Part shown: positions 1 through 64,000 of the stretch, piece by piece
Position numbering within the stretch: the stretch's first letter is position 1
Layout of the letters: each line of letters opens with the position of its first letter
NCBI GenBank assembly: GCA_965113315.1
Contig: OZ220372.1
Strand: one strand, 5' to 3'
Source of the DNA: Podarcis vaucheri
Lineage: Eukaryota
DNA length: 64,000 bases
Program-made: the position numbers and the translations under genes
The notes under the pieces: generated by a model
Database searches by the model: none
The model's input: only the letters and a program-made list of their open reading frames with translations
What the model was told of the DNA's origin: nothing

Positions 1-78
1 TCCGGTACTTCCGGGTTTGGCGCGGTCCGCAACCCGAAAGCACGCAACCCGCAGCGCTCACAACCCGAGGTATGACTG
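1..78. mobile_element. Right end of a Tc1/mariner (pogo/Tigger-like) MITE, truncated by the window edge
   Basis: Ends GAGGTATGACTG followed by TA. Same TIR type as the elements at 5610 and 14070. CpG-rich. Confidence 0.8.
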
Positions 79-1929
79 TATTTCAATAAAAGCTTAATCA
101 ATGAAAACCAAGCTAGTAGACCCAGTAGCAAAGCCTGATATGAAATAAACAGCATAGCCATTTTATGTTATTTTAGAGAGCTACATCCACAACCCATATC
201 TAGTAATGAAATATGCAGCTCTTTATGGGTAGCTGTTTGGATTCAGATCCTAAAAATCAGTTTGGAAGCAAGTGAAGCCCTGGTTATGTGCTCCAGATGA
301 TCAGGGTCTTGCCCTAACCACTGTAGGCCCAGAGGGATTCCAGCTGTTTCCTGTACCTATCAGATTTCACCATCCTATCAGAGGTGTCAATAGTTTAGGA
401 AACTAGTATATGGAAAGAACACAGTCAAGTTGCAGACAGGGTTAACTCCTGTTTCTCATCCATACCATAGATGAGTTTTCATCTCATATAAAACTAATGG
501 GGACATCTATTCTAAGGAAAATATGATGCAAAATTTGTGCCTACTTATGTGCAAATGGCAAAATATTTGTATTAGACACTATTCTAATTATTCAAAAATG
601 CAGACTCTTCTTATGGGGTTATGGAAGCCCAAGGGAGACACTCTAGAATGGGGATGGTCAGCTACCAAGTCAGATCCAGCTACCAAAGCATTATTATCTG
701 TTCCTGGTAGTGCTTGTCAGTATTGGATGACACTGACTAATGCATGATTTGTAACTGAGGATGCCTTTATGCAGCAAGACATTATTTCCCATCACGGTCA
801 AGAAAACAAAATGGTCCAGAGGTTCTTGGTAGCCCTGTTCCTACCACTTATTCTCAGGTAACGAGAATTCTCCTCCTCTTTCAAAACCACTAACACAGCT
901 CCAGAACACAAGAAGCAAACATACACAGTACGAAAATCTCACCCTAGCCAATCATGGCTGTGGATGGCTATACCTATCCATTGCTTGGTCCCAATTAAGC
1001 CTCTCTGAGCATCTCTGCACAAGGTGCCCTCATAGCCATGGTGGAAAGAGAGAAGAAGCTTACACATGCAGATGCCCAGTGCATTGGAGCCATGAGAAGC
1101 ACTGGGGAATCTCCCCACCCTTTCCACTGTGAGGATAATCAGAAAAGAAACTTCTGCACAAAACAGCCAAATACATGTCAACACTGACCTATGGAAACTT
1201 TTGTTCATTTGTGGGATGTAGATTTTTTATTATTATTATTTTTAGACAGCCAATGAGCAGAGGGAGAGGCAGGGGTGGGGAGGAAAGATGAACAATTGAT
1301 GAAAGCACACCATGAAAAGCAGAGAGAGTGGTTAGCCGAAGTTATACATGGCGGTCACATTCCACCCCTTTTCCCCCATGCCTTGGGAAATGGAAACACT
1401 TCAGTGGGAATCTGGTTCCACTTGGGATAAAGAAGATGCTTAGCAAGATACGGACTGCAGAAGACCAGTCTAGATTATGGCAGATCAGGAGGGTGCCTTT
1501 TCAAAGTCAAGGGTTGTTGGGGAAACCAGTCATTACAAAAGACAGTATGCCTTTAACCCATGTGTATTTTTTTTTTAAAAAAAGGAAGTAGACTCACACC
1601 CCACTCCCCTGCAAGATCATCCAACACGCCAAACAGAACCCTTAAGGCATGAAACTGATGCCACTACAGTCATTTCTGATCAATTGCGCCAATAAACTTC
1701 AAGACTATCCTTATCCCCACAATGCACAGCTGAAAAAAGGATACTGTACCTTTACGATCCTGCCAGACACACTTCATAACAAGGTTGTTATAGAGGGTTT
1801 CTTTGAGATTGAAGGAAAGAAAAGTTTGGCGGTGAGCCACTTGATATTGTTGCTAGCTCACTAGTGTCTCTACACCAATCCAATGGTGGTTTGGGAACGG
1901 AATGGAGGGAATGCAAGAAATTACATTAC

Positions 1930-1995
1930 CTTCATGGGCACAGCAAGGGCAGAAGGAGAGAGGTCTACGGCGTGGTGTCCCGGCATTGGGCTCAA
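1930..1995 (-). CDS. MICAL3: MICAL3 cassette exon inside bMERB (66 nt): VEPNAGTPRRRPLSFCPCCAHE
   Basis: Acceptor ttggttctattgaag|TT after about 200 nt of pyrimidine-rich AG-free sequence, donor GAAG|gtaatg, phase 1-1, CpG-rich. Confidence 0.8.
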
Positions 1996-4249
1996 CTTCA
2001 ATAGAACCAAAGATGGGAGAGGAAGAAAGGAAGGGAAGAGGAAGTTGGAAGTGGAGAGGAAGAGAGGAGGAGAAACAGGGTGAAAATAAACAGACAAGCA
2101 AAAGGACAAAAAAGCACAAGAGTAAGAAAGGAAACAACAAGAAGAAGTAGAAAAGAAAATAATAATACAAGAAATGGAGAAGCAGAAACAAGGGGAACAG
2201 TCTACAGATGGAACATCCTTTGTCAACGCGAATAATGGAGAAGAGCAGACTGTGGCACTGGGAGGGGAAACAGTGTGGGCCACAAAAGTTACTGTGATAA
2301 TGGGGAAATGCCAACATTTGACATTTCTTGTGCTTGGTGACTTTTCACCCTCCATGTCACATGGTGCAGTTAAGAGATAAAAGCACTAAGAGGAGGGTGG
2401 ACAACATTAAGTTTCTAAAAGACCAGGAGAGCAAATAGGTTTTAAAAGGCCATCTTGAAAATTAGCTTGGCACATTCCATGTGGTTTTTTTGTGACATTG
2501 TCCAAGGAAGTAGGTTGACAGTGGCAAGTATTATGTGTTTAGTAAACAAAGGCAGATCATGGCGCAAAACAGGACTGACTGCCTATGATGGGCAAACAAA
2601 CCAAGACTAAACCAGGGATACAGAACCTGTTGTCCCCCTGCCCCAAAAGATTTTGGATTCTCATTCACCCCAGTCAACATGACCAACAGTCAGGGTGATG
2701 AGAGCTGTAGTCCAGCAACTTCTGGAAAGCCAAATGTTCCCCTATCCTGGGTCTAACCAAAGCCTTGACCGGTATTTTACACATATTCATGCATAGTTTG
2801 TATTTCTGGCCCTGCCAATATCAAGGGTAGACAGAAAGTTGAGGACTATGCCCTACTGGTATGTTTGTTTGTTTGTTTGTTTGTTTGATTGATTGGGGGG
2901 GGGGAGAAGTTTGAGTATGTGGCAATTAATTAGATAAAACACAGTAAATTAACATTTCCCAAATTTCTGATAAAAGAGGTAGTTTGTATTAAAAAATAAT
3001 AAAATGGGAGGAATACTTCTCAAACTTACACACTCTGATGCAGAGAATAGCCTCTTCCTATGGGTTGGCACTTATAGGAACCATCAATTATCCAATGAAT
3101 TCCTCGGTTTGGGAATTATTGTGGTAGATTATACATAAAGAGATGAATAATCTTATAGAATAGGGATAAGGAACTGGGTGCTGCTGTGTACAGAAGCCCC
3201 AGCAACCAGCTGATCACTGGGGCTTGAGTAGCGCAGTCCATGGTGCTTTGTTAACTCCCAGTGATCTATATATTACAGAAAGACCTGTGGCCCATTGACT
3301 AATCTGTGAGTAGAATGGAAGTGAAAGAAAAATGCCACTGTGTAACAAGGAGCAACTGAATTTATAAAAAAGAGGACATTCATAACCCACTGGAATCAGA
3401 TCTACACGCACATATAATGGAGAGGGAAAGCCTCAGTTCTCATTTACGAAGATAAGGCCTGGGAAGGGAACAGCTTTTAGAAGGGACCATCACAGAACTA
3501 GAGCAGTAACACACAGGACAGACCAAAGTTAAAAGGGAGGAAGCACATCAGTTTGCAAATAGTGTGTGAATGAGCAATGTGAATCTCTCAACAGGAAGAA
3601 ACATGTATACTCAGTGTGAAAAGGGTTAAAAGTACATCACATATACATGTTACATGCTGCCCATCTGTACGTGAAGACTCATCTTGTTTGACGACATTCC
3701 ATAGTATCCCCAGACAACTTTCTTCTCTCTCCCCCCCCTTCCAAAAAAACCAAACCAACAAATCGAATGCCTTAAAAGTATTTTTGTCGCTTGGGAAAGA
3801 GATCCATGAAAATCCATGTAGTGTAACAATGGACACAGGTTTTTCTTTAAAGTGGCAATGCAATGGTGCTTTGTTTTTACTTCGCAGGTCTCCTTCAAGG
3901 GCTAGTCTTGGATAGATATGTATTCCATTCTTAGTATGTGTAAAAAATACAAGAATACAAGTGGGTTGCTTGGATTAAATGGTTCTAAAATGCACAGTCA
4001 AGCTGTACACCAAGGGAAATACTCTCTGAATATTCTTGCATTTGCTGAAGTTCTTCCTCAGTCATGATTAAGGTTAAGATGACCTTTATGTTTTGCTTTG
4101 AACTGGGTGGATTCCATTGTGTACCGGGCTGCTACTAGACCAGGCTTCTATGCAGATTCAGTGTGTATCAAGGCTATATATGGAGCTTCTACCACTTCCA
4201 TGGTTGCAGCAACCTAGTTCTAGCTGCCACACTCAGTGATACAGATCCT

Positions 4250-4391
4250 GAATGAGTGGTGGCAACCTGTGGCCCTCCAGATGATGTTGGGCTGCAATTC
4301 CCATCACTCCTGACCACTACACATGCTAGCTAGGGCTGATGGGATCTGTAATCCCACAAGATCTGGAAGGCCACAGGTTTCCCATTCCTGC
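4250..4391. mobile_element. About 140-bp palindromic hAT-like MITE (related copies near 2612-2750, 11145-11250, 23120-23250, 25055-25190, 36150-36255, 37740-37875, 55020-55140, 59455-59590, 61330-61470)
   Basis: Shared structure AACCTGTGGCCCTCCAGATG..AACTCCCATC..GATGGGA.TGTAGTCC..ATCTGGAAGGCCACAGGTT. Confidence 0.75.
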
Positions 4392-5609
4392 CCCACATAC
4401 AGATGCCAGTTCACATGACAGTACCTCTATGCAAGCACAGACCACCTCCCAATTTTGAAGGCCATTGCGTGGGATCTCACCTGAAGCTTTCCAGGTGAGA
4501 TAACAGTAAATTGAGCTTGGAGGCAAAACCACTGCTAGTGCAAACCATGGTTTGACATAATATCTTAAGTATCTCCATGGAGCCCCCCGACAATCCCCTC
4601 CGTCTATGGTGTAACTAAGTCAGTTGGAACCACAGGATACCCTTGCTCCCAGAGTCTGATACTGGAGTCAGCAGAGACGGGTTTCAAGAGATAAGGCAGA
4701 CTGAAATATCAACTATGGAGGGTGGAGGTTCTTGGGCTTATTCCACCACATCGATAGGCAGGCCTCTTGCTACTATTGTCAATAAACCTATATCCAATAG
4801 CTACAATGTTTTCCCCCAACAGTACCTGCAGCAGAAGCTGGACCATTAATAGAATGTCTTATCCAACTCCATGGATAATCCCCAGAGAATATTCATAGCA
4901 TCCGATTAGTAAAGATGTGTTGAATAGTCCATTATGTATACAGATAATTCAATAATATAAATGGATAAATCCTTTCTCCGCATCACTGAACTTAAAGCGA
5001 AAAAAGATCACAAAGGCTACTAGACAGAAAACATTTCTATTGCTCGTCAACAAATGCCTATATTAGCAAGTTATGTGTAGCACACAGACCGCCTGAAAGT
5101 ACACTCAGAACAAAATGTCTAATAATTTATAAAAGCTCCCATTGCCAAGAGATGATGATTCACCACTGGTAACTGACTAGTGAGAGACTATTTAAAAGCC
5201 TGAAGCAATTTGTGAAATACATATCTTATTGAAAAACTAGACTGATCCCGATCAACTTTTTGCTAGGCCAACTAGGATCAAGCGGCAACTCAACTCACTT
5301 TGGGTTTGGTCAAGAAATGCCTTCAAGTACCATGCAGCAAGGCATAAAACTTGAACATGATCACACCATCCTTTTTGTTCTGCTTAGGACATGAACTGAA
5401 ATAGATCTTATGTAGCTCAGATACTTGCAGAGTTCCAACACAAAGAATGCATCCAGCAAAAGATAATTATTTAGTGTATGTTTCCAAAACTAGAAACAAA
5501 AATGCCCAAGCTAAATGAATCTTGGAATCCAGTTCTATGCATGTTTGCTTGGAAGTACAGGTGCCTAAGTTCTGATGCAATGCACAGTCATCTTGCATTA
5601 ACTGAACTA

Positions 5610-5843
5610 CAGTTGTATCTTGGAAGTCGAATGGAATCCGTTCCGGAAGTCCGTTCAACTTTCAAAACCAAAGTGCAGCTTCTGATTGGCTGCAGGAAGC
5701 TCCTGCAGCCAATCAGAAGCTGCAGAAGTGCTGTCAGACATTTGGGTTCCAAAAGAACATTCGAAACAATCACTTCCAGGTTTGCGGCGTTCGGAAGCCA
5801 AAACATCTGAGTTCCAGGGTGTTCGGGATCCAAGGTACAAGTG
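5610..5843 (+). mobile_element. Tc1/mariner-type MITE with central palindrome
   Basis: TA|CAGTTGTATCTTGG ... CCAAGGTACAAGTG|TA: imperfect TIRs and TA target duplication. Homologous to 14070-14315. Confidence 0.88.
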
Positions 5844-6461
5844 TATTACCATTGCAAAAAAAGTTGACAGTAAGACGCATGAGACCCAAAGATGTTACTT
5901 TATTACCATAAATCTCTCCCTTTTGTTTAAGCACTAGGTACAGGTACAACTTACAGTGGATTATTGTAGGGTTCCATATGTCTGGATTTCTTGGACACCA
6001 CGTTGTTTCGGCATTTTTGTAAAAAAAGAGAAAAGCTCCTGGTTTTTGAAATATGGTAACCCTAGATTATTGCAGCACTAAAATAACTTTAAAACAGATA
6101 AACTCACTGTACAAATGCATGCACACATATGTGCACTGGATACTAACACTGGATACAAACCCAAATTCCATACATTTGGCTGCAGTTAGTCTTCTGCATA
6201 TGATACCGTATGTGATATATAATAAATATGAAACACCCCTTCCCCCCCTTTTCACTGGATATTGATAATCAGCCTATAAGTGTGATGTATTCAAATCAGC
6301 ATGCATAATGGTATCATATGATCACTTAAGTTTGGCATCAGATGTTCCAAAACTCAAGAATTCACTCAAGAGTTGGAGAAGGGTGTCCTGCATTATGCAT
6401 CACCAGGCAAAAAAGTCAAGTCAGGGAACTGAAGCAAGGGTGACTGCTGAACCACTGAGTA

Positions 6462-6462
<1 letters not shown>

Positions 6463-6513
<51 letters not shown>
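6463..6513. repeat. (TAA)17 microsatellite
   Basis: Read directly; abuts an L2-like tail. Confidence 0.97.
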
Positions 6514-6514
<1 letters not shown>

Positions 6515-6624
6515 TTACATTTGTACCCTGTCCATCTGGGTAAGGTGAATCCAGAGAGAAGTGAGGAAGTATAAATTTCTATTTGAGCCATGTTTGACCC
6601 TCTGCATTTTAGTCTGAACATCTC

Positions 6625-7093
6625 TGTCAGGGAACTGCCATCGGAGGGACAGGTGGTGGAAGGGCTCACAGAGGTTGGGAGGGAGTCAGCAGCGAAAGCA
6701 GGGACCAGCAGGGGGAGAGATGGGTCTCTGGAGGAAGGTCTCATGAATGCGGAGAGAGACGCAGCAGCTAAAGCAGGAACTAGCAGGGAAGAGGGAGGGA
6801 TCAGGGACACGTCCAGCGAGAACAGCGGGGAGGTGTCAGAAGCTCCCATAGGGAGACCCATTCTTCGCCGGAAGCTGCCACGTCGTGAGTCCAGAAGACG
6901 CGTTTCCGTTAAGGAGCTTCTTTGCTGGAAGCGCTTCCGCAAACAACCACTGTCGGAATCTACAAGTGACTAGGGCAGACATGTTTGAGGAGCTCTGTCA
7001 CACACAGAGGTTTGTGGAGTTGCACAAACTCTGAGGGACCACGATTTTACGCACAAGCAGCTAATCATCCCATCATAATCTCTCTTGTGAACA
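6625..7093 (+). mobile_element. CpG-rich LTR-like insertion carrying a short acidic-then-basic ORF
   Basis: Begins TGTCAGGG and is compositionally distinct from flanks. ORF 6590..6973 has an internal duplication. Boundaries uncertain. Confidence 0.45.
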
Positions 7094-7499
7094 TCTGTCA
7101 GACCTGCCCCTCCATCTCTGATCAAACCTGTTTTATAATCAATTATACCTCCCCTTTCTTCCAGTGCAAGATTATTCAGCCATAAGCCTGGCATTGGCAT
7201 CAAATGCTGATAACCATGTTTTTCTCCTGCTACAAAGTCCTTGGAACTGACTCCTTACATGCCAAGAGACCAGTATTGCCTCTACACTCCTTGATACTGT
7301 TAGCTACACCACTGCCTTCTTTTGCCCTGGTTTGCTAGTGCTTAAAAATAATTATTCCAATATCACTTAGAGACATCCAAAAAGATTCTGGCTAGTGGAT
7401 ACATTTTACTATTACACAATAAAATTGAAAATTAATTTGCTGTACAAGCTAAGGATAAAAACAACATGCATTCAACCCAATATCATCAAGACCTCCTGA

Positions 7500-8140
7500 T
7501 CGTTGTCCCAAGGTGAAATATTTCCCCCCCACCTCCATAATGACAGTTCTGAAGTCCCTGGTATACCAGAAGGCCTCTGCCTAGGCTTACTACTAGGGGA
7601 TGCTCTGAAAGGACCTTGCAGTGGGTTCCTGAGCCACCCCTGGCAGAGAAGCCCAGGCAAAGTCAAAGGGGGAGGCTGAATCAACCCCTCAGGCTTCAAA
7701 GACATTGGGGCCAGAAGATCCAGCCCAGGCAGCTAGTCAGTGAGAGAATGCACACTTGGGAGTGCAGTGTTGCTGTGTAATTATTGAGTCAAAGGCTCAT
7801 TGTAACTAACAAAACTCAAGAGCAAAGGCTCTTACGGCAGACTCAAGCACCTGAAGCTGGTGATGGCATGGTTTGGGAGTCTAGGCTATATCAGGCTTCA
7901 TTTGGAGTCTGCTGCTTGTTGAAGACAATCTACCATCCAGCTCCTTACTTCTGAACCTGACTCCTTTGCCTCCCCCTGCTTCCTTCTTAGAGCTCATCAG
8001 TTGCTGAACCCTGGACCCCAAGCTTACCAATGCTGTCCTGGATTACTTTTGGACTAGACGGATCCCTTCTGACCTTGGTTTGATCCTGGCACAGCTTTCC
8101 GGACTCCCCTTGCTAAGGTCTGGTGATACCATGGCTGGGC
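7500..8140 (+). mobile_element. Degenerate LTR-like repeat
   Basis: TATA-like GGCTATATCAGG followed by CT-rich R/U5-like sequence with repeated CCTG(G)AC units. Ends not resolved. Confidence 0.35.
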
Positions 8141-11100
8141 TTTATTGTGCAATCTGCCTCCATCTAACCCAGTGACCCAGCTGGAGTATGAGTCTGACCA
8201 AAGGGTTTGGAGCTTAGCACCAATAGCCCTGAATGTAGCCACTGGAATTTTGCTTCCAATGATGGATATTGGAGTCCAAACCAAGAATAATGGGAGACAC
8301 CTTCATGCCAGCACCCAAAATTGCTGCTGGTGCTAAACACTAAAGTGATGAGAAGGAAATGCCTGCACTGAGCCCCTTCTCAGCACAACATCCTTCTCCT
8401 GTACTCACCAGGTGATCAAGCCATGACTGCTGAGCATTCTTAGGCCATGCATATGCCATACAAGAACATGTGCAGGCATTCACGGGTGTGGCATATATCT
8501 CTGCCATATATAGCAACTGTTTCTGTAGGGGTCCTAAGAATACATCTGCACGCTGAATCTCTCTCGTTTCAAAGCAAGAGCATTTAGTAGCTGGATCACA
8601 AATGAACATATGCCCAGGGAATAGCAAGAACGTGGTTGGAACATGTTTCCTCCTTTATCTTGAGCAGAACCCATTGTGAATGCAGAAGTCAACTCAGGTT
8701 GAGACCCATTGGTTACATTTACTGGCAAGATGAAGGAGAGGACTTTCTTTCACCACCTTCAGAAGTATATATAAATTTTAGCATTTATGCGGTGCTTTGT
8801 GAAGTGCCTTGGCTATTCAAACCAATCATCCTATTATATCTATTACAAGAGGCATAGAAACGTATTATATGCAACCATTTAAGGCAGCCATTATTAAGCC
8901 CATACTTCCCCAAGGTGGCTTAGTGAGAACAGCAGAGGTGAGGTCTGAACCAGGGATTCCCTAGCTGACAGTCTCTTAGCCCCTACGCTACAGTGACTCT
9001 TGAGCACTCTGGCAGCCCTGTGAGGAAGTACTGAACAAACACCAGTCACAGAGGAGTATAAAAAGAACTAACACTACAAAGCCACGTGTGTCTTTTTCTG
9101 CACATAACACTGCATTTTATTTAAAGGGATACTGCCAAGTAGTGAAGTTTTCTGCTGGGGATTAAAAGAAAGAAAGAAATCAAGATAGATTAAAATAATA
9201 ATGATCTTCCATTCGGAATTGTGAATTATTACTGCTATCTGGGCTGGAGTTGAAACTAGCAAAAATAAAAAATGTCTTTAAACCCCAAAAGTGTAGGGAA
9301 GAAGTAGCCATGGCTAATATTGCGTACATTTATCCAAACAGGAAATGTAGGGAACAAAAGGATATAATCGTGAGAAGCAAATGAGATTTATTAATTTACA
9401 TGCTAGTTCTTTATGACAGAAAGTGAGGTTAGTTAATGTGAAAAACGACAGTGTCCCTTTAAATGACTCCGATGACTACTTTTTAAAGCCACTGTTAGCA
9501 AAAATGACAAGACTGCTGCCTTCAAGAGGGAATTAGGAAGGGAAGGGGGGGGAAGGAGAAGGAAGTGTGGGAGCTGCATCAGCTAGGAGCAGGACCTGTT
9601 AGGTGTAACTTTGCATTAACCCTTTTACAGCTCTGTCTGTGGGCACACAATGCCCCCTAGCGGCACACTTGGAAAGAAACCCCACATAGGCAGAGCACTG
9701 GTCTCCAGAGAGGAGCCAGCAACTCCTTCTAGCAGGGATGTGTCATTTTGCTTTGAGCAAGGGCTGGAGAGCCAACAGCATTTGCTCCACCTACTGATTG
9801 ACTCCAGGTGAGTGGAGGCATGGAGAAAGGGCTTAAATCTTTCTGTTATCTCCCACAACATGTTAAAACAAGAAATAGTTTGGTGGGCAAGCACCTCAGG
9901 CACTTAACTCTCCAAACTGACCTCTGTATTTAGCTTCCATGTCAGCTGCTGAAGTATGGAGGAAGAAAACTGGCAGAGCATTTTGCTGCTCACAATGGGG
10001 AAGAAAGGGTCTATGTCTCCTTTGCATGGAGGAAAGGTGCAAAATAATGAAAGGGGGACCCTTTGAGATTTGGGACTATGATAGGGCCAAGTTAGGAAAT
10101 TCCTGGGGGCCTATAACCTCCTGGGCTACCACTTACCTATTTCTAAACTATGAGGGTTGAACCCACAAAACACTGTTGATCTCCTTAACCTGCAAACTGC
10201 CAGTCTGAAGAACACGGGTAGCTTGCTTGATTTTTATGGAAGAGACGCAGCAATAGTTCAAAAACATTAGTGATATACAAAAGTCACTTTAAGGAGACTT
10301 GGCAATACATCCTTCTGTCACCAACTCCCAAGGAGTAAGGACCAGAATTTAAGACACCTTGGAAAACAGCTGTAGTACCAAAGATGTGTTGAATCAGTCC
10401 TGCATGACTGGTAACCCACCATGTCAAATGTAGCCCACCAGGGTTTCAAGCAATATCTGATGTTTTGTTTTGCCTCAGACTGCAAAAACAGGAAGGCTAT
10501 CAAGTACCTGCAATGTCATAATACATGACCGGTAAGCTTGATGGGACACAATTTGTGCTGGCCTGTGTTAAAGTTGTAATATTACTGCAGAGTGGGGGGT
10601 GTTATTCATAAAAAAGTCACTATACATGGGAGTGGGGAGGGGGGGGGAGAAAGACAAAAAAGAGAAAAGAATAGGAACTATATCATGTTGTGGTGATCTT
10701 TCGAGCGTGAACTTTACACAAGGAAAGAGAAAGAGCCTGTGAATACCATCTGAGGGCTTGTTCAAACTCTTTAATTTCAGAAATGACAGGGCATGTGCAA
10801 CATTTGTGTACTCTCCTGGCCACCCACCCATTTGTAGGAACTCTAGCACTCAAATTGCAGTTTAGCAGTGCAGATTAAGTGTGATAATCTGTACAACTTT
10901 CCCTACAATAACAGGCAACGGTATTTAAAGAAGCATAGCATTTAAAAAGAAAATATAGCAGTCCTTATAAAGTGTAACAAAGTGTGTTGAGGGAGCAGCT
11001 GTCACTGCTTTGAGGGTTGGGGCAATCCTTGAGGGAGAATAAAGTATATAAGTGCTAGATTATCTTTGGGAAGAAAAATCTAATCAATAGTTTGGATTTA

Positions 11101-12204
11101 CTTATCAACAAAATGCATAGCACAACTAAGTTTAGGGGCTAAACTGGGGGTGGCTAACCTATGGCCCTCAATCAATCCCAAACAGCATGGCCAACAGTCA
11201 GGGCTAATGAGAGCTGTAGTTCAACAACATCTCAAAGGTTAGCTACCCCAGGTTAAATGATGAAGTTTGAAAAGAGGCCATGATCCAGAGAGCTCCTTTA
11301 GCTAAAGTCTTGTACATGTACCCCAGAGGTCCCTCTGTTTTTCATTACAGCACCACACCTGAAACTACATTCAAGCTACAACTACTTTTCACAGCAGACA
11401 CTGACCACTGGCAAGAGCAGCAATCCCATGTCTCTCTTTCTCCTCTTCCTGGATCCGCTGAAATGCTTAGAAATTAAAAACATGCAACATATAATATTGC
11501 ACTTCCTTGTCCCCCTCCATTTCATTGGCTGCCACAAAATGAATGGGAAGTCTTTCATTGCAATAATGTGGCACTACACATTTTTTAAATGCCAGAAGGA
11601 TAGTCAAATTAGAACACTGCGGCAAAAACATAGTCTTGCGGCACCTTAAATACTAACACATTTTTATGGCGTAACCTTTCATGGACTGAAATTCTTAAAT
11701 GTCACCAATGGAGAGAGGAGGAGGAGATGACTCAGGGTTTTTTACCTCCATGTTTCAGAAATGGTTTCTCCAGTATTATTGTGTTGGAGGAAAAAGAAGG
11801 CACCCAGCTTACAAGAGAGTCCCCTGTGCATGCACAGAACTCAGCATGTGACACTTTGGATCAGGCCTCCAGTGAATCCCAGAATAGAAAAGGAAAAATT
11901 TCAAAATGTGTACAAAAGACAATTTGTTGCCCAACAAATTTTGAGTATTAAACTTCTTTCTCAGGAAAGGTTATTTTAAGTTGGTGCAGAGGTTTATCCT
12001 GGTGGGGAAAAGAGTAAAAAAAATCAACCCTTGAGAAGAGGTTTAATATTTAAAAAGTGATGAGAAATAAATTCTCTGTACTTCTGCACATCTCTTCCAC
12101 TTTCATTCCTGGTTGTTTTCCTACAGGAAACCACAATGGAAACCATTGCTGCCGCCCCCCGTCACTGGGGTGTTTTGCAAAAAGCCTAGACGTCATGTGA
12201 CATG

Positions 12205-12355
12205 GCCCAATTGTGCATCTGACTGTTAACTAGGTGGCTGGTGGTTCAAGCCCACCCTGGGAAGGCTGTGAGCAGGATTCCTGTATTGCAGGGCGCTGGA
12301 GCAGATGACCTTCAGGGTCCCTGCCAACTCTGCAGTTGTGAGATTCTACGATTCC
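12205..12355 (+). mobile_element. SINE with tRNA-like head and CR1-derived 3' tail
   Basis: GGTGGTTCAAGCCCAC (B-box-like) followed by GATTCCTGTATTGCAGGG..GATGACCTTCAGGGTCCCTGCCAACTCT..ATTCT. Confidence 0.6.
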
Positions 12356-12551
12356 AAAACACTGCTCATTAAGGACTGCTAGTTCTCCTCCGAGCTGGAA
12401 AAGGGCCCTAGCCAATCAATTAGGTGCAAGACTGGTTTCTTCTCATTGCTTGTGAGGAGCCAGGGATGGAAAGAAGTAGGTGGAGGGAGAGGGTGGCGGG
12501 AGCAGGTGTCAGCAGGGTTAGTGCCAGCAAAGAGGTTTCTGCCATACATAC

Positions 12552-12602
12552 CACCCAGGTGCAAGTCGATGAGGTCACTGTAATAAGACTCTCCCCAATA
12601 GT
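12552..12602 (-). CDS. MICAL3: MICAL3 cassette exon inside bMERB (51 nt): DYWGESYYSDLIDLHLG
   Basis: Acceptor gattccttgttgtag|AC, donor GGTG|gtatgt, phase 1-1. A tandem donor 3 nt upstream would give 48 nt. Resembles an insert recalled from vertebrate MICAL3 isoforms. Confidence 0.8.
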
Positions 12603-12934
12603 CTACAACAAGGAATCGGTGAAGAGAGAGAGTTATTGGTTCAAGTACCCACCCCTGCTAGCCCTCCCCACTCCCTGCCCAGGATTCAAAGCACTCTGTA
12701 AGAGAAATTGCATACATAAGAGAAGCAAGACAGGGAAAGAGAGAGACAGAAACAGAAGAAACAAGAAATCATGCAACTCTATAATAAATATATACACATA
12801 CATATATACGGTATATACTGTAAAGACAGGGGGAGGATAAAGTATTCCCTGGTAAATAGGCAGGGAGGACAGGCAGGCATGGATTTCCAGGCAGAGAAGG
12901 AGAGCAGGCTGGACTCTGTATGAGGATTTGTCAC

Positions 12935-13088
12935 CTATACTGGTTTGTATCAAGATGAGACACTGCACTGTTATTTTGCGGGACATTAAGGAAGGATCCA
13001 CAAACATTCTCCAGTAGGGAGGGAATTCGGGGAAGGATACATCTCCATTCAAGAGAGTAGGGGAAGGCGTTGGGCTGGGTCGTCTCAT
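12935..13088 (-). CDS. Candidate internal alternative first exon: MRRPSPTPSPTLLNGDVSFPEFPPYWRMFVDPSLMSRKITVQCLILIQTSI
   Basis: ATG to donor ATAG|gtgaca is 154 nt (phase 1), in frame with the 12552-12602 exon. No pyrimidine-tract acceptor upstream. X-box-like motif at 13124-13137. Confidence 0.3.
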
Positions 13089-14069
13089 TTCATCCTTCTT
13101 TTTATTCAGCTACATTGTTTTGTGTTGGCTAGGCAACCAGAAAAGTACTAGGGTCTTCACTCTTGCAGCTTCTTTTTGGTAAGTTTTTTCACCTCCGGTG
13201 TAAATCCATAAACAAGCCCAATGGAATCTGGGATCTTTCATTTAAGATTGACCTTGGGAAAGCTAAGGGCATAGCCAACTCTTTGGTAACTTTTCTCACA
13301 CATCTACATTCCTGCGATCACTTTCCATAAATGGCAGATACTGTTTTATAGGATGTGTTGTCAGAAGTAGGAAACATGAAATGGCCACATGGGCCACAGG
13401 TGTCTGGATTTGGGCAAGGAACTCAACACCACATAGCTAAGAAAAACTAAGCAGTTGCCATGCCCCTTCTGCAGAATGTAAGGGTTCTTCCCCTAAAATA
13501 AATATGTTCTACAAAGAGTCTCCATTCTGACCCAAACAAAAACCCCTCCAGTTTAAATAGGGCATCCAGTATGCCTAATAATCATGTCAATGTCTGATGG
13601 GAGTATATAACATTTGGAAATCTTTATACATTCTGGTAAACTATGAAGAGCCTTATTAAAGCAGTAATGATGTATGCAACAGACTTTAGGGTCACTTAAC
13701 TCAAGAGAACAAAAATATGTATGGATATTCTTAAAGCAGTTCTTAAATCCTCTGAACTGCTCATCATAAAGGGTTTCCTTATGTTTTCAGCATGGCACTT
13801 TTCAAATTAATTTATTTCTAATCAGAAATAAAATGTCAATTGTTACTTTAGTTTCAACCCCTGGGAAGGAAGCACCACGACAGACTCAAGAAAATTGGTG
13901 TCAGAGTTGGTCCAATGCTCAAAAATTTCACTTGGGTCAAGACAGGTTTGGACCTTCTATTATGCAAGCTGAGCCAGTTGGCCTCAGGTGCCAGATATTT
14001 TGGGGGAAACAATTAAAGGCCACCGAACTATAATTAATTATTATTACTACCAAGTAGTAAAGGGCACTA

Positions 14070-14315
14070 CAGTCGTACCTCCTGAACGCCCTGGAACTCA
14101 GACATTTTGGCTCCTGAACGCCGGAAATTCAGAAGTGATTGTTCCGGTTTGCGAACGTTCTTTTGGAATCTGAACGTCCAATGGGGCTTCCGCAGTTTAT
14201 GATTGGCTGCAGGAGCTTCCTGCAGCCAATCAGAAGCTGCAAATTGGTTTCCAAATGTTTTGGAAGTCGTACAGACTTCTGGAACAGATTCCATTCGCCT
14301 TCCAAGGTACGACTG
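14070..14315 (-). mobile_element. Tc1/mariner-type MITE, same family as 5610-5843, inverted orientation
   Basis: TA|CAGTCGTACCT ... AGGTACGACTG|TA. Its reverse complement aligns by eye along the whole 5610 copy. Confidence 0.9.
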
Positions 14316-17300
14316 TACTTGGATTTTCTGCCTGGAATACCAAAGTGCATTGGGCTGTTTATGGAATGCACAAAGTATGTTCCTTTGACACATCACACAA
14401 TAAGATGAACTTCAGTTTTCAATATATAAAGTAGCATAGAAAGTGTACAAAAGTGCTCCAGGCAGAAAATCACTTCCTATGTAAACACAATGTCTACATA
14501 CGGCAAGGGCATGTATGCTGTGTGTTTATTACAACATGATAAGCACATACCATGTCTGCTTCACCACAAGTGCACATAGTAGGAGAGCTTTTGTGTATTT
14601 GTCCCAGGTTAAAGTGTGCATGCAATGCTCTTAACATTAGAAGCAGTATCAATTGCATGAAATGGACACAAAATTCTAATTAACCCATACACAAGGAAAC
14701 TGTTTTAACAATAAAGAATGGGTAGTTTGGGGAAGGTGTTCTCTTCCCATCTGCATTACCAAAGCAGAAGCTCCTTTTCCAGCAAACCTATTACTAGCCA
14801 TTAAGAGAATAGGGCTTTGTAACTGTAGTCTGCAAGGCATATCGGTTTGGCCAATACTACGTACGCTGCATAAGGCAGTCAAGGTTGTTTGGACAGTATA
14901 CAGAAATAAGTTACTGCTGATATTGAAGGTGTGTAAGGAAAAAGAGGTTTTAAGGCACATGAAAATCTAAAAAATTAACAATTCTCTCATCTCAAGAAAC
15001 AAGAGCATGCCCCATTAACAGTCTATTTTTCATGGGATTACTGAATAAATCCTGAATTCAAAAGGCAATTATTAATACTCATAGGCACACCTGTGAGGCC
15101 CAAAAATAAGCCAGCCTTTTCATTTGTCTCTCCCTCTCCACTTCCCCATCACATTTTAGATATCTAAAGCCATCTCTAATAATTTTCTGCTTGCCAAAGC
15201 ACCACCACTGCCCATGAAGTGTGGCAAGTAAAGCCCTCAGTTGTTTGCAAAGCTCCTCAAATTCTGATGACACCACCTATAAGGATGCTGGGGGACAATG
15301 AAATGAATGTCAGGTGACAAAAAAAGAGTTTGAGATGGCTGTAGACTGTTGAATGTAGAGGTGCATAATTCTTTCCATTCTTTTAAAACTATATACCTGC
15401 ATTCATTTTATGAAACAATTTAAACAACAATATTTAAATAGTTGTAAAAGTATTCCAGGGATTAAGTTGGACTGAGTACATTATTTGGCCCCAGCTGATG
15501 CTGTGAGCTACCACTAGCAAAAAGCTGCACTCTGCAGTCCTACCAAAACATATTCTCTATAGATTCTCTCCCTTTCAAGTTGAAGGCAATCAAATTCTCT
15601 CTGATGCAACAAGAATGACTCTAAAAGGCTGCAAAAAGCATTTTAAACCAGAGTCAACTGCAGGATAAAATAAGCAAGTTTGGGCAGCTAGTGGTGATGG
15701 CACTATCAAAATGTACTCATTAACTCAAAAATGTTAATATCTGTATGTAGCTTTAGGGAAGACTGCCTTTGAAAATAAGGACAAGGTATGATGCTCAGTT
15801 TGTGATTGTGGTGCACTAGATGTTGCTGGTTTCAATCTTAAAGAGATTGAGTCCCACACAGTTCCCTCCCCGGGGCTCCCTTGCAGGTGCCAAGATCACT
15901 GTAGGCCACTCTCTGCAAAGTAATTTTCAACTGTAAGGATACATAAGGCTTCCTGAGGTCTAATCCACAATTATGGAATTCCTAATTTGCCAAAACCTGG
16001 GTATCTAACACAGTTAGGGAAAGTCTCCAGTAACTGGGGTGTCATTTGGTGGTCAAGGATAGCACACAAGGGATTAAAATTTAATTCATCCTGTGTTGCC
16101 TTTGATATTGTTATATCTGTCTCAAATAGGCTGTTATTTACCAGGAAATTTCAGAACAGGGCAGGATATACATTGTAATAAAAAGAAATACATTGTAATA
16201 ATTAAGTGTAATGTTCAGGTAGTATCTGTTCTTAGTGCACTGATCAAGTGACAGTATTGAGAATGCCTTGTCCGGTCACTTATAATCCTACCACATTCCT
16301 ATTGGAAATTTCAGTGTGTCAATCCAAGCTTCAAATAAAGCAGAAAAACAATTCTTCCAGGCTGTTTTGAGGAAAGTCAATTTAGTTACATTTCCTTCCC
16401 AAACTTAAGGTCAGTAAAACAAAAGGCATATCTCAAAATTAAGTTCAATTCATTTTCACCAAGTAGCTTGCCTCTTACACCTCTGGTAAATGGATCATGT
16501 GAAATAACCTGGGCCTTTGTGTGTTTGCCTCTACTCGTTTCTCAAGGAAGGAGTGTTAGGATACATCAAGCGAGGAAAGCATCATCTAGCTATGTTCTCT
16601 CCCACGGATGAACTAGACATTATGGCAGACACAGGGCTACAGGTAAAACAGTATTCTCATTACTACTTCTTCCTCCCCTATAAGGTCTAGTGAAACTCAC
16701 CATGTGATGTGGCACTGTCTTGCAGTGAGTTCTCTCACCTCGGCACCCAATGAAGGAGGGAGGGAGGCAGGGAAAGTCAAGAGTGACGACATCACGTTTC
16801 ATAGCAAATTTCACTGGCCATTAAGAAGGGTATGTGGGCAGAAGACTACATACAGAGTTTTGGGTTTTCAGTAGCAGTCCTGTGTGTGCAGTAACATCTA
16901 GTTCTGCTCTTAATGTCTTTCATCTATGTTAATTCCAAGTACCATTCATTAGACCAGGCCATTAAGTATAGAGGTTCATTCTATTAACAGCAGATGACGA
17001 TGACAACTGTTTCACATGTTGTATTGAATTTCATTCTACATGCCTTGAAGCGGTGTATGATTTTGCAGAGATTATGTGGTACTTGCTGGGGCTGTTCTGT
17101 GATGGTCCCTTATGAGGGTGCTAATGCTGATTCAAGGCACAGTGAAATAAAAAACACAAACTTATATCAATTAATCTCTTCTCTTTTTCATCTTGCTGGG
17201 CAAAGTGGAGGCTTCCTTGCCACGACCAAGTTTTATTTCCTAAAGGAAAGCTAGCAGATGGGTAACCTATATGTATTACCACCTTTTTCCAAGATGCAAC

Positions 17301-17590
17301 TAATAATTGGACAAAACTTTGTCCTGAAGAAGTGAGACGTATTTTCAGAGCAAATGAAACCCAGCTAAGGGATCTTGCCATTTAGATAGCTTCACAGGCA
17401 GAGAAGCCCAAGATCTGATAGAGAAGGGAAATGGTGAATTTTAATTCATTTGTTTAAAAAGATAATTTAATAAAAGAACTTGCAGTTTAGGAAGAGACCA
17501 GTCTGTATAGCTAGCACACAGGTTGCTATGAACCTTTGCATAAAAATGTAATAAGAAAAGAAAAACACAAGATGGAAGACTGGAAGGTAC

Positions 17591-17684
17591 CTGCTTCTCC
17601 CCTAAGAGCCTTCTCAACAGCAACTCCCCTCTCCTCCAGCTGCCTTTGCTTCTCTTCTACTTGCTCCAGCTGTCGTTGGATAAT
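17591..17684 (-). CDS. MICAL3: MICAL3 coding exon (94 nt), bMERB: IIQRQLEQVEEKQRQLEERGVAVEKALRGEA
   Basis: Acceptor tcttttcccatag|ATT, donor GCAG|gtacct, phase 0 to 1. Typical bMERB sequence. Confidence 0.97.
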
Positions 17685-18754
17685 CTATGGGAAAAGAGGG
17701 AAAACACACACATAGGTTCCCATTCTCCTGTGTTCAAATGGCAGGATACTAATTTCAAGAATCTCCAGTGCTTCCAAAGCAGACCAGCGCCACCTAAGCG
17801 CTGTCCCAGAGGCACACACCAGAGGGGCCTTAAGGTTTTGTAACTGATGATCAACTCCTGGGGGAAAAGGGAGCATTGATGTTTTCCAAACAGTGGCCCA
17901 TCTGGGAATTCCACCCCCCCCCCCAAGTACCTGGTTGGGCAACATGCTCTCTATGTGTCCTTAAAAATGGTGGGTGAAGGATTCAGGGTGTGCGCACTAT
18001 GGGGACCAGGGGCTCGTCTGCACTTTTGCTTTCCCCCAGGGAAATCTCCTCTTTAGCACTGAAGAGTGGGTTTTCATGAGGCAAGCAGCGGGGCGAACAG
18101 AAAACTTCTCAGACTCATGCTTTCTAGGCATGGGACAAGCAAAGTATGGACAAGCCCTAGATGTGTGGGAAGTACTCACACACCTTTCTCAAAAATACCT
18201 TCAAATAATTTGGAATCTTTCCTCAAATCCTACCTTTTCCACAACATCTCTTAACCACAACCCCCTACTATATTTGAGTTATATGAATTTGTGTATATTC
18301 TTCCTCTTGCCCCAGTGCCCACCTTCCTCTCCTTTGTCTCCATTTGGTCAAAATCTAGACTGAAAGCTCCTCAGGGCAGGGATATGCCTTTTTGTTTGTG
18401 CTGCTGTGTGAAATGTCTTCAGGATATTGATAAGTCACACATTCTCCAGCTACTGTTTCGGATCCGTACAAGGCAGAAGTGTACATAGGTATATGCTCAT
18501 ACTGGTGTCTTACAAAAGCGGCACTCCAGGCAGCAACAAGAGAGTAATATGTATCAAACCTTACATGTAGGAAGTGCAGTTAATTATGGGAAAACTTCAG
18601 GACCATACCAACAGACAGGTCAATGTAATGTGACCTTCCTCGAGACATGCAGTTTGCTGATGCACACTGCAAAGATGTGCACATAGAAGGTCATCTTCTT
18701 AAACGCTCATGATTTTTTCTTCCTGGAAATTATGGATGAAAATTATGGCTTTAC

Positions 18755-18862
18755 CTGAGCCCTGTGTAACCTCTTCAGCTCCTCCTGCTTGGCTTGACGG
18801 CGAGCAGCTTTCTGCACCCGCCTGGTCAGTTTGGCATTGAGCTCATCCTCCGTGTATGCTTT
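18755..18862 (-). CDS. MICAL3: MICAL3 coding exon (108 nt), start of bMERB/coiled coil: KAYTEDELNAKLTRRVQKAARRQAKQEELKRLHRAQ
   Basis: Acceptor ctctctttattgctgcag|AAA, donor CAG|gtaaag, phase 0-0. Confidence 0.97.
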
Positions 18863-20487
18863 CTGCAGCAATAAAGAGAGGAATGCATTTCAGTCCCTTA
18901 CAACAAAGCTGTCAGCCTCAGTAAGTAGGAACAGAAGGTGCTACTTGCTGGGCTTTCTTCTCAGTGGGCAAACTGTCAATTTGAGTGCTAACAGTGCAGT
19001 GCGTGGGCCTTGGTGCAGAAGTAAGGTGTGAAGGAAAGGCATGAATCAGGTGCAAAGCAGTGATTTAACAGAGAGCTTCCAGTTACAGCTGCATTCTCTT
19101 CAATTCTCCTTGTGGCTTGCCCTAAAGATAGGAGGTGTCCCTGATTTCATCAACTTTCTTACAAAGAAGGGAGCCTATTGTATTACTTTTTGACCTAGGC
19201 AAAGTAAAAAAAAATAAACCCATGACCAAATCATCTTACAAAGTAGGCTGAGAGTTCGTTGTAGATTAAAGCACGTGGTATACTGCCTACTTCCTTGTGC
19301 TACCATGAGTCCAGGTTGCAACTCCTACCAATCACTTAATCAGCAGGGCATGGAACCACTCAACCTGCATTTTCAATGCAACAATAGAGGAAACTCATGA
19401 TCCAAAGGCCTATGTAATGCACTAAAGGCCTATGTAATCACTTCAACCTGCAAGAGGGAATAATGGCGATATGAATTCTTTCCTATATTAAAAAGTCAAT
19501 TCTTAGCACATACAAAACTAGAACACAATGAGGAAAGCTACACAAATATCCTTCCAGTTAACATAAAAACATTCTAGGCAAGCATACAACTGTGAGAGCA
19601 CCCTAACGGCAGTCTTAAATGGTCAAGTAGCAGTTGTGTCACATGGGCCTGCTGATCATACAACTTAACTATAAATTTGTGGTGTGAACTAGCTCTATGG
19701 GGTTATAAGCTGCCTATGTCTTCTAGTTTTATGGACACATGCTCCAGTGTCTTTTAAACATCTTGTCAAAATCATTAATATACACAACTAGTTTCAAGAT
19801 AGACATGCAACTTACAGAGTTGCTTTGGGGCTGAGAAATCACATCCATGTTGTAACAAGATGTGTGGAGCATGTGTTTTCCTAACCTATTATCCTCCCTT
19901 GACAATTCAGAGCTGCCCCTCATTGACACAAATATCCCAGCATCCCCTATTACCTTCATGCCATTTTAAAAAATCAAGTCAACAAGATTTGGGTGGCTGA
20001 AATCCTGGTCAGATTAGAGATTGGAAGTCATTAGCGTTACCAGAGTTTATTAGTGCTAAAAAGATGCTAAATCACAGGAAGATCACTTTGGAGCCCCACA
20101 AAGCCCATACCTAACATTTTCACCGGTAGCTTATGTAAGTATTTGGCCACAGAATGTGTAAAAGTGATGTGTTTGCCCTGAGAAAAGCAAATCCGTGAAT
20201 TGCCTCTTTCACTGTTTTCTTATTCAAGACTCCAACCTGAAACCAAGTGCTACTTCTCATATTATTTTTATATGTTAAAATCCACACTTCAGCAGGAAAA
20301 CCTGCATTTCCTAAGCTGAGAATGCTTGCACATTTCTTTCCCATTTGGCTTAATGTATGCATCAAGAAGTTGAAGCATATACTATGCCAAAAGAAGAAAA
20401 CACACCGGGATGACAACTCTCACACTACAATGTGCACGCCTTCATAGATGTGTAGATTTCGACACACAAAATGGTAACATGAGAATA

Positions 20488-20920
20488 CAGTGGTGCCTCG
20501 CAAGACAAAATTAATTCGTTCCGCAAGTTTTTTCTTCTTGCGAGTTTTTCGTCTTGCGAAGCACGGTTTCCCATAGGAATGCATTGAAAATCAATCAATG
20601 CGTTCCTATGGAGACCGTCCGGGGACAGAGGGGAAGCGCCGCGCGCCTTCTCCTCTCTCCCCGGACCCCTTTTGAACCAAGGGGCGGCAACGGGGAGAAG
20701 CGATCTTCTTCCCGCCGCCCCTTGCTTCAAAAGAGGTCCGGGGACAGCGGGGAAGACGCGCTGCGCTTCCCCGCTATCCCCGGAGCTTGCGGGGCAAGCT
20801 TCGTTTTGCGAAGCAAGCCCATAGGGAAATGCGTCTTGCGAAGCGGCTAAGAAAACGAAAAACTCCTTCGTCTAGCGAGTTTTCCGTCTTCTGAGGCGTT
20901 CGTCTTGCGGGGCACCACTG
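20488..20920. mobile_element. Young CpG-rich Tc1/mariner (pogo/Tigger-like) MITE
   Basis: TA|CAGTGGTGCCTCGCAAGAC ... GTCTTGCGGGGCACCACTG|TA (18/19 TIR match). Many intact CpGs. Confidence 0.92.
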
Positions 20921-21349
20921 TATAACCTGTGAGCAGAGTTGGAAGGCATCGCTGCACAACAAACTTGATACTGGTTTCTCCCAAGAATCTTGAGAACTGT
21001 AGCTCGCTGAGAAGTCAGTTTGACATATCTAGGTCACACTCACATAGAACTCAAGAGTTCCTTAGGGAAATGGAACAGGTACAAAACCAATTACAGCCAC
21101 TGATGTGAATGTGCTTAGAATGGGAAGAGGGGCAACTGAGGTGATATTGTGATACCTCAGCTTTTATCAATAATTCAGAATTAACCAAATGATTTGGAGA
21201 ACTGTGGGAATCAACACAAGTATTTGCAAAAGTTGTTGCTGTTGTTGTTGGTAAAATGATGCTTGTTTTGTGCACTCTACCTATGTGTATACTTATATTT
21301 TTTACACTAACTTATATGAGTGTACAGAAACAATAAATGATAATGGCCA

Positions 21350-21565
21350 AGGCTACTGTGTGGCATGGTGATTAGAGTAGAGGACTACAATTGGGGAGAT
21401 CCAAGCTCAAATCTCCATTCAGCTCACTGGGTGACCTTCAGCTGATCTCTTCCTCTCAGCTTACCCTACCTATCAGGGTTGTTGTGAGGATAAAATGGGG
21501 AAATCTTGTAAGCCACCTTGATCTCCTTGGAGGATGAGCAGAATAAAAATACAATAAATAATAAA
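21350..21565 (+). mobile_element. Degenerate tRNA/CORE-type SINE (related copies near 26790-26990 on + and 8880-9000 on -)
   Basis: GTGTGGCATGGTGATTAGAGT...GGGTGACCTT...CAGGGTTGTTGTGAGGATAAAATGGG...TAAGCCACCTTG and an A-rich tail. Confidence 0.65.
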
Positions 21566-21703
21566 GTAAAATAATTTCAATTTATACCAGATGTAAGTAA
21601 GTACCTAATATGTCCAGCAAAATACCCTTTAAAACCTTTTTAAAAGCAACAAACAAAGATCAACAGGTTCTCTCTCTCTGGTTGATCCTTGATGCACATA
21701 CTG

Positions 21704-21879
21704 CATGCATTTCAAGTGAGCATGAAGGTTTAGGATTTGACATTTCCTTGATCAGGTTGTCCTTATTTTCTTTTAACCATTTCATACATGCACAGTCAGG
21801 AATTACATTAGTACAAACAAAGGCAGGGAGATGGGACATAGACTATAGTTCTGGTAGGTTAATAATGGGAATGCATGCA
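21704..21879 (-). promoter_or_regulatory. Cluster of three RBFOX elements (TGCATG) downstream of the 51-nt cassette exon
   Basis: CATGCA on + at 21874, 21787 and 21704. Confidence 0.65.
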
Positions 21880-21912
21880 ACTGTGGCCAGTCAATGAGAA
21901 TGGAGACACTAC

Positions 21913-21963
21913 CTTTGACGCGTATGATCTCTTGAATGCCAAGGCGTGTGGGACGTAAATCGA
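21913..21963 (-). CDS. MICAL3: MICAL3 cassette exon (51 nt): SIYVPHALAFKRSYASK
   Basis: Acceptor cctcccccttttaaag|TCG, donor AAG|gtagtg, phase 0-0, CpG-rich. Resembles an insert I recall from some vertebrate MICAL3 isoforms just before bMERB. Confidence 0.82.
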
Positions 21964-23414
21964 CTTTAAAAGGGGGAGGGGGAAGGAATGGCAAAGGCAA
22001 AAATAAATAAATAATAAAACCCACACACGTAAAATGGAGCACAGTCAGTTAAACATTAAAACGCTGAAAACAAAATGAACAGTAACAAACACAAAGGTTG
22101 CTCGAAGTGCAACATGGCACTATGTATGAGGGTGAATGCTTCAGAATCAGGAAACAAATACTTGACCAGGCCTGCACTGCCTGTGACCCAAACCCAAATG
22201 CAACCTACAAGCCATGTATTGTAGCCTGTCAGATGTACAACCCTACCCCCTACCCAACCCCCGCTGCCAATTTTGGTAGTCACAGGCAACAGAAAGAGTT
22301 GGTTCATCAAAGTCTTGGTGCACTAATATACATGGCTTGGGAGCACTCTTCAGCTTGGGAGATGGCAGGGATCACAACTTGTGGAAGTCCAGGCCAGACC
22401 AATTTAGGTACAACATAGCAACAAAGCAGCTGTTTTTAATTAAGAGACGTTATTATTGTTGCTCAGCCTACTGATTCACTATCATAAGCCTAAATGCATG
22501 CAGAAGCTTAACTCTCTTTGCTCCTGCATGAACAGTAAAAAGAGGATTACACAGAGCCCTCTCCTCGTTTCACTCTTCTGTTGCTTGCATCCTTGCCTGG
22601 GCCAAGGCAGAAGCAAATGGAAGTTTGCAGAGCAGGTGGATTGGAAGAAAAGGGTTCTGCAAAGCTTCTATCACTATTCAGAAGGAATAGTGGAAGGAGG
22701 GAGTTTAAAGACAACTATGGCAGTGACAGAGTTCACATGGGAGAAAGCAGCTGATCATACCCCCCCCCATATGTGTATCTGTGCTTCTCCCCCGAGGAAG
22801 AGTCACATAACTATTTCTTGTCTAATGAAACTGTGTATGAATGCCTAGTCTGACATTCAGTTCTGACTCCAATCTTCTACTTGAATTGAGATTTACCTTT
22901 ACAGACGTTATGGTTTTCCACAGGCCACCTAGGCATCCCTTCCACCCTGTTTTCACTGGAAAGCACTCAGTTAAAGAATTTTGCAAATGAAAATTTGCAC
23001 GTGGTGCTGCTTTGGATAGTTATGCAGGGCAAAGAGCCAAACAGGGCATTGAAGCCCGGTCAATTACCCTGGAAAATCTTCCTCCTCCCCAAGGCATTAC
23101 CCATCTCAGAAGTGTTATAGCAGGAATGGGGGAACTGTAGCCCTCCAGAAATTGTTGGACTACAACTCCCATCAGTCCCAGGAAGCTCAGCCAAAGGACA
23201 GGGATGAATGGTGTCCAGCAGCAGCTAGTAAACCAGAGTTTCCCCATCTCTGTTTCATAGGCTATAAGTGTGACTCTTTTTTAAAAAATGAATTGTGATT
23301 TTTCAGAACACTGAATTTTGTGCCCAGTTTTTTTGCAATTGTATGGTACCTTTTATGGAATTGCTTAAAGCACACACGTCACTCTGCCTTTCAGTACTTT
23401 CATAGTACACTTAA

Positions 23415-23773
23415 AGGTAAAGGTAAAGGTACCCCTGACCATTAGGTCCACTTGTGGCCGACTCTGGCGTTGCGGCGCTCATCTTGCTTTAGTGGCCGAG
23501 GGAGCCGGCGTACAGCTTCCGGGTCATGTGGCCAGCATGACTAAGCCACTTCTGGAGAACGACAGCAGCACATGGAAACACTGTTTACCTTCCCGCTGGA
23601 GCGATACTTGTTTATCTACTTGGACTTTGACATGCTTTCGAACTGCTAGATGGGCAGGAGCAGGGACCAAGCAACGGGAGCTCACCCCGTTGCAGGGATT
23701 TGAACTGCCGACCTTCTGATCAGCATGTCCTAGGCTCTGTGGTTTAACCCACAGCGCCACCCGAGTCCCTTGA
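23415..23773 (-). mobile_element. Sauria SINE, full length
   Basis: tRNA-like head GGGACTCGGGTGGCGCTGTGGGTTAAACC on minus strand, (ACCTTT)n tail, 16-bp TSD TTCATAGTACACTTAA (23399-23414 and 23774-23789). Confidence 0.92.
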
Positions 23774-26400
23774 TTCATAGTACACTTAATCTTCATTAAA
23801 TAAATGCATAAACATGGAGGGAAAACTGAAGTGCAACCAGAGTTTAGACTCTGGGTCCTCCAATGTGACATCCACAGTGTCAAACATCCCCCTTAGCATA
23901 AGAGCATAAGAAAAGCCTAGTGGACCAGGCCAAAGGTTGATCTGTTTTGTAACTAGCAGGGGTCCTCCATGACCATAACAGCCATGACAGTTGGGGACCC
24001 CTGCTTTAGACAAAACCTCAGCCTTCATCAGGCTACCAGAGAAGGAAATATTTCCTTGAACAAACAGCCAGATACTAAGTATATCAAATATTTACAACAT
24101 CAGCACATACACACATACACTGGCCCAAGCTCCAAGAAGCACATATCCCATAGGAAGCTATACCAGCATTTATTTAGAAGCTGCTTCTAGTGTTAGACAG
24201 CAGACAAAACTAAAGAGCTAATCGCAAACATTACAGTAAACCACATCAAACAGGCAACCTTTGGGAAGAGGATCTGATATTGCAACGAGAGCGCTAGCTG
24301 CTGGGTTTTGGTCTATAAGCAGTTCATGATCGGTCATGTAGCAGAGAGAAGAAAATACTGGCTCAGGAGGTACACACAAGACCATGCCCTTGCATTCCAG
24401 ATTAGTAATCAAATTAAGACCGTCCCACAACACCCTGCCATTTCTGTTCTCACAACTCACCAGCATGGAAAACATCACACTGGGGCAGTGAAGAGCAAAG
24501 GTGGCTCTATGAAGTACAACTAAGCAACGGGGAACAGACTGCAGTTGTGTATTTCTTCCTCACAGCTGCTCCCCTCTCTCCTTCACTGCAGTCAAGCCAT
24601 GTATTGTCACTGACACAATCCTGCAGACTGCTCCTGATCTCTCTACTGAGATAAGGGAGCTGCTTTGTTTTATGCATCCCAGTTCAATATCAGAACTGGA
24701 GAGGATTAGTTAGTCCATGGAACGTTTAACCATCCTTTCATCCATGTAACTGGAGGAGTTAAGATTGGTAAAATGACCAATTACTTCTACTCTTTCAGTA
24801 CATATTCCTTCTTGATGCAACTCTCAATGCATATTAATAACAGTTCTTTGCTGAGGATTAAGATACCTGGAATGTCTGCAATATTCAAAATACACAACAA
24901 AACAACCATTAAGCACCCCAATGGCTATTTAGGGGTGAAGTAATTCTCACTCTTCATCACATGTTGGCCACCTGTGTGAATCAGATGTGGTAGAAGCGCT
25001 AACCAATCCATGCTAAGCAGCTATATGAACGTTGAGGCAGCTTCAGGACTCTAAGCCCAGGGATTGGGTACCAAGGCCCTACAGATGTTGCTGGGCTGCA
25101 ACTCCCACCCTCCCTGTCTATTGCCTATGTTGGCTGGGGAAGGTTGAAGTGGGAATCCCACAACATCTGGAAGGCCACAGGTTCCCACTTCTGCTCTGTG
25201 CAGACATGAATAAGTAACTGCTTCATGACTTATCAGAACCCACCACATTGTTACTACTACCCTCTCCCATGATGCTGTTTCCAGCATCCCCAGGTACCTC
25301 CTCCTTCCTTTGCATCCCAGATGTAATGTGGAACCTGCCAGGAAAAGCCTGAAGGCAAGCATGTGGGAAGTTGGGGGGGGGCAGGGAAGGGTCCAATAAA
25401 AAACAACAACAGCTCAAATATAGGTATGTTAAACATGGGAAGAAACTCAGCATCTGAAAGACAGTCACATTTACAAGCTTACATCATCATCCTTGGACAG
25501 CTGCCTGAGCTGTAATTTATCATCAAAGATAAAAGTGGCCATTCTGAGTGCTTACTCACAAGCAGATCTTTTAGCAGGAAAAGGTACAAATTATTTACTC
25601 AACATGCAAATAATCATACTTGCAAATAAGACCTCCATCTTGCCATTTGAAACAGCGCTTGTAGGGTGTTCTTCACTGTCACAAAACTGAACAGTGCAAG
25701 GAACTTAGCACCTCTTTGATGAGGTAGTGACTTTCCCATAAAGCTTGGAAATTGAGTCCTAAACCAGTGATATGGTTTGTCATGAGGTGTAATCCATACA
25801 AGCCATTCCCAGTACACATCGGAGGAACAACAACTGGAACAAACATACCAGCTTTGCAAGCTGCATCTCATTCTCAACAGGAGCAATGTGAGATGATAAA
25901 TTGATGCTACAGATCACACAACTGAGGTCGAGACATAGCCAGTGGAATCATTTAGGAAAGAGATCCAGCATTTCAGGCCATAAGTGAGGATTCCTCAGGA
26001 GGACCTATATTTCTGGATCAATGTGTTTGTTCTATACCCCAATGGACAACTGATATAAAGCAATTAAGTGGTCAGTGTGCTAAATATGCATGTCACAGTT
26101 CCTACATTTGCTAAAAGTGTGTTTGTATAGATAGGCAGATCATTTGACCTATGTAGATACCATATATAGTTATTAATAGATGTGAAAAGCAATGTTCTTC
26201 ATAAACACTGAGTTTTTACAGTATAATCCCAGATATATCCAAAAGTGGGCTTTTGTCTGCAGGTTTCTTCCAGCCCAGCTAAAGTAAATTAATAGGCAAT
26301 ATTAAACATTAATCACTTCAGCTTTCCTAAGGTTTCATTATTTATCTTGGCTTTGAAAGAGCACAGCTAGCTCAACATTTCCCACCCAGTTTAATCTTAC

Positions 26401-26495
26401 CTCTCGCTTGGATCTCTGTGAAGAGCGCTCTAAGACGTCATCGTTGGAGAGGTCAGAGTCCTCAGAGAAGCTTAAGTGTCGACGTAGTTGCAAAT
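26401..26495 (-). CDS. MICAL3: MICAL3 coding exon (95 nt): DLQLRRHLSFSEDSDLSNDDVLERSSQRSKRE
   Basis: Acceptor tctttaccattgcag|AT, donor GAG|gtaaga, phase 1 to 0. Confidence 0.95.
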
Positions 26496-28361
26496 CTGCA
26501 ATGGTAAAGAAACAAATCAGATGACACAGCCAGAGGAGCAGCTGGCATCATAACGAACTTAGATGATGAGTCTCTTGAAGTCTGAAAAAAACAACACACC
26601 ACCCGCTGCTGCTACATTGACTAGAACAGATGCCCCTTTCTCCCGGAGCAATGCCCTGGCCGTTTGTGATTCCCCCTCCCCATTTTTAATGATGTTCTTT
26701 GACATCTGTGTGCTCAATTTCTTTAATGCTGAAGGACACATTTCTCCTCCCTGGTCCCTACTAAATTTATTTCTAACCTCATCACTGAGAGCCATGGTGG
26801 TGCAGTGGTTAGAGTGTCAAACTGGGCAGGAACTGGGGAGACTCGGGTTCAAATCCTCACTTGGTCATGAAGTTCACTGGGTGACCTTGAGGTATTCACC
26901 TAGCCTATCTCACAGGGTGGTTGTTGTGAAGATAAGAAGGAGTGTCTGTTTATGCATCTATGAGTTCAGTGGAAGAAAGCAAATAAACACCAGGTTTATC
27001 TGTCCCTGTTTTACCTACAGTAAGACTACATCCCTCCTCTTCTATGACATGGGAAAGAGATATCGTGCTGCTGGCATTAATTATAATAATCTGCGGAAGA
27101 TCTAAGAGTGTGACCTTTTTGCACCTCCACTAGTAACTTTCTCAGATGCCTTGATTTATACTTCTCCAATACTTTTCTTCAAAAAGCAGTGTAGATGTTT
27201 CTTGAAGAACAGCTGGGACTTGTTCTTTCCATGCCAAGCAAGTTATCTGGAAGGTATGCTACCAATTAGGCTGATACCATTGCAACTGGAATGGAAGTTT
27301 ATGAGCTGGGCCTCAAGCTGCAAGTTGCTGAATATTTCTGATTTCGTCTGAGGCACCATTATTACTTATTCTCCAGATAATCAACCTGCTATTTCAAAAG
27401 TTATAAACTGAGTCAGACAATATATGAGAAAGAAAACCATCAGATTACTCAGAACACTATCCTCCAAACGGATTTGTCCAAGTGGCTTAAAATAAGAGCA
27501 GGGCACAGAACCAGATGAACCTAATCCTAAACTCCCAAGCGTGGTTGACAATGAAGCAGACTGTTCATACTGACTTCACCAGGCTTGAGATGGGAACTGG
27601 GGGGAGAAAACGATGACTCATACATCAAGCCTAACACTGCTGCTGATTCAAATATCCCTAGAGTCTGGGTGTTGCAGCAAAATGGAAACTCATGGATGTG
27701 TCCAGTCATGCCTCACAAAACTAGGCCACAGATGGGATCTTTTGTAGCCCATTTGGGGCCCTTGGATAAAACAGCTGCTCCCAGTTAGGCAGGGGACAGT
27801 AATACCACTGGGTAGCTGTGTACCCCTTCCCCAAATGTGCATGCCTATGAATATGCTGCTTAGGAGTAGGGGGCTAATTCTCAATCATCATCAGAGCAAC
27901 TGCCCCCCCCCCCAATCTGGCCTCCCACAAGAAAGCTGTTTCAACAATTTCATTTTTAAAAGAGAAAGAGGTTGCAAGAATTGAAGAAGTCCCTGAAAGC
28001 ACCCACAGAAAATATACATGTGCCTTGCATACATCACTTCAAAGGGAGCGTGTGGTGTGTTGTTCGCCAGATACCATCCATGACTGCTTGGAACTGGGGT
28101 ACATGAACATCCAGAGGAACAGATATTCCTATTCCTCGAGCTGAAACTAGAAATCCCATGCTTTTGTAAATTACTATTTTTTTTCATGCTTTCCTTGTTC
28201 CTCTTCTGCCTTTTTATGCTTATCTCTCCCCTCCCCCCTTAATCACCTCCCAAATCACAGGTTACATTGCTCAAATATCTCTTGGGCTCATATTCTGTGC
28301 ATGGAAGGAATCTGCAAAAGATTTTCAGGTTCACTAAAGAATGCAGTCAGTGACACTATAC

Positions 28362-30213
28362 CTGCTGCTCTAACAATTGGAGACGCCTTATGCTTCCCAG
28401 AATCCACTGTGGCCCCACTGGAAGGTGTACTAGGGCAGGATTTGTCATCTGTCTTTTTCTTCTTGTCTTTCTTATAGCCAGAGAACACAGACTTCCACAG
28501 TGATTTGGGCTTCGTGGCTTCCTCAGCCGCACTGCTGGATTTGTCAGAGAGCTTGCTGTCATTCTTGGACTTCTTCTCCTTTTTGTTCTTGCGGGGGGAG
28601 AAGAGAGAAGTCCTTTTCTTACTCTTCCCTCCAGAGCCTTCTGAGGATGTGACTGACCCATCACGCCCACTGGTGTCTGCAAAGGGTGAAAAGAACCTGT
28701 CACTACTAGCCTCGTGTTTCAGCGTGGGGCCTTCGCCAGCTTTCATACCCAAATGCTTCTGGGATTCAAAATACAGCTCTTTGGTCTTTGAAGGCATGGT
28801 AGATGCCTTGTGCAACTTGGCAGCGCCAGCAGCATTGGCCATCTCCAGCTCTTTCATCTTGCATAGCTGCTTAGCCATGGCATCGCGTAAGGCCTGGCTC
28901 TTGATGGACTTCTCTCTGGCTCTCATTCTTTCCTCTGCTAGCTCCTTCGCTTCTGCAGAGACTTGAGAGAGGCCTCTCTTTTGCTGGCTCCCCCCTTCCA
29001 TTGATGGTGGCCCACCATTCTCCTTAACAAAATGTAGGTGAAGAGACTTCTCTGGCCTCGGTCTACTGGGGGGCGTGTAATATTTTTCATGGATGCTCGA
29101 ATCCTCAGTCCTCTCATCGTAAGTGTCCTCCACGTCATCGGCAAATGGTATCTCATCTACACTCTCCACAAATGATTTCCGTACCTCCTCTCTGGAGGGC
29201 TGGGATGGCTCCCTGGCTGGCCGGATCCTTTCATTGGCTGCTGGTGGCGGGTGAGGTGTTTGCATAGAAGCCGGCTTAGACTCAGCCTCGTTCTGCCAAG
29301 TTGCCTGGTGCCTTTTTCTCCGTAGTGTTGCTGGCTCTTCGTTTTGAGGTGGTGGAGGAGGAGGGCTGGATGGAGGAGTGAGCATGGTGGAATCGGAAGT
29401 GTTGAAACTCTGGCTGGCCAATGTTCTCATGTTTGATGAACTGCCCTGAAGACCCAGTCCAGAACTGCTGGACAGCTCTCTCTTAACATCACTTAAATTT
29501 TTCAACTCTCTCTCTGATGGGGACTTTGGAGTCAGCAAAGAAAACTGCTCACTGTCTAGCTTTGCTGTGACTGGCTTCTTTGACTGAGGTTTTACAATGT
29601 GGATCCCCTTCTCTTCTGAAATACGCTCAGGGGTGTATGTTTTCAGGGGGGCAGACTCAAGGGGGGAAATGGTAAAGCTTGGCTCTGGTCCTCTGCTTCT
29701 GTTCACAGGGGTGAGACCCAAACTCCTCCGGATTTCAGCACTCTTCATCCAGAACTCCTCCACAAGATTATTCCTTTTCAAAGCTTCTTCTGCTGTGGTA
29801 GGGCTCCCCAATTTTTCCATCTCTCCATCTTGATTTTTTAGGGCAAGCTTGGCCAAAGGAGTGGAAGTTAAGGCTGGGACTGGCTGGAAACACACAGGTT
29901 CCCCTGGAGATTGAATGGATGCTTCACCAGAAGGTAAAGGCTGTGAACAAATAGGCAAGGGGGTGGCAGGTGGAGATGCAGGTGCTGCAGGAGTTGCTGG
30001 CTGCGATTTTACAGGTGATGTTGGTGTGATAGTCTCAGGCATTGCAACTGGCTGGGACCGTATTGGAGAAAGTGGTGCAGGTGGGCTTTTGACTTTTTGG
30101 TCATCAGAGATCTTGACTTGCGCCTCCTCTCCTGGGAGGAACGGTTCAGGGAAAAACCGTACATCTGGGGATTCATCTTTGCAGGGCGCTGTTGCAAGAA
30201 GCTCCTTTGAGTC
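28362..30213 (-). CDS. MICAL3: MICAL3 large Pro/Ser-rich coding exon (1852 nt): DSKELLATAP...FFPEPFLP...SPIRSQP...VDSGKHKASPIVRAA
   Basis: Acceptor tctgtctgtgtag|GAC, donor GCAG|gtatag, phase 0 to 1. Contains most of ORF 28288..30042 with many MICAL3 motifs. Confidence 0.97.
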
Positions 30214-30342
30214 CTACACAGACAGATATAAAACACAGAGCATCATCAGTGGAACAAAACACCCACCAGCAGGTTCTAGACCAAGGAGTTCCAAACTTTG
30301 TACATATACCAGCTGCTCCATGTTTGCCACAGACCCCTAGAT

Positions 30343-31118
30343 TGTTACGAGCAATTCTGGGAAATATTCTAGAATGCACACTCTCCTCATATGAGGAGGA
30401 TGCAATATTGCTGGCTGCAGGGATCTGGATTGCCAGTGTGTCACCTACAGGGAAAGTACTGAGCAAGTAGACCCAAGCAGGATTGAAAAATGGGTGGCCA
30501 AGACTGCAAAGGTCCTAAGTGGGAAGAGAACCTAACCGTGGGGGAGAGGGGGACAGGAGAACTGTCCCCATGTTGCAGGTTGGTTTCTCATATTTGTTTA
30601 TGGCCCCCATGGTGATAGCTGATGCAGAAGTTTGTTTGTGGGAGTGGTAGTGACGTGGGTCCAGCTCAGGCAGCCGCTACCTGCAATATACTGGTGGTGG
30701 CAACAGCAGCAATAGCTGAGTAAGAAGCGGCCATAGAGTAAAGTGGTGTGGCATCGTTGGTGGTGGCGGTGGCAGCAGGGACGCCTGGGTCTAAACTGAG
30801 CTAAGACACGTTGGGAGCATTGACATGGGAGAGGGAAGGTGGCAAACAGACCTGGCACATACACTAGTCGTCCACCAAGGGTGAAGTTCCGCCGACTACA
30901 GTGATCTGTTCCCAGCAAGAAGCATGCTGGTGAAGAAGAACCCAGCAAGACTGAACCCTTCTGCATTCTGCAGTGCAGTTGGGGAAGCAAGAAAGAAGAA
31001 ACAATTTCTCCTTCCCTGTCCCAGTTGCATAGGATCTAAAAGAACCAAACTAAATATTAACCCAGCCTCCTGAATTGATTTGGGGCAGGACTGGGGAGCA
31101 TACACAGCCCTTGTAACA
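30343..31118. mobile_element. Probable solo LTR
   Basis: Inverted termini TGTTACGAG ... CTTGTAACA (TG..CA) about 776 bp apart with a GC-richer interior. No convincing TSD. Confidence 0.5.
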
Positions 31119-32756
31119 AATCACATTTTCCAGTTATAAATATCAGGGAGGATTTTGTTTCTAAGAATTCCCATGCAACATTGGGTACTTTCCACTATCA
31201 GAATTTAATTCACAACCCTAGCTCTCAACAGATTCAGTAATATGAGGCAAAACAGACAGACAGCTGGTGAATAAGGACCACGATTAAGGACTACAGTACT
31301 AGCCAATATGAGTTATTCCTTCTTCAGGCATTATGACAGCTTTACTTTTATATCTATTTAGATCGCTGTGTACTTTTTGGACACTGTGTTCTGTATTGTT
31401 CTGTATTTTTTTGAATTTAAGCATTTAAGTTGTGCTAAAAAAAACACAAGGCACGTGGATTGTATTTCATAACACTAGTCACACGAAGTGCCAGCAAAGA
31501 TGATTGTTGGGTGACTTCTGACACATCCTCAAGGAATGACTGACTCAGCTCTGAATAAGTTGGAAAATTGTCCTGCAAAAGACTGAAGAAGATTCTGGGA
31601 AATGAGTCTTTTACCTACAAATCTATGGGAAAGAATAAGGAGAAAGTCTCATTCTGCCACCGCCCACCCCCCTTGTCACAGAATATAGCCAATTAAAAGT
31701 ACTGCTTGATACTAGCAAGCTGTTTCTTAACATCCAAAGTAAATCAGCTTTTCAAAAAGCTAAGAAAACTCCAGAGCATGAGGTACAAAAGTCAAACATG
31801 GCTTCACCCTAAGGTGTCAGCTGCCTCACATATTGTATCCATGACCTGAGAGCCTTCTCTGTGATGGTGTCCCAGCTGGCCTCCTGTCTTGTAGTGGCCC
31901 TTCTTTCATTAGCTTAAAATGATTTTATTTACTCAGGCATTTACAGTGGGGGCGGGGCAGTCATTTGAAAGATGCGTATTTTCTGTTGTTCTATAGACAT
32001 TTAGCTGATGGGTGGGATATAAATATTTCAATAAATAAATAAATTCTTGTTAATCAAATGAAGAGTAGTGTTTTCTAAATGCATATGCACTGTGTCCTTA
32101 CAGAATAATATATGGATGCACTGCGGGCTTTGCTTGCAAAAACAACAAAAATGAGAGCACCAACAGGGATGAGATCACACCTTCTCCATAGGTAGGTTTG
32201 TGTTCCTAGGATTCTAAGTGTGTAGAAAGGGCCTGTCTTGATTTTTGAAATATGCTTTAGACTGCTGAGCAACTTTATGAATAATAAATATTGTTATTAA
32301 AAGTCACTATTTGTACAAAAGCACAGTGTTCACAAATGAGGCCTCTGTTTTGTACTCTGGATTCCCCCCCCCCCCAAGTACCAAATATAACGTAGGCAGC
32401 ACTCTCACAAATTCAGTGGCTTCAGCTACCTCAATTAATTTCTTAAAACGCATTCCCATTAATTTTTCACCAATTTTTGTTCTAAGCATATTCATGGCAG
32501 AATGTTTGGAACTTCTTTTTATACAGAGATTCCAAACCAATTATTTGTCAGTCCTGTTTCAATGAGAGAAGCACTTCCACATGCATTTATGTTGCAAGCC
32601 AATCTATTATAAAGCAACACAAATAAAAATTGAAAATAAGCTTACAAATATTTTGTGTATGGAATCAGGGGTTGTGATCAAGTTTCTCTTTTAACATTTT
32701 ACTCAGCTGGGTACGCAAGCATTAGCTATTAAGAAAATCACAATCCCTTTTCTTAC

Positions 32757-32848
32757 TTCTTTTTCTTCTTCCTTGTGGTTTTCAGCTGGAGTCGGCAGAG
32801 CAGCCCTCTCACACGGTGACTGATCAGGCAGACAAAGCTTGCAAGGGT
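32757..32848 (-). CDS. MICAL3: MICAL3 coding exon (92 nt): DPCKLCLPDQSPCERAALPTPAENHKEEEKE
   Basis: Acceptor gttttccttcag|AC, donor AGAA|gtaaga, phase 1 to 0, which is the phase change needed to join the large exon. The sequence itself is poorly conserved. Confidence 0.8.
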
Positions 32849-34003
32849 CTGAAGGAAAACCAACAAATAAGTCCATAATTATTTTAAACCAAATGAAGTG
32901 CATTGAGTTTACCGCCGCCTCCTTGCTTATTTCCAGATAGTCAACTTGGTACTTAACTTGAACACTACCATTCCACCCAGTTATACAAGACAGTCACAGT
33001 GCTATGGTCAGTGCAGCCTGATGTGATGCATATTACTTGGCAGCAAGTACTATTAAAATGAGTGGAGATTACTCACAAATAGGTATGCACAGGATTGTAG
33101 CTTTAGATGCTAAAATATTACACTGCTTGTAGAGGTGTGGCTCATTACAGGTCAAAAAGAAATATGTTTAGCAGTAAAGGGTAGTTGGACCAGACACAAG
33201 GTCAATCCTAGTCTATCCTGCTTCCCATAGTGGCCTCTGCGATGCCTCTGAGAAGTGCACAAGAAGGATTCAGAGACATGAATTGTAGCTTATAGTCATT
33301 GATAACCCTGTCTTCCATGCATTTGCCTAATTGCTTCAAAGCTACGTAAGCTAGTGGCTACCACCACATTTTGTGGTAGCAAATTCCATAAATTCTAGAA
33401 GGGCAGGATGAAAATTAAGCCAGAAGATGACAAGAGAAGCCTTCATTTCCAGGGAAGATAGTAACAAACCCCAAAGGCAAGACAGCAGAAGCAGCTTCCA
33501 CAAGACTCCTGCCAGTCTAAGATGGTTGGCTGTAAGTCGTGGAGTCCTCCTTCTATAGAGCCAAAAGGAAGCCACTGATGGAAACTAGCACCACAGAGGT
33601 ATCCCATACTGAGAAGACTCCCCAATGTGAACATGGCTCCAGCTAGTACCCCCTTATGAAGCCTGAATATCCAAGTAAGATCAGCTGCCATAAAAATGTC
33701 AGATGTCAAGTATTATTCCTTGGCCTTTTATTCTTTTTCGGCTTTTGACAAATCAGGTTTTAAAAAGGCAGCCTAGACTTAAGCAAGACTATCATTCCCA
33801 TAACCTGACACAACATTTTCCATGTGTACACCTTCATGGCAGCCACCTGCAAGCATTCCCTGAGCTGCAAATGTTCTCTGGCAACTTTGCCACCAGATTT
33901 ACCTAATGATAATGAGAACCATGTGTTAGAATACTGTACTGCCTGCAGTGCAGACTGCTCAAAACTGCCTGGGGCTTCAGACTTGATGATTAAATTTTGG
34001 TAC

Positions 34004-34138
34004 CTTCTGTCTCAACGGAAGGGGCAGCTGTCTCTTCTTCTTCTTCTGCTTCTTCTTTTTCAGAGACTTTCAGCTCCAGTTCTTCTGCCTCTTCTTGATG
34101 CAAGCGGCACTCTGCTTCTGCATCAGATGGGATGTCAT
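34004..34138 (-). CDS. MICAL3: MICAL3 coding exon (about 135 nt): DDIPSDAEAECRLHQEEAEELELKVSEKEEAEEEEETAAPSVETE
   Basis: Donor GAAG|gtacca. PSDA...ELELKVSE matches MICAL3. The 5' boundary is uncertain: the first in-frame AGs give starts at 34141 and 34138, about 20 nt past the pyrimidine tract. Confidence 0.85.
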
Positions 34139-34734
34139 CTGCTCCCCATTGTTTTTCACATGGAAAGGAACAGAACAAAAACTAAAGGATCTGACATGCA
34201 AATCTAGAGTGTTTTTGTGGTAAGATTTCACCGTGCCAACCCAGAGTCAAGAGAGATGAGTGAAGGGAAATGGTGGCTGTGACAGTAAGATCTGAAGGCA
34301 ATCAGATGGACGGAGGGTGGCTGGCTCACCTTCTGCATCTGATTCTCAAAACGCCCCCCCCCCCCATTAAAACAATCTGCTGGCCAAGGACTTGGCACAT
34401 TCTCTGAATAATTAACATAACCTTTATTACTTTTGTATACCCATTTAGAATATGGCTAGCTCTAGGCCAATATTGATAGCAATAGGTTCTCTCCACTCAT
34501 CTCAGAAGCTTTCTTGAGCACCGCTAATCCTCGATTGAATAAAACATTACAATTGTAATGACAACTGTCTCCACACACATTCACACACTGCTAAAACAGC
34601 ACATGCACTGAGCTCAAATGTTTTGGGGTTTGCTAAGTCTTGCACAAAATACCACCACTACACCCGTTTGAGACATGACTTTGTACTACAGAAACTACGT
34701 TTGACAACACACTAGGGAGTTCATGGTCCCATAC

Positions 34735-34827
34735 CATCATCCAACTCTGCACCGGTGTCCCCATCTTCAAGAGCTTCCGCAGGCTCGGTGCCTGCCTCAT
34801 CTTCATAGTCGTTCTCCTCACACAGGG
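34735..34827 (-). CDS. MICAL3: MICAL3 coding exon (93 nt): ALCEENDYEDEAGTEPAEALEDGDTGAELDD
   Basis: Acceptor tttattctag|CC, donor GATG|gtatgg, phase 1-1. GDTGAELDD is conserved in MICAL3. Confidence 0.92.
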
Positions 34828-36980
34828 CTAGAATAAATATGATACATAAAGAAACGGGGGTAGGGGAGAAAACAGATCTATGTAAGTTCAAGTTCTAAGT
34901 TGTACTGTGGTCTCTTCAGAAGTCCACTTTTGTGTGTGAAGATCTAAGCGCCAGAAACAGTAATATCATGTGATGCAGACGCTGCTGAACTATACCACTA
35001 GTTAAAACTGAGGTGTGCTGTATGTTTGTATGCTGCCCCCATAAAACCACACTTTGCATATTAAACCTAGCATGTCAGAGAGAAAACTATATAGAACATT
35101 TTTTTTTAAAAAAAACCCTAAACAAAACATGGAAGCATTCAAACCTATTTGCATTTGAAATGGTAAAGCCAACCTTGAGTTGCACTATACTACACTACTG
35201 ATCATATAGCTCAGCTCACAGATACTTTTAATTGGTTCACTTTACCCATCTCTGCCCTGAAATTGCCTAGGCGACCTCTTAGATCATAATCTGAAAGTCT
35301 ATGACACCAGATTTGTTTTCTGTTGGGTGCATTTTGTCTTGCAAAGCAGTAGTTTCAAAGCACAGTCATATTTGGCATACGTTTACCAGACTTTGGCTGG
35401 TCTGTGCAACTATCCAAAGCAAGCACTGGTTGGGTAAAGTGGAATATAGCATCTCAGAGACTAAAAGAATTGGCGCTAAGTGATGCAACATTTTGGAACA
35501 TCCTTTTTAAAAAATGAAATTTTGTAATTGCCCAAGCTATCATGCAATTTCCCATGACTGCCCTGTTAACATTATCAAGATATATTTATTTTATTTATTT
35601 ATTGAATTTATATACCGCCATGCCCGGAGGTCTAAGGGTGGTTCACAGAATAACCTTAGGCTGATTCACAGAATAAAAATAAAGACCTCAGAAGTCAGTG
35701 ACATGTTTAATGGAGGTACAGATTGGGAACACATTGGTGCAAACATATATTGGTGTGGTGGAGAGACGTACCTATTCACAGTTATTGTACAAGTATGCAT
35801 TTACACACACTAGGCAGTTAAAGATGAAGTGCAAGGGGATAAAAGCTGTCACACCAAAATTTGTGAGCTATGCACTACTGTAGCCAGAAACGAATGGAGC
35901 CAACATTTTGTCCAAGTTGGTCAGCAGCCACAACTGGATAAGGCGGTATGCAGCCGTCCTGTAAGCTCTGCTGTCAGAAGCAAAAGGTTTTAGAAATGCA
36001 CTAACTACATTCATGCAAAACTCAGGTGCCAAATCTCAAGTAATCACTTTTCTATTATGCAAAATTAAGTTTCTAGCTTGTAAAAACCTGGTTCTTCTTT
36101 CCTAAAATGCCCTCAGTGACAGGGGTTATTCTGAATAATAAGTGCAGGGAGGGAGTAGGGCATTTTCCAGATGTTTTAGACTGCAGCTTCCTTCAGTCCC
36201 AGACAGCATGCTAAATGGCCACAACATCTGGAGTGCCATGTTGGCTACCCCTGATCCAGAAGATGGTCTGGCAAGAACAGCTAACATATTCCACCTTTCT
36301 CTCATATTTTAGGGTTACAACAAGCTTCGGTTTGTTAAAGTGTTTTCTCCTCTTTGAAATGAGGCCAAATTCAGGGGGTGCCCAGGTTTCTCTCAGGAAT
36401 AGAAGAACTTAGAAATTCACAACTAGCGGCCGCTGTAAATATGATGCTTCCAAGTCGCTGTGATATTTTCCAGCCAGGTGCCTGGGACTACACCCGGCTC
36501 ATGTCTGCCATATGCACATGGGCTATTGTAGCATAGTGGCTGTGAAGAAAATGTCTCTAATCCAAATGTCACCTCTGCTATGAATTCAGAGGAAGCTACA
36601 AGGCAAGCTATCGTCTCTTAAAATGATCTGACATCTTCAATGCAGGAATAATCTTAACCTATTCTACAGGATTAATGAGAAAAAGATTAATGATAGAAAA
36701 ATGTAACTTGAACCCTTTGCTGTATAATGCTATATAGTTCTATATAAATGGCCTTATTATTATTATTTGCATAAAACAACCTTCAAAACATAGAGGGATC
36801 TGCATAGCTTCTTTGAAGTGCCACGTACAAGAAACGTTAGATTTAAATTGGTCCTAATTTCCTACTGCACAAATGAAAAATCCGTTTCCTCCTCAACAAC
36901 AGCTGCAGTTCCTTCATAATACACATGGACCTCTTTTTTGTTTGGCCTGCCTTGGGAGAGGTTAACGTGGAAGCCTAGTT

Positions 36981-37046
36981 CATGCAAGAATTAACCATCT
37001 CAGTGAGACATGCAGCCTCCTCCCTTCTCCCCAAACCCAGCATGCA
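36981..37046 (-). promoter_or_regulatory. Cluster of three RBFOX elements (TGCATG) downstream of the 63-nt cassette exon
   Basis: CATGCA on + at 37041, 37009 and 36981. Confidence 0.6.
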
Positions 37047-37185
37047 GTAGCACCAAAGGCATAGATAGCTCCATGGTTAAAAAAGGGCCAGCAGCTGGAA
37101 CACTAAAATTCCGGGCAGGTGGGAGCACCAGCAGTGGCGGGCAGGGTTACTTGTGAGCTGTAAAACAGAACATCAGCAAAACTAC

Positions 37186-37248
37186 CTCCTGGGACTGCTT
37201 CCAGCCACGCCTGCACTGCCTCGTGGCGTATGGAGGGAAGGTCCGATG
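37186..37248 (-). CDS. MICAL3: MICAL3 putative cassette exon (63 nt): ASDLPSIRHEAVQAWLEAVPG
   Basis: Acceptor ttattttattttaattcag|CA, donor GGAG|gtagtt, phase 1-1. GC/CpG-richer than flanks, with three TGCATG downstream. Confidence 0.65.
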
Positions 37249-40200
37249 CTGAATTAAAATAAAATAAAATAATAATAAATTTCAAAGCAACGAAACAAAC
37301 ACTTTGAAAGTGAAAACATCTGAAACGGAAACATCAAGGGAGGGAAACTTCAAGAAGAGCAGACAGACCAAGGAGACACCAAACACAGGGAAGACCAAAG
37401 TCGTCCCGCCCCCTGCTCCGAAAGGCGGGGGGTGGGGGGGAGAAAGATGAAGCATGAATCCTTGAAGCATGAGTAATTGCTGCAGTGGTTTTTGCTACCC
37501 ACCTGCAAGGAGAGGTGGTGCAAAGATGTTCGTTTCTGATTGCAGATGAATCCTTGTCCGAGCTCTGGATCAATCAAGCCTCACTTAGACTACTGCAGGC
37601 CATTTCTTTTCATTCAAATCACAACAGTCCTGCAAAATGTATCCCTTTCCCTATCTGTATTATGTCCCCGCCTCCCTTTGGATGGTTGAACTGATTCTTC
37701 AATTCCCATGCATTTAATGCATTAAAGTGTGTGAAGTGCTGTATCAACTTTTCCCAAACTGGTGCCTTCAAATATTTTGGATTACCACTCCCACCAGCTC
37801 CATCACAGTGGCAAACGGCCAGTGTTTGTGTGATTTGTAGCTGAACACACCTAGAGGGTGCCAGGTGGAGTCAGGCACTCAGTGGCCTAAGTCCAGCACA
37901 GAGTTAGGCTTACTTAAACTCAAGGATTTCATTGGGTTTATGTATGCCTAAGTGTTGGGTTTAGAACAGTGTCCTCACACCAAAGGCTCTTCAGTTCTCT
38001 GTGTCTTCTGCCAAGCTTATCTGTTACAGACTCATTTGATGCCTGCATTACCCAGAGTGCTGTTCCCTATTTCCTAATAGTCCTTCAAAATCATCAGGTT
38101 CTTACTTCTCACACCTGACAAAGCCTTTGCTGTAGAACTGTAGACAATACAAAGGAGTGACTTTATGTCTAATTTACCATCTTCTGTATGGTACTCCTTA
38201 AGCAAGCCCTAGTCTCTTTTCACCATTCTCTTGTATTTGTTATTTATGTGACAAGGAAGAGTACTTTTATACTAAATTAATCTGTGGACAGTAAAAGCAG
38301 CTTACAGTTTATAAAAATCAAGATGGTGAATAGGATAAGAGGAAAGAAAACTCAGAAGATTCCAAGAAGGGCACACAGATTCAAATTCTAGGTCACCAGT
38401 GAAAGTTTATGTAACACACTCATGTGGAATAAAGCAAAAACAAACATCTACTTCTGTTATAAAATTTCCTAGGTCCTGAGATTTACTGGCATTCCAAGTT
38501 CAATTTTAAATTTTATTTTACTTTGAGAAATAAGCTCTCGGTGTTTGGGACTGGGCCTTCTCAGTTTTGGCCCTGTAACTTTAGAACCAGGAAAGAACAA
38601 TTCCCTTGACCTAAAGAGGTTTGCTATAAAAAAAGTTTGAGACTCCCTGAGACAGACAGATCGAATATGCAGTTGGATGATGAAAGGCGTGGCTGAAGAC
38701 TAACAGCACCTATGTGAGGCTTCCAAAAAAACAGGAGAATTCTGGCTGGGAAAATTATGCAGCCAGAGGTTGAAGGTTAGGCATTTCCTGACATCTGAAA
38801 TGTGTAGAGAATGAAAAGATAACCTTTCTCTTGCAAAGAGTGTCCACATGACCGACTCTAATTAGAATTTATTTTCAATATAAATCAAACACAGAACATC
38901 CATTAAAAGTTAGTTCTATATTAGAGGGAAGACGAGACACTGCAAATCATTTGGAGAATATAACCAAAACTGAACCTAAACGGACTACAGATCCTGACAG
39001 CTTTGTAGCAGGAACATGCTGCTCTCTGAATACTAGGCACATGATGAATCCCTGCAGCTGAAGAATTACCTAGAGAGAAGTCTGGAACCCACTGCAAGAG
39101 GAAAGTAACAAGCTGCACAGTTATTGTGCAAAGCAATTACTTTATGGGAAGTACCTTAGCAACACAGACCTGGAATGACATAACAAACATCAGCTACAGG
39201 CAATGGCAAAGGCAGGAACCTCCTGGGAGCTCTGAGCACAGGAAAGGGCCCACTATCCCAACAGCAACAGGTTTGCTTTGCACAGAAAGTCAGAGGCAAT
39301 GCAAGAGAATTTTCAAGTTTCCACGCCCTGCTTTTTTCTGGTTAACGAGGCCCACAGAGAATGCTTTGTATGGATTTCCCCGCAAATGCTGCATAGAATA
39401 AGGAGCATTGAGCAATACCTCTTTCGCTACAGGCAAGATACTTAAAAGCATTCAGTTTCAGCTTTTAAAAGAATTATCCAAGGAAGAAGAATCCAGAACT
39501 GTCATAGGCAATATTTGTCTTATACTTAGGACATTTCCCCTAACGTTTAAGAAAGAGCAACCTTCTTAAAACTTAATTATTTAGCACTGCATTCTCTATT
39601 CTTCTTCAAACATTTCTCAGTCATGCAGTAGATATAAATATATTTAAATAAATGCAAAAGTAAAACTTTCCTCTTCACAACGAATATACTCAACTCTTTC
39701 AGATTCTCCAGACATAATTTGGCTTCTAGGCCATTCATCGTTCTTGTTACTCTACTCTGGATCCCAAATTCCAACTGAGGTCTCCACAGCACTGAGGTTT
39801 TTTTTAAAAAATGGATTGGCCTTTCTATGTAACTTTCTACACCTCTCTGCTCCTGATATTTAGGGACTTACTTGCTTTCACATTTCTGACTTGCATTAGC
39901 TGTCACCACAAGCTCTCACTAGTATAGAACTGCTTCTATCTGCTTTAGGAAGCCCAGAACACTTAAAGGCCTGCTCAAAGGACTGCCTTCCACTATACCC
40001 CACATAGGCATACTAGCAGACATCCATCATTGCAACCCTGTTCTCATACTTTTTCACCATTCCATGGCATATTTTCAGGCTCCTAAAAAGCCACTTCCTA
40101 AGCCTAGGTGCCAAAACTTCCTTGAACAAGCTTCTCAGAGAGAGGACCATCTCTGGCTATGATATCTTTATTAAGTTCAGAGCACCGGGGAAAGTAAGAC

Positions 40201-40910
40201 ACAGCAGGAAGTGCCATGAGCCTCTCTTCCACTCAGCCTCAGCAAGGGTGGGATCACCTGTCTTATCTTCACTTTAAGATTAAGACACTTCTGCTCGTAT
40301 TGAAGCTGGTTGAAAGAGGAAACCAAGACAATTCCTGCTCTCATATCCTCCTCTGTACCTGGAGCTTAGTAGGGCACTTAGCACCTAGTAGGGTTCCTTA
40401 AATCTTCTCCTTCCTACTTAATGTTAAGCAAAACCGTATCAGATACCAACTGTATTGTCACAAAAGGAGCTGCCAAATTTAATCAGGAGAACATTGTACT
40501 ATCTTAAGAAAATTGGCACTTCCTGCTTTTAGACAAAATTTGGGGTCCACACAGCTCTAAGTCGTGGACACAAAGAATAACAATTTGTTTTCAGAGTTAA
40601 ATAAAATTCCGCTAAGACTTCCTGCTAAACCATGCCAAGGGTCTATCAAGTCCTGCATTCAGATCTTTCTCCTGCAACAATTAGATCCTTATAAGTAGGA
40701 GAGCATCGGAACGTAAATGTAACCAGGGATGCAAGCCTGGAAGATTCCCTTTTGATGGCCTTTGTAAGCAACAACAAACGGAGACCAACCTGAAATGAAC
40801 ATTGCTAAAAGTGACATTAAGACATTTGAGAGTTGGCCTTTCTGGAGATACAATCAATAGGGAACAAATGTCCTTGTGATGGAAGGGGTCAACGCAGCAG
40901 ACACGTTTAC

Positions 40911-41048
40911 CTCTGGAGGTGGAGGACTTAGAAGTAGGGCCCAGTTTTTCCTCCTCCTCTTTCTGACGGATGTGTGTCCAATGCACATCTGCCAAGATCT
41001 CCAGTGGATCAATCGGATTTACTATCTGCTGCAGCCTCAGGTTTCCAG
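40911..41048 (-). CDS. MICAL3: MICAL3 coding exon (138 nt): AGNLRLQQIVNPIDPLEILADVHWTHIRQKEEEEKLGPTSKSSTSR
   Basis: Acceptor cttgtctgctag|CT, donor AGAG|gtaaac, phase 1-1. Matches the MICAL3 DPLEI.ADVHWTHIR segment. Confidence 0.92.
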
Positions 41049-41978
41049 CTAGCAGACAAGAGGCCAATGGTGGATCATGTTGATGGAGTGGCAAGGGATA
41101 AAAGGGAGGAAAAAGAGAGGGAAGGAAAAGGAGCACACACAATAGGAAAGAAATGCAGGGAAAGGGAGGGAAAAATGAAAGAAGTTACTTGCGGAGATCA
41201 GCTGGCAAAAGAAGACAGGTAAAATTCAGCATCATGCATGCATATGCTCCCCTCCAGACTCACTCGCCCTCTCCCACACATGCACAGACAGGACTGCAGT
41301 TTGGAAATTCCACTCCATGCCAAAAATGGTTCAATGGTGCATATTCTTAATCAAGAATTCACCATCTCTAAGTTTTCCTTTTAAGTATTATTATAGGAAA
41401 AAGTCACAGTCTGTTAGTAACTGGATATCCATGTTCATAGAAAAGTACACAAACCTGTACTTTTTAGCATTCTTTGTTTAATACTAAGAAAGCCCAGGAA
41501 GATGACATTACAGAATGATTTATATATATAAAAGTGACTTCTGTGTTCCCCCTTCTTTTCTAGACAAAAGCATTTCAAAAAGTAACATGACTGTCCTATT
41601 TTTAATTAATACCTTTCTAATTTGACACAAATTGAGTTATAAAACTGAACTGTGGAAGGAAAAATGCTATTCAGAAGTGAGTGATGAATCCTGGTGGCCA
41701 CATGGCACCTCGTGCTGTCAAGTCCCCTTGATGCAAGTCCTTGGGTAAGTAGAGTTAGTGTTTATACCACATCACACAGCATTAGGAGTTAGAAGGGTGA
41801 GTTTCAACCAGCAAGAATTGAGAGTAGAAGGGAAATTTATAGAAACCTAGCAAGGCTTCCAAAGAGCAGGCCTCACCCTATCATCCCAAACTGTACCTTC
41901 TTATTCTGAATGCACTTCACCATTCCCAATTTCACTTGGCCAGTTAAGAGACCTTAAATGAATATTTCTCCGATGGGA

Positions 41979-41980
41979 GT

Positions 41981-42044
<64 letters not shown>
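41979..42044. repeat. Compound microsatellite (GT)13(GA)20
   Basis: Read directly. Confidence 0.97.
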
Positions 42045-42046
<2 letters not shown>

Positions 42047-42553
42047 CAGATGTTTCTCTTAGGGCAGCTAATTGGCCTTGTTAACAGTCATTACTCCTGT
42101 GTCCTTTATCTGATTTGTACAATAATAACTGAAACTGCATATAAAGCACTGAAGCTTTTTGTTTCAGTGTATCATGTATTCTGCAAAAAAGGAACAAAAG
42201 GAATATGGTTCATGAGATAAAGTAGGCATCTCGGCACCTTTCACAGGATTGACCTCTCTTCCCAGAGAATCAAAGCAGAAATAGGAACAGAAGATGGGCG
42301 GGGGCCTCCTCTCTTTGATCACAGAAGTCTTTAATCAGACACACAGATGTTGCATTCAATGCAAGAAAGCAAACAAACAGAATCTGAGCTGTAAATTTAC
42401 AGGTTTTGTTCGCTCCTTATCTGGAAGTTAACAGTAATTCTCAATTACAACTAATTTGGTGAAACAATTTTTAAAAAATATGTTGCTTCGTGTGAAGCCT
42501 GCTCTTTGTAAAATGCCCCCCCTTTAGGGGAGGTGATGACAATGTGAGGGTAC

Positions 42554-42643
42554 CTTTAAATGTACCCGTGTCCTCTTCATTTGAGAGACGTTGAAGCCAG
42601 AGGCCTTGCTGAAGTTCTCTCTCCCAAGGGTAATACTCTCCCT
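42554..42643 (-). CDS. MICAL3: MICAL3 putative cassette exon (90 nt): EGEYYPWERELQQGLWLQRLSNEEDTGTFK
   Basis: Acceptor ccccctgctgtag|AG after a long pyrimidine tract, donor AAAG|gtaccc, phase 1-1, no stop. An alternative in-frame donor at 42566 gives 78 nt. Confidence 0.65.
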
Positions 42644-44184
42644 CTACAGCAGGGGGAGTCACACATCAACAAATAGCATTGATACAGAAATTAGAGCAGA
42701 ACAAAGAAAAAGAGAAGGACAGAGAATCAGAAAGAACACAGGGGTGTTTTAGGGAAATCCAGAAAGGTTCAGGACTGCTTCACCTATAAGAAACCTTACA
42801 CAGATTTCACTTACGTGTACAGAATTAAATGCAATGCGTAGGAACACCACCCCATATGATGAACACCTGTCTACTTTGTTGTGTGTGCCTGTTGCAAAAA
42901 ACTCTTTCCTTCTTCATGATAGGTATATATAAATTAATCACAGCTGTATTTAGGGTTACAAGTAATTTCCTTGCCAAAAAGCATTATCTGTTCAGGGGGA
43001 AAAAATTATGCTTGAAAATGCTCTTCTGTTCCAAGGCATTCATCAACTAAATTTCTTTCTGATGTGCAAATTTAAGTGAGCTGGTGGTAAAGGAATTCTG
43101 AGAACATCACATTTGTAAACGCGCTTGAAGCAGAAGGTGCCGGATTATCTGTCTCCAAGATGCAACTTTACAATATTCAGGTACAGAAATATTTTGTAGT
43201 GATAACTCCAACAGCAAGTTCCTTGGTCTGTTTAATAGCACAATTGAAGCTGCCTTGATCTCTGTTGTCTTTAACTCATCAATGGCCTTTACTGAAAAGC
43301 CACTTTGTTCTTAAACAGGTGCTGCAAGAGATGTGTGAGTTCTCTGGCAAAGGAGGCCCATTTTGAAAGCTGAACTCCTCATTTGGAAGAGCCCCACCCA
43401 CCAAAGATATATATCTGATGAAATTGATCGGGTACCAGCTGCCACGACAAAAAAGTGACTTGAGCAGCAAAGCTTTCTATTTCCACAAACAATCCTCAAA
43501 AGTAATTTAAAATGCCAACACCCTATAAATCCCTGAAGACTGAATATTATGCAGATTTATGGTTCCCAAACCTTTCAATAACTGAGACACCTGCCTGTTC
43601 TGATCTGTAACTGATACTCCCTTAAGCAGTTAATGCAGAACTGTTGCCATTAGATGCAAGCATGAGTATCTACACATAACACTTTTTGTGACTCACTCTT
43701 GATTTCCCAACTACCTTAGGTGGTAATCCCTAGTTCAGACATGTGGTTTTCCACCCCTAATTAATCCATGTCTTAAGCAGTCATAAAGGAGCTGAGGAGG
43801 GGGGGGAATCCATTTTTTGATCCAAGTGCAGACCCCTATATAACTAAAAGCAGGGGTCCTTCTGGTCTGGAAGCAAAGCTTTGTCCAACCTTTCTGCTAT
43901 TCACAGGCCTTTGCTGCTGGCTCCTAGTTCTGAGCTGTGATAGACTCTAAACCTATGCAAACACATCCAAGGCCAAATAAATACAGCCTCTGAACATTTC
44001 ATCACCAACAGCCACAGAAACATGCCAAACTTTTCACTTAACCTATTTACTGAATCACAGTTCCAGCCCTGACTTGCCTCTTCACCCTGCTACTGAACTA
44101 CTTCCTTGGCCTGCAGGCAAATCAATCTTTCATTACTTCCCTAACCCTGGCAATGGACCTTTGAGCTCACCCAGCTGCCATCAT

Positions 44185-44372
44185 GTAGGAACATAAAAAG
44201 CTACCTGTAGAGCATTTATCCATCTAGCTCAGTATAGCCTACATTGTCTGATGGTAGCTCTCCAGGGTTTCAGTCAGGTCTCACCCAGCCCTACCCAAAA
44301 CTGCCGGGGATTGAGCCCAGGGTGTTTTTGCATGCAAAACGTGCATTGTACAATTAAGCTTTGGCTCTTCCC
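44185..44372 (-). mobile_element. tRNA-derived squamate SINE (related + strand copies near 50900-51080, 53540-53715, 57415-57560, 58945-59115)
   Basis: Shared pattern ATAGCTCAGTGGTAGAGCA..TGCATGCAGAAGG..GTTCAATCCCTGGCA..CTGAGCTAGATGGA. Confidence 0.65.
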
Positions 44373-44439
44373 CAAGCCTTTTGTTATGGAGGAGTACCTG
44401 CCTGTCGAACCGGCTCCTCAAATTATAACTCTGTTTTAA

Positions 44440-45430
44440 GCCTGAATGCAACGCATGACAACTGGGATGCTGCAAGGTTCTGTCTTGGGCCCAGTGCTGT
44501 TCAATATCTTTATGAATGACTTGGATGTAGGTATGGAGGGGATGCTCATCCAATTTGCAGATGACTCAAAACTGGGAGGGGCAGCCAATGCTGCAGAAGA
44601 CAGAATGGGGATTCCAGATGACCTCAACAGATTGCAGACCTGGGTCATAACTAACAAAATGAATTTCAGTAGGGACAAATGTAAAGTTCTACACCTGGGC
44701 AGGAAGATCCAGGTGCACAAATGTAAGATGGGCGACACCTGGATTGCAAATAGTACATGTGAAAAGGATCTAGGGGTTTTAGTAGACCACAAGTTTCGTA
44801 GGAGTCAACATGCAGCAGCAAAAAAGGAAGAAAGCTACTTCTATTCTAGGCTGCATCAACAGAAGCACAGTGTCCCGATCAAGGGAACTCACTAGTCCTG
44901 CTCTATTCTGCTTTGGTCAGACCACACCTGAAGTACTGTGCCCAGTTCTAGGCACCACAATTTAAGAAGGATAATGACAAGTTGGAACGTGTGCAGAAAA
45001 TGGTGACTAAGGTGATCAAGGGTCTGGAAACCAAGTCTTATAAGGAATGATTGAGGAAATGTGGTATGTTTAGCTTGCTAAGGAGAGACTGAGAGGAGAT
45101 ACGATAACCATCTTCAAATATCTAAAGGGCTGTCACATGGAGGATGGAGCAAGCTTGTTTTCTTCTCCTCAGGAGGAGAGGATCTGAACCAATGGATTCA
45201 AGTTACAAGAAAGGAGATTTTGACTAAACATCAGGAAGATCTTTCTGACAGTCAAGAGCTGTTCGACAGTGGAATAGACTCTCACAAGAGGTGGTGGACT
45301 GTTATTCCTTTGAGGTGTTTAAACAGAGGTTGGATGGCCATCTGTCATGTATGATCTTGCTGAAATTCCTGCATTGCAGGGGGTTGGGCCGGATGACCCT
45401 TGGGGTTCCTTCCAATTCTATGTTGATTCC
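44440..45430 (+). mobile_element. CR1 LINE, 5'-truncated (3' part of the ORF2 reverse transcriptase plus 3' UTR)
   Basis: ORF 44446..44895 has QGSVLGPVLFNIFMNDL, FADDSKLGG, KCKVLHLG and EKDLGVLVD. Frameshifted downstream. CR1 tail GGATGACCCTTGGGGTTCCTTCCAATTCT. Confidence 0.95.
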
Positions 45431-45860
45431 CAGACGTAAATTTGCAGACTGAAAAATGAAAACCTGGAACAGTGTTACAGAGATGAAAACCAGAGAGAGC
45501 GAGAGAGCAAGATAAGTTAGAGAAAATACAATTTTAATAACTGCCAACTTGATGAAGACCACCACCTCGGGCCCAAATACTTCTTCTAAAGCTTTTTCTT
45601 GGGACTTCCCAGTAGTCCGTAAATATGAGTCTCCAGCAGGTTTGCAGTCTTTGCACTGACTTCCAAGTTTTCCAAAAGAAATGGGAGATGCACTTTATAT
45701 TTGATTATCTATTCTGTATGATGGCAATCTGTGATCAATATGCCAGCCTGGGCTCCTTCAGGATCAATGGCAAGATATAAATTGAACAGCATTGAAAAAA
45801 TAAAATTAATATGCATATCCAAATCCATATCATGAGAATCAATTGAAACTATCTACTAAC

Positions 45861-46099
45861 CTTCACTAGAGACTTCTTCCTCTTCTTCCCCCTCCTCCTC
45901 TTCTTCTTCCTCTTCCTCCTCTGCTTCATTGTCATGATTCTTCTCTGTGTCCAGCTCTTCCTCACTCTTGCCCTTCAGCATGGCATGTATCCGCACAGCC
46001 TCTTTCCAAGGCACACCACCCAGGTCAGAAGTGGGCTGCTGTGGCTCTTCCTCCCCCTCCTCCTCCTCCTCTTCTTCTTCCATCTCAGATTCTGAACTA
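45861..46099 (-). CDS. MICAL3: MICAL3 coding exon (239 nt), Glu-rich: SSESEMEEEE...DLGGVPWKEAVRIHAMLKGKSEEEL...EVSSE
   Basis: Acceptor ttcctctgcag|TAG, donor GAAG|gttagt, phase 2 to 1. Lies within ORF 45856..46140. Confidence 0.95.
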
Positions 46100-47894
46100 C
46101 TGCAGAGGAAAATCAGGAAAGTTAGTAGATGATACTTCAACAGGGTTTCCCCCCCTTTGCGTACAAGCAGATGATTGTTTTAAAATAACCATAGCCAACA
46201 AAACAAAACAAACTGCCTCAAACCAGGTCAGAATATTTGTCCATCTATTCCAGGAGTGGGGAACTTCCGGCCCATAGACCAATCTTGGCCTGCAAGCGAG
46301 TCCACGAGGCCACTTTTCCACAACCACTGCCACATGTTCCCCACCCCTGCTCTTGACTATGACAGAATGGGGTCATTCAAAACAGAACTGAATCAGAATT
46401 TAGCACTGAAACACAACCTACATGTCAATTGTTGAGGGGTTTTATTTCCCACTCCCAGTTTGCAGCCAATTTGAGGTCTCTGTGGTCCCTTATTCCAAAG
46501 TGAAAAAGAGCCAGTCATGAGAGGAAGGTAACTAGTGCCCCCCCCACTCAGACACAATCAGCACCAATGGAATGACAGCCTCTTTCATTTCAGCACACGC
46601 CTTACTGAGGAATGATCCCATTAGAAGAAGAAAACAACATTTAATCTTTATAGGCCTGTTACATATTCCTCTTAGAAAAGCAAGCTCCTCCTCTCCTGGA
46701 GGCTAAATCAACAGGAATTCACCCTTCTTTTCTTTGTCATATGTTTTACCCTTTCCCCCCTATCCATTTTTATTGGACAAAGTCCAGCAGGAAATTCTCC
46801 AGTACAAAAAATATTTGAAAAGATTAGGAGGTACATATCTCCAACTCATTTCACTTAGAATTGTAGCAGCAAAAGTATACACTAAATTTATCTCATTTTT
46901 CTTTTGTTTGTTCCCTGGCAAAAATATTGTTACTTTTGTTGCAATTAAGAATAGCAGTGGGATTCTGTCTTTATTCACACAAACTGTGAAACCTTCCATT
47001 TGTTGCTTAGCCATCTATTTTCACAAAAGACGTGGGAACAGGTTTTTCACGACTTTTTAAAACCAGGCTGTTAAGTGAAATTATGGGCAAACTTCAGAAA
47101 TGCATAATCCTTTTGGGAATTTTATCTAGACAAAGAAATGTTCGTTGTGATTTTCTCAACTCCTAAGAATGTGTTTTTCCAAACATTTGTGTTAAGAATT
47201 ATTTCTTAAAAACAGCTTTTTATTTCAGTACATTGCCTGACAGATAGCTAGGCCCTCAAGGAGGAATGTTGGCTTTGCTTTGTTGGAAGAAGAAAAAAAA
47301 TCAGTTTTATGTTTACTGACACTTAAAAATAATATGCAACTCCCAGTCAAAGTGCAGAACACATGCTCAAATTACAAAAAACGTGGAATTCAGGTTCTTT
47401 CTTCTAAAATATTTCTTTCTTCCTTTTTTTGTTCTGTTTCATTGCACTTTGTATTACTGCAAGTTTTACTTCAAGTTTTTCAAAAGGTTTGAAAGTCCTC
47501 TGTTCTCTAACTGGCCTATTCCTGCTTAGTGCTTTTTGGCTTGGCTTGTGGCTGTTAGAACTGTGAAATGTATTTTAACTAGCTGGCTGAGAATGTTTTG
47601 GCTTCTGTCTAATGTAGTGCTAAGTGCCCCATAAGCACAAGAATTCCTGCTTGCACAACGTAGGGCTGCCATACCTCCAGAATTTCCCAGACACAGCCGG
47701 TATTCGGCTCTCTTAAACAGCATTTGGGCAGAAAATCGCTGAAACGTCTGTGAAAATCTGGACATATGGCAGCCCATGTTGGAAGTGGAGATTTTTCCAA
47801 ATTTCATTAAAAGTTGCTCAGAAACTTTGGCAAAAAAGGAAAAGAAAAAGCTCAACAACTTTTGTGTCCAGATTTCCACTTTTTGAAATACGTC

Positions 47895-48085
47895 AACCCT
47901 AGCGCAATGAGACTTCCTCCCTTCTCTCCTCTGCACCCCATAAATTTGTTCTGGGGGGTCCCCCAACCCTCCAGAGTAGATTTGGAGAGGGCATACGGCA
48001 GATGCAGGTGGAGGAGAGGGGAGAAAGTCCTGTTGCGCATGTGAGAATCCTTATTCAGCGTTGTACTGCATTTGATACAAGCCTT
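47895..48085. repeat. Palindromic interspersed repeat (probable DNA-transposon derivative)
   Basis: Inverted arms GCGCAATGAGACTT-CCTCCCTTCTCTCC ... GGAGAGGGGAGAAAGTCCTGTTGCGC. Confidence 0.45.
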
Positions 48086-48238
48086 ATTGGTTTTTAAGGG
48101 GGAAACTCTGAGCCTTTTTGTATTATTGACATTTTTTTAAACTTCTACTCTTTCAAGCCACCTTGAACAGGCATTCTTTAGAAAGGCAGCCAAGTCATAT
48201 TTTAAATAAATTAAGGCTTTTTTAAAAAGAAAAATAAC

Positions 48239-48434
48239 CTGCTGGGTACATCCTCTTCTGTTCCTTTGTCTAGCACGCTGCTCAGGTTGTGCTCTGCCAA
48301 GGTCTCCTCAGGGACTTCTTCCAACTCCTCTTCCCGTTGTACCGAGAGACGGTAATTCTCCAGTTCAATCCGCTCTGGTGTGCCACGCAGTCTCTTTGCA
48401 ATGCTGGGTTCCTCTACGCCATTTACACTGGGAA
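48239..48434 (-). CDS. MICAL3: MICAL3 coding exon (196 nt): VPSVNGVEEPSIAKRLRGTPERIELENYRLSVQREEELEEVPEETLAEHNLSSVLDKGTEEDVPSS
   Basis: Acceptor ttttgttccccag|TT, donor AGCAG|gttatt, phase 1 to 2. PERIELENYR is the conserved post-LIM MICAL motif. Confidence 0.95.
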
Positions 48435-48915
48435 CTGGGGAACAAAAATTAACAGGGGAGAAAGAGCATTATGAGCATTGATCTGGACTGTGAAAGTATT
48501 GTATTTGTTTCCATCAATGAGTCAAATTTGATTCTGGTTGATTCTCCTAATAAGAGATTTGACCATGAAAACTGCTACTAAAAAGCAGGATTTGAAAAAG
48601 AACTAATAAGAGGGAATTTCTGCTTTGTTTCTGGAAAATGTCTACCTTATATTGGCAAGTAATACAATATAAGAGGTGTAGGCTTAATTCACACATGTGG
48701 CCCAGTGAGGAGACTGTTGGGCAGAGCAACCACCTCCAAGGAGAAAACTGAAGAAGAACCCCTTTCTTTGCTATGCTGCATTTCTTCCTACTAGAGTTCA
48801 ATTGTTGTTGCTATATTTTTTAAACCTAGGGGAGCATTCAAAAATGGTATACAAGTCTTCTCTCCCACCCCAGTCTGTTGCACGCATATATATGTTTATG
48901 CTCATTGGCTTGGAT

Positions 48916-49517
48916 TAGGGTTGCCAGACACCCGCGGTTCTTGGGGATAGTCCCCGGATTTGCAAATCTGTCCCCGAACAAAATCCATCGTCATAATATC
49001 CCCAGATTTGCAAATCCGTCCCCGGGAAGCGTGGCAGCGGCAGCCTCAGCAGCCTGGAGCCAGTCTCTTAGTGCAGTTGGCTCTGGCTGGCTTCAGGAAC
49101 TGCTCGCTGCTCACTGCCGTGGCACCCGCCATTTTTCCTGCACCACGACAGTGAGCAGCTCCTGAAGCCAGCCAGAGCCAACTGCACTACCAGGCTGGCA
49201 CCTCCTGGCAACAGCCGCCCGCCCGTGACTCCCAAGCCTCCCCTGATCTGCCAAACAAAGGGGGAAGGGGGAAGGAGATCAGGGTAGGCTCCGGAGTCAC
49301 GGGCGCGAGGAACGCCGTTGCCCAGTCTCTGTGTATTTATGTTTCACAGGGTGCAAAAGAAGGGCTTTACACCTTTATACAATATGCATGTGTGCTTGGG
49401 CCCAAGGTCTTTTGCTTCACCATCCCCACTACTGACTCCCTGTTGCTACTCAGCTTCAAAAAAAAAAAAAAAAAAAAAAGGGTCCCCAGATTAATTTTAA
49501 AAAATCTGGTAACCATA
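48916..49517. mobile_element. hAT (Tip100/Blackjack-like) non-autonomous element with internal hairpins and a poly-A run
   Basis: TAGGGTTGCCAGA ... TCTGGTAACCATA termini. Degenerate 8-bp TSD GCTTGGAT/GTTTGGGT. GC-rich interior. Confidence 0.8.
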
Positions 49518-49732
49518 GTTTGGGTTAATAAATACGGAACTGCTATCACTTCTTCCCTCATTTCTCACTTATTAACATGGATGAGAATCCCCTTTTCAAC
49601 TCTAAACAGAGCACTGAGTGAATCATTAACTACCCTGACTATGAAAAAGATGACCAATCAAAGCTTATTCATATTTTTGTCCATTTTCGTAGGTATTTGA
49701 CCAGAGCTATGAAGGGTAAATAATAAAAAAAT

Positions 49733-49888
49733 CATAGAACCATAGAATTGTAGAGTTAGAAGGGACCATGAGGGTCATCTAGTCCAACCCCCTACTATGC
49801 AGGAATCTCAACTAGATCATACATGATAGATAGTCATCTAACCTCTGCTTAAAAAAACTCCAAGAAAGGAGAGTCCACCACCTCTCAT
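49733..49888 (-). mobile_element. CR1 3'-end fragment
   Basis: Reverse complement reads GTGGTGGACTCTCC..CAGAGGTTAGATG..GATTCCTGCA..GGTTGGACTAGATGACCC..(ATTCTATG)n. Confidence 0.85.
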
Positions 49889-52848
49889 AACGATGATAAA
49901 AACCACCATCGTCAGCACCACCGTAACTAGACTCTGCCAAAATCGAGTTTTGTCATCTCCCCACAAGAAACTTATAGAACCAGGAGGCCTAGTCTGGAAA
50001 TGTGGTCTATCAATCTTAGCTTACATAGCAAATGCAAAATGAATTTTGGGTAATGAAAGTGCATTGGGTGATGCAGGAACCAAGATTTTAAAAGTCAGTG
50101 AATCTCGACTCCTGTCCCCAAATTTTCAGGGGCTTAATATTAATGTGACATTTCAAAACAGACTGCATAATGACCAAGTTCACATTTGCACTAGCATATA
50201 AATTTTAACAACTGCTTCTGTTTTGATCTGTTCCATGTTTCTAGCAACAGGACTATAAAATTCAGAGCAGGAAGACAACAGGCATAGAACATGATACAAG
50301 ATTTTGTTAAGTGTTAGGGCCCTGGCAAAACTGTATTGCACTGCAATGACCCCACTGCAATTATGTGCCTGTTTCCAGAGCACATAAAAAGGGGACTGTT
50401 GGCAGGATATGTAGTTACTGGAGTATTTTTACCATTCCAGGAAGAAGCAATAATTAGTTCAAGTTTAAGACGTTCATAACACAACGATGGTTAGCAAGAA
50501 ATGAGGTTAGTTTTAGAAACAAACTGGATAAATAGTCCTGTTAATGTTCATTTGATAAAGGTAAGTTTAACTGTTGATAACTGGAGTTAAATACTTATAG
50601 TTAGGATCACATTTCTATAATAGGGTAACATGATTGTTTAAGATGGCTTAGTCTGTAGGTTGATCTTTTTATATTATAATATATGGCTATTTTTGTGTGT
50701 GTTAAAAAAATAATTTCATAATATATTAATTGATTTTAGATGTCAACACAGTAGACACTTATATCTTACTCAGGCTCCGTTACCACAACAAACATATACC
50801 AAATAACCCAGTTATGATTTACATAAATCTTTCAATACTGAATAGTGTAGTTGATTCCAAAAGACATTTATGGTTTAAAAGTGTTACACACTTAATGGGA
50901 AGGGCATAGCTCACTGGTAGAACATATGCTGTGCTTGCTGAAGATTCCAGTTTTAATCTACATGTCCAGTTAAAAGGACCACTGTAACAGATTTCTGAAA
51001 GTCCCAATAACTTGGGAGAGATCCTGATAGTTTGAGTGGGCAACATTGGCCCAATCTGATTAGTTGTAAGACAGATTTATATGTGTCTTATACCAGTGAC
51101 TACCGTAGGTTTTGCACTCTGGGCAAGTTACAACAGCAACCATCCTATCAGGGTTGTTGCAAAGGCAAACTGAGAAGACAGTATTTAGTAGTTTTATATG
51201 AAAAAGTATTCAGTATACAGCCTCACTATCCATCCAGCCATCCACCACCAAAGGAAGTTAAATAATTGGCACATTTACTATTAAAGTCAAGCAGATACAG
51301 TACCACTATTACACCAGTATTGCATACAGATGCGTCACTTAAAAGTTCTATTATCCTGCTGCATTATTTTATGGGTAAATGTGCTAATATGGCGGTTTAA
51401 AAAATCTGGTTGTAAGATGTAAACATCCTTAAATAGACAAGTGTTTTATTCCTCAACAGTTTTATGTTTTGGAAGCATTTGGCGATGAGCAGTACGCAGA
51501 TCAACCAAAAGGAGCTGTTTTTCATAAGTGTGCAGCCCGCTTAGCTGTTTTGTGAAAGCTGACCGAAGATTTATTTATTTCAATCCTTGACCGAGCCAAC
51601 TTCTTGGTAGAAGGAATGCCAGGGACAGAGATAACATCACTCCTCTGACGTGTCCTTTGGCTTTTTCCCTTGTATAGAATGTTCCTAAAATAATCTCCAT
51701 TTTCTGTGACTTTTTAAAAAATTAAGCAAACTGACAGCTATTTGTCTGAACACCACCCCCACCCATAAAGTCAACCATCATTCCCCATTGCAATTTTGAC
51801 AAAACAAATCAGGGACTGACTGGGTTGTTGCCTCCTTTGCGATGGTTCTGCAGTGAGGGTAGGAAGCTACTCAGCAACTACTGTTTCTGTGAGGTGCGTG
51901 GATTAGGATGGGCAGAAAGTCTGAACATACATTAGAATTTATACTACACTTTATGCTGGCTGAAGCTGACGGGCGTTGTAGACCAAAATAGCTGGAAAGT
52001 GCCAGGTTAGGGAAGTTGGTGTTAGAGGCCTCATGTACTTTGTCCAGGATCTTAAGGGCTGAGCAGCTAATTTTGTCAGTACTAAGTAGACTTTAAACTT
52101 GTTCGTAAATGGCAGTAGAATGTGAAACACAATAAACTGCTTTTGAGAATAAGAAGGGGGGGTTTCAAAAGCAATTTGCAATCTACCCCCCCCCAAATTA
52201 GCAGTTGAAAAAAACCAATGAAGTCTACATGGTTTTCTACAGTGTAGGAAGAGGAATACTGGATAATTTGCTGTAGATCAGCAAGAGCTTATGACTCCCA
52301 GTTGTTCAATAACCACAGCAAAAAGTTTCCCACCCCACAAAGGCGGCAATTAGAATCCCTGACCTGTACTCAGAAGTATACTGTCAATTGCATATGCAAA
52401 TTACCCCAGTGTCTGGGGTGGGTAAGTAGGTAATTGGCTCTGCCATTTTGTTTCTAGCTCTGCCCTTCAGTGATTATTTTGTGCCTGGCTCCAGTTGACA
52501 GAACTCAGCATTTCAGGTTTTGTTTTTTTAAGTAGATCTCATAAGACTTCCCATGCTCGGTTGAAGTGTTTCTTTCTTTTAACCCTAGCCATTCTCTTTC
52601 TAATCCTTACAACAAATCTATAATATATGCCAGTGTTATCTATATATTGTAGACATGGAGGTGGGGTAGGGGCTAGATCTGAGAAGGTAGCGGCTTGCAT
52701 GGTGGAACCAGGGACATTCTTTTTCACAGCTCAATCTTTTAGCCATTATACTTGGAATCTGGGAATACATTATAGTCTGGGAATCAGAAGTAGAAATCAG
52801 CATTTAGTATCTGACGTGGAAGCCACTGAGAGAAAACAAGCCGTCAGA

Positions 52849-52854
<6 letters not shown>

Positions 52855-52899
<45 letters not shown>
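52855..52899. repeat. (ATA)15 microsatellite
   Basis: Read directly. Confidence 0.97.
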
Positions 52900-54324
52900 T
52901 AGAGAAACTAACCACAGAACTGCAAAGTGAACAGGTCAAACTGCATCTTTGCAGCTTCAGACCAGGCCACTGTGTTTGATAGAAGATTGGTCACAAGAAA
53001 GCAAGAAAAACTATTAAGAGAATTCTTAAATGAATTTTCTTAGATCTTTTCCCATATCAGACCTACCAGGGCTTTTAAAAAAAGGATCATTTTGTACCGT
53101 GCTGAGCAAAACTATACACAAACACAATTAGTTTGCATATATTGCCTTCTTTTGAATTATTTGTTTTGTTTGTGCTGCTGGGTGCAGGAACGGAAGCCCC
53201 ACAATACTGACCACAGGGCATCCTGCTCAGTCCCACCTCTGGAATCCAATATTTTGCAAGCACTGCTCTTTTCCCATATACTTCAAAGCCCAAAAGGTTC
53301 TGCTGGAAGTAAATTGTCAGGATGTTCAGTTCTGTGCTAAACAATTCTGGTATTGACTACTTTCCACCCATTGGGACGGGGACAAATACTTTGGGTTAGA
53401 GGGAACTTCCATATTTTTCCTTGGTGATCCATTGTTTGGCTGTAATCATCAATTAACAGTATGATTGTTTCCCCATTCCTTTCTCTCAAAACACCTCCGT
53501 AACTGGCTAGCATTTTTCAGTTTCTACCATGGCTGACAAGGACTACAGCTCAGTGATAAAGCACATGCTTCACATGCAGATGGTTCCAGGGTCAATCTCT
53601 GGTATCCTCAGTTAAAGGATCAGAAAGCAGGTGAGATGGGAAAGTTTTTTGCCTGTGACCATGAAGAGATGCTGTCAGAGGAGACAGTGCTAAGCAAAAG
53701 GGACCAATGATCTGGCAAAATCATAACCTGATAAACTCTGGTCAAGTTATGTTGCTTTCAAATCATTGGCTTCAACAAGTGTCCAATCTAATGCATTCAA
53801 TCAGGGCAGCTGCCAAATAAAACTATCAATGGCTGCATTTACATCAGAAGCATTATAGAAGCTTCCAATCCCTTGATTAATTAGAATACATAAGGCATTC
53901 TTTTTTTAAAAAAGGTCAATAGATGTCAGGAATACATTGTGCTTTTTAAACACATAGCAGCTAAGTAAATATCAGTGTGCACAATTCTATTCTGTAAGGT
54001 TGCCAGAGGCATCCAGAAAATATTGAATTCCATAAAAATCAACAAAGCTTTGTTGAGAAAGGTCACCTTCATCTTGTGATTTCAAAAAACAGCCAAATCC
54101 CAACGAAGGGACAATACCAAGAGATAGCTCTTGGAACTCTGACCAGCCCACCATCTCTTCTCCAGTCATTCTCTCCTCCCCCCCCCGCCCCGGACCACAC
54201 CTGTAACTCATTTAATTTTCTTGGATGTTTTTACCTGGTTGGTATGTTAAACTCTCATGATTCATTTGCCTGGATGGAGAAGAGTGTTTGATGTGTGTAA
54301 AACTACACTATTGTGCCAAGTTAT

Positions 54325-54780
54325 TGTTGTTTATTTATACCCCGCCTATCTGGCTGGGTTTCCCCAGCCACTCTGGGCAGCTGCCAACAGATTAAAAACA
54401 GAATAAAATATCACACATTAAAAACTTCCCTAAACAGGGCTGCCTTCAGATGTCTTCTAAAAGTTAGGTAGTTGTTTATTTCCTTGACATCTGGTGGGAG
54501 GGCATTCCACAGGGTGGGCGCCACCACCAAAAAGGCCCTCTGCCTGGTTCCCTGTAACCTCACATCTCGCAGTGAAGGAATCGCCAGAAGGCCCTCAGCG
54601 TCCAGTCAGAACGATGGGGGTGGAGACGCTCCTTCAGGTATACTGGGCTGAGGCTGTTTAGGGCTTGAAAGATCAACACCACACCAACACTTTGAATTGT
54701 GCTCGGAAACGTACTGGGAGCCAATGTAGGTCTTTCAGGTTTCGGCAGCCACTTCCAGTCACCAGTCTAGCTGCCTAGCC
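54325..54780 (-). mobile_element. L2-type LINE 3' fragment
   Basis: TTATTTATACCCCGCCTATCTGGCTGGG tail, plus GGGAGGGCATTCCACAG and GGGAGCCAATGTAG (reverse of the LHWLP motif) typical of L2 ORF2 ends. A short related tail follows the AAT repeat at 6514-6540. Confidence 0.78.
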
Positions 54781-56713
54781 TAGTTAAAATTATTCTGTCC
54801 ATTTTTGCTTCTGATTCCACCGGTCACTGGCATATAACTTGCAGAAGGTTGACTAGAAGGATAAGTAACACTTGGGCTGAAAAATGTCCCCCAACCCCTA
54901 GTGTACACAAACACCACTTTTATTTTCAGGTACCCACAGAATCATCCAGGAGCAAGATTGTCAGAACATGTGAGATGCCATGTTCTTATTTGGGTTTTCT
55001 TGAAGCCTATCTGTGTAGTGCAGGGAAGGAGAACTTGTGGCCTCCAGATCTCGTTGTACCACAACTCACATTAGCCCCAGTGGTAAGGGATAGTGGAAGG
55101 TGTAATCTAACATCATTTGGAGAGCCACAAGTTTTCCATTCTTGGTAAAGGGGCTACTGGCAGCGGCCCTATCCCACTGTGCCCCTGTGATTGGGAATTC
55201 TGATGGCACAGGGTTCCTGATCACAATGAGGAACAAGCACATTTAGTTGAATACACTTACAATTCTCCTGAAATTCTTCTTCCCGCTCAGTGTAAGTAGG
55301 TGTGTGTGGAGGGGGAAGCACACACATCACCACATGGATAGATTTTAGGAACATCTGAAGAGGGTCTATGTGCAGCACTGCTTTGCTATATCATCATCCT
55401 GTCTTTGACTACTATAAAGTCCCCTATTTGCTAGGGCTAGGCTGATGTCAGGCTTGCATTATATATTTTGTATTTTTATTTGAACCCCAGGATCCACAAG
55501 CCTCGTGTGAAATATATACACTAAAATAAAATAATACTGTAATAAAAATGTTGAACCCAGGAATTTGTTTTGAACTGGACTGAGTCCAGAAGATGGTGTA
55601 TAGGCAATACGTGCAAAATAACATCCAAATGACATAATAAGTTCTTATTTCAGACTACCATTTGTATAGAAGGTGATAAATAATTTATGTTAACTGGAAG
55701 GTTTTATAATGCGAGGGGAGACATGTACATAACAAAGCTGTACCATTCAGTTGCAAATGAGTCTTTGAGCTTCAAACCTTGTGCAATTTTATTTTGTTAG
55801 TCAGTTTTTCCAGTATCTCATTATTATGAGTCTGTCTGCTATGCTAGTAAAAGAGAACTTATTAGAGGTTTGAGCTGTAAGTTAATATTTTCTGCCATGA
55901 AAAGACTGAGCTGCATAGACTCTGGACATTTAGAGATGTTTTCTCCAGTAATTGCTTTTATTTTGGCAAATACTTCCTAATAACATAAAATGATAGTGAT
56001 GATGATAGAATTGGACTGAGTCATAAGTCGTTCCACCCAAAAGTATCCCCACTTCTGAAACACAGTTCCTTCATTTCACCAGTATAATTTAGCAGGGGGT
56101 AGCATTTTTGTTGCTGAAGTAAGATCGAATTGAAATTACCCAGAGATCTACCAGTAGGATAATTCTGCCCACTGCTGTGCTAGAAGACAGCAATTGTATT
56201 ATTCATCCTGGCTCCGGTGTGGCTATACACCTCTCTGGCCCCTGCAGACCAACCTTTGCAGAATGAGAGGCCATGCTCAACAGAAGAAAATGGATGCCCC
56301 TGGTTTACATTATAACTTTTCCCAGATGGAAAAAGGTGTGTCAAAAGCCTCACCTTCTGGCGCCCTCGCCGTCTGAAGGGCATTCAGCAGTTGTAATACT
56401 AATAGCATAGCCCTATGTACGTCTACTCAGAAGTAAGTTCCACTGAGTTAAATCTGGCTTATTCCCAGTTAAATGTATGTAGGATTGCAGAGTCAATTAG
56501 TTACTTTAAGCAGAGTTTGAAATCTAGTGTCTGTACCTTTAAATTGATGAGTTGAGTTTCTAGACACCAGATTTTTAAAAAAATATCCAGGAACTTGGCA
56601 ACCTTTACATTCTGCCCCATCTTATCCTATCTGTTCCTTGTCTCCCCAAAAACAGTTTAGCACAAGGCCTGTTTACAAAGCATGGGAGAAGTACTAGAGA
56701 ATGAATGTCACCG

Positions 56714-56726
56714 GTTGCCTAGCAAC
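56714..56726. promoter_or_regulatory. RFX X-box motif GTTGCCTAGCAAC
   Basis: Exact match to the consensus GTNRCC(N0-3)RGYAAC in apparently unique intronic sequence. Motif only, no functional evidence. Confidence 0.5.
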
Positions 56727-57928
56727 CACCCTATGCTGGTTCCGCTCTCTCCCTCTGGCCTAGTCCCAGGCTCCAGCCTTTTAGCCTCAGTAGAATATGA
56801 GAAGTGGAAGCCATTAGCACTGTTTTGCTGTTTTTATGTTTGCATCCGTTTTTTATGATGCTGCTTTATTGTGGCTCTGAGTTTTTTTAAAATATTAAAA
56901 GAGTTTAAAGTAAATGTACTGCACCATAATGCATATCTATATCCTTAAGACTGTGTGTGTGTTACTCTATTAACTACAGTACCTATATGACTGTTCACAC
57001 ACATATTTGTGACAAACTAGAAACACGGGGAAGTTGCTATATTCTGGATACAATACAAACTTTATCTATGGCTGTTTCTTCATTGTTTGAATTCACTGTA
57101 TTAATTCATTTTGCTGTATTAATTCATAGGATGTATTTTTGATACCGGCGCAGGTTATCAAAACAGCCTTGTCTATAGGAGGAATGTGGACTCCAAAACT
57201 AACTTAACTGGCTCCATAATTGTTTCTGGGCCCAATTCCAAGTGCTGATAAACCTTACATAAACCCAATTCCAAGTGCATTTGAAACCTTACATGACCTG
57301 GGGTGGAAGATGCCTTAAGAACTGCCTTTGCACATATGAAACCTACTTTCTCACTTAGGTCTTCAGCTGAGTCCCAAGCTCTGTCCTGCTGTCTTTTCAG
57401 AGAGGCCATAGGCTCAGCCATAGCTCTGGCATACAGAAGGTTACGGGTTCAATCCCTGGCATTTATATGTAAGACTGGGAAAGACCCCCATCCACAACCA
57501 TACAGTAGCATTGCCAGAAAATTCTGAGCCAGATGAAGCTAAGAATGGTCTGACTCAGTGAGTTCTTCTCAGGTTAGATGGGTGTGTATGAAGGGGAGGG
57601 CTACTGAAGTCAGGCTTTGGAATTCTCTTTGCCAGGATGTTCGTTTGGCCCCCTGACTCTTGATCTCTTGCTATTCTGTAAAAACTTTTATTTCAGGGGG
57701 TTTGCAGATGAAGTAAAGGTTACTTGCGGCTGATACGTGCTTTGCTCATGCTGCTGATTTTATTTCTCTTCTTTTTGTATGTTTTATGGCAGGTTTTGGG
57801 TTGCATTTTTTTTAGGTGAAGCTGATATTTCTGGCAAGATGTTTTGAAATGTCGAAGCAGGAGAAGTATGTTATAAACATAAAACCATTGCCTCATGGTG
57901 GGGTGCATCTTGATTTGAATGTATAGAG

Positions 57929-58179
57929 CATGGGTAGGCAAACTAAGGCCCGGGGGCCGGATCCGGCCCAATCACCTTCTAAATCTGGCCCGTGGACGGT
58001 CTGGGAATCAGCGTGTTTTTATATGAGTAGAATGTGTCCTTTTATTTAAAATGCATCTCTGGGTTATTTGTGGGGCATAGGAATTCGTTCGTTTTCCCCG
58101 CAAAAGATATAGTCTAGCCCCCCACAAGGTCTGAGGGACAGTGGACCGGCCCCCTGCTGAAAAAGTTTGCTGATCCCTG
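57929..58179. mobile_element. hAT (Charlie-like) non-autonomous element
   Basis: Perfect 8-bp TSD GTATAGAG (57921-57928 and 58180-58187). Ends CATGGGTAGGCAAAC / GTTTGCTGATCCCTG. Confidence 0.92.
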
Positions 58180-58539
58180 GTATAGAGCTCCTTGCACACT
58201 TTTCTGCAGAAGAGCACATTAAAGAAGTGAGAAAGTAGTGCTTGCTTGTATTTCAAATTTTATGGTGGCAGCAAGGGATGCAGCTGCAAGGAAAAGGTTT
58301 ATGTGCCACAGTGTGAAGGGCCTTCCCTATAGTTTGTGATGTATCCATCTTAATACCTGCAGATCTTTCCCCTTTATGTGTTTAGATGGTTACCCCAGAG
58401 CTTCTGTTTGGATTACTAGGCTTTTTATGACAGAAAAGGGAGAGGAAGGAGGAGACAAGGAAGGATTGTAGAAAAAGTTAATTTTTATTCATAGAAGTTT
58501 GTGTGTTTCAAATCTTGCCTCAGGCACTCTCATGAACAA

Positions 58540-58781
58540 GAAGAGTTTGGATTTGATATCCCGCTTTATCACTACCCGAAGGAGTCTCAAAGCGGCTAAT
58601 ATTCTCCTTTTCCTTCCTCCCCACAACAAACACTCTGTGAGGTGAGTGGGGCTGAGAGACTCCAAAGAAGTGTGACTAGCCCAAGGTCACCCAGCAGCTG
58701 CATGTGGAGGAGCGGGGAAGCGAACCCAGTTCCCCAGATTACGAGTCTATCGCTCTTAACCACTACACCACACTGGCTCTC
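58540..58781 (-). mobile_element. Squam3-like tRNA-derived SINE
   Basis: Minus-strand head GAGAGCCAGTGTGGTGTAGTGGTTAAGAGCG...GGTTCGCTTCCCC, core GGGTGACCTTGGGCTAGTCAC and (TCT)-like tail. Confidence 0.8.
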
Positions 58782-59624
58782 CAGTGTGGAGAGTGAAGCT
58801 ATAAAAGCTGACAATACTAAATAAAAGGGGATTCCATATATTTCTAATAGCACTGATGGTTCATCATGCAAGTTTAATTTTTCAAATTAGCAACTTAAAG
58901 CATGCCTAATACAAACTTATTTCCATACTGGCTCAAGTTGAATTGGGAAGCACCATAGCTCAGTGGTAGAGAACATGCTTTGAATTTAGAATTCCTGGCA
59001 TCTCCACTTAAAAACATCAGATGGCAGGTGATGGGCAAGACCTCCCATCAACCGCAGTATACAATACTGGGCTAGATGGACAAATAGTCTTGACCTGGTA
59101 TAAGGCAGATTCTTCTGGTTTTGCAACTGGCCCACACTCAGAATCAGAATCCATGGCTTGGCTTGGGTTTGCAAACTGTGTTTTGTGGTGGGCTTAGCAA
59201 ACTGTGGTTTGGCATGTTGTCTGAATTCACTAACTATAGTTGTGGCTCTATCTTTCGAAGCCCCTGTTCCATGGAGGTGGCTGTAAGCTTATAAAGCTGA
59301 GAGGAAAAGAAATGAAAGCTAGCAAGCTGGACTACTTGCCTATCTTATATAGGGCATGCTGGTTCTTCCTGCCTAAGTGTAGAACCTTACATTGAAATTC
59401 ATTTTGTTAGTTTTGGACCAATTCCCAAGTCTGTTATGTGTGAAACAGACATAACAAGGATGGAGGAAACTGTGGCCCTCCATATGTTACTGGACTCAAG
59501 CTCCTATCATCCTTGACCACAGACCATGCTGAGTGGGGATCATGGAAGAGAGTCCAGCAACATTTGGAGGATCACATTTCCCCCATCTCTGGTATAGGCA
59601 ATACTGAGCCAGATAATCTGGAAG

Positions 59625-59800
59625 AATATTCTGACAGTAAGAGCTGTTTGACAGTGTGGACTCCCCTTCCTTGGAGGTTTTTAAGCACAGGTTGGATGGC
59701 TTTCTGTCATGGATGCTTTAGTTGAGATTCCTGCATTGCAAGGGTTGGACTAGATGACCCTTGGGATCACATCCAACTCTACAATCAATTCTATGATCTG
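59625..59800 (+). mobile_element. CR1 3'-end fragment
   Basis: CTGACAGTAAGAGCTGTT..GGACTCCCCTTCCTTGGAGG..GGTTGGACTAGATGACCCTTGGG..CCAACTCTAC..ATTCTATG. Confidence 0.85.
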
Positions 59801-59833
59801 ATTTATCATAAGGATGCTGTCTATGGTCTAGTT

Positions 59834-60185
59834 CAGGGGTCTGCAACCTGCGGCTCCGGAGCCGCATGTGGCTCTTTTACACATTTGCCGCGGCTCCAGG
59901 GTGGATACTCGCGAGGGGAGGAGGCGCATTGTGCGCCCCGACACTCCCCACTGTGGCAGGCGCTGTACTGGCTGTGATGTCGCATGGGGGCAGTGCGTGC
60001 GTTAGTCACGCACCGTTCCGACGTCACCTTCCCGCCCGCTGTCAGATCAGACATTAAGGTAAGAAACAATATATGCAGTGTTATATTTGTTTTAAATGTC
60101 GCAATGGTTTTGCGGCTCCCTGTTTTTTCTCTCTTCGGAAACAGGTCCAAGTGGCTCTTTTTGTCTTAAAGGTTGCAGACCCCTG
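59834..60185. mobile_element. hAT (Charlie-like) non-autonomous element
   Basis: Perfect 16-bp TIR CAGGGGTCTGCAACCT / AGGTTGCAGACCCCTG and perfect 8-bp TSD GTCTAGTT. Confidence 0.94.
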
Positions 60186-63100
60186 GTCTAGTTGGATACA
60201 GACAATTTTAAGCAACATGCTGAGTATCTTTAATATGATTGCAGATGCAAAGGAGATAACATACCACATTCTACTATATACACAATGGAGGTACACACTG
60301 TCAATGTTTATCATGAAGCTCAGCAAGTCTAGTGCTAAGTGCATAGTATTTAATCAAGCCGATTTGTTAGCTGAATATTCAGATGAAGCGAAGGAAGAAA
60401 GTATCTGGCTTTATTGCTGGCTTCTGTAGCACTTGGCAAAGCAATGCTATTTATTCAAGGTGCAAACTACTTTACCATCCAGGACCAGAGGTGTTTTAGG
60501 CGTTCAGTGTTCTCAAGGCCTCCCACGTGCCTTTTATTGCTATTACTTTCAATGACAAGGAGTGCATGACAAAGAGAAAATATTTTCAGTGTTCATTTAA
60601 TTAGTTTGCAAATTTGCAAAGAAAAAGTAGGACTTTGGAATTCTCCCACTGTCTCGAGAGTGAGCTGAACCAATAATATTTTAAAGAAACCCCTTCCAAA
60701 GCTGACCACTGCCAAAACCAGTTCATTCCTGAACTTTGGCAGCTTTGCCATGTTTGAGAAATAGAAAGAGTTGCCACTGTGATAAAATTATTATCTGTTT
60801 TGCAGAATAAAGGTGGGACAACAGATTCAGTACAGAAGCAACATTAGAAATATATCACAAACAAGAGAGCTACACATCATTCTCACTGATCAGGTATTAA
60901 CAAAACACAGTGGATGCATATTTATTTCTGTGGGGTATTCTTAAAGTTGAAAATCAACCCCTGGAAATTTTTTTGATATGGATTTAACAGTTTGGGTTCT
61001 CTTCCACTTGTCTCCATGTTCCAGCGCTTTAGTAGTATGAAGGGAGGGCTTGTGCACTGGAAGGATTGTGTATTTGTGTACATGTGCATGCACAAACATT
61101 GCTGTGTACTTTGTGCACAAATCCACACTTGGCTTGCATGAAAAACCCCAGTTTTAGAGGAACAGCTCATTAGGTATCAATAGTGGAGGACAAGTTTGGC
61201 TCCCTTAGTGCAGTGCTTTGCTTCTCTCAATAGAAGTGAATGGTTCTTACATACTTATTTAGAATTAAGGGGGTTCACTCAGGGAACACTGAGGAAGAGG
61301 TTAAATCTGCTCCACACCTTTGATGGAGTTCAGGGTTAGCCAACACAGTGTTTTCCTGATATTGTTAAGACTCCAACCCCCATTAGCCCCAGTCAGCATG
61401 GCCACTGGTCAAAAATACTGTGAGTCGTAGTACAACAAAATCTGGATCGTACCACGTTTGCTATCGTTGCTCCATTTATTTAGAATCAAGATTGTCCCTT
61501 TCTGTATAGTTACATACTAGGTTCTGTTTCTCAGTATGAGGGCTAGAGCATGAGCAGCTATCACTACCTTCTCCTGTAAGAAACTTGGTGAGCTTGTGAG
61601 GTAATAGGATGTTCATAAACATTCTAATTGTTTAGAAGAATGTTGTTAGCAACAATGAGAACATTAGCAGCAATGCACTTTAGCAGAAAAGAGAGAGATA
61701 GTTACCATAGGAAAAAAAACCTATCAATCTTGGGCCTTGATGACAGGAAAATACATGTGTTGTTGGCAGCAGAAATGGACAGGCGAGGGACCTAAAGACA
61801 TGATATTGGGAAGCAGGGTGCAAGGAGTCGAAGAGAACAGGGACAGAGGATGAATTTTATATATTGACTTGAAATCACTGGACAAATTTTTGGCTGCTGG
61901 TCAAAGTTCTCATTTTTCCTCTAAGAAGAACCAATGTATTACTTTAAGGCATCTTATTGCCTCGGGACTCCATGCATACTATAGAACCATAAACTGGAAA
62001 TGCAAGCTCTGAATTATGTTAAGCAAATCCTTGTCCTGCCAAATCTTACTCTAAAGTATATTTTTCTTAGCACTAGCCAACACTTAATTTCAATCTAATG
62101 GACCAACTGCAGAAACTCCATCTCCAGGAAGTCTTCATCCCCCACCTCTTTAGGCTTGAATCAAAGGAGATAAACAATGGAGTAGAAAAGAAAAACTCAG
62201 AAACTTTTGAAACCTCAGAAAGATTGTTTGGAATTTATTCCCTTTTTAACGTGAAGAGGTAACATTTGCACAAAAACGTATTGTTTTCACAGCAACAAGA
62301 GTTCCAAAGTTACAGAATTTGAACACAAATGCACACTCTGCACCACCACAGTAAGGGCAAGAAAACCAAAATAAAAAAAGGGTACAACATCTCAAGTTTG
62401 AGATGTGAGGCTTTTCAGAGCACATTTCCCATTCTTCCCTGAGCCACAGCTTAAATCTCAAGCAGGGGATGTTTCCCCCCCCCCTCAGATTTTGCATTTC
62501 AAAATAGGGGGCATTTAAGCAGACCCCAGTATAATTGCTGGGAGGGAAAAAACAAAACCCATTTCTTAAGAGATTTAAGGTATTTTTCGCTGACACACAA
62601 GTAATATTGCATTCTGTTTAAGAAAATACTCAGAATAACTCACATCATCCCTCAAGAAATGCATATATATATATACACAAATAACAATACAAGTCACTAT
62701 GATCTACAGGGTTTGAGAAGGGATGAAAAGACAAAAGAAAAGAATTTCATCTCTCCAAGGAAAAAAGTGTTCTCAACAGGATTTTATGGTGGATCCCCAA
62801 CAACTGTATCAATTTTACATTTCATTTCTTCCCTGTAGCTATTCAAAAGTGAGGTTCACTTTGAAAGCACATAACACTGCATTTTCCTATGTGCATCATT
62901 TTCCCTTGATACACCATGTCCAGACTCCTCATTTTGCTGCCTGCTCATGTGCCCTGTGGTTGGACACATTCTTCCCTCCACATCAATCCCACCATAAAAA
63001 CCTAGTAAGAACACTGAAGGGGGATGCAACGGGGTCTAGGAACAGTCTCTCAAGAAAGCTTCCAAGCTAAGCTCTGGAAGGCTATTTTTCACAGGGTAGG

Positions 63101-63568
63101 GACACTATCTTCAGCCATTCAACATGCATGCTTAACAGTAAACTTCCAGCTACACGGGACCTTTGATTTCATACTAAAAGTGATTCCATACATTATGGTA
63201 GTTCAGTGCAGGCCACAAGAAATGCAACCATACACTGGTATTCTGTACAGGAGATGACTAAACCGCTTCCGGCACAGCGGAACACTGTGTCGGAAGCCAG
63301 AGCGCACGGAAACACTGTTTACAGACTACACAATGGAGCCAATCTATTATTGTGCAATTAATGCTGATTAGAGCCTCTTGTGGAGCAGCCATCAAACTCC
63401 AGGTGGCTGCTTTAATATATAAAATAATCCTAACCTCTTTGAAGAGACAGACCTTGCTTGGGTCTCTCTGCACATAATGTGGCATAAATCCTGGAGTCCC
63501 ACTGTTCTACCCAGCTTCAGGTCCACAGTAACATTTAGAAAAAGAACTGTATCCTTATTCCTACTTGT

Positions 63569-63828
63569 TCAGAATCCACTGCACACAGTTTTGATTGGCC
63601 TGCAGAGTTTTTTAAAAATGGTTGCTATCTTGCTGCAGTGGACACAGTAAAAACCAAGCGACATTTCAAAAAACATTTCAAAAAAACTTCTCAAATGCTG
63701 CCTTCGTTGTGCAAGGTCACCAAGACCGTCTCTAGACTTCCTAAAAAGTATTCTGTCACAGGTGGAAAATTGTATCACATCAGCCCAAATGTTTGCTAAC
63801 CTACGATTAATTCTGTAAAGAACATGTT
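63569..63828 (-). CDS. Candidate MICAL3 alternative terminal exon: EHVLYRINRRLANIWADV...HLRSFFEMFFEMSLGFYCVHC...TVCSGF*
   Basis: Acceptor atttctgttttaacag|AA is in phase 1, the phase of this intron, and is followed by about 86 open codons to TGA. ATTAAA at 63411-63416 (minus) lies downstream. Confidence 0.45.
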
Positions 63829-64000
63829 CTGTTAAAACAGAAATTGGTGCTGTTTGAGTACTGGCAGAGTTCATGCCAAATTTGGGGCAAGTGAATTTTG
63901 CATTACCTATCAAGTACATTTTAAACCAGGGTGACAGCTAATAATAATTTAAGGAACTATATTAACTGAGATCAAGTTTAGCACAATTTATAGTTTGTAA

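Follow-up and report, generated by a model that had tools for sequence, protein, structure and literature searches.

A 66-nt cassette exon of MICAL3, placed inside the Rab-binding bMERB domain, emerges from predicted gene models as a real and ancient component of the gene, which can be followed from lampreys to apes and which offers the protein an optional 22-residue insert built around the core Arg-Arg-Arg-x-Leu-Ser-Phe-Cys-x-Cys-Cys. By analogy with the STREX exon of the BK channel, we propose this cassette as a candidate splice-switchable S-palmitoylation anchor, a reading to which we give about even chances. In the current view, it is Rab binding to bMERB that recruits and activates the MICALs (PMC5026484, PMC11315924).

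The exon lies in the window analysed here, a 64,000-nt stretch of the Podarcis vaucheri genome (C29:57784001-57848000 of the assembly), where the host gene runs on the minus strand. This gene is lizard MICAL3: the large upstream exon at approximately 28357..30207 (-), which encodes a Pro/Ser-rich linker and was used for gene identification, is 99% identical to Podarcis MICAL3 UniRef entries in a protein database comparison. The exons on both sides of the cassette encode bMERB, with matches to positions 1-28 and 35-63 of Pfam PF12130 (30.5 and 40.5 bits, for a cut-off of 24.6) and to the human MICAL3 structure PDB 5SZG (E 2.9e-10). The long helix leading into the domain starts in the exon AYTE...RLHRAQ (approximately 18752..18865, -), and helix 1 of bMERB comes from the exon IIQRQ...KALRGEA (17591..17684, -), which carries the first of the two Pfam segments and aligns with residues 14-44 of the 5SZG chain. 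The downstream exon GMGKK... falls just beyond the window (L001 ~9006, minus strand), 2,923 nt from the 66-nt exon, and is followed by two further exons that end in ...GFNLNWS and a stop codon. As a separate observation, the last MICAL3 intron (L001 ~8151-8243, -) is 93 nt long, stop-free and in frame, so that its retention would put 31 extra residues between bMERB helices 2 and 3.

The 66-nt exon itself spans 1995-1930 (-), between an acceptor ...TTGAAG and a donor GTAATG, and its translation in frame with both flanks, VEPNAGTPRRRPLSFCPCCAHEG, contains no stop. The preceding ...KALRGEA exon stops at 17591, leaving one G over (phase 1), and the cassette has the AG/GT bounds, the length divisible by three, the equal phase at both ends and the absence of stops that are expected of a frame-preserving exon. 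The clean 66-nt exon of phase 1-1 described in the sequence-only reading of this DNA is thereby confirmed in its splice bounds, phase and frame. The same reading had placed it 15.6 kb into an intron; the distance holds (15,595 nt), but the notion of one simple intron does not, because a 51-nt cassette exon (12602-12552, -) sits in between. A chance open stretch is not a tenable explanation either, since gecko, python and bird proteins, as well as the Podarcis protein A0A670KMS4, have the identical 22 residues at this junction. The 23-residue peptide matched no Pfam family.

The exon is already present in many predicted isoforms of RefSeq and UniRef. Its 22 residues are identical in Podarcis A0A670KMS4, gecko, python and most birds, and orthologs occur in apes, carnivores, amphibians, teleosts, sharks and lampreys. 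All evidence of inclusion comes from predicted gene models, and the counts that follow are therefore not inclusion levels. In a first survey, which used the large upstream exon as query and took the best 120 of 734 matches, the ALRGE anchor was found in 105 of the listed proteins and absent from 15; three anchored loops were incomplete, leaving 102 full loops. Among these, 77 had no insert, 17 the Cys exon only, six a 17-aa exon only and two both, which puts the 66-nt exon in 19 of the listed full loops and leaves 83 without it. When the survey was restricted to 50% representatives (best 150 of 988 matches), the exon was found among the matches listed in the lamprey XP_078715109.1 and in one sturgeon model, with the Cys insert counted in one of 57 measurable loops, all of these being single models. 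A lamprey query biased to both inserts returned the Cys exon in 120 of its best 120 matches (of 2459), and those listed included sharks, rays, teleost mical3a, amphibians and birds. When the query was a primate protein biased to the 17-aa exon, 15 of the best 120 of 4374 matches had VEPSGGTPRRRPLSFCPCCVQEG, 59 had the 17-aa exon only and 46 had neither, the listed carriers of VEPSGGTPRRRPLSFCPCCVQEG being chimpanzee, bonobo, gibbons, dog, fox and ferret.

Models with and without the exon also coexist within single groups (Podarcis, gibbons, skates, caecilian, teleosts and lampreys), and one of the six Podarcis cluster entries, A0A670KMS4, includes it. The two loop exons occur in every possible combination (both, either or neither) among skate, caecilian, anglerfish and carp models. 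At the level of database models, these observations bear out the earlier description of the exon as optional. On the negative side, the 22-aa insert was absent from all eight human entries retrieved (P0465-P0468, P0483-P0485, P0521), which, despite the chimpanzee, bonobo and gibbon models, probably reflects annotation sampling. Full-length proteins of Logan origin spanning the loop were all without the insert among the matches listed, and the Cys insert was found in none of five hagfish isoforms and in none of the four mical3b-like models with a readable loop. The hagfish and mical3b-like absences, as well as the rarity of the exon among the 50% representatives, are weak evidence, since they are based on single models.

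The sequence upstream of the exon is itself unusual. An AG-free tract of 204 nt (1998..2201, -) precedes its weak AAG acceptor; among the 4436 gaps between successive AGs on the minus strand of the window, none is longer. Pyrimidines make up 84.5% of the 200 nt next to the exon, more than in any other of the 1276 windows of that size, and a TTGAC that resembles a branch point is found some 231 nt before the exon, just 5′ of the AG-free zone. By sequence, the exon belongs with those having a large AG exclusion zone, defined by at least 150 nt together with a branch-point-like site at the 5′ end. Among human introns, 165 of 67,334 have an exclusion zone of at least 150 nt (Gooding et al. 2006, PMC1431707), and exons of this kind are more often cassettes, with PTB regulation found in the few tested (PMC1431707). 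Two sturgeon models that read through into the 66-nt exon contain 53 and 57 residues without K, Q, E or R before it, an indirect indication that the sturgeon intron may hold a similar tract. The pyrimidine tract suggests repression of the PTB type as candidate regulation for the exon: PTB-family proteins bound to it would silence the exon by default and restrict its inclusion to particular tissues or stages. For the P1 cortex, several repressed Mical3 exons, one of them PTBP2-dependent, have been described; the accessible part of that report gives neither size nor coordinates for the PTBP2-controlled exons, which may or may not include the 66-nt exon (PMC3896118), and Mical3 is not present in the one supplement of it that was searched. 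A search of sequencing runs listed 24, of which 20 contained the large MICAL3 exon, none of these 20 being recorded as RNA.

Within the protein, the insertion falls after A1883 in human numbering, and helix 2 of human MICAL3 starts at about residue 1891 (PMC5026484). In an AlphaFold2 model of the python protein P0012, computed from a 43-row alignment, the three helices (675-733, 767-814 and 823-870) keep pLDDT values mostly of 88-97, and the insert (738-759) is modelled as coil with a pLDDT of about 49-53. The insert is thus predicted to be an exposed, flexible loop between bMERB helices 1 and 2, as the sequence-only reading had anticipated with its loop insertion inside the domain. Disruption of a bMERB helix was considered and rejected, as the position is that of a loop. 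In the alignment with MICAL1, R933, L945, V950 and L952 are in register and L956 corresponds to the Leu of ALRGEA, so that the insert starts four residues past the equivalent of L956. This residue is a contact of Rab site 1 (PMC5026484) and lies within the CH/LIM/RBD core required for MICAL1 autoinhibition (PMC11315924). The high-affinity Rab site occupies the C-terminal half of bMERB (PMC5026484), which is enough for Rab8A binding, whereas MKLP1 requires the whole domain (PMC5647383). Judged from this alignment, the loop adjoins the low-affinity Rab site and the CH/LIM contacts and is distant from the high-affinity Rab8 site. We infer that inclusion of the exon should leave Rab8 binding at site 2 in place and could alter site 1, the packing of CH/LIM and the binding of MKLP1.

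How the peptide has been conserved was followed in 25 distinct insert peptides, after exclusion of one low-quality bird model. All 25 contain CxC and R-x-[LIV]-x-[FL]-C, and 24 contain CxCC, the exception being a teleost model with CPCW in its place; the Cys cluster stressed in the earlier reading is in this way retained from lamprey to apes. The variable positions flank this core, preceding the Arg run and following the Cys, and the teleost and gecko peptides share 15-17 of their 22 residues. The insert is nonetheless less conserved than the flanking exons, where the majority residue reaches 99% on both sides. The 787,108 residues upstream of the loop in the proteins retrieved, a set of high redundancy, contain CxCC only three times. 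Kinase and docking motifs were scored with consensus patterns that we take to be the accepted ones. RxxS is found in 22 of the 25 peptides and RxRxxS followed by a hydrophobic residue in 20; the site Ser is replaced in three, Cys and Arg being better kept. RVxF-like patterns occur in 21 peptides, RxLx[FL] in 18, basic-x-hydrophobic-x-hydrophobic in all 25 and TPxR in 15. The earlier suggestion that RRPLS fits a basophilic kinase site stands for the RxxS and RxRxxS patterns and fails for the PKA type: a PKA site was rejected, with RRxS in 0/25 peptides. A CDK site as the core function was set aside as well, TPxR being restricted to those 15 of 25, and so was a self-contained zinc finger or Zn site, given three Cys, no conserved fourth ligand and a nearby His in only 9/25.

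The S-acylation reading rests on the fact that conservation centres on the Cys cluster and the Arg/hydrophobic core, and on the exposure of the predicted loop. It is one of the candidate functions put forward in the sequence-only reading, alongside a redox or metal switch and a change in localisation or autoinhibition. An acylation cassette would need an exposed group of conserved Cys close to basic and hydrophobic residues, and the insert is predicted to present one. At palmitoylation sites, di-cysteines are overrepresented, as are hydrophobic residues no more than four positions away (PMC5498535). Inclusion of the exon would give the isoform a membrane attachment of its own through the Arg/Cys core. 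The arginines and the Leu/Phe pair would bring the loop to an acidic membrane, where a zDHHC enzyme could acylate one to three of the Cys. An anchored tail would then keep MICAL3 on Rab8/10 vesicles or at the plasma membrane, with a residence less dependent on Rab-GTP; the C-terminal Rab site of high affinity would be left unchanged, and the low-affinity site 1 and the CH/LIM contacts might loosen or re-orient. The serine of RxRxxS lies two residues ahead of the first Cys, and its phosphorylation could control acylation in the manner of BK STREX.

Several known systems resemble parts of this proposal. The STREX exon of the BK channel (KCNMA1) is also a vertebrate-conserved alternative exon that brings basic residues, a kinase Ser and a palmitoylated Cys-Cys pair into a cytosolic tail (PMC3256903). 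It belongs to a membrane channel, though, its acylation is demonstrated and its serine is a PKA site, in contrast to the RxRxxS and the candidate acylation of MICAL3; moreover, 11 of its 21 residues are basic, versus three Arg in the MICAL3 insert, and no homology is claimed (PMC3256903). The large polybasic domain and the PKA-type RRxS of STREX are both missing from the insert. The CCPCC motif of PI4KIIalpha likewise places C-P-C-C after hydrophobic residues, in a loop inserted in a folded domain of a trafficking enzyme, but this insertion is constitutive, contains four Cys, follows an amphipathic helix and comes from an unrelated protein (PMC3974213). EHBP1 and EHBP1L1 already combine bMERB with a lipid anchor, and their constructs need the CaaX box for endosome localisation, although this is an irreversible C-terminal prenylation and not an internal, optional and presumably reversible candidate acylation (PMC5026484).

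There are counter-points. Di-cysteine motifs are enriched in transmembrane proteins, and soluble ones are characterized by the single-Cys motifs CxxL and CF (PMC5498535), whereas MICAL3 is soluble and its insert matches none of CxxL, CF and FxCC. The conserved pattern of the insert also fits protein-docking motifs. Palmitoyl-proteomes are blind to the insert site when they are reported against the canonical entry. No match was found in two supplementary files of PMC5498535; PMC12874130 has rows for the canonical mouse Q8CJ19 only, with one Cys554 peptide that does not bear on the 66-nt exon; and in PMC13380729, which does not cover the exon, MICAL3 appears only in Table S3, one row coming from the total-proteome sheet with and without 2-bromopalmitate. 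The fuller version of the proposal, in which the hinge of the autoinhibitory, Rab-binding hairpin of MICAL3 has since early vertebrates harboured a palmitoyl anchor switched by splicing and gated by phosphorylation, is put forward tentatively, and we would sooner expect it to fail than to hold in all its parts.

Three other functions can be imagined for the insert. MICALs release H2O2, and the Cys cluster could be a redox or metal (Zn/Cu) switch that retunes autoinhibition, possibly across a bMERB dimer or near LIM. Three near-invariant Cys would suit such a switch, as would the proximity of the loop to the H1/H2 groove, in which the LIM zinc-finger loop of MICAL1 is held (PMC11315924), and the apparent dimer formed by MICAL3 bMERB (PMC5026484). 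We consider this unlikely, as the fourth metal ligand is not conserved (a His lies near the Cys in 9/25 peptides) and the invariant Arg and the hydrophobic pair would be left unexplained. Improbable too, in our judgement, is a short linear motif, be it an Akt/RSK-type phosphosite or a site at which a MAP kinase, PP1 or cyclin docks, which would recruit a regulator to the autoinhibitory tail. The frequencies of RxRxxS-hydrophobic, RxxS, RVxF-like, RxLx[FL] and basic-hydrophobic patterns given above are all compatible with it, but these patterns are degenerate, none of them requires CxCC, and each except the basic-hydrophobic one is missing in several lineages that retain the Cys.

The exon could alternatively be a steric spacer whose length matters more than its residues: a longer helix 1-2 hairpin would weaken Rab site 1, the packing of CH/LIM or the binding of MKLP1. 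The insertion so close to the L956 equivalent and the dependence of MKLP1, unlike Rab8A, on the whole bMERB (PMC5647383) are in line with this idea, and the same loop also accepts the 17-aa exon and, in teleosts, a third insert. We hold out little expectation for it, given that the likeness of teleost and gecko peptides and a Cys/Arg core maintained to lamprey go far beyond the needs of a spacer, and that the helices stay intact in the AlphaFold2 model. An exon rarely included or purely predicted, with no function at the protein level, would agree with its absence from the Logan-sourced loop-spanning proteins and the eight human entries, but it is very improbable in view of the frame, junction and Cys motif maintained from lamprey to apes, the four combinations with the 51-nt exon and the dedicated AG-free tract upstream.

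Automatic annotation already contains the exon, which is apparently uncharacterised. The predicted isoforms that share it at the same junction (UniRef100_A0A670KMS4, python XP_007438694.1, chimpanzee XP_054531688.1 and lamprey XP_078715109.1) are automatic models to which no function is assigned, whereas the reviewed human isoform Q7RTP6 lacks the insert and PDB 5SZG has the short-loop spacing. Searches of the MICAL literature, with subscription journals, VastDB and SwissPalm outside their scope, yielded no paper recognisably on the 66-nt exon, and the accessible text of the structural and binding papers cited here uses canonical MICAL3 numbering or makes no mention of the insert. If the fuller, phosphorylation-gated version of the palmitoyl-anchor reading is correct, 66 nt would turn a Rab-recruited cytosolic oxidase into a lipid-anchored isoform, zDHHC/thioesterase cycles together with Akt-type kinases would determine where and when it oxidises actin, and this layer of control would have escaped structural and cell work on the skipped isoform. 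A Cys cassette that is conserved, optional and located at the hinge between helices 1 and 2 would offer MICAL3 a possible second, lipid-based route to membranes, of relevance to exocytosis, cytokinesis and the axon initial segment. Should acylation be absent, the exon remains an ordinary, already annotated alternative exon.

MICAL3 has other cassette exons in the window. The 51-nt exon at 12552..12602 (-), upstream of the 66-nt exon, inserts 17 residues (DYWG..., DYWGESYYSDLIDLHLG) into the same bMERB loop. It is identical in lizards, birds and apes, occurs in hagfish, lamprey and teleost mical3a/b models, and its peptide is acidic and aromatic, versus the basic Cys exon; CAC, YGCY and ACTAAC motifs lie downstream. 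A second 51-nt cassette exon, SIYVPHALAFKRSYASK, is located upstream of the coiled coil (21913..21963, -) and is followed by three TGCATG elements (at about +35, +122 and +205) and an ACTAAY at +102. A 51-nt Mical3 exon is activated by RBPMS, RBFOX2, MBNL and QK (PMC12721327). The exon at 21963-21913 is a good candidate for this RBFOX2-activated exon, on the basis of its downstream motifs, the window having two 51-nt candidates. Like the 66-nt exon, this smooth-muscle exon is a MICAL3 cassette; it is regulated, adjoins the coiled coil and is a proposed modulator of autoinhibition, but it encodes 17 aa and is a different exon (PMC12721327). The events in PMC4465641 and bioRxiv 10.1101/373704 are different MICAL3 events; in their accessible text, PMC11557892 has MICAL3 in the reference list only and PMC6941957 gives no MICAL3 isoform detail.

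Further variation was seen around these exons. The teleost mical3a models P0581, P0606 and P0586 have a third, basic insert of 17 aa (GLYK...KRRS) in the loop, and in Poecilia models the 3′ end of the Cys exon is lengthened. The window segments 42644-42540, 37249-37136 and 34837-34736 (-) match a turtle isoform and not the Podarcis entry P0006, and they are probably alternative exons. The exons at 42645 and 41050 are preceded by AG-free stretches of 129 and 137 nt. On the plus strand, an intronic open stretch at 44446-44892 resembles a LINE reverse-transcriptase fragment, presumably of the CR1 type.
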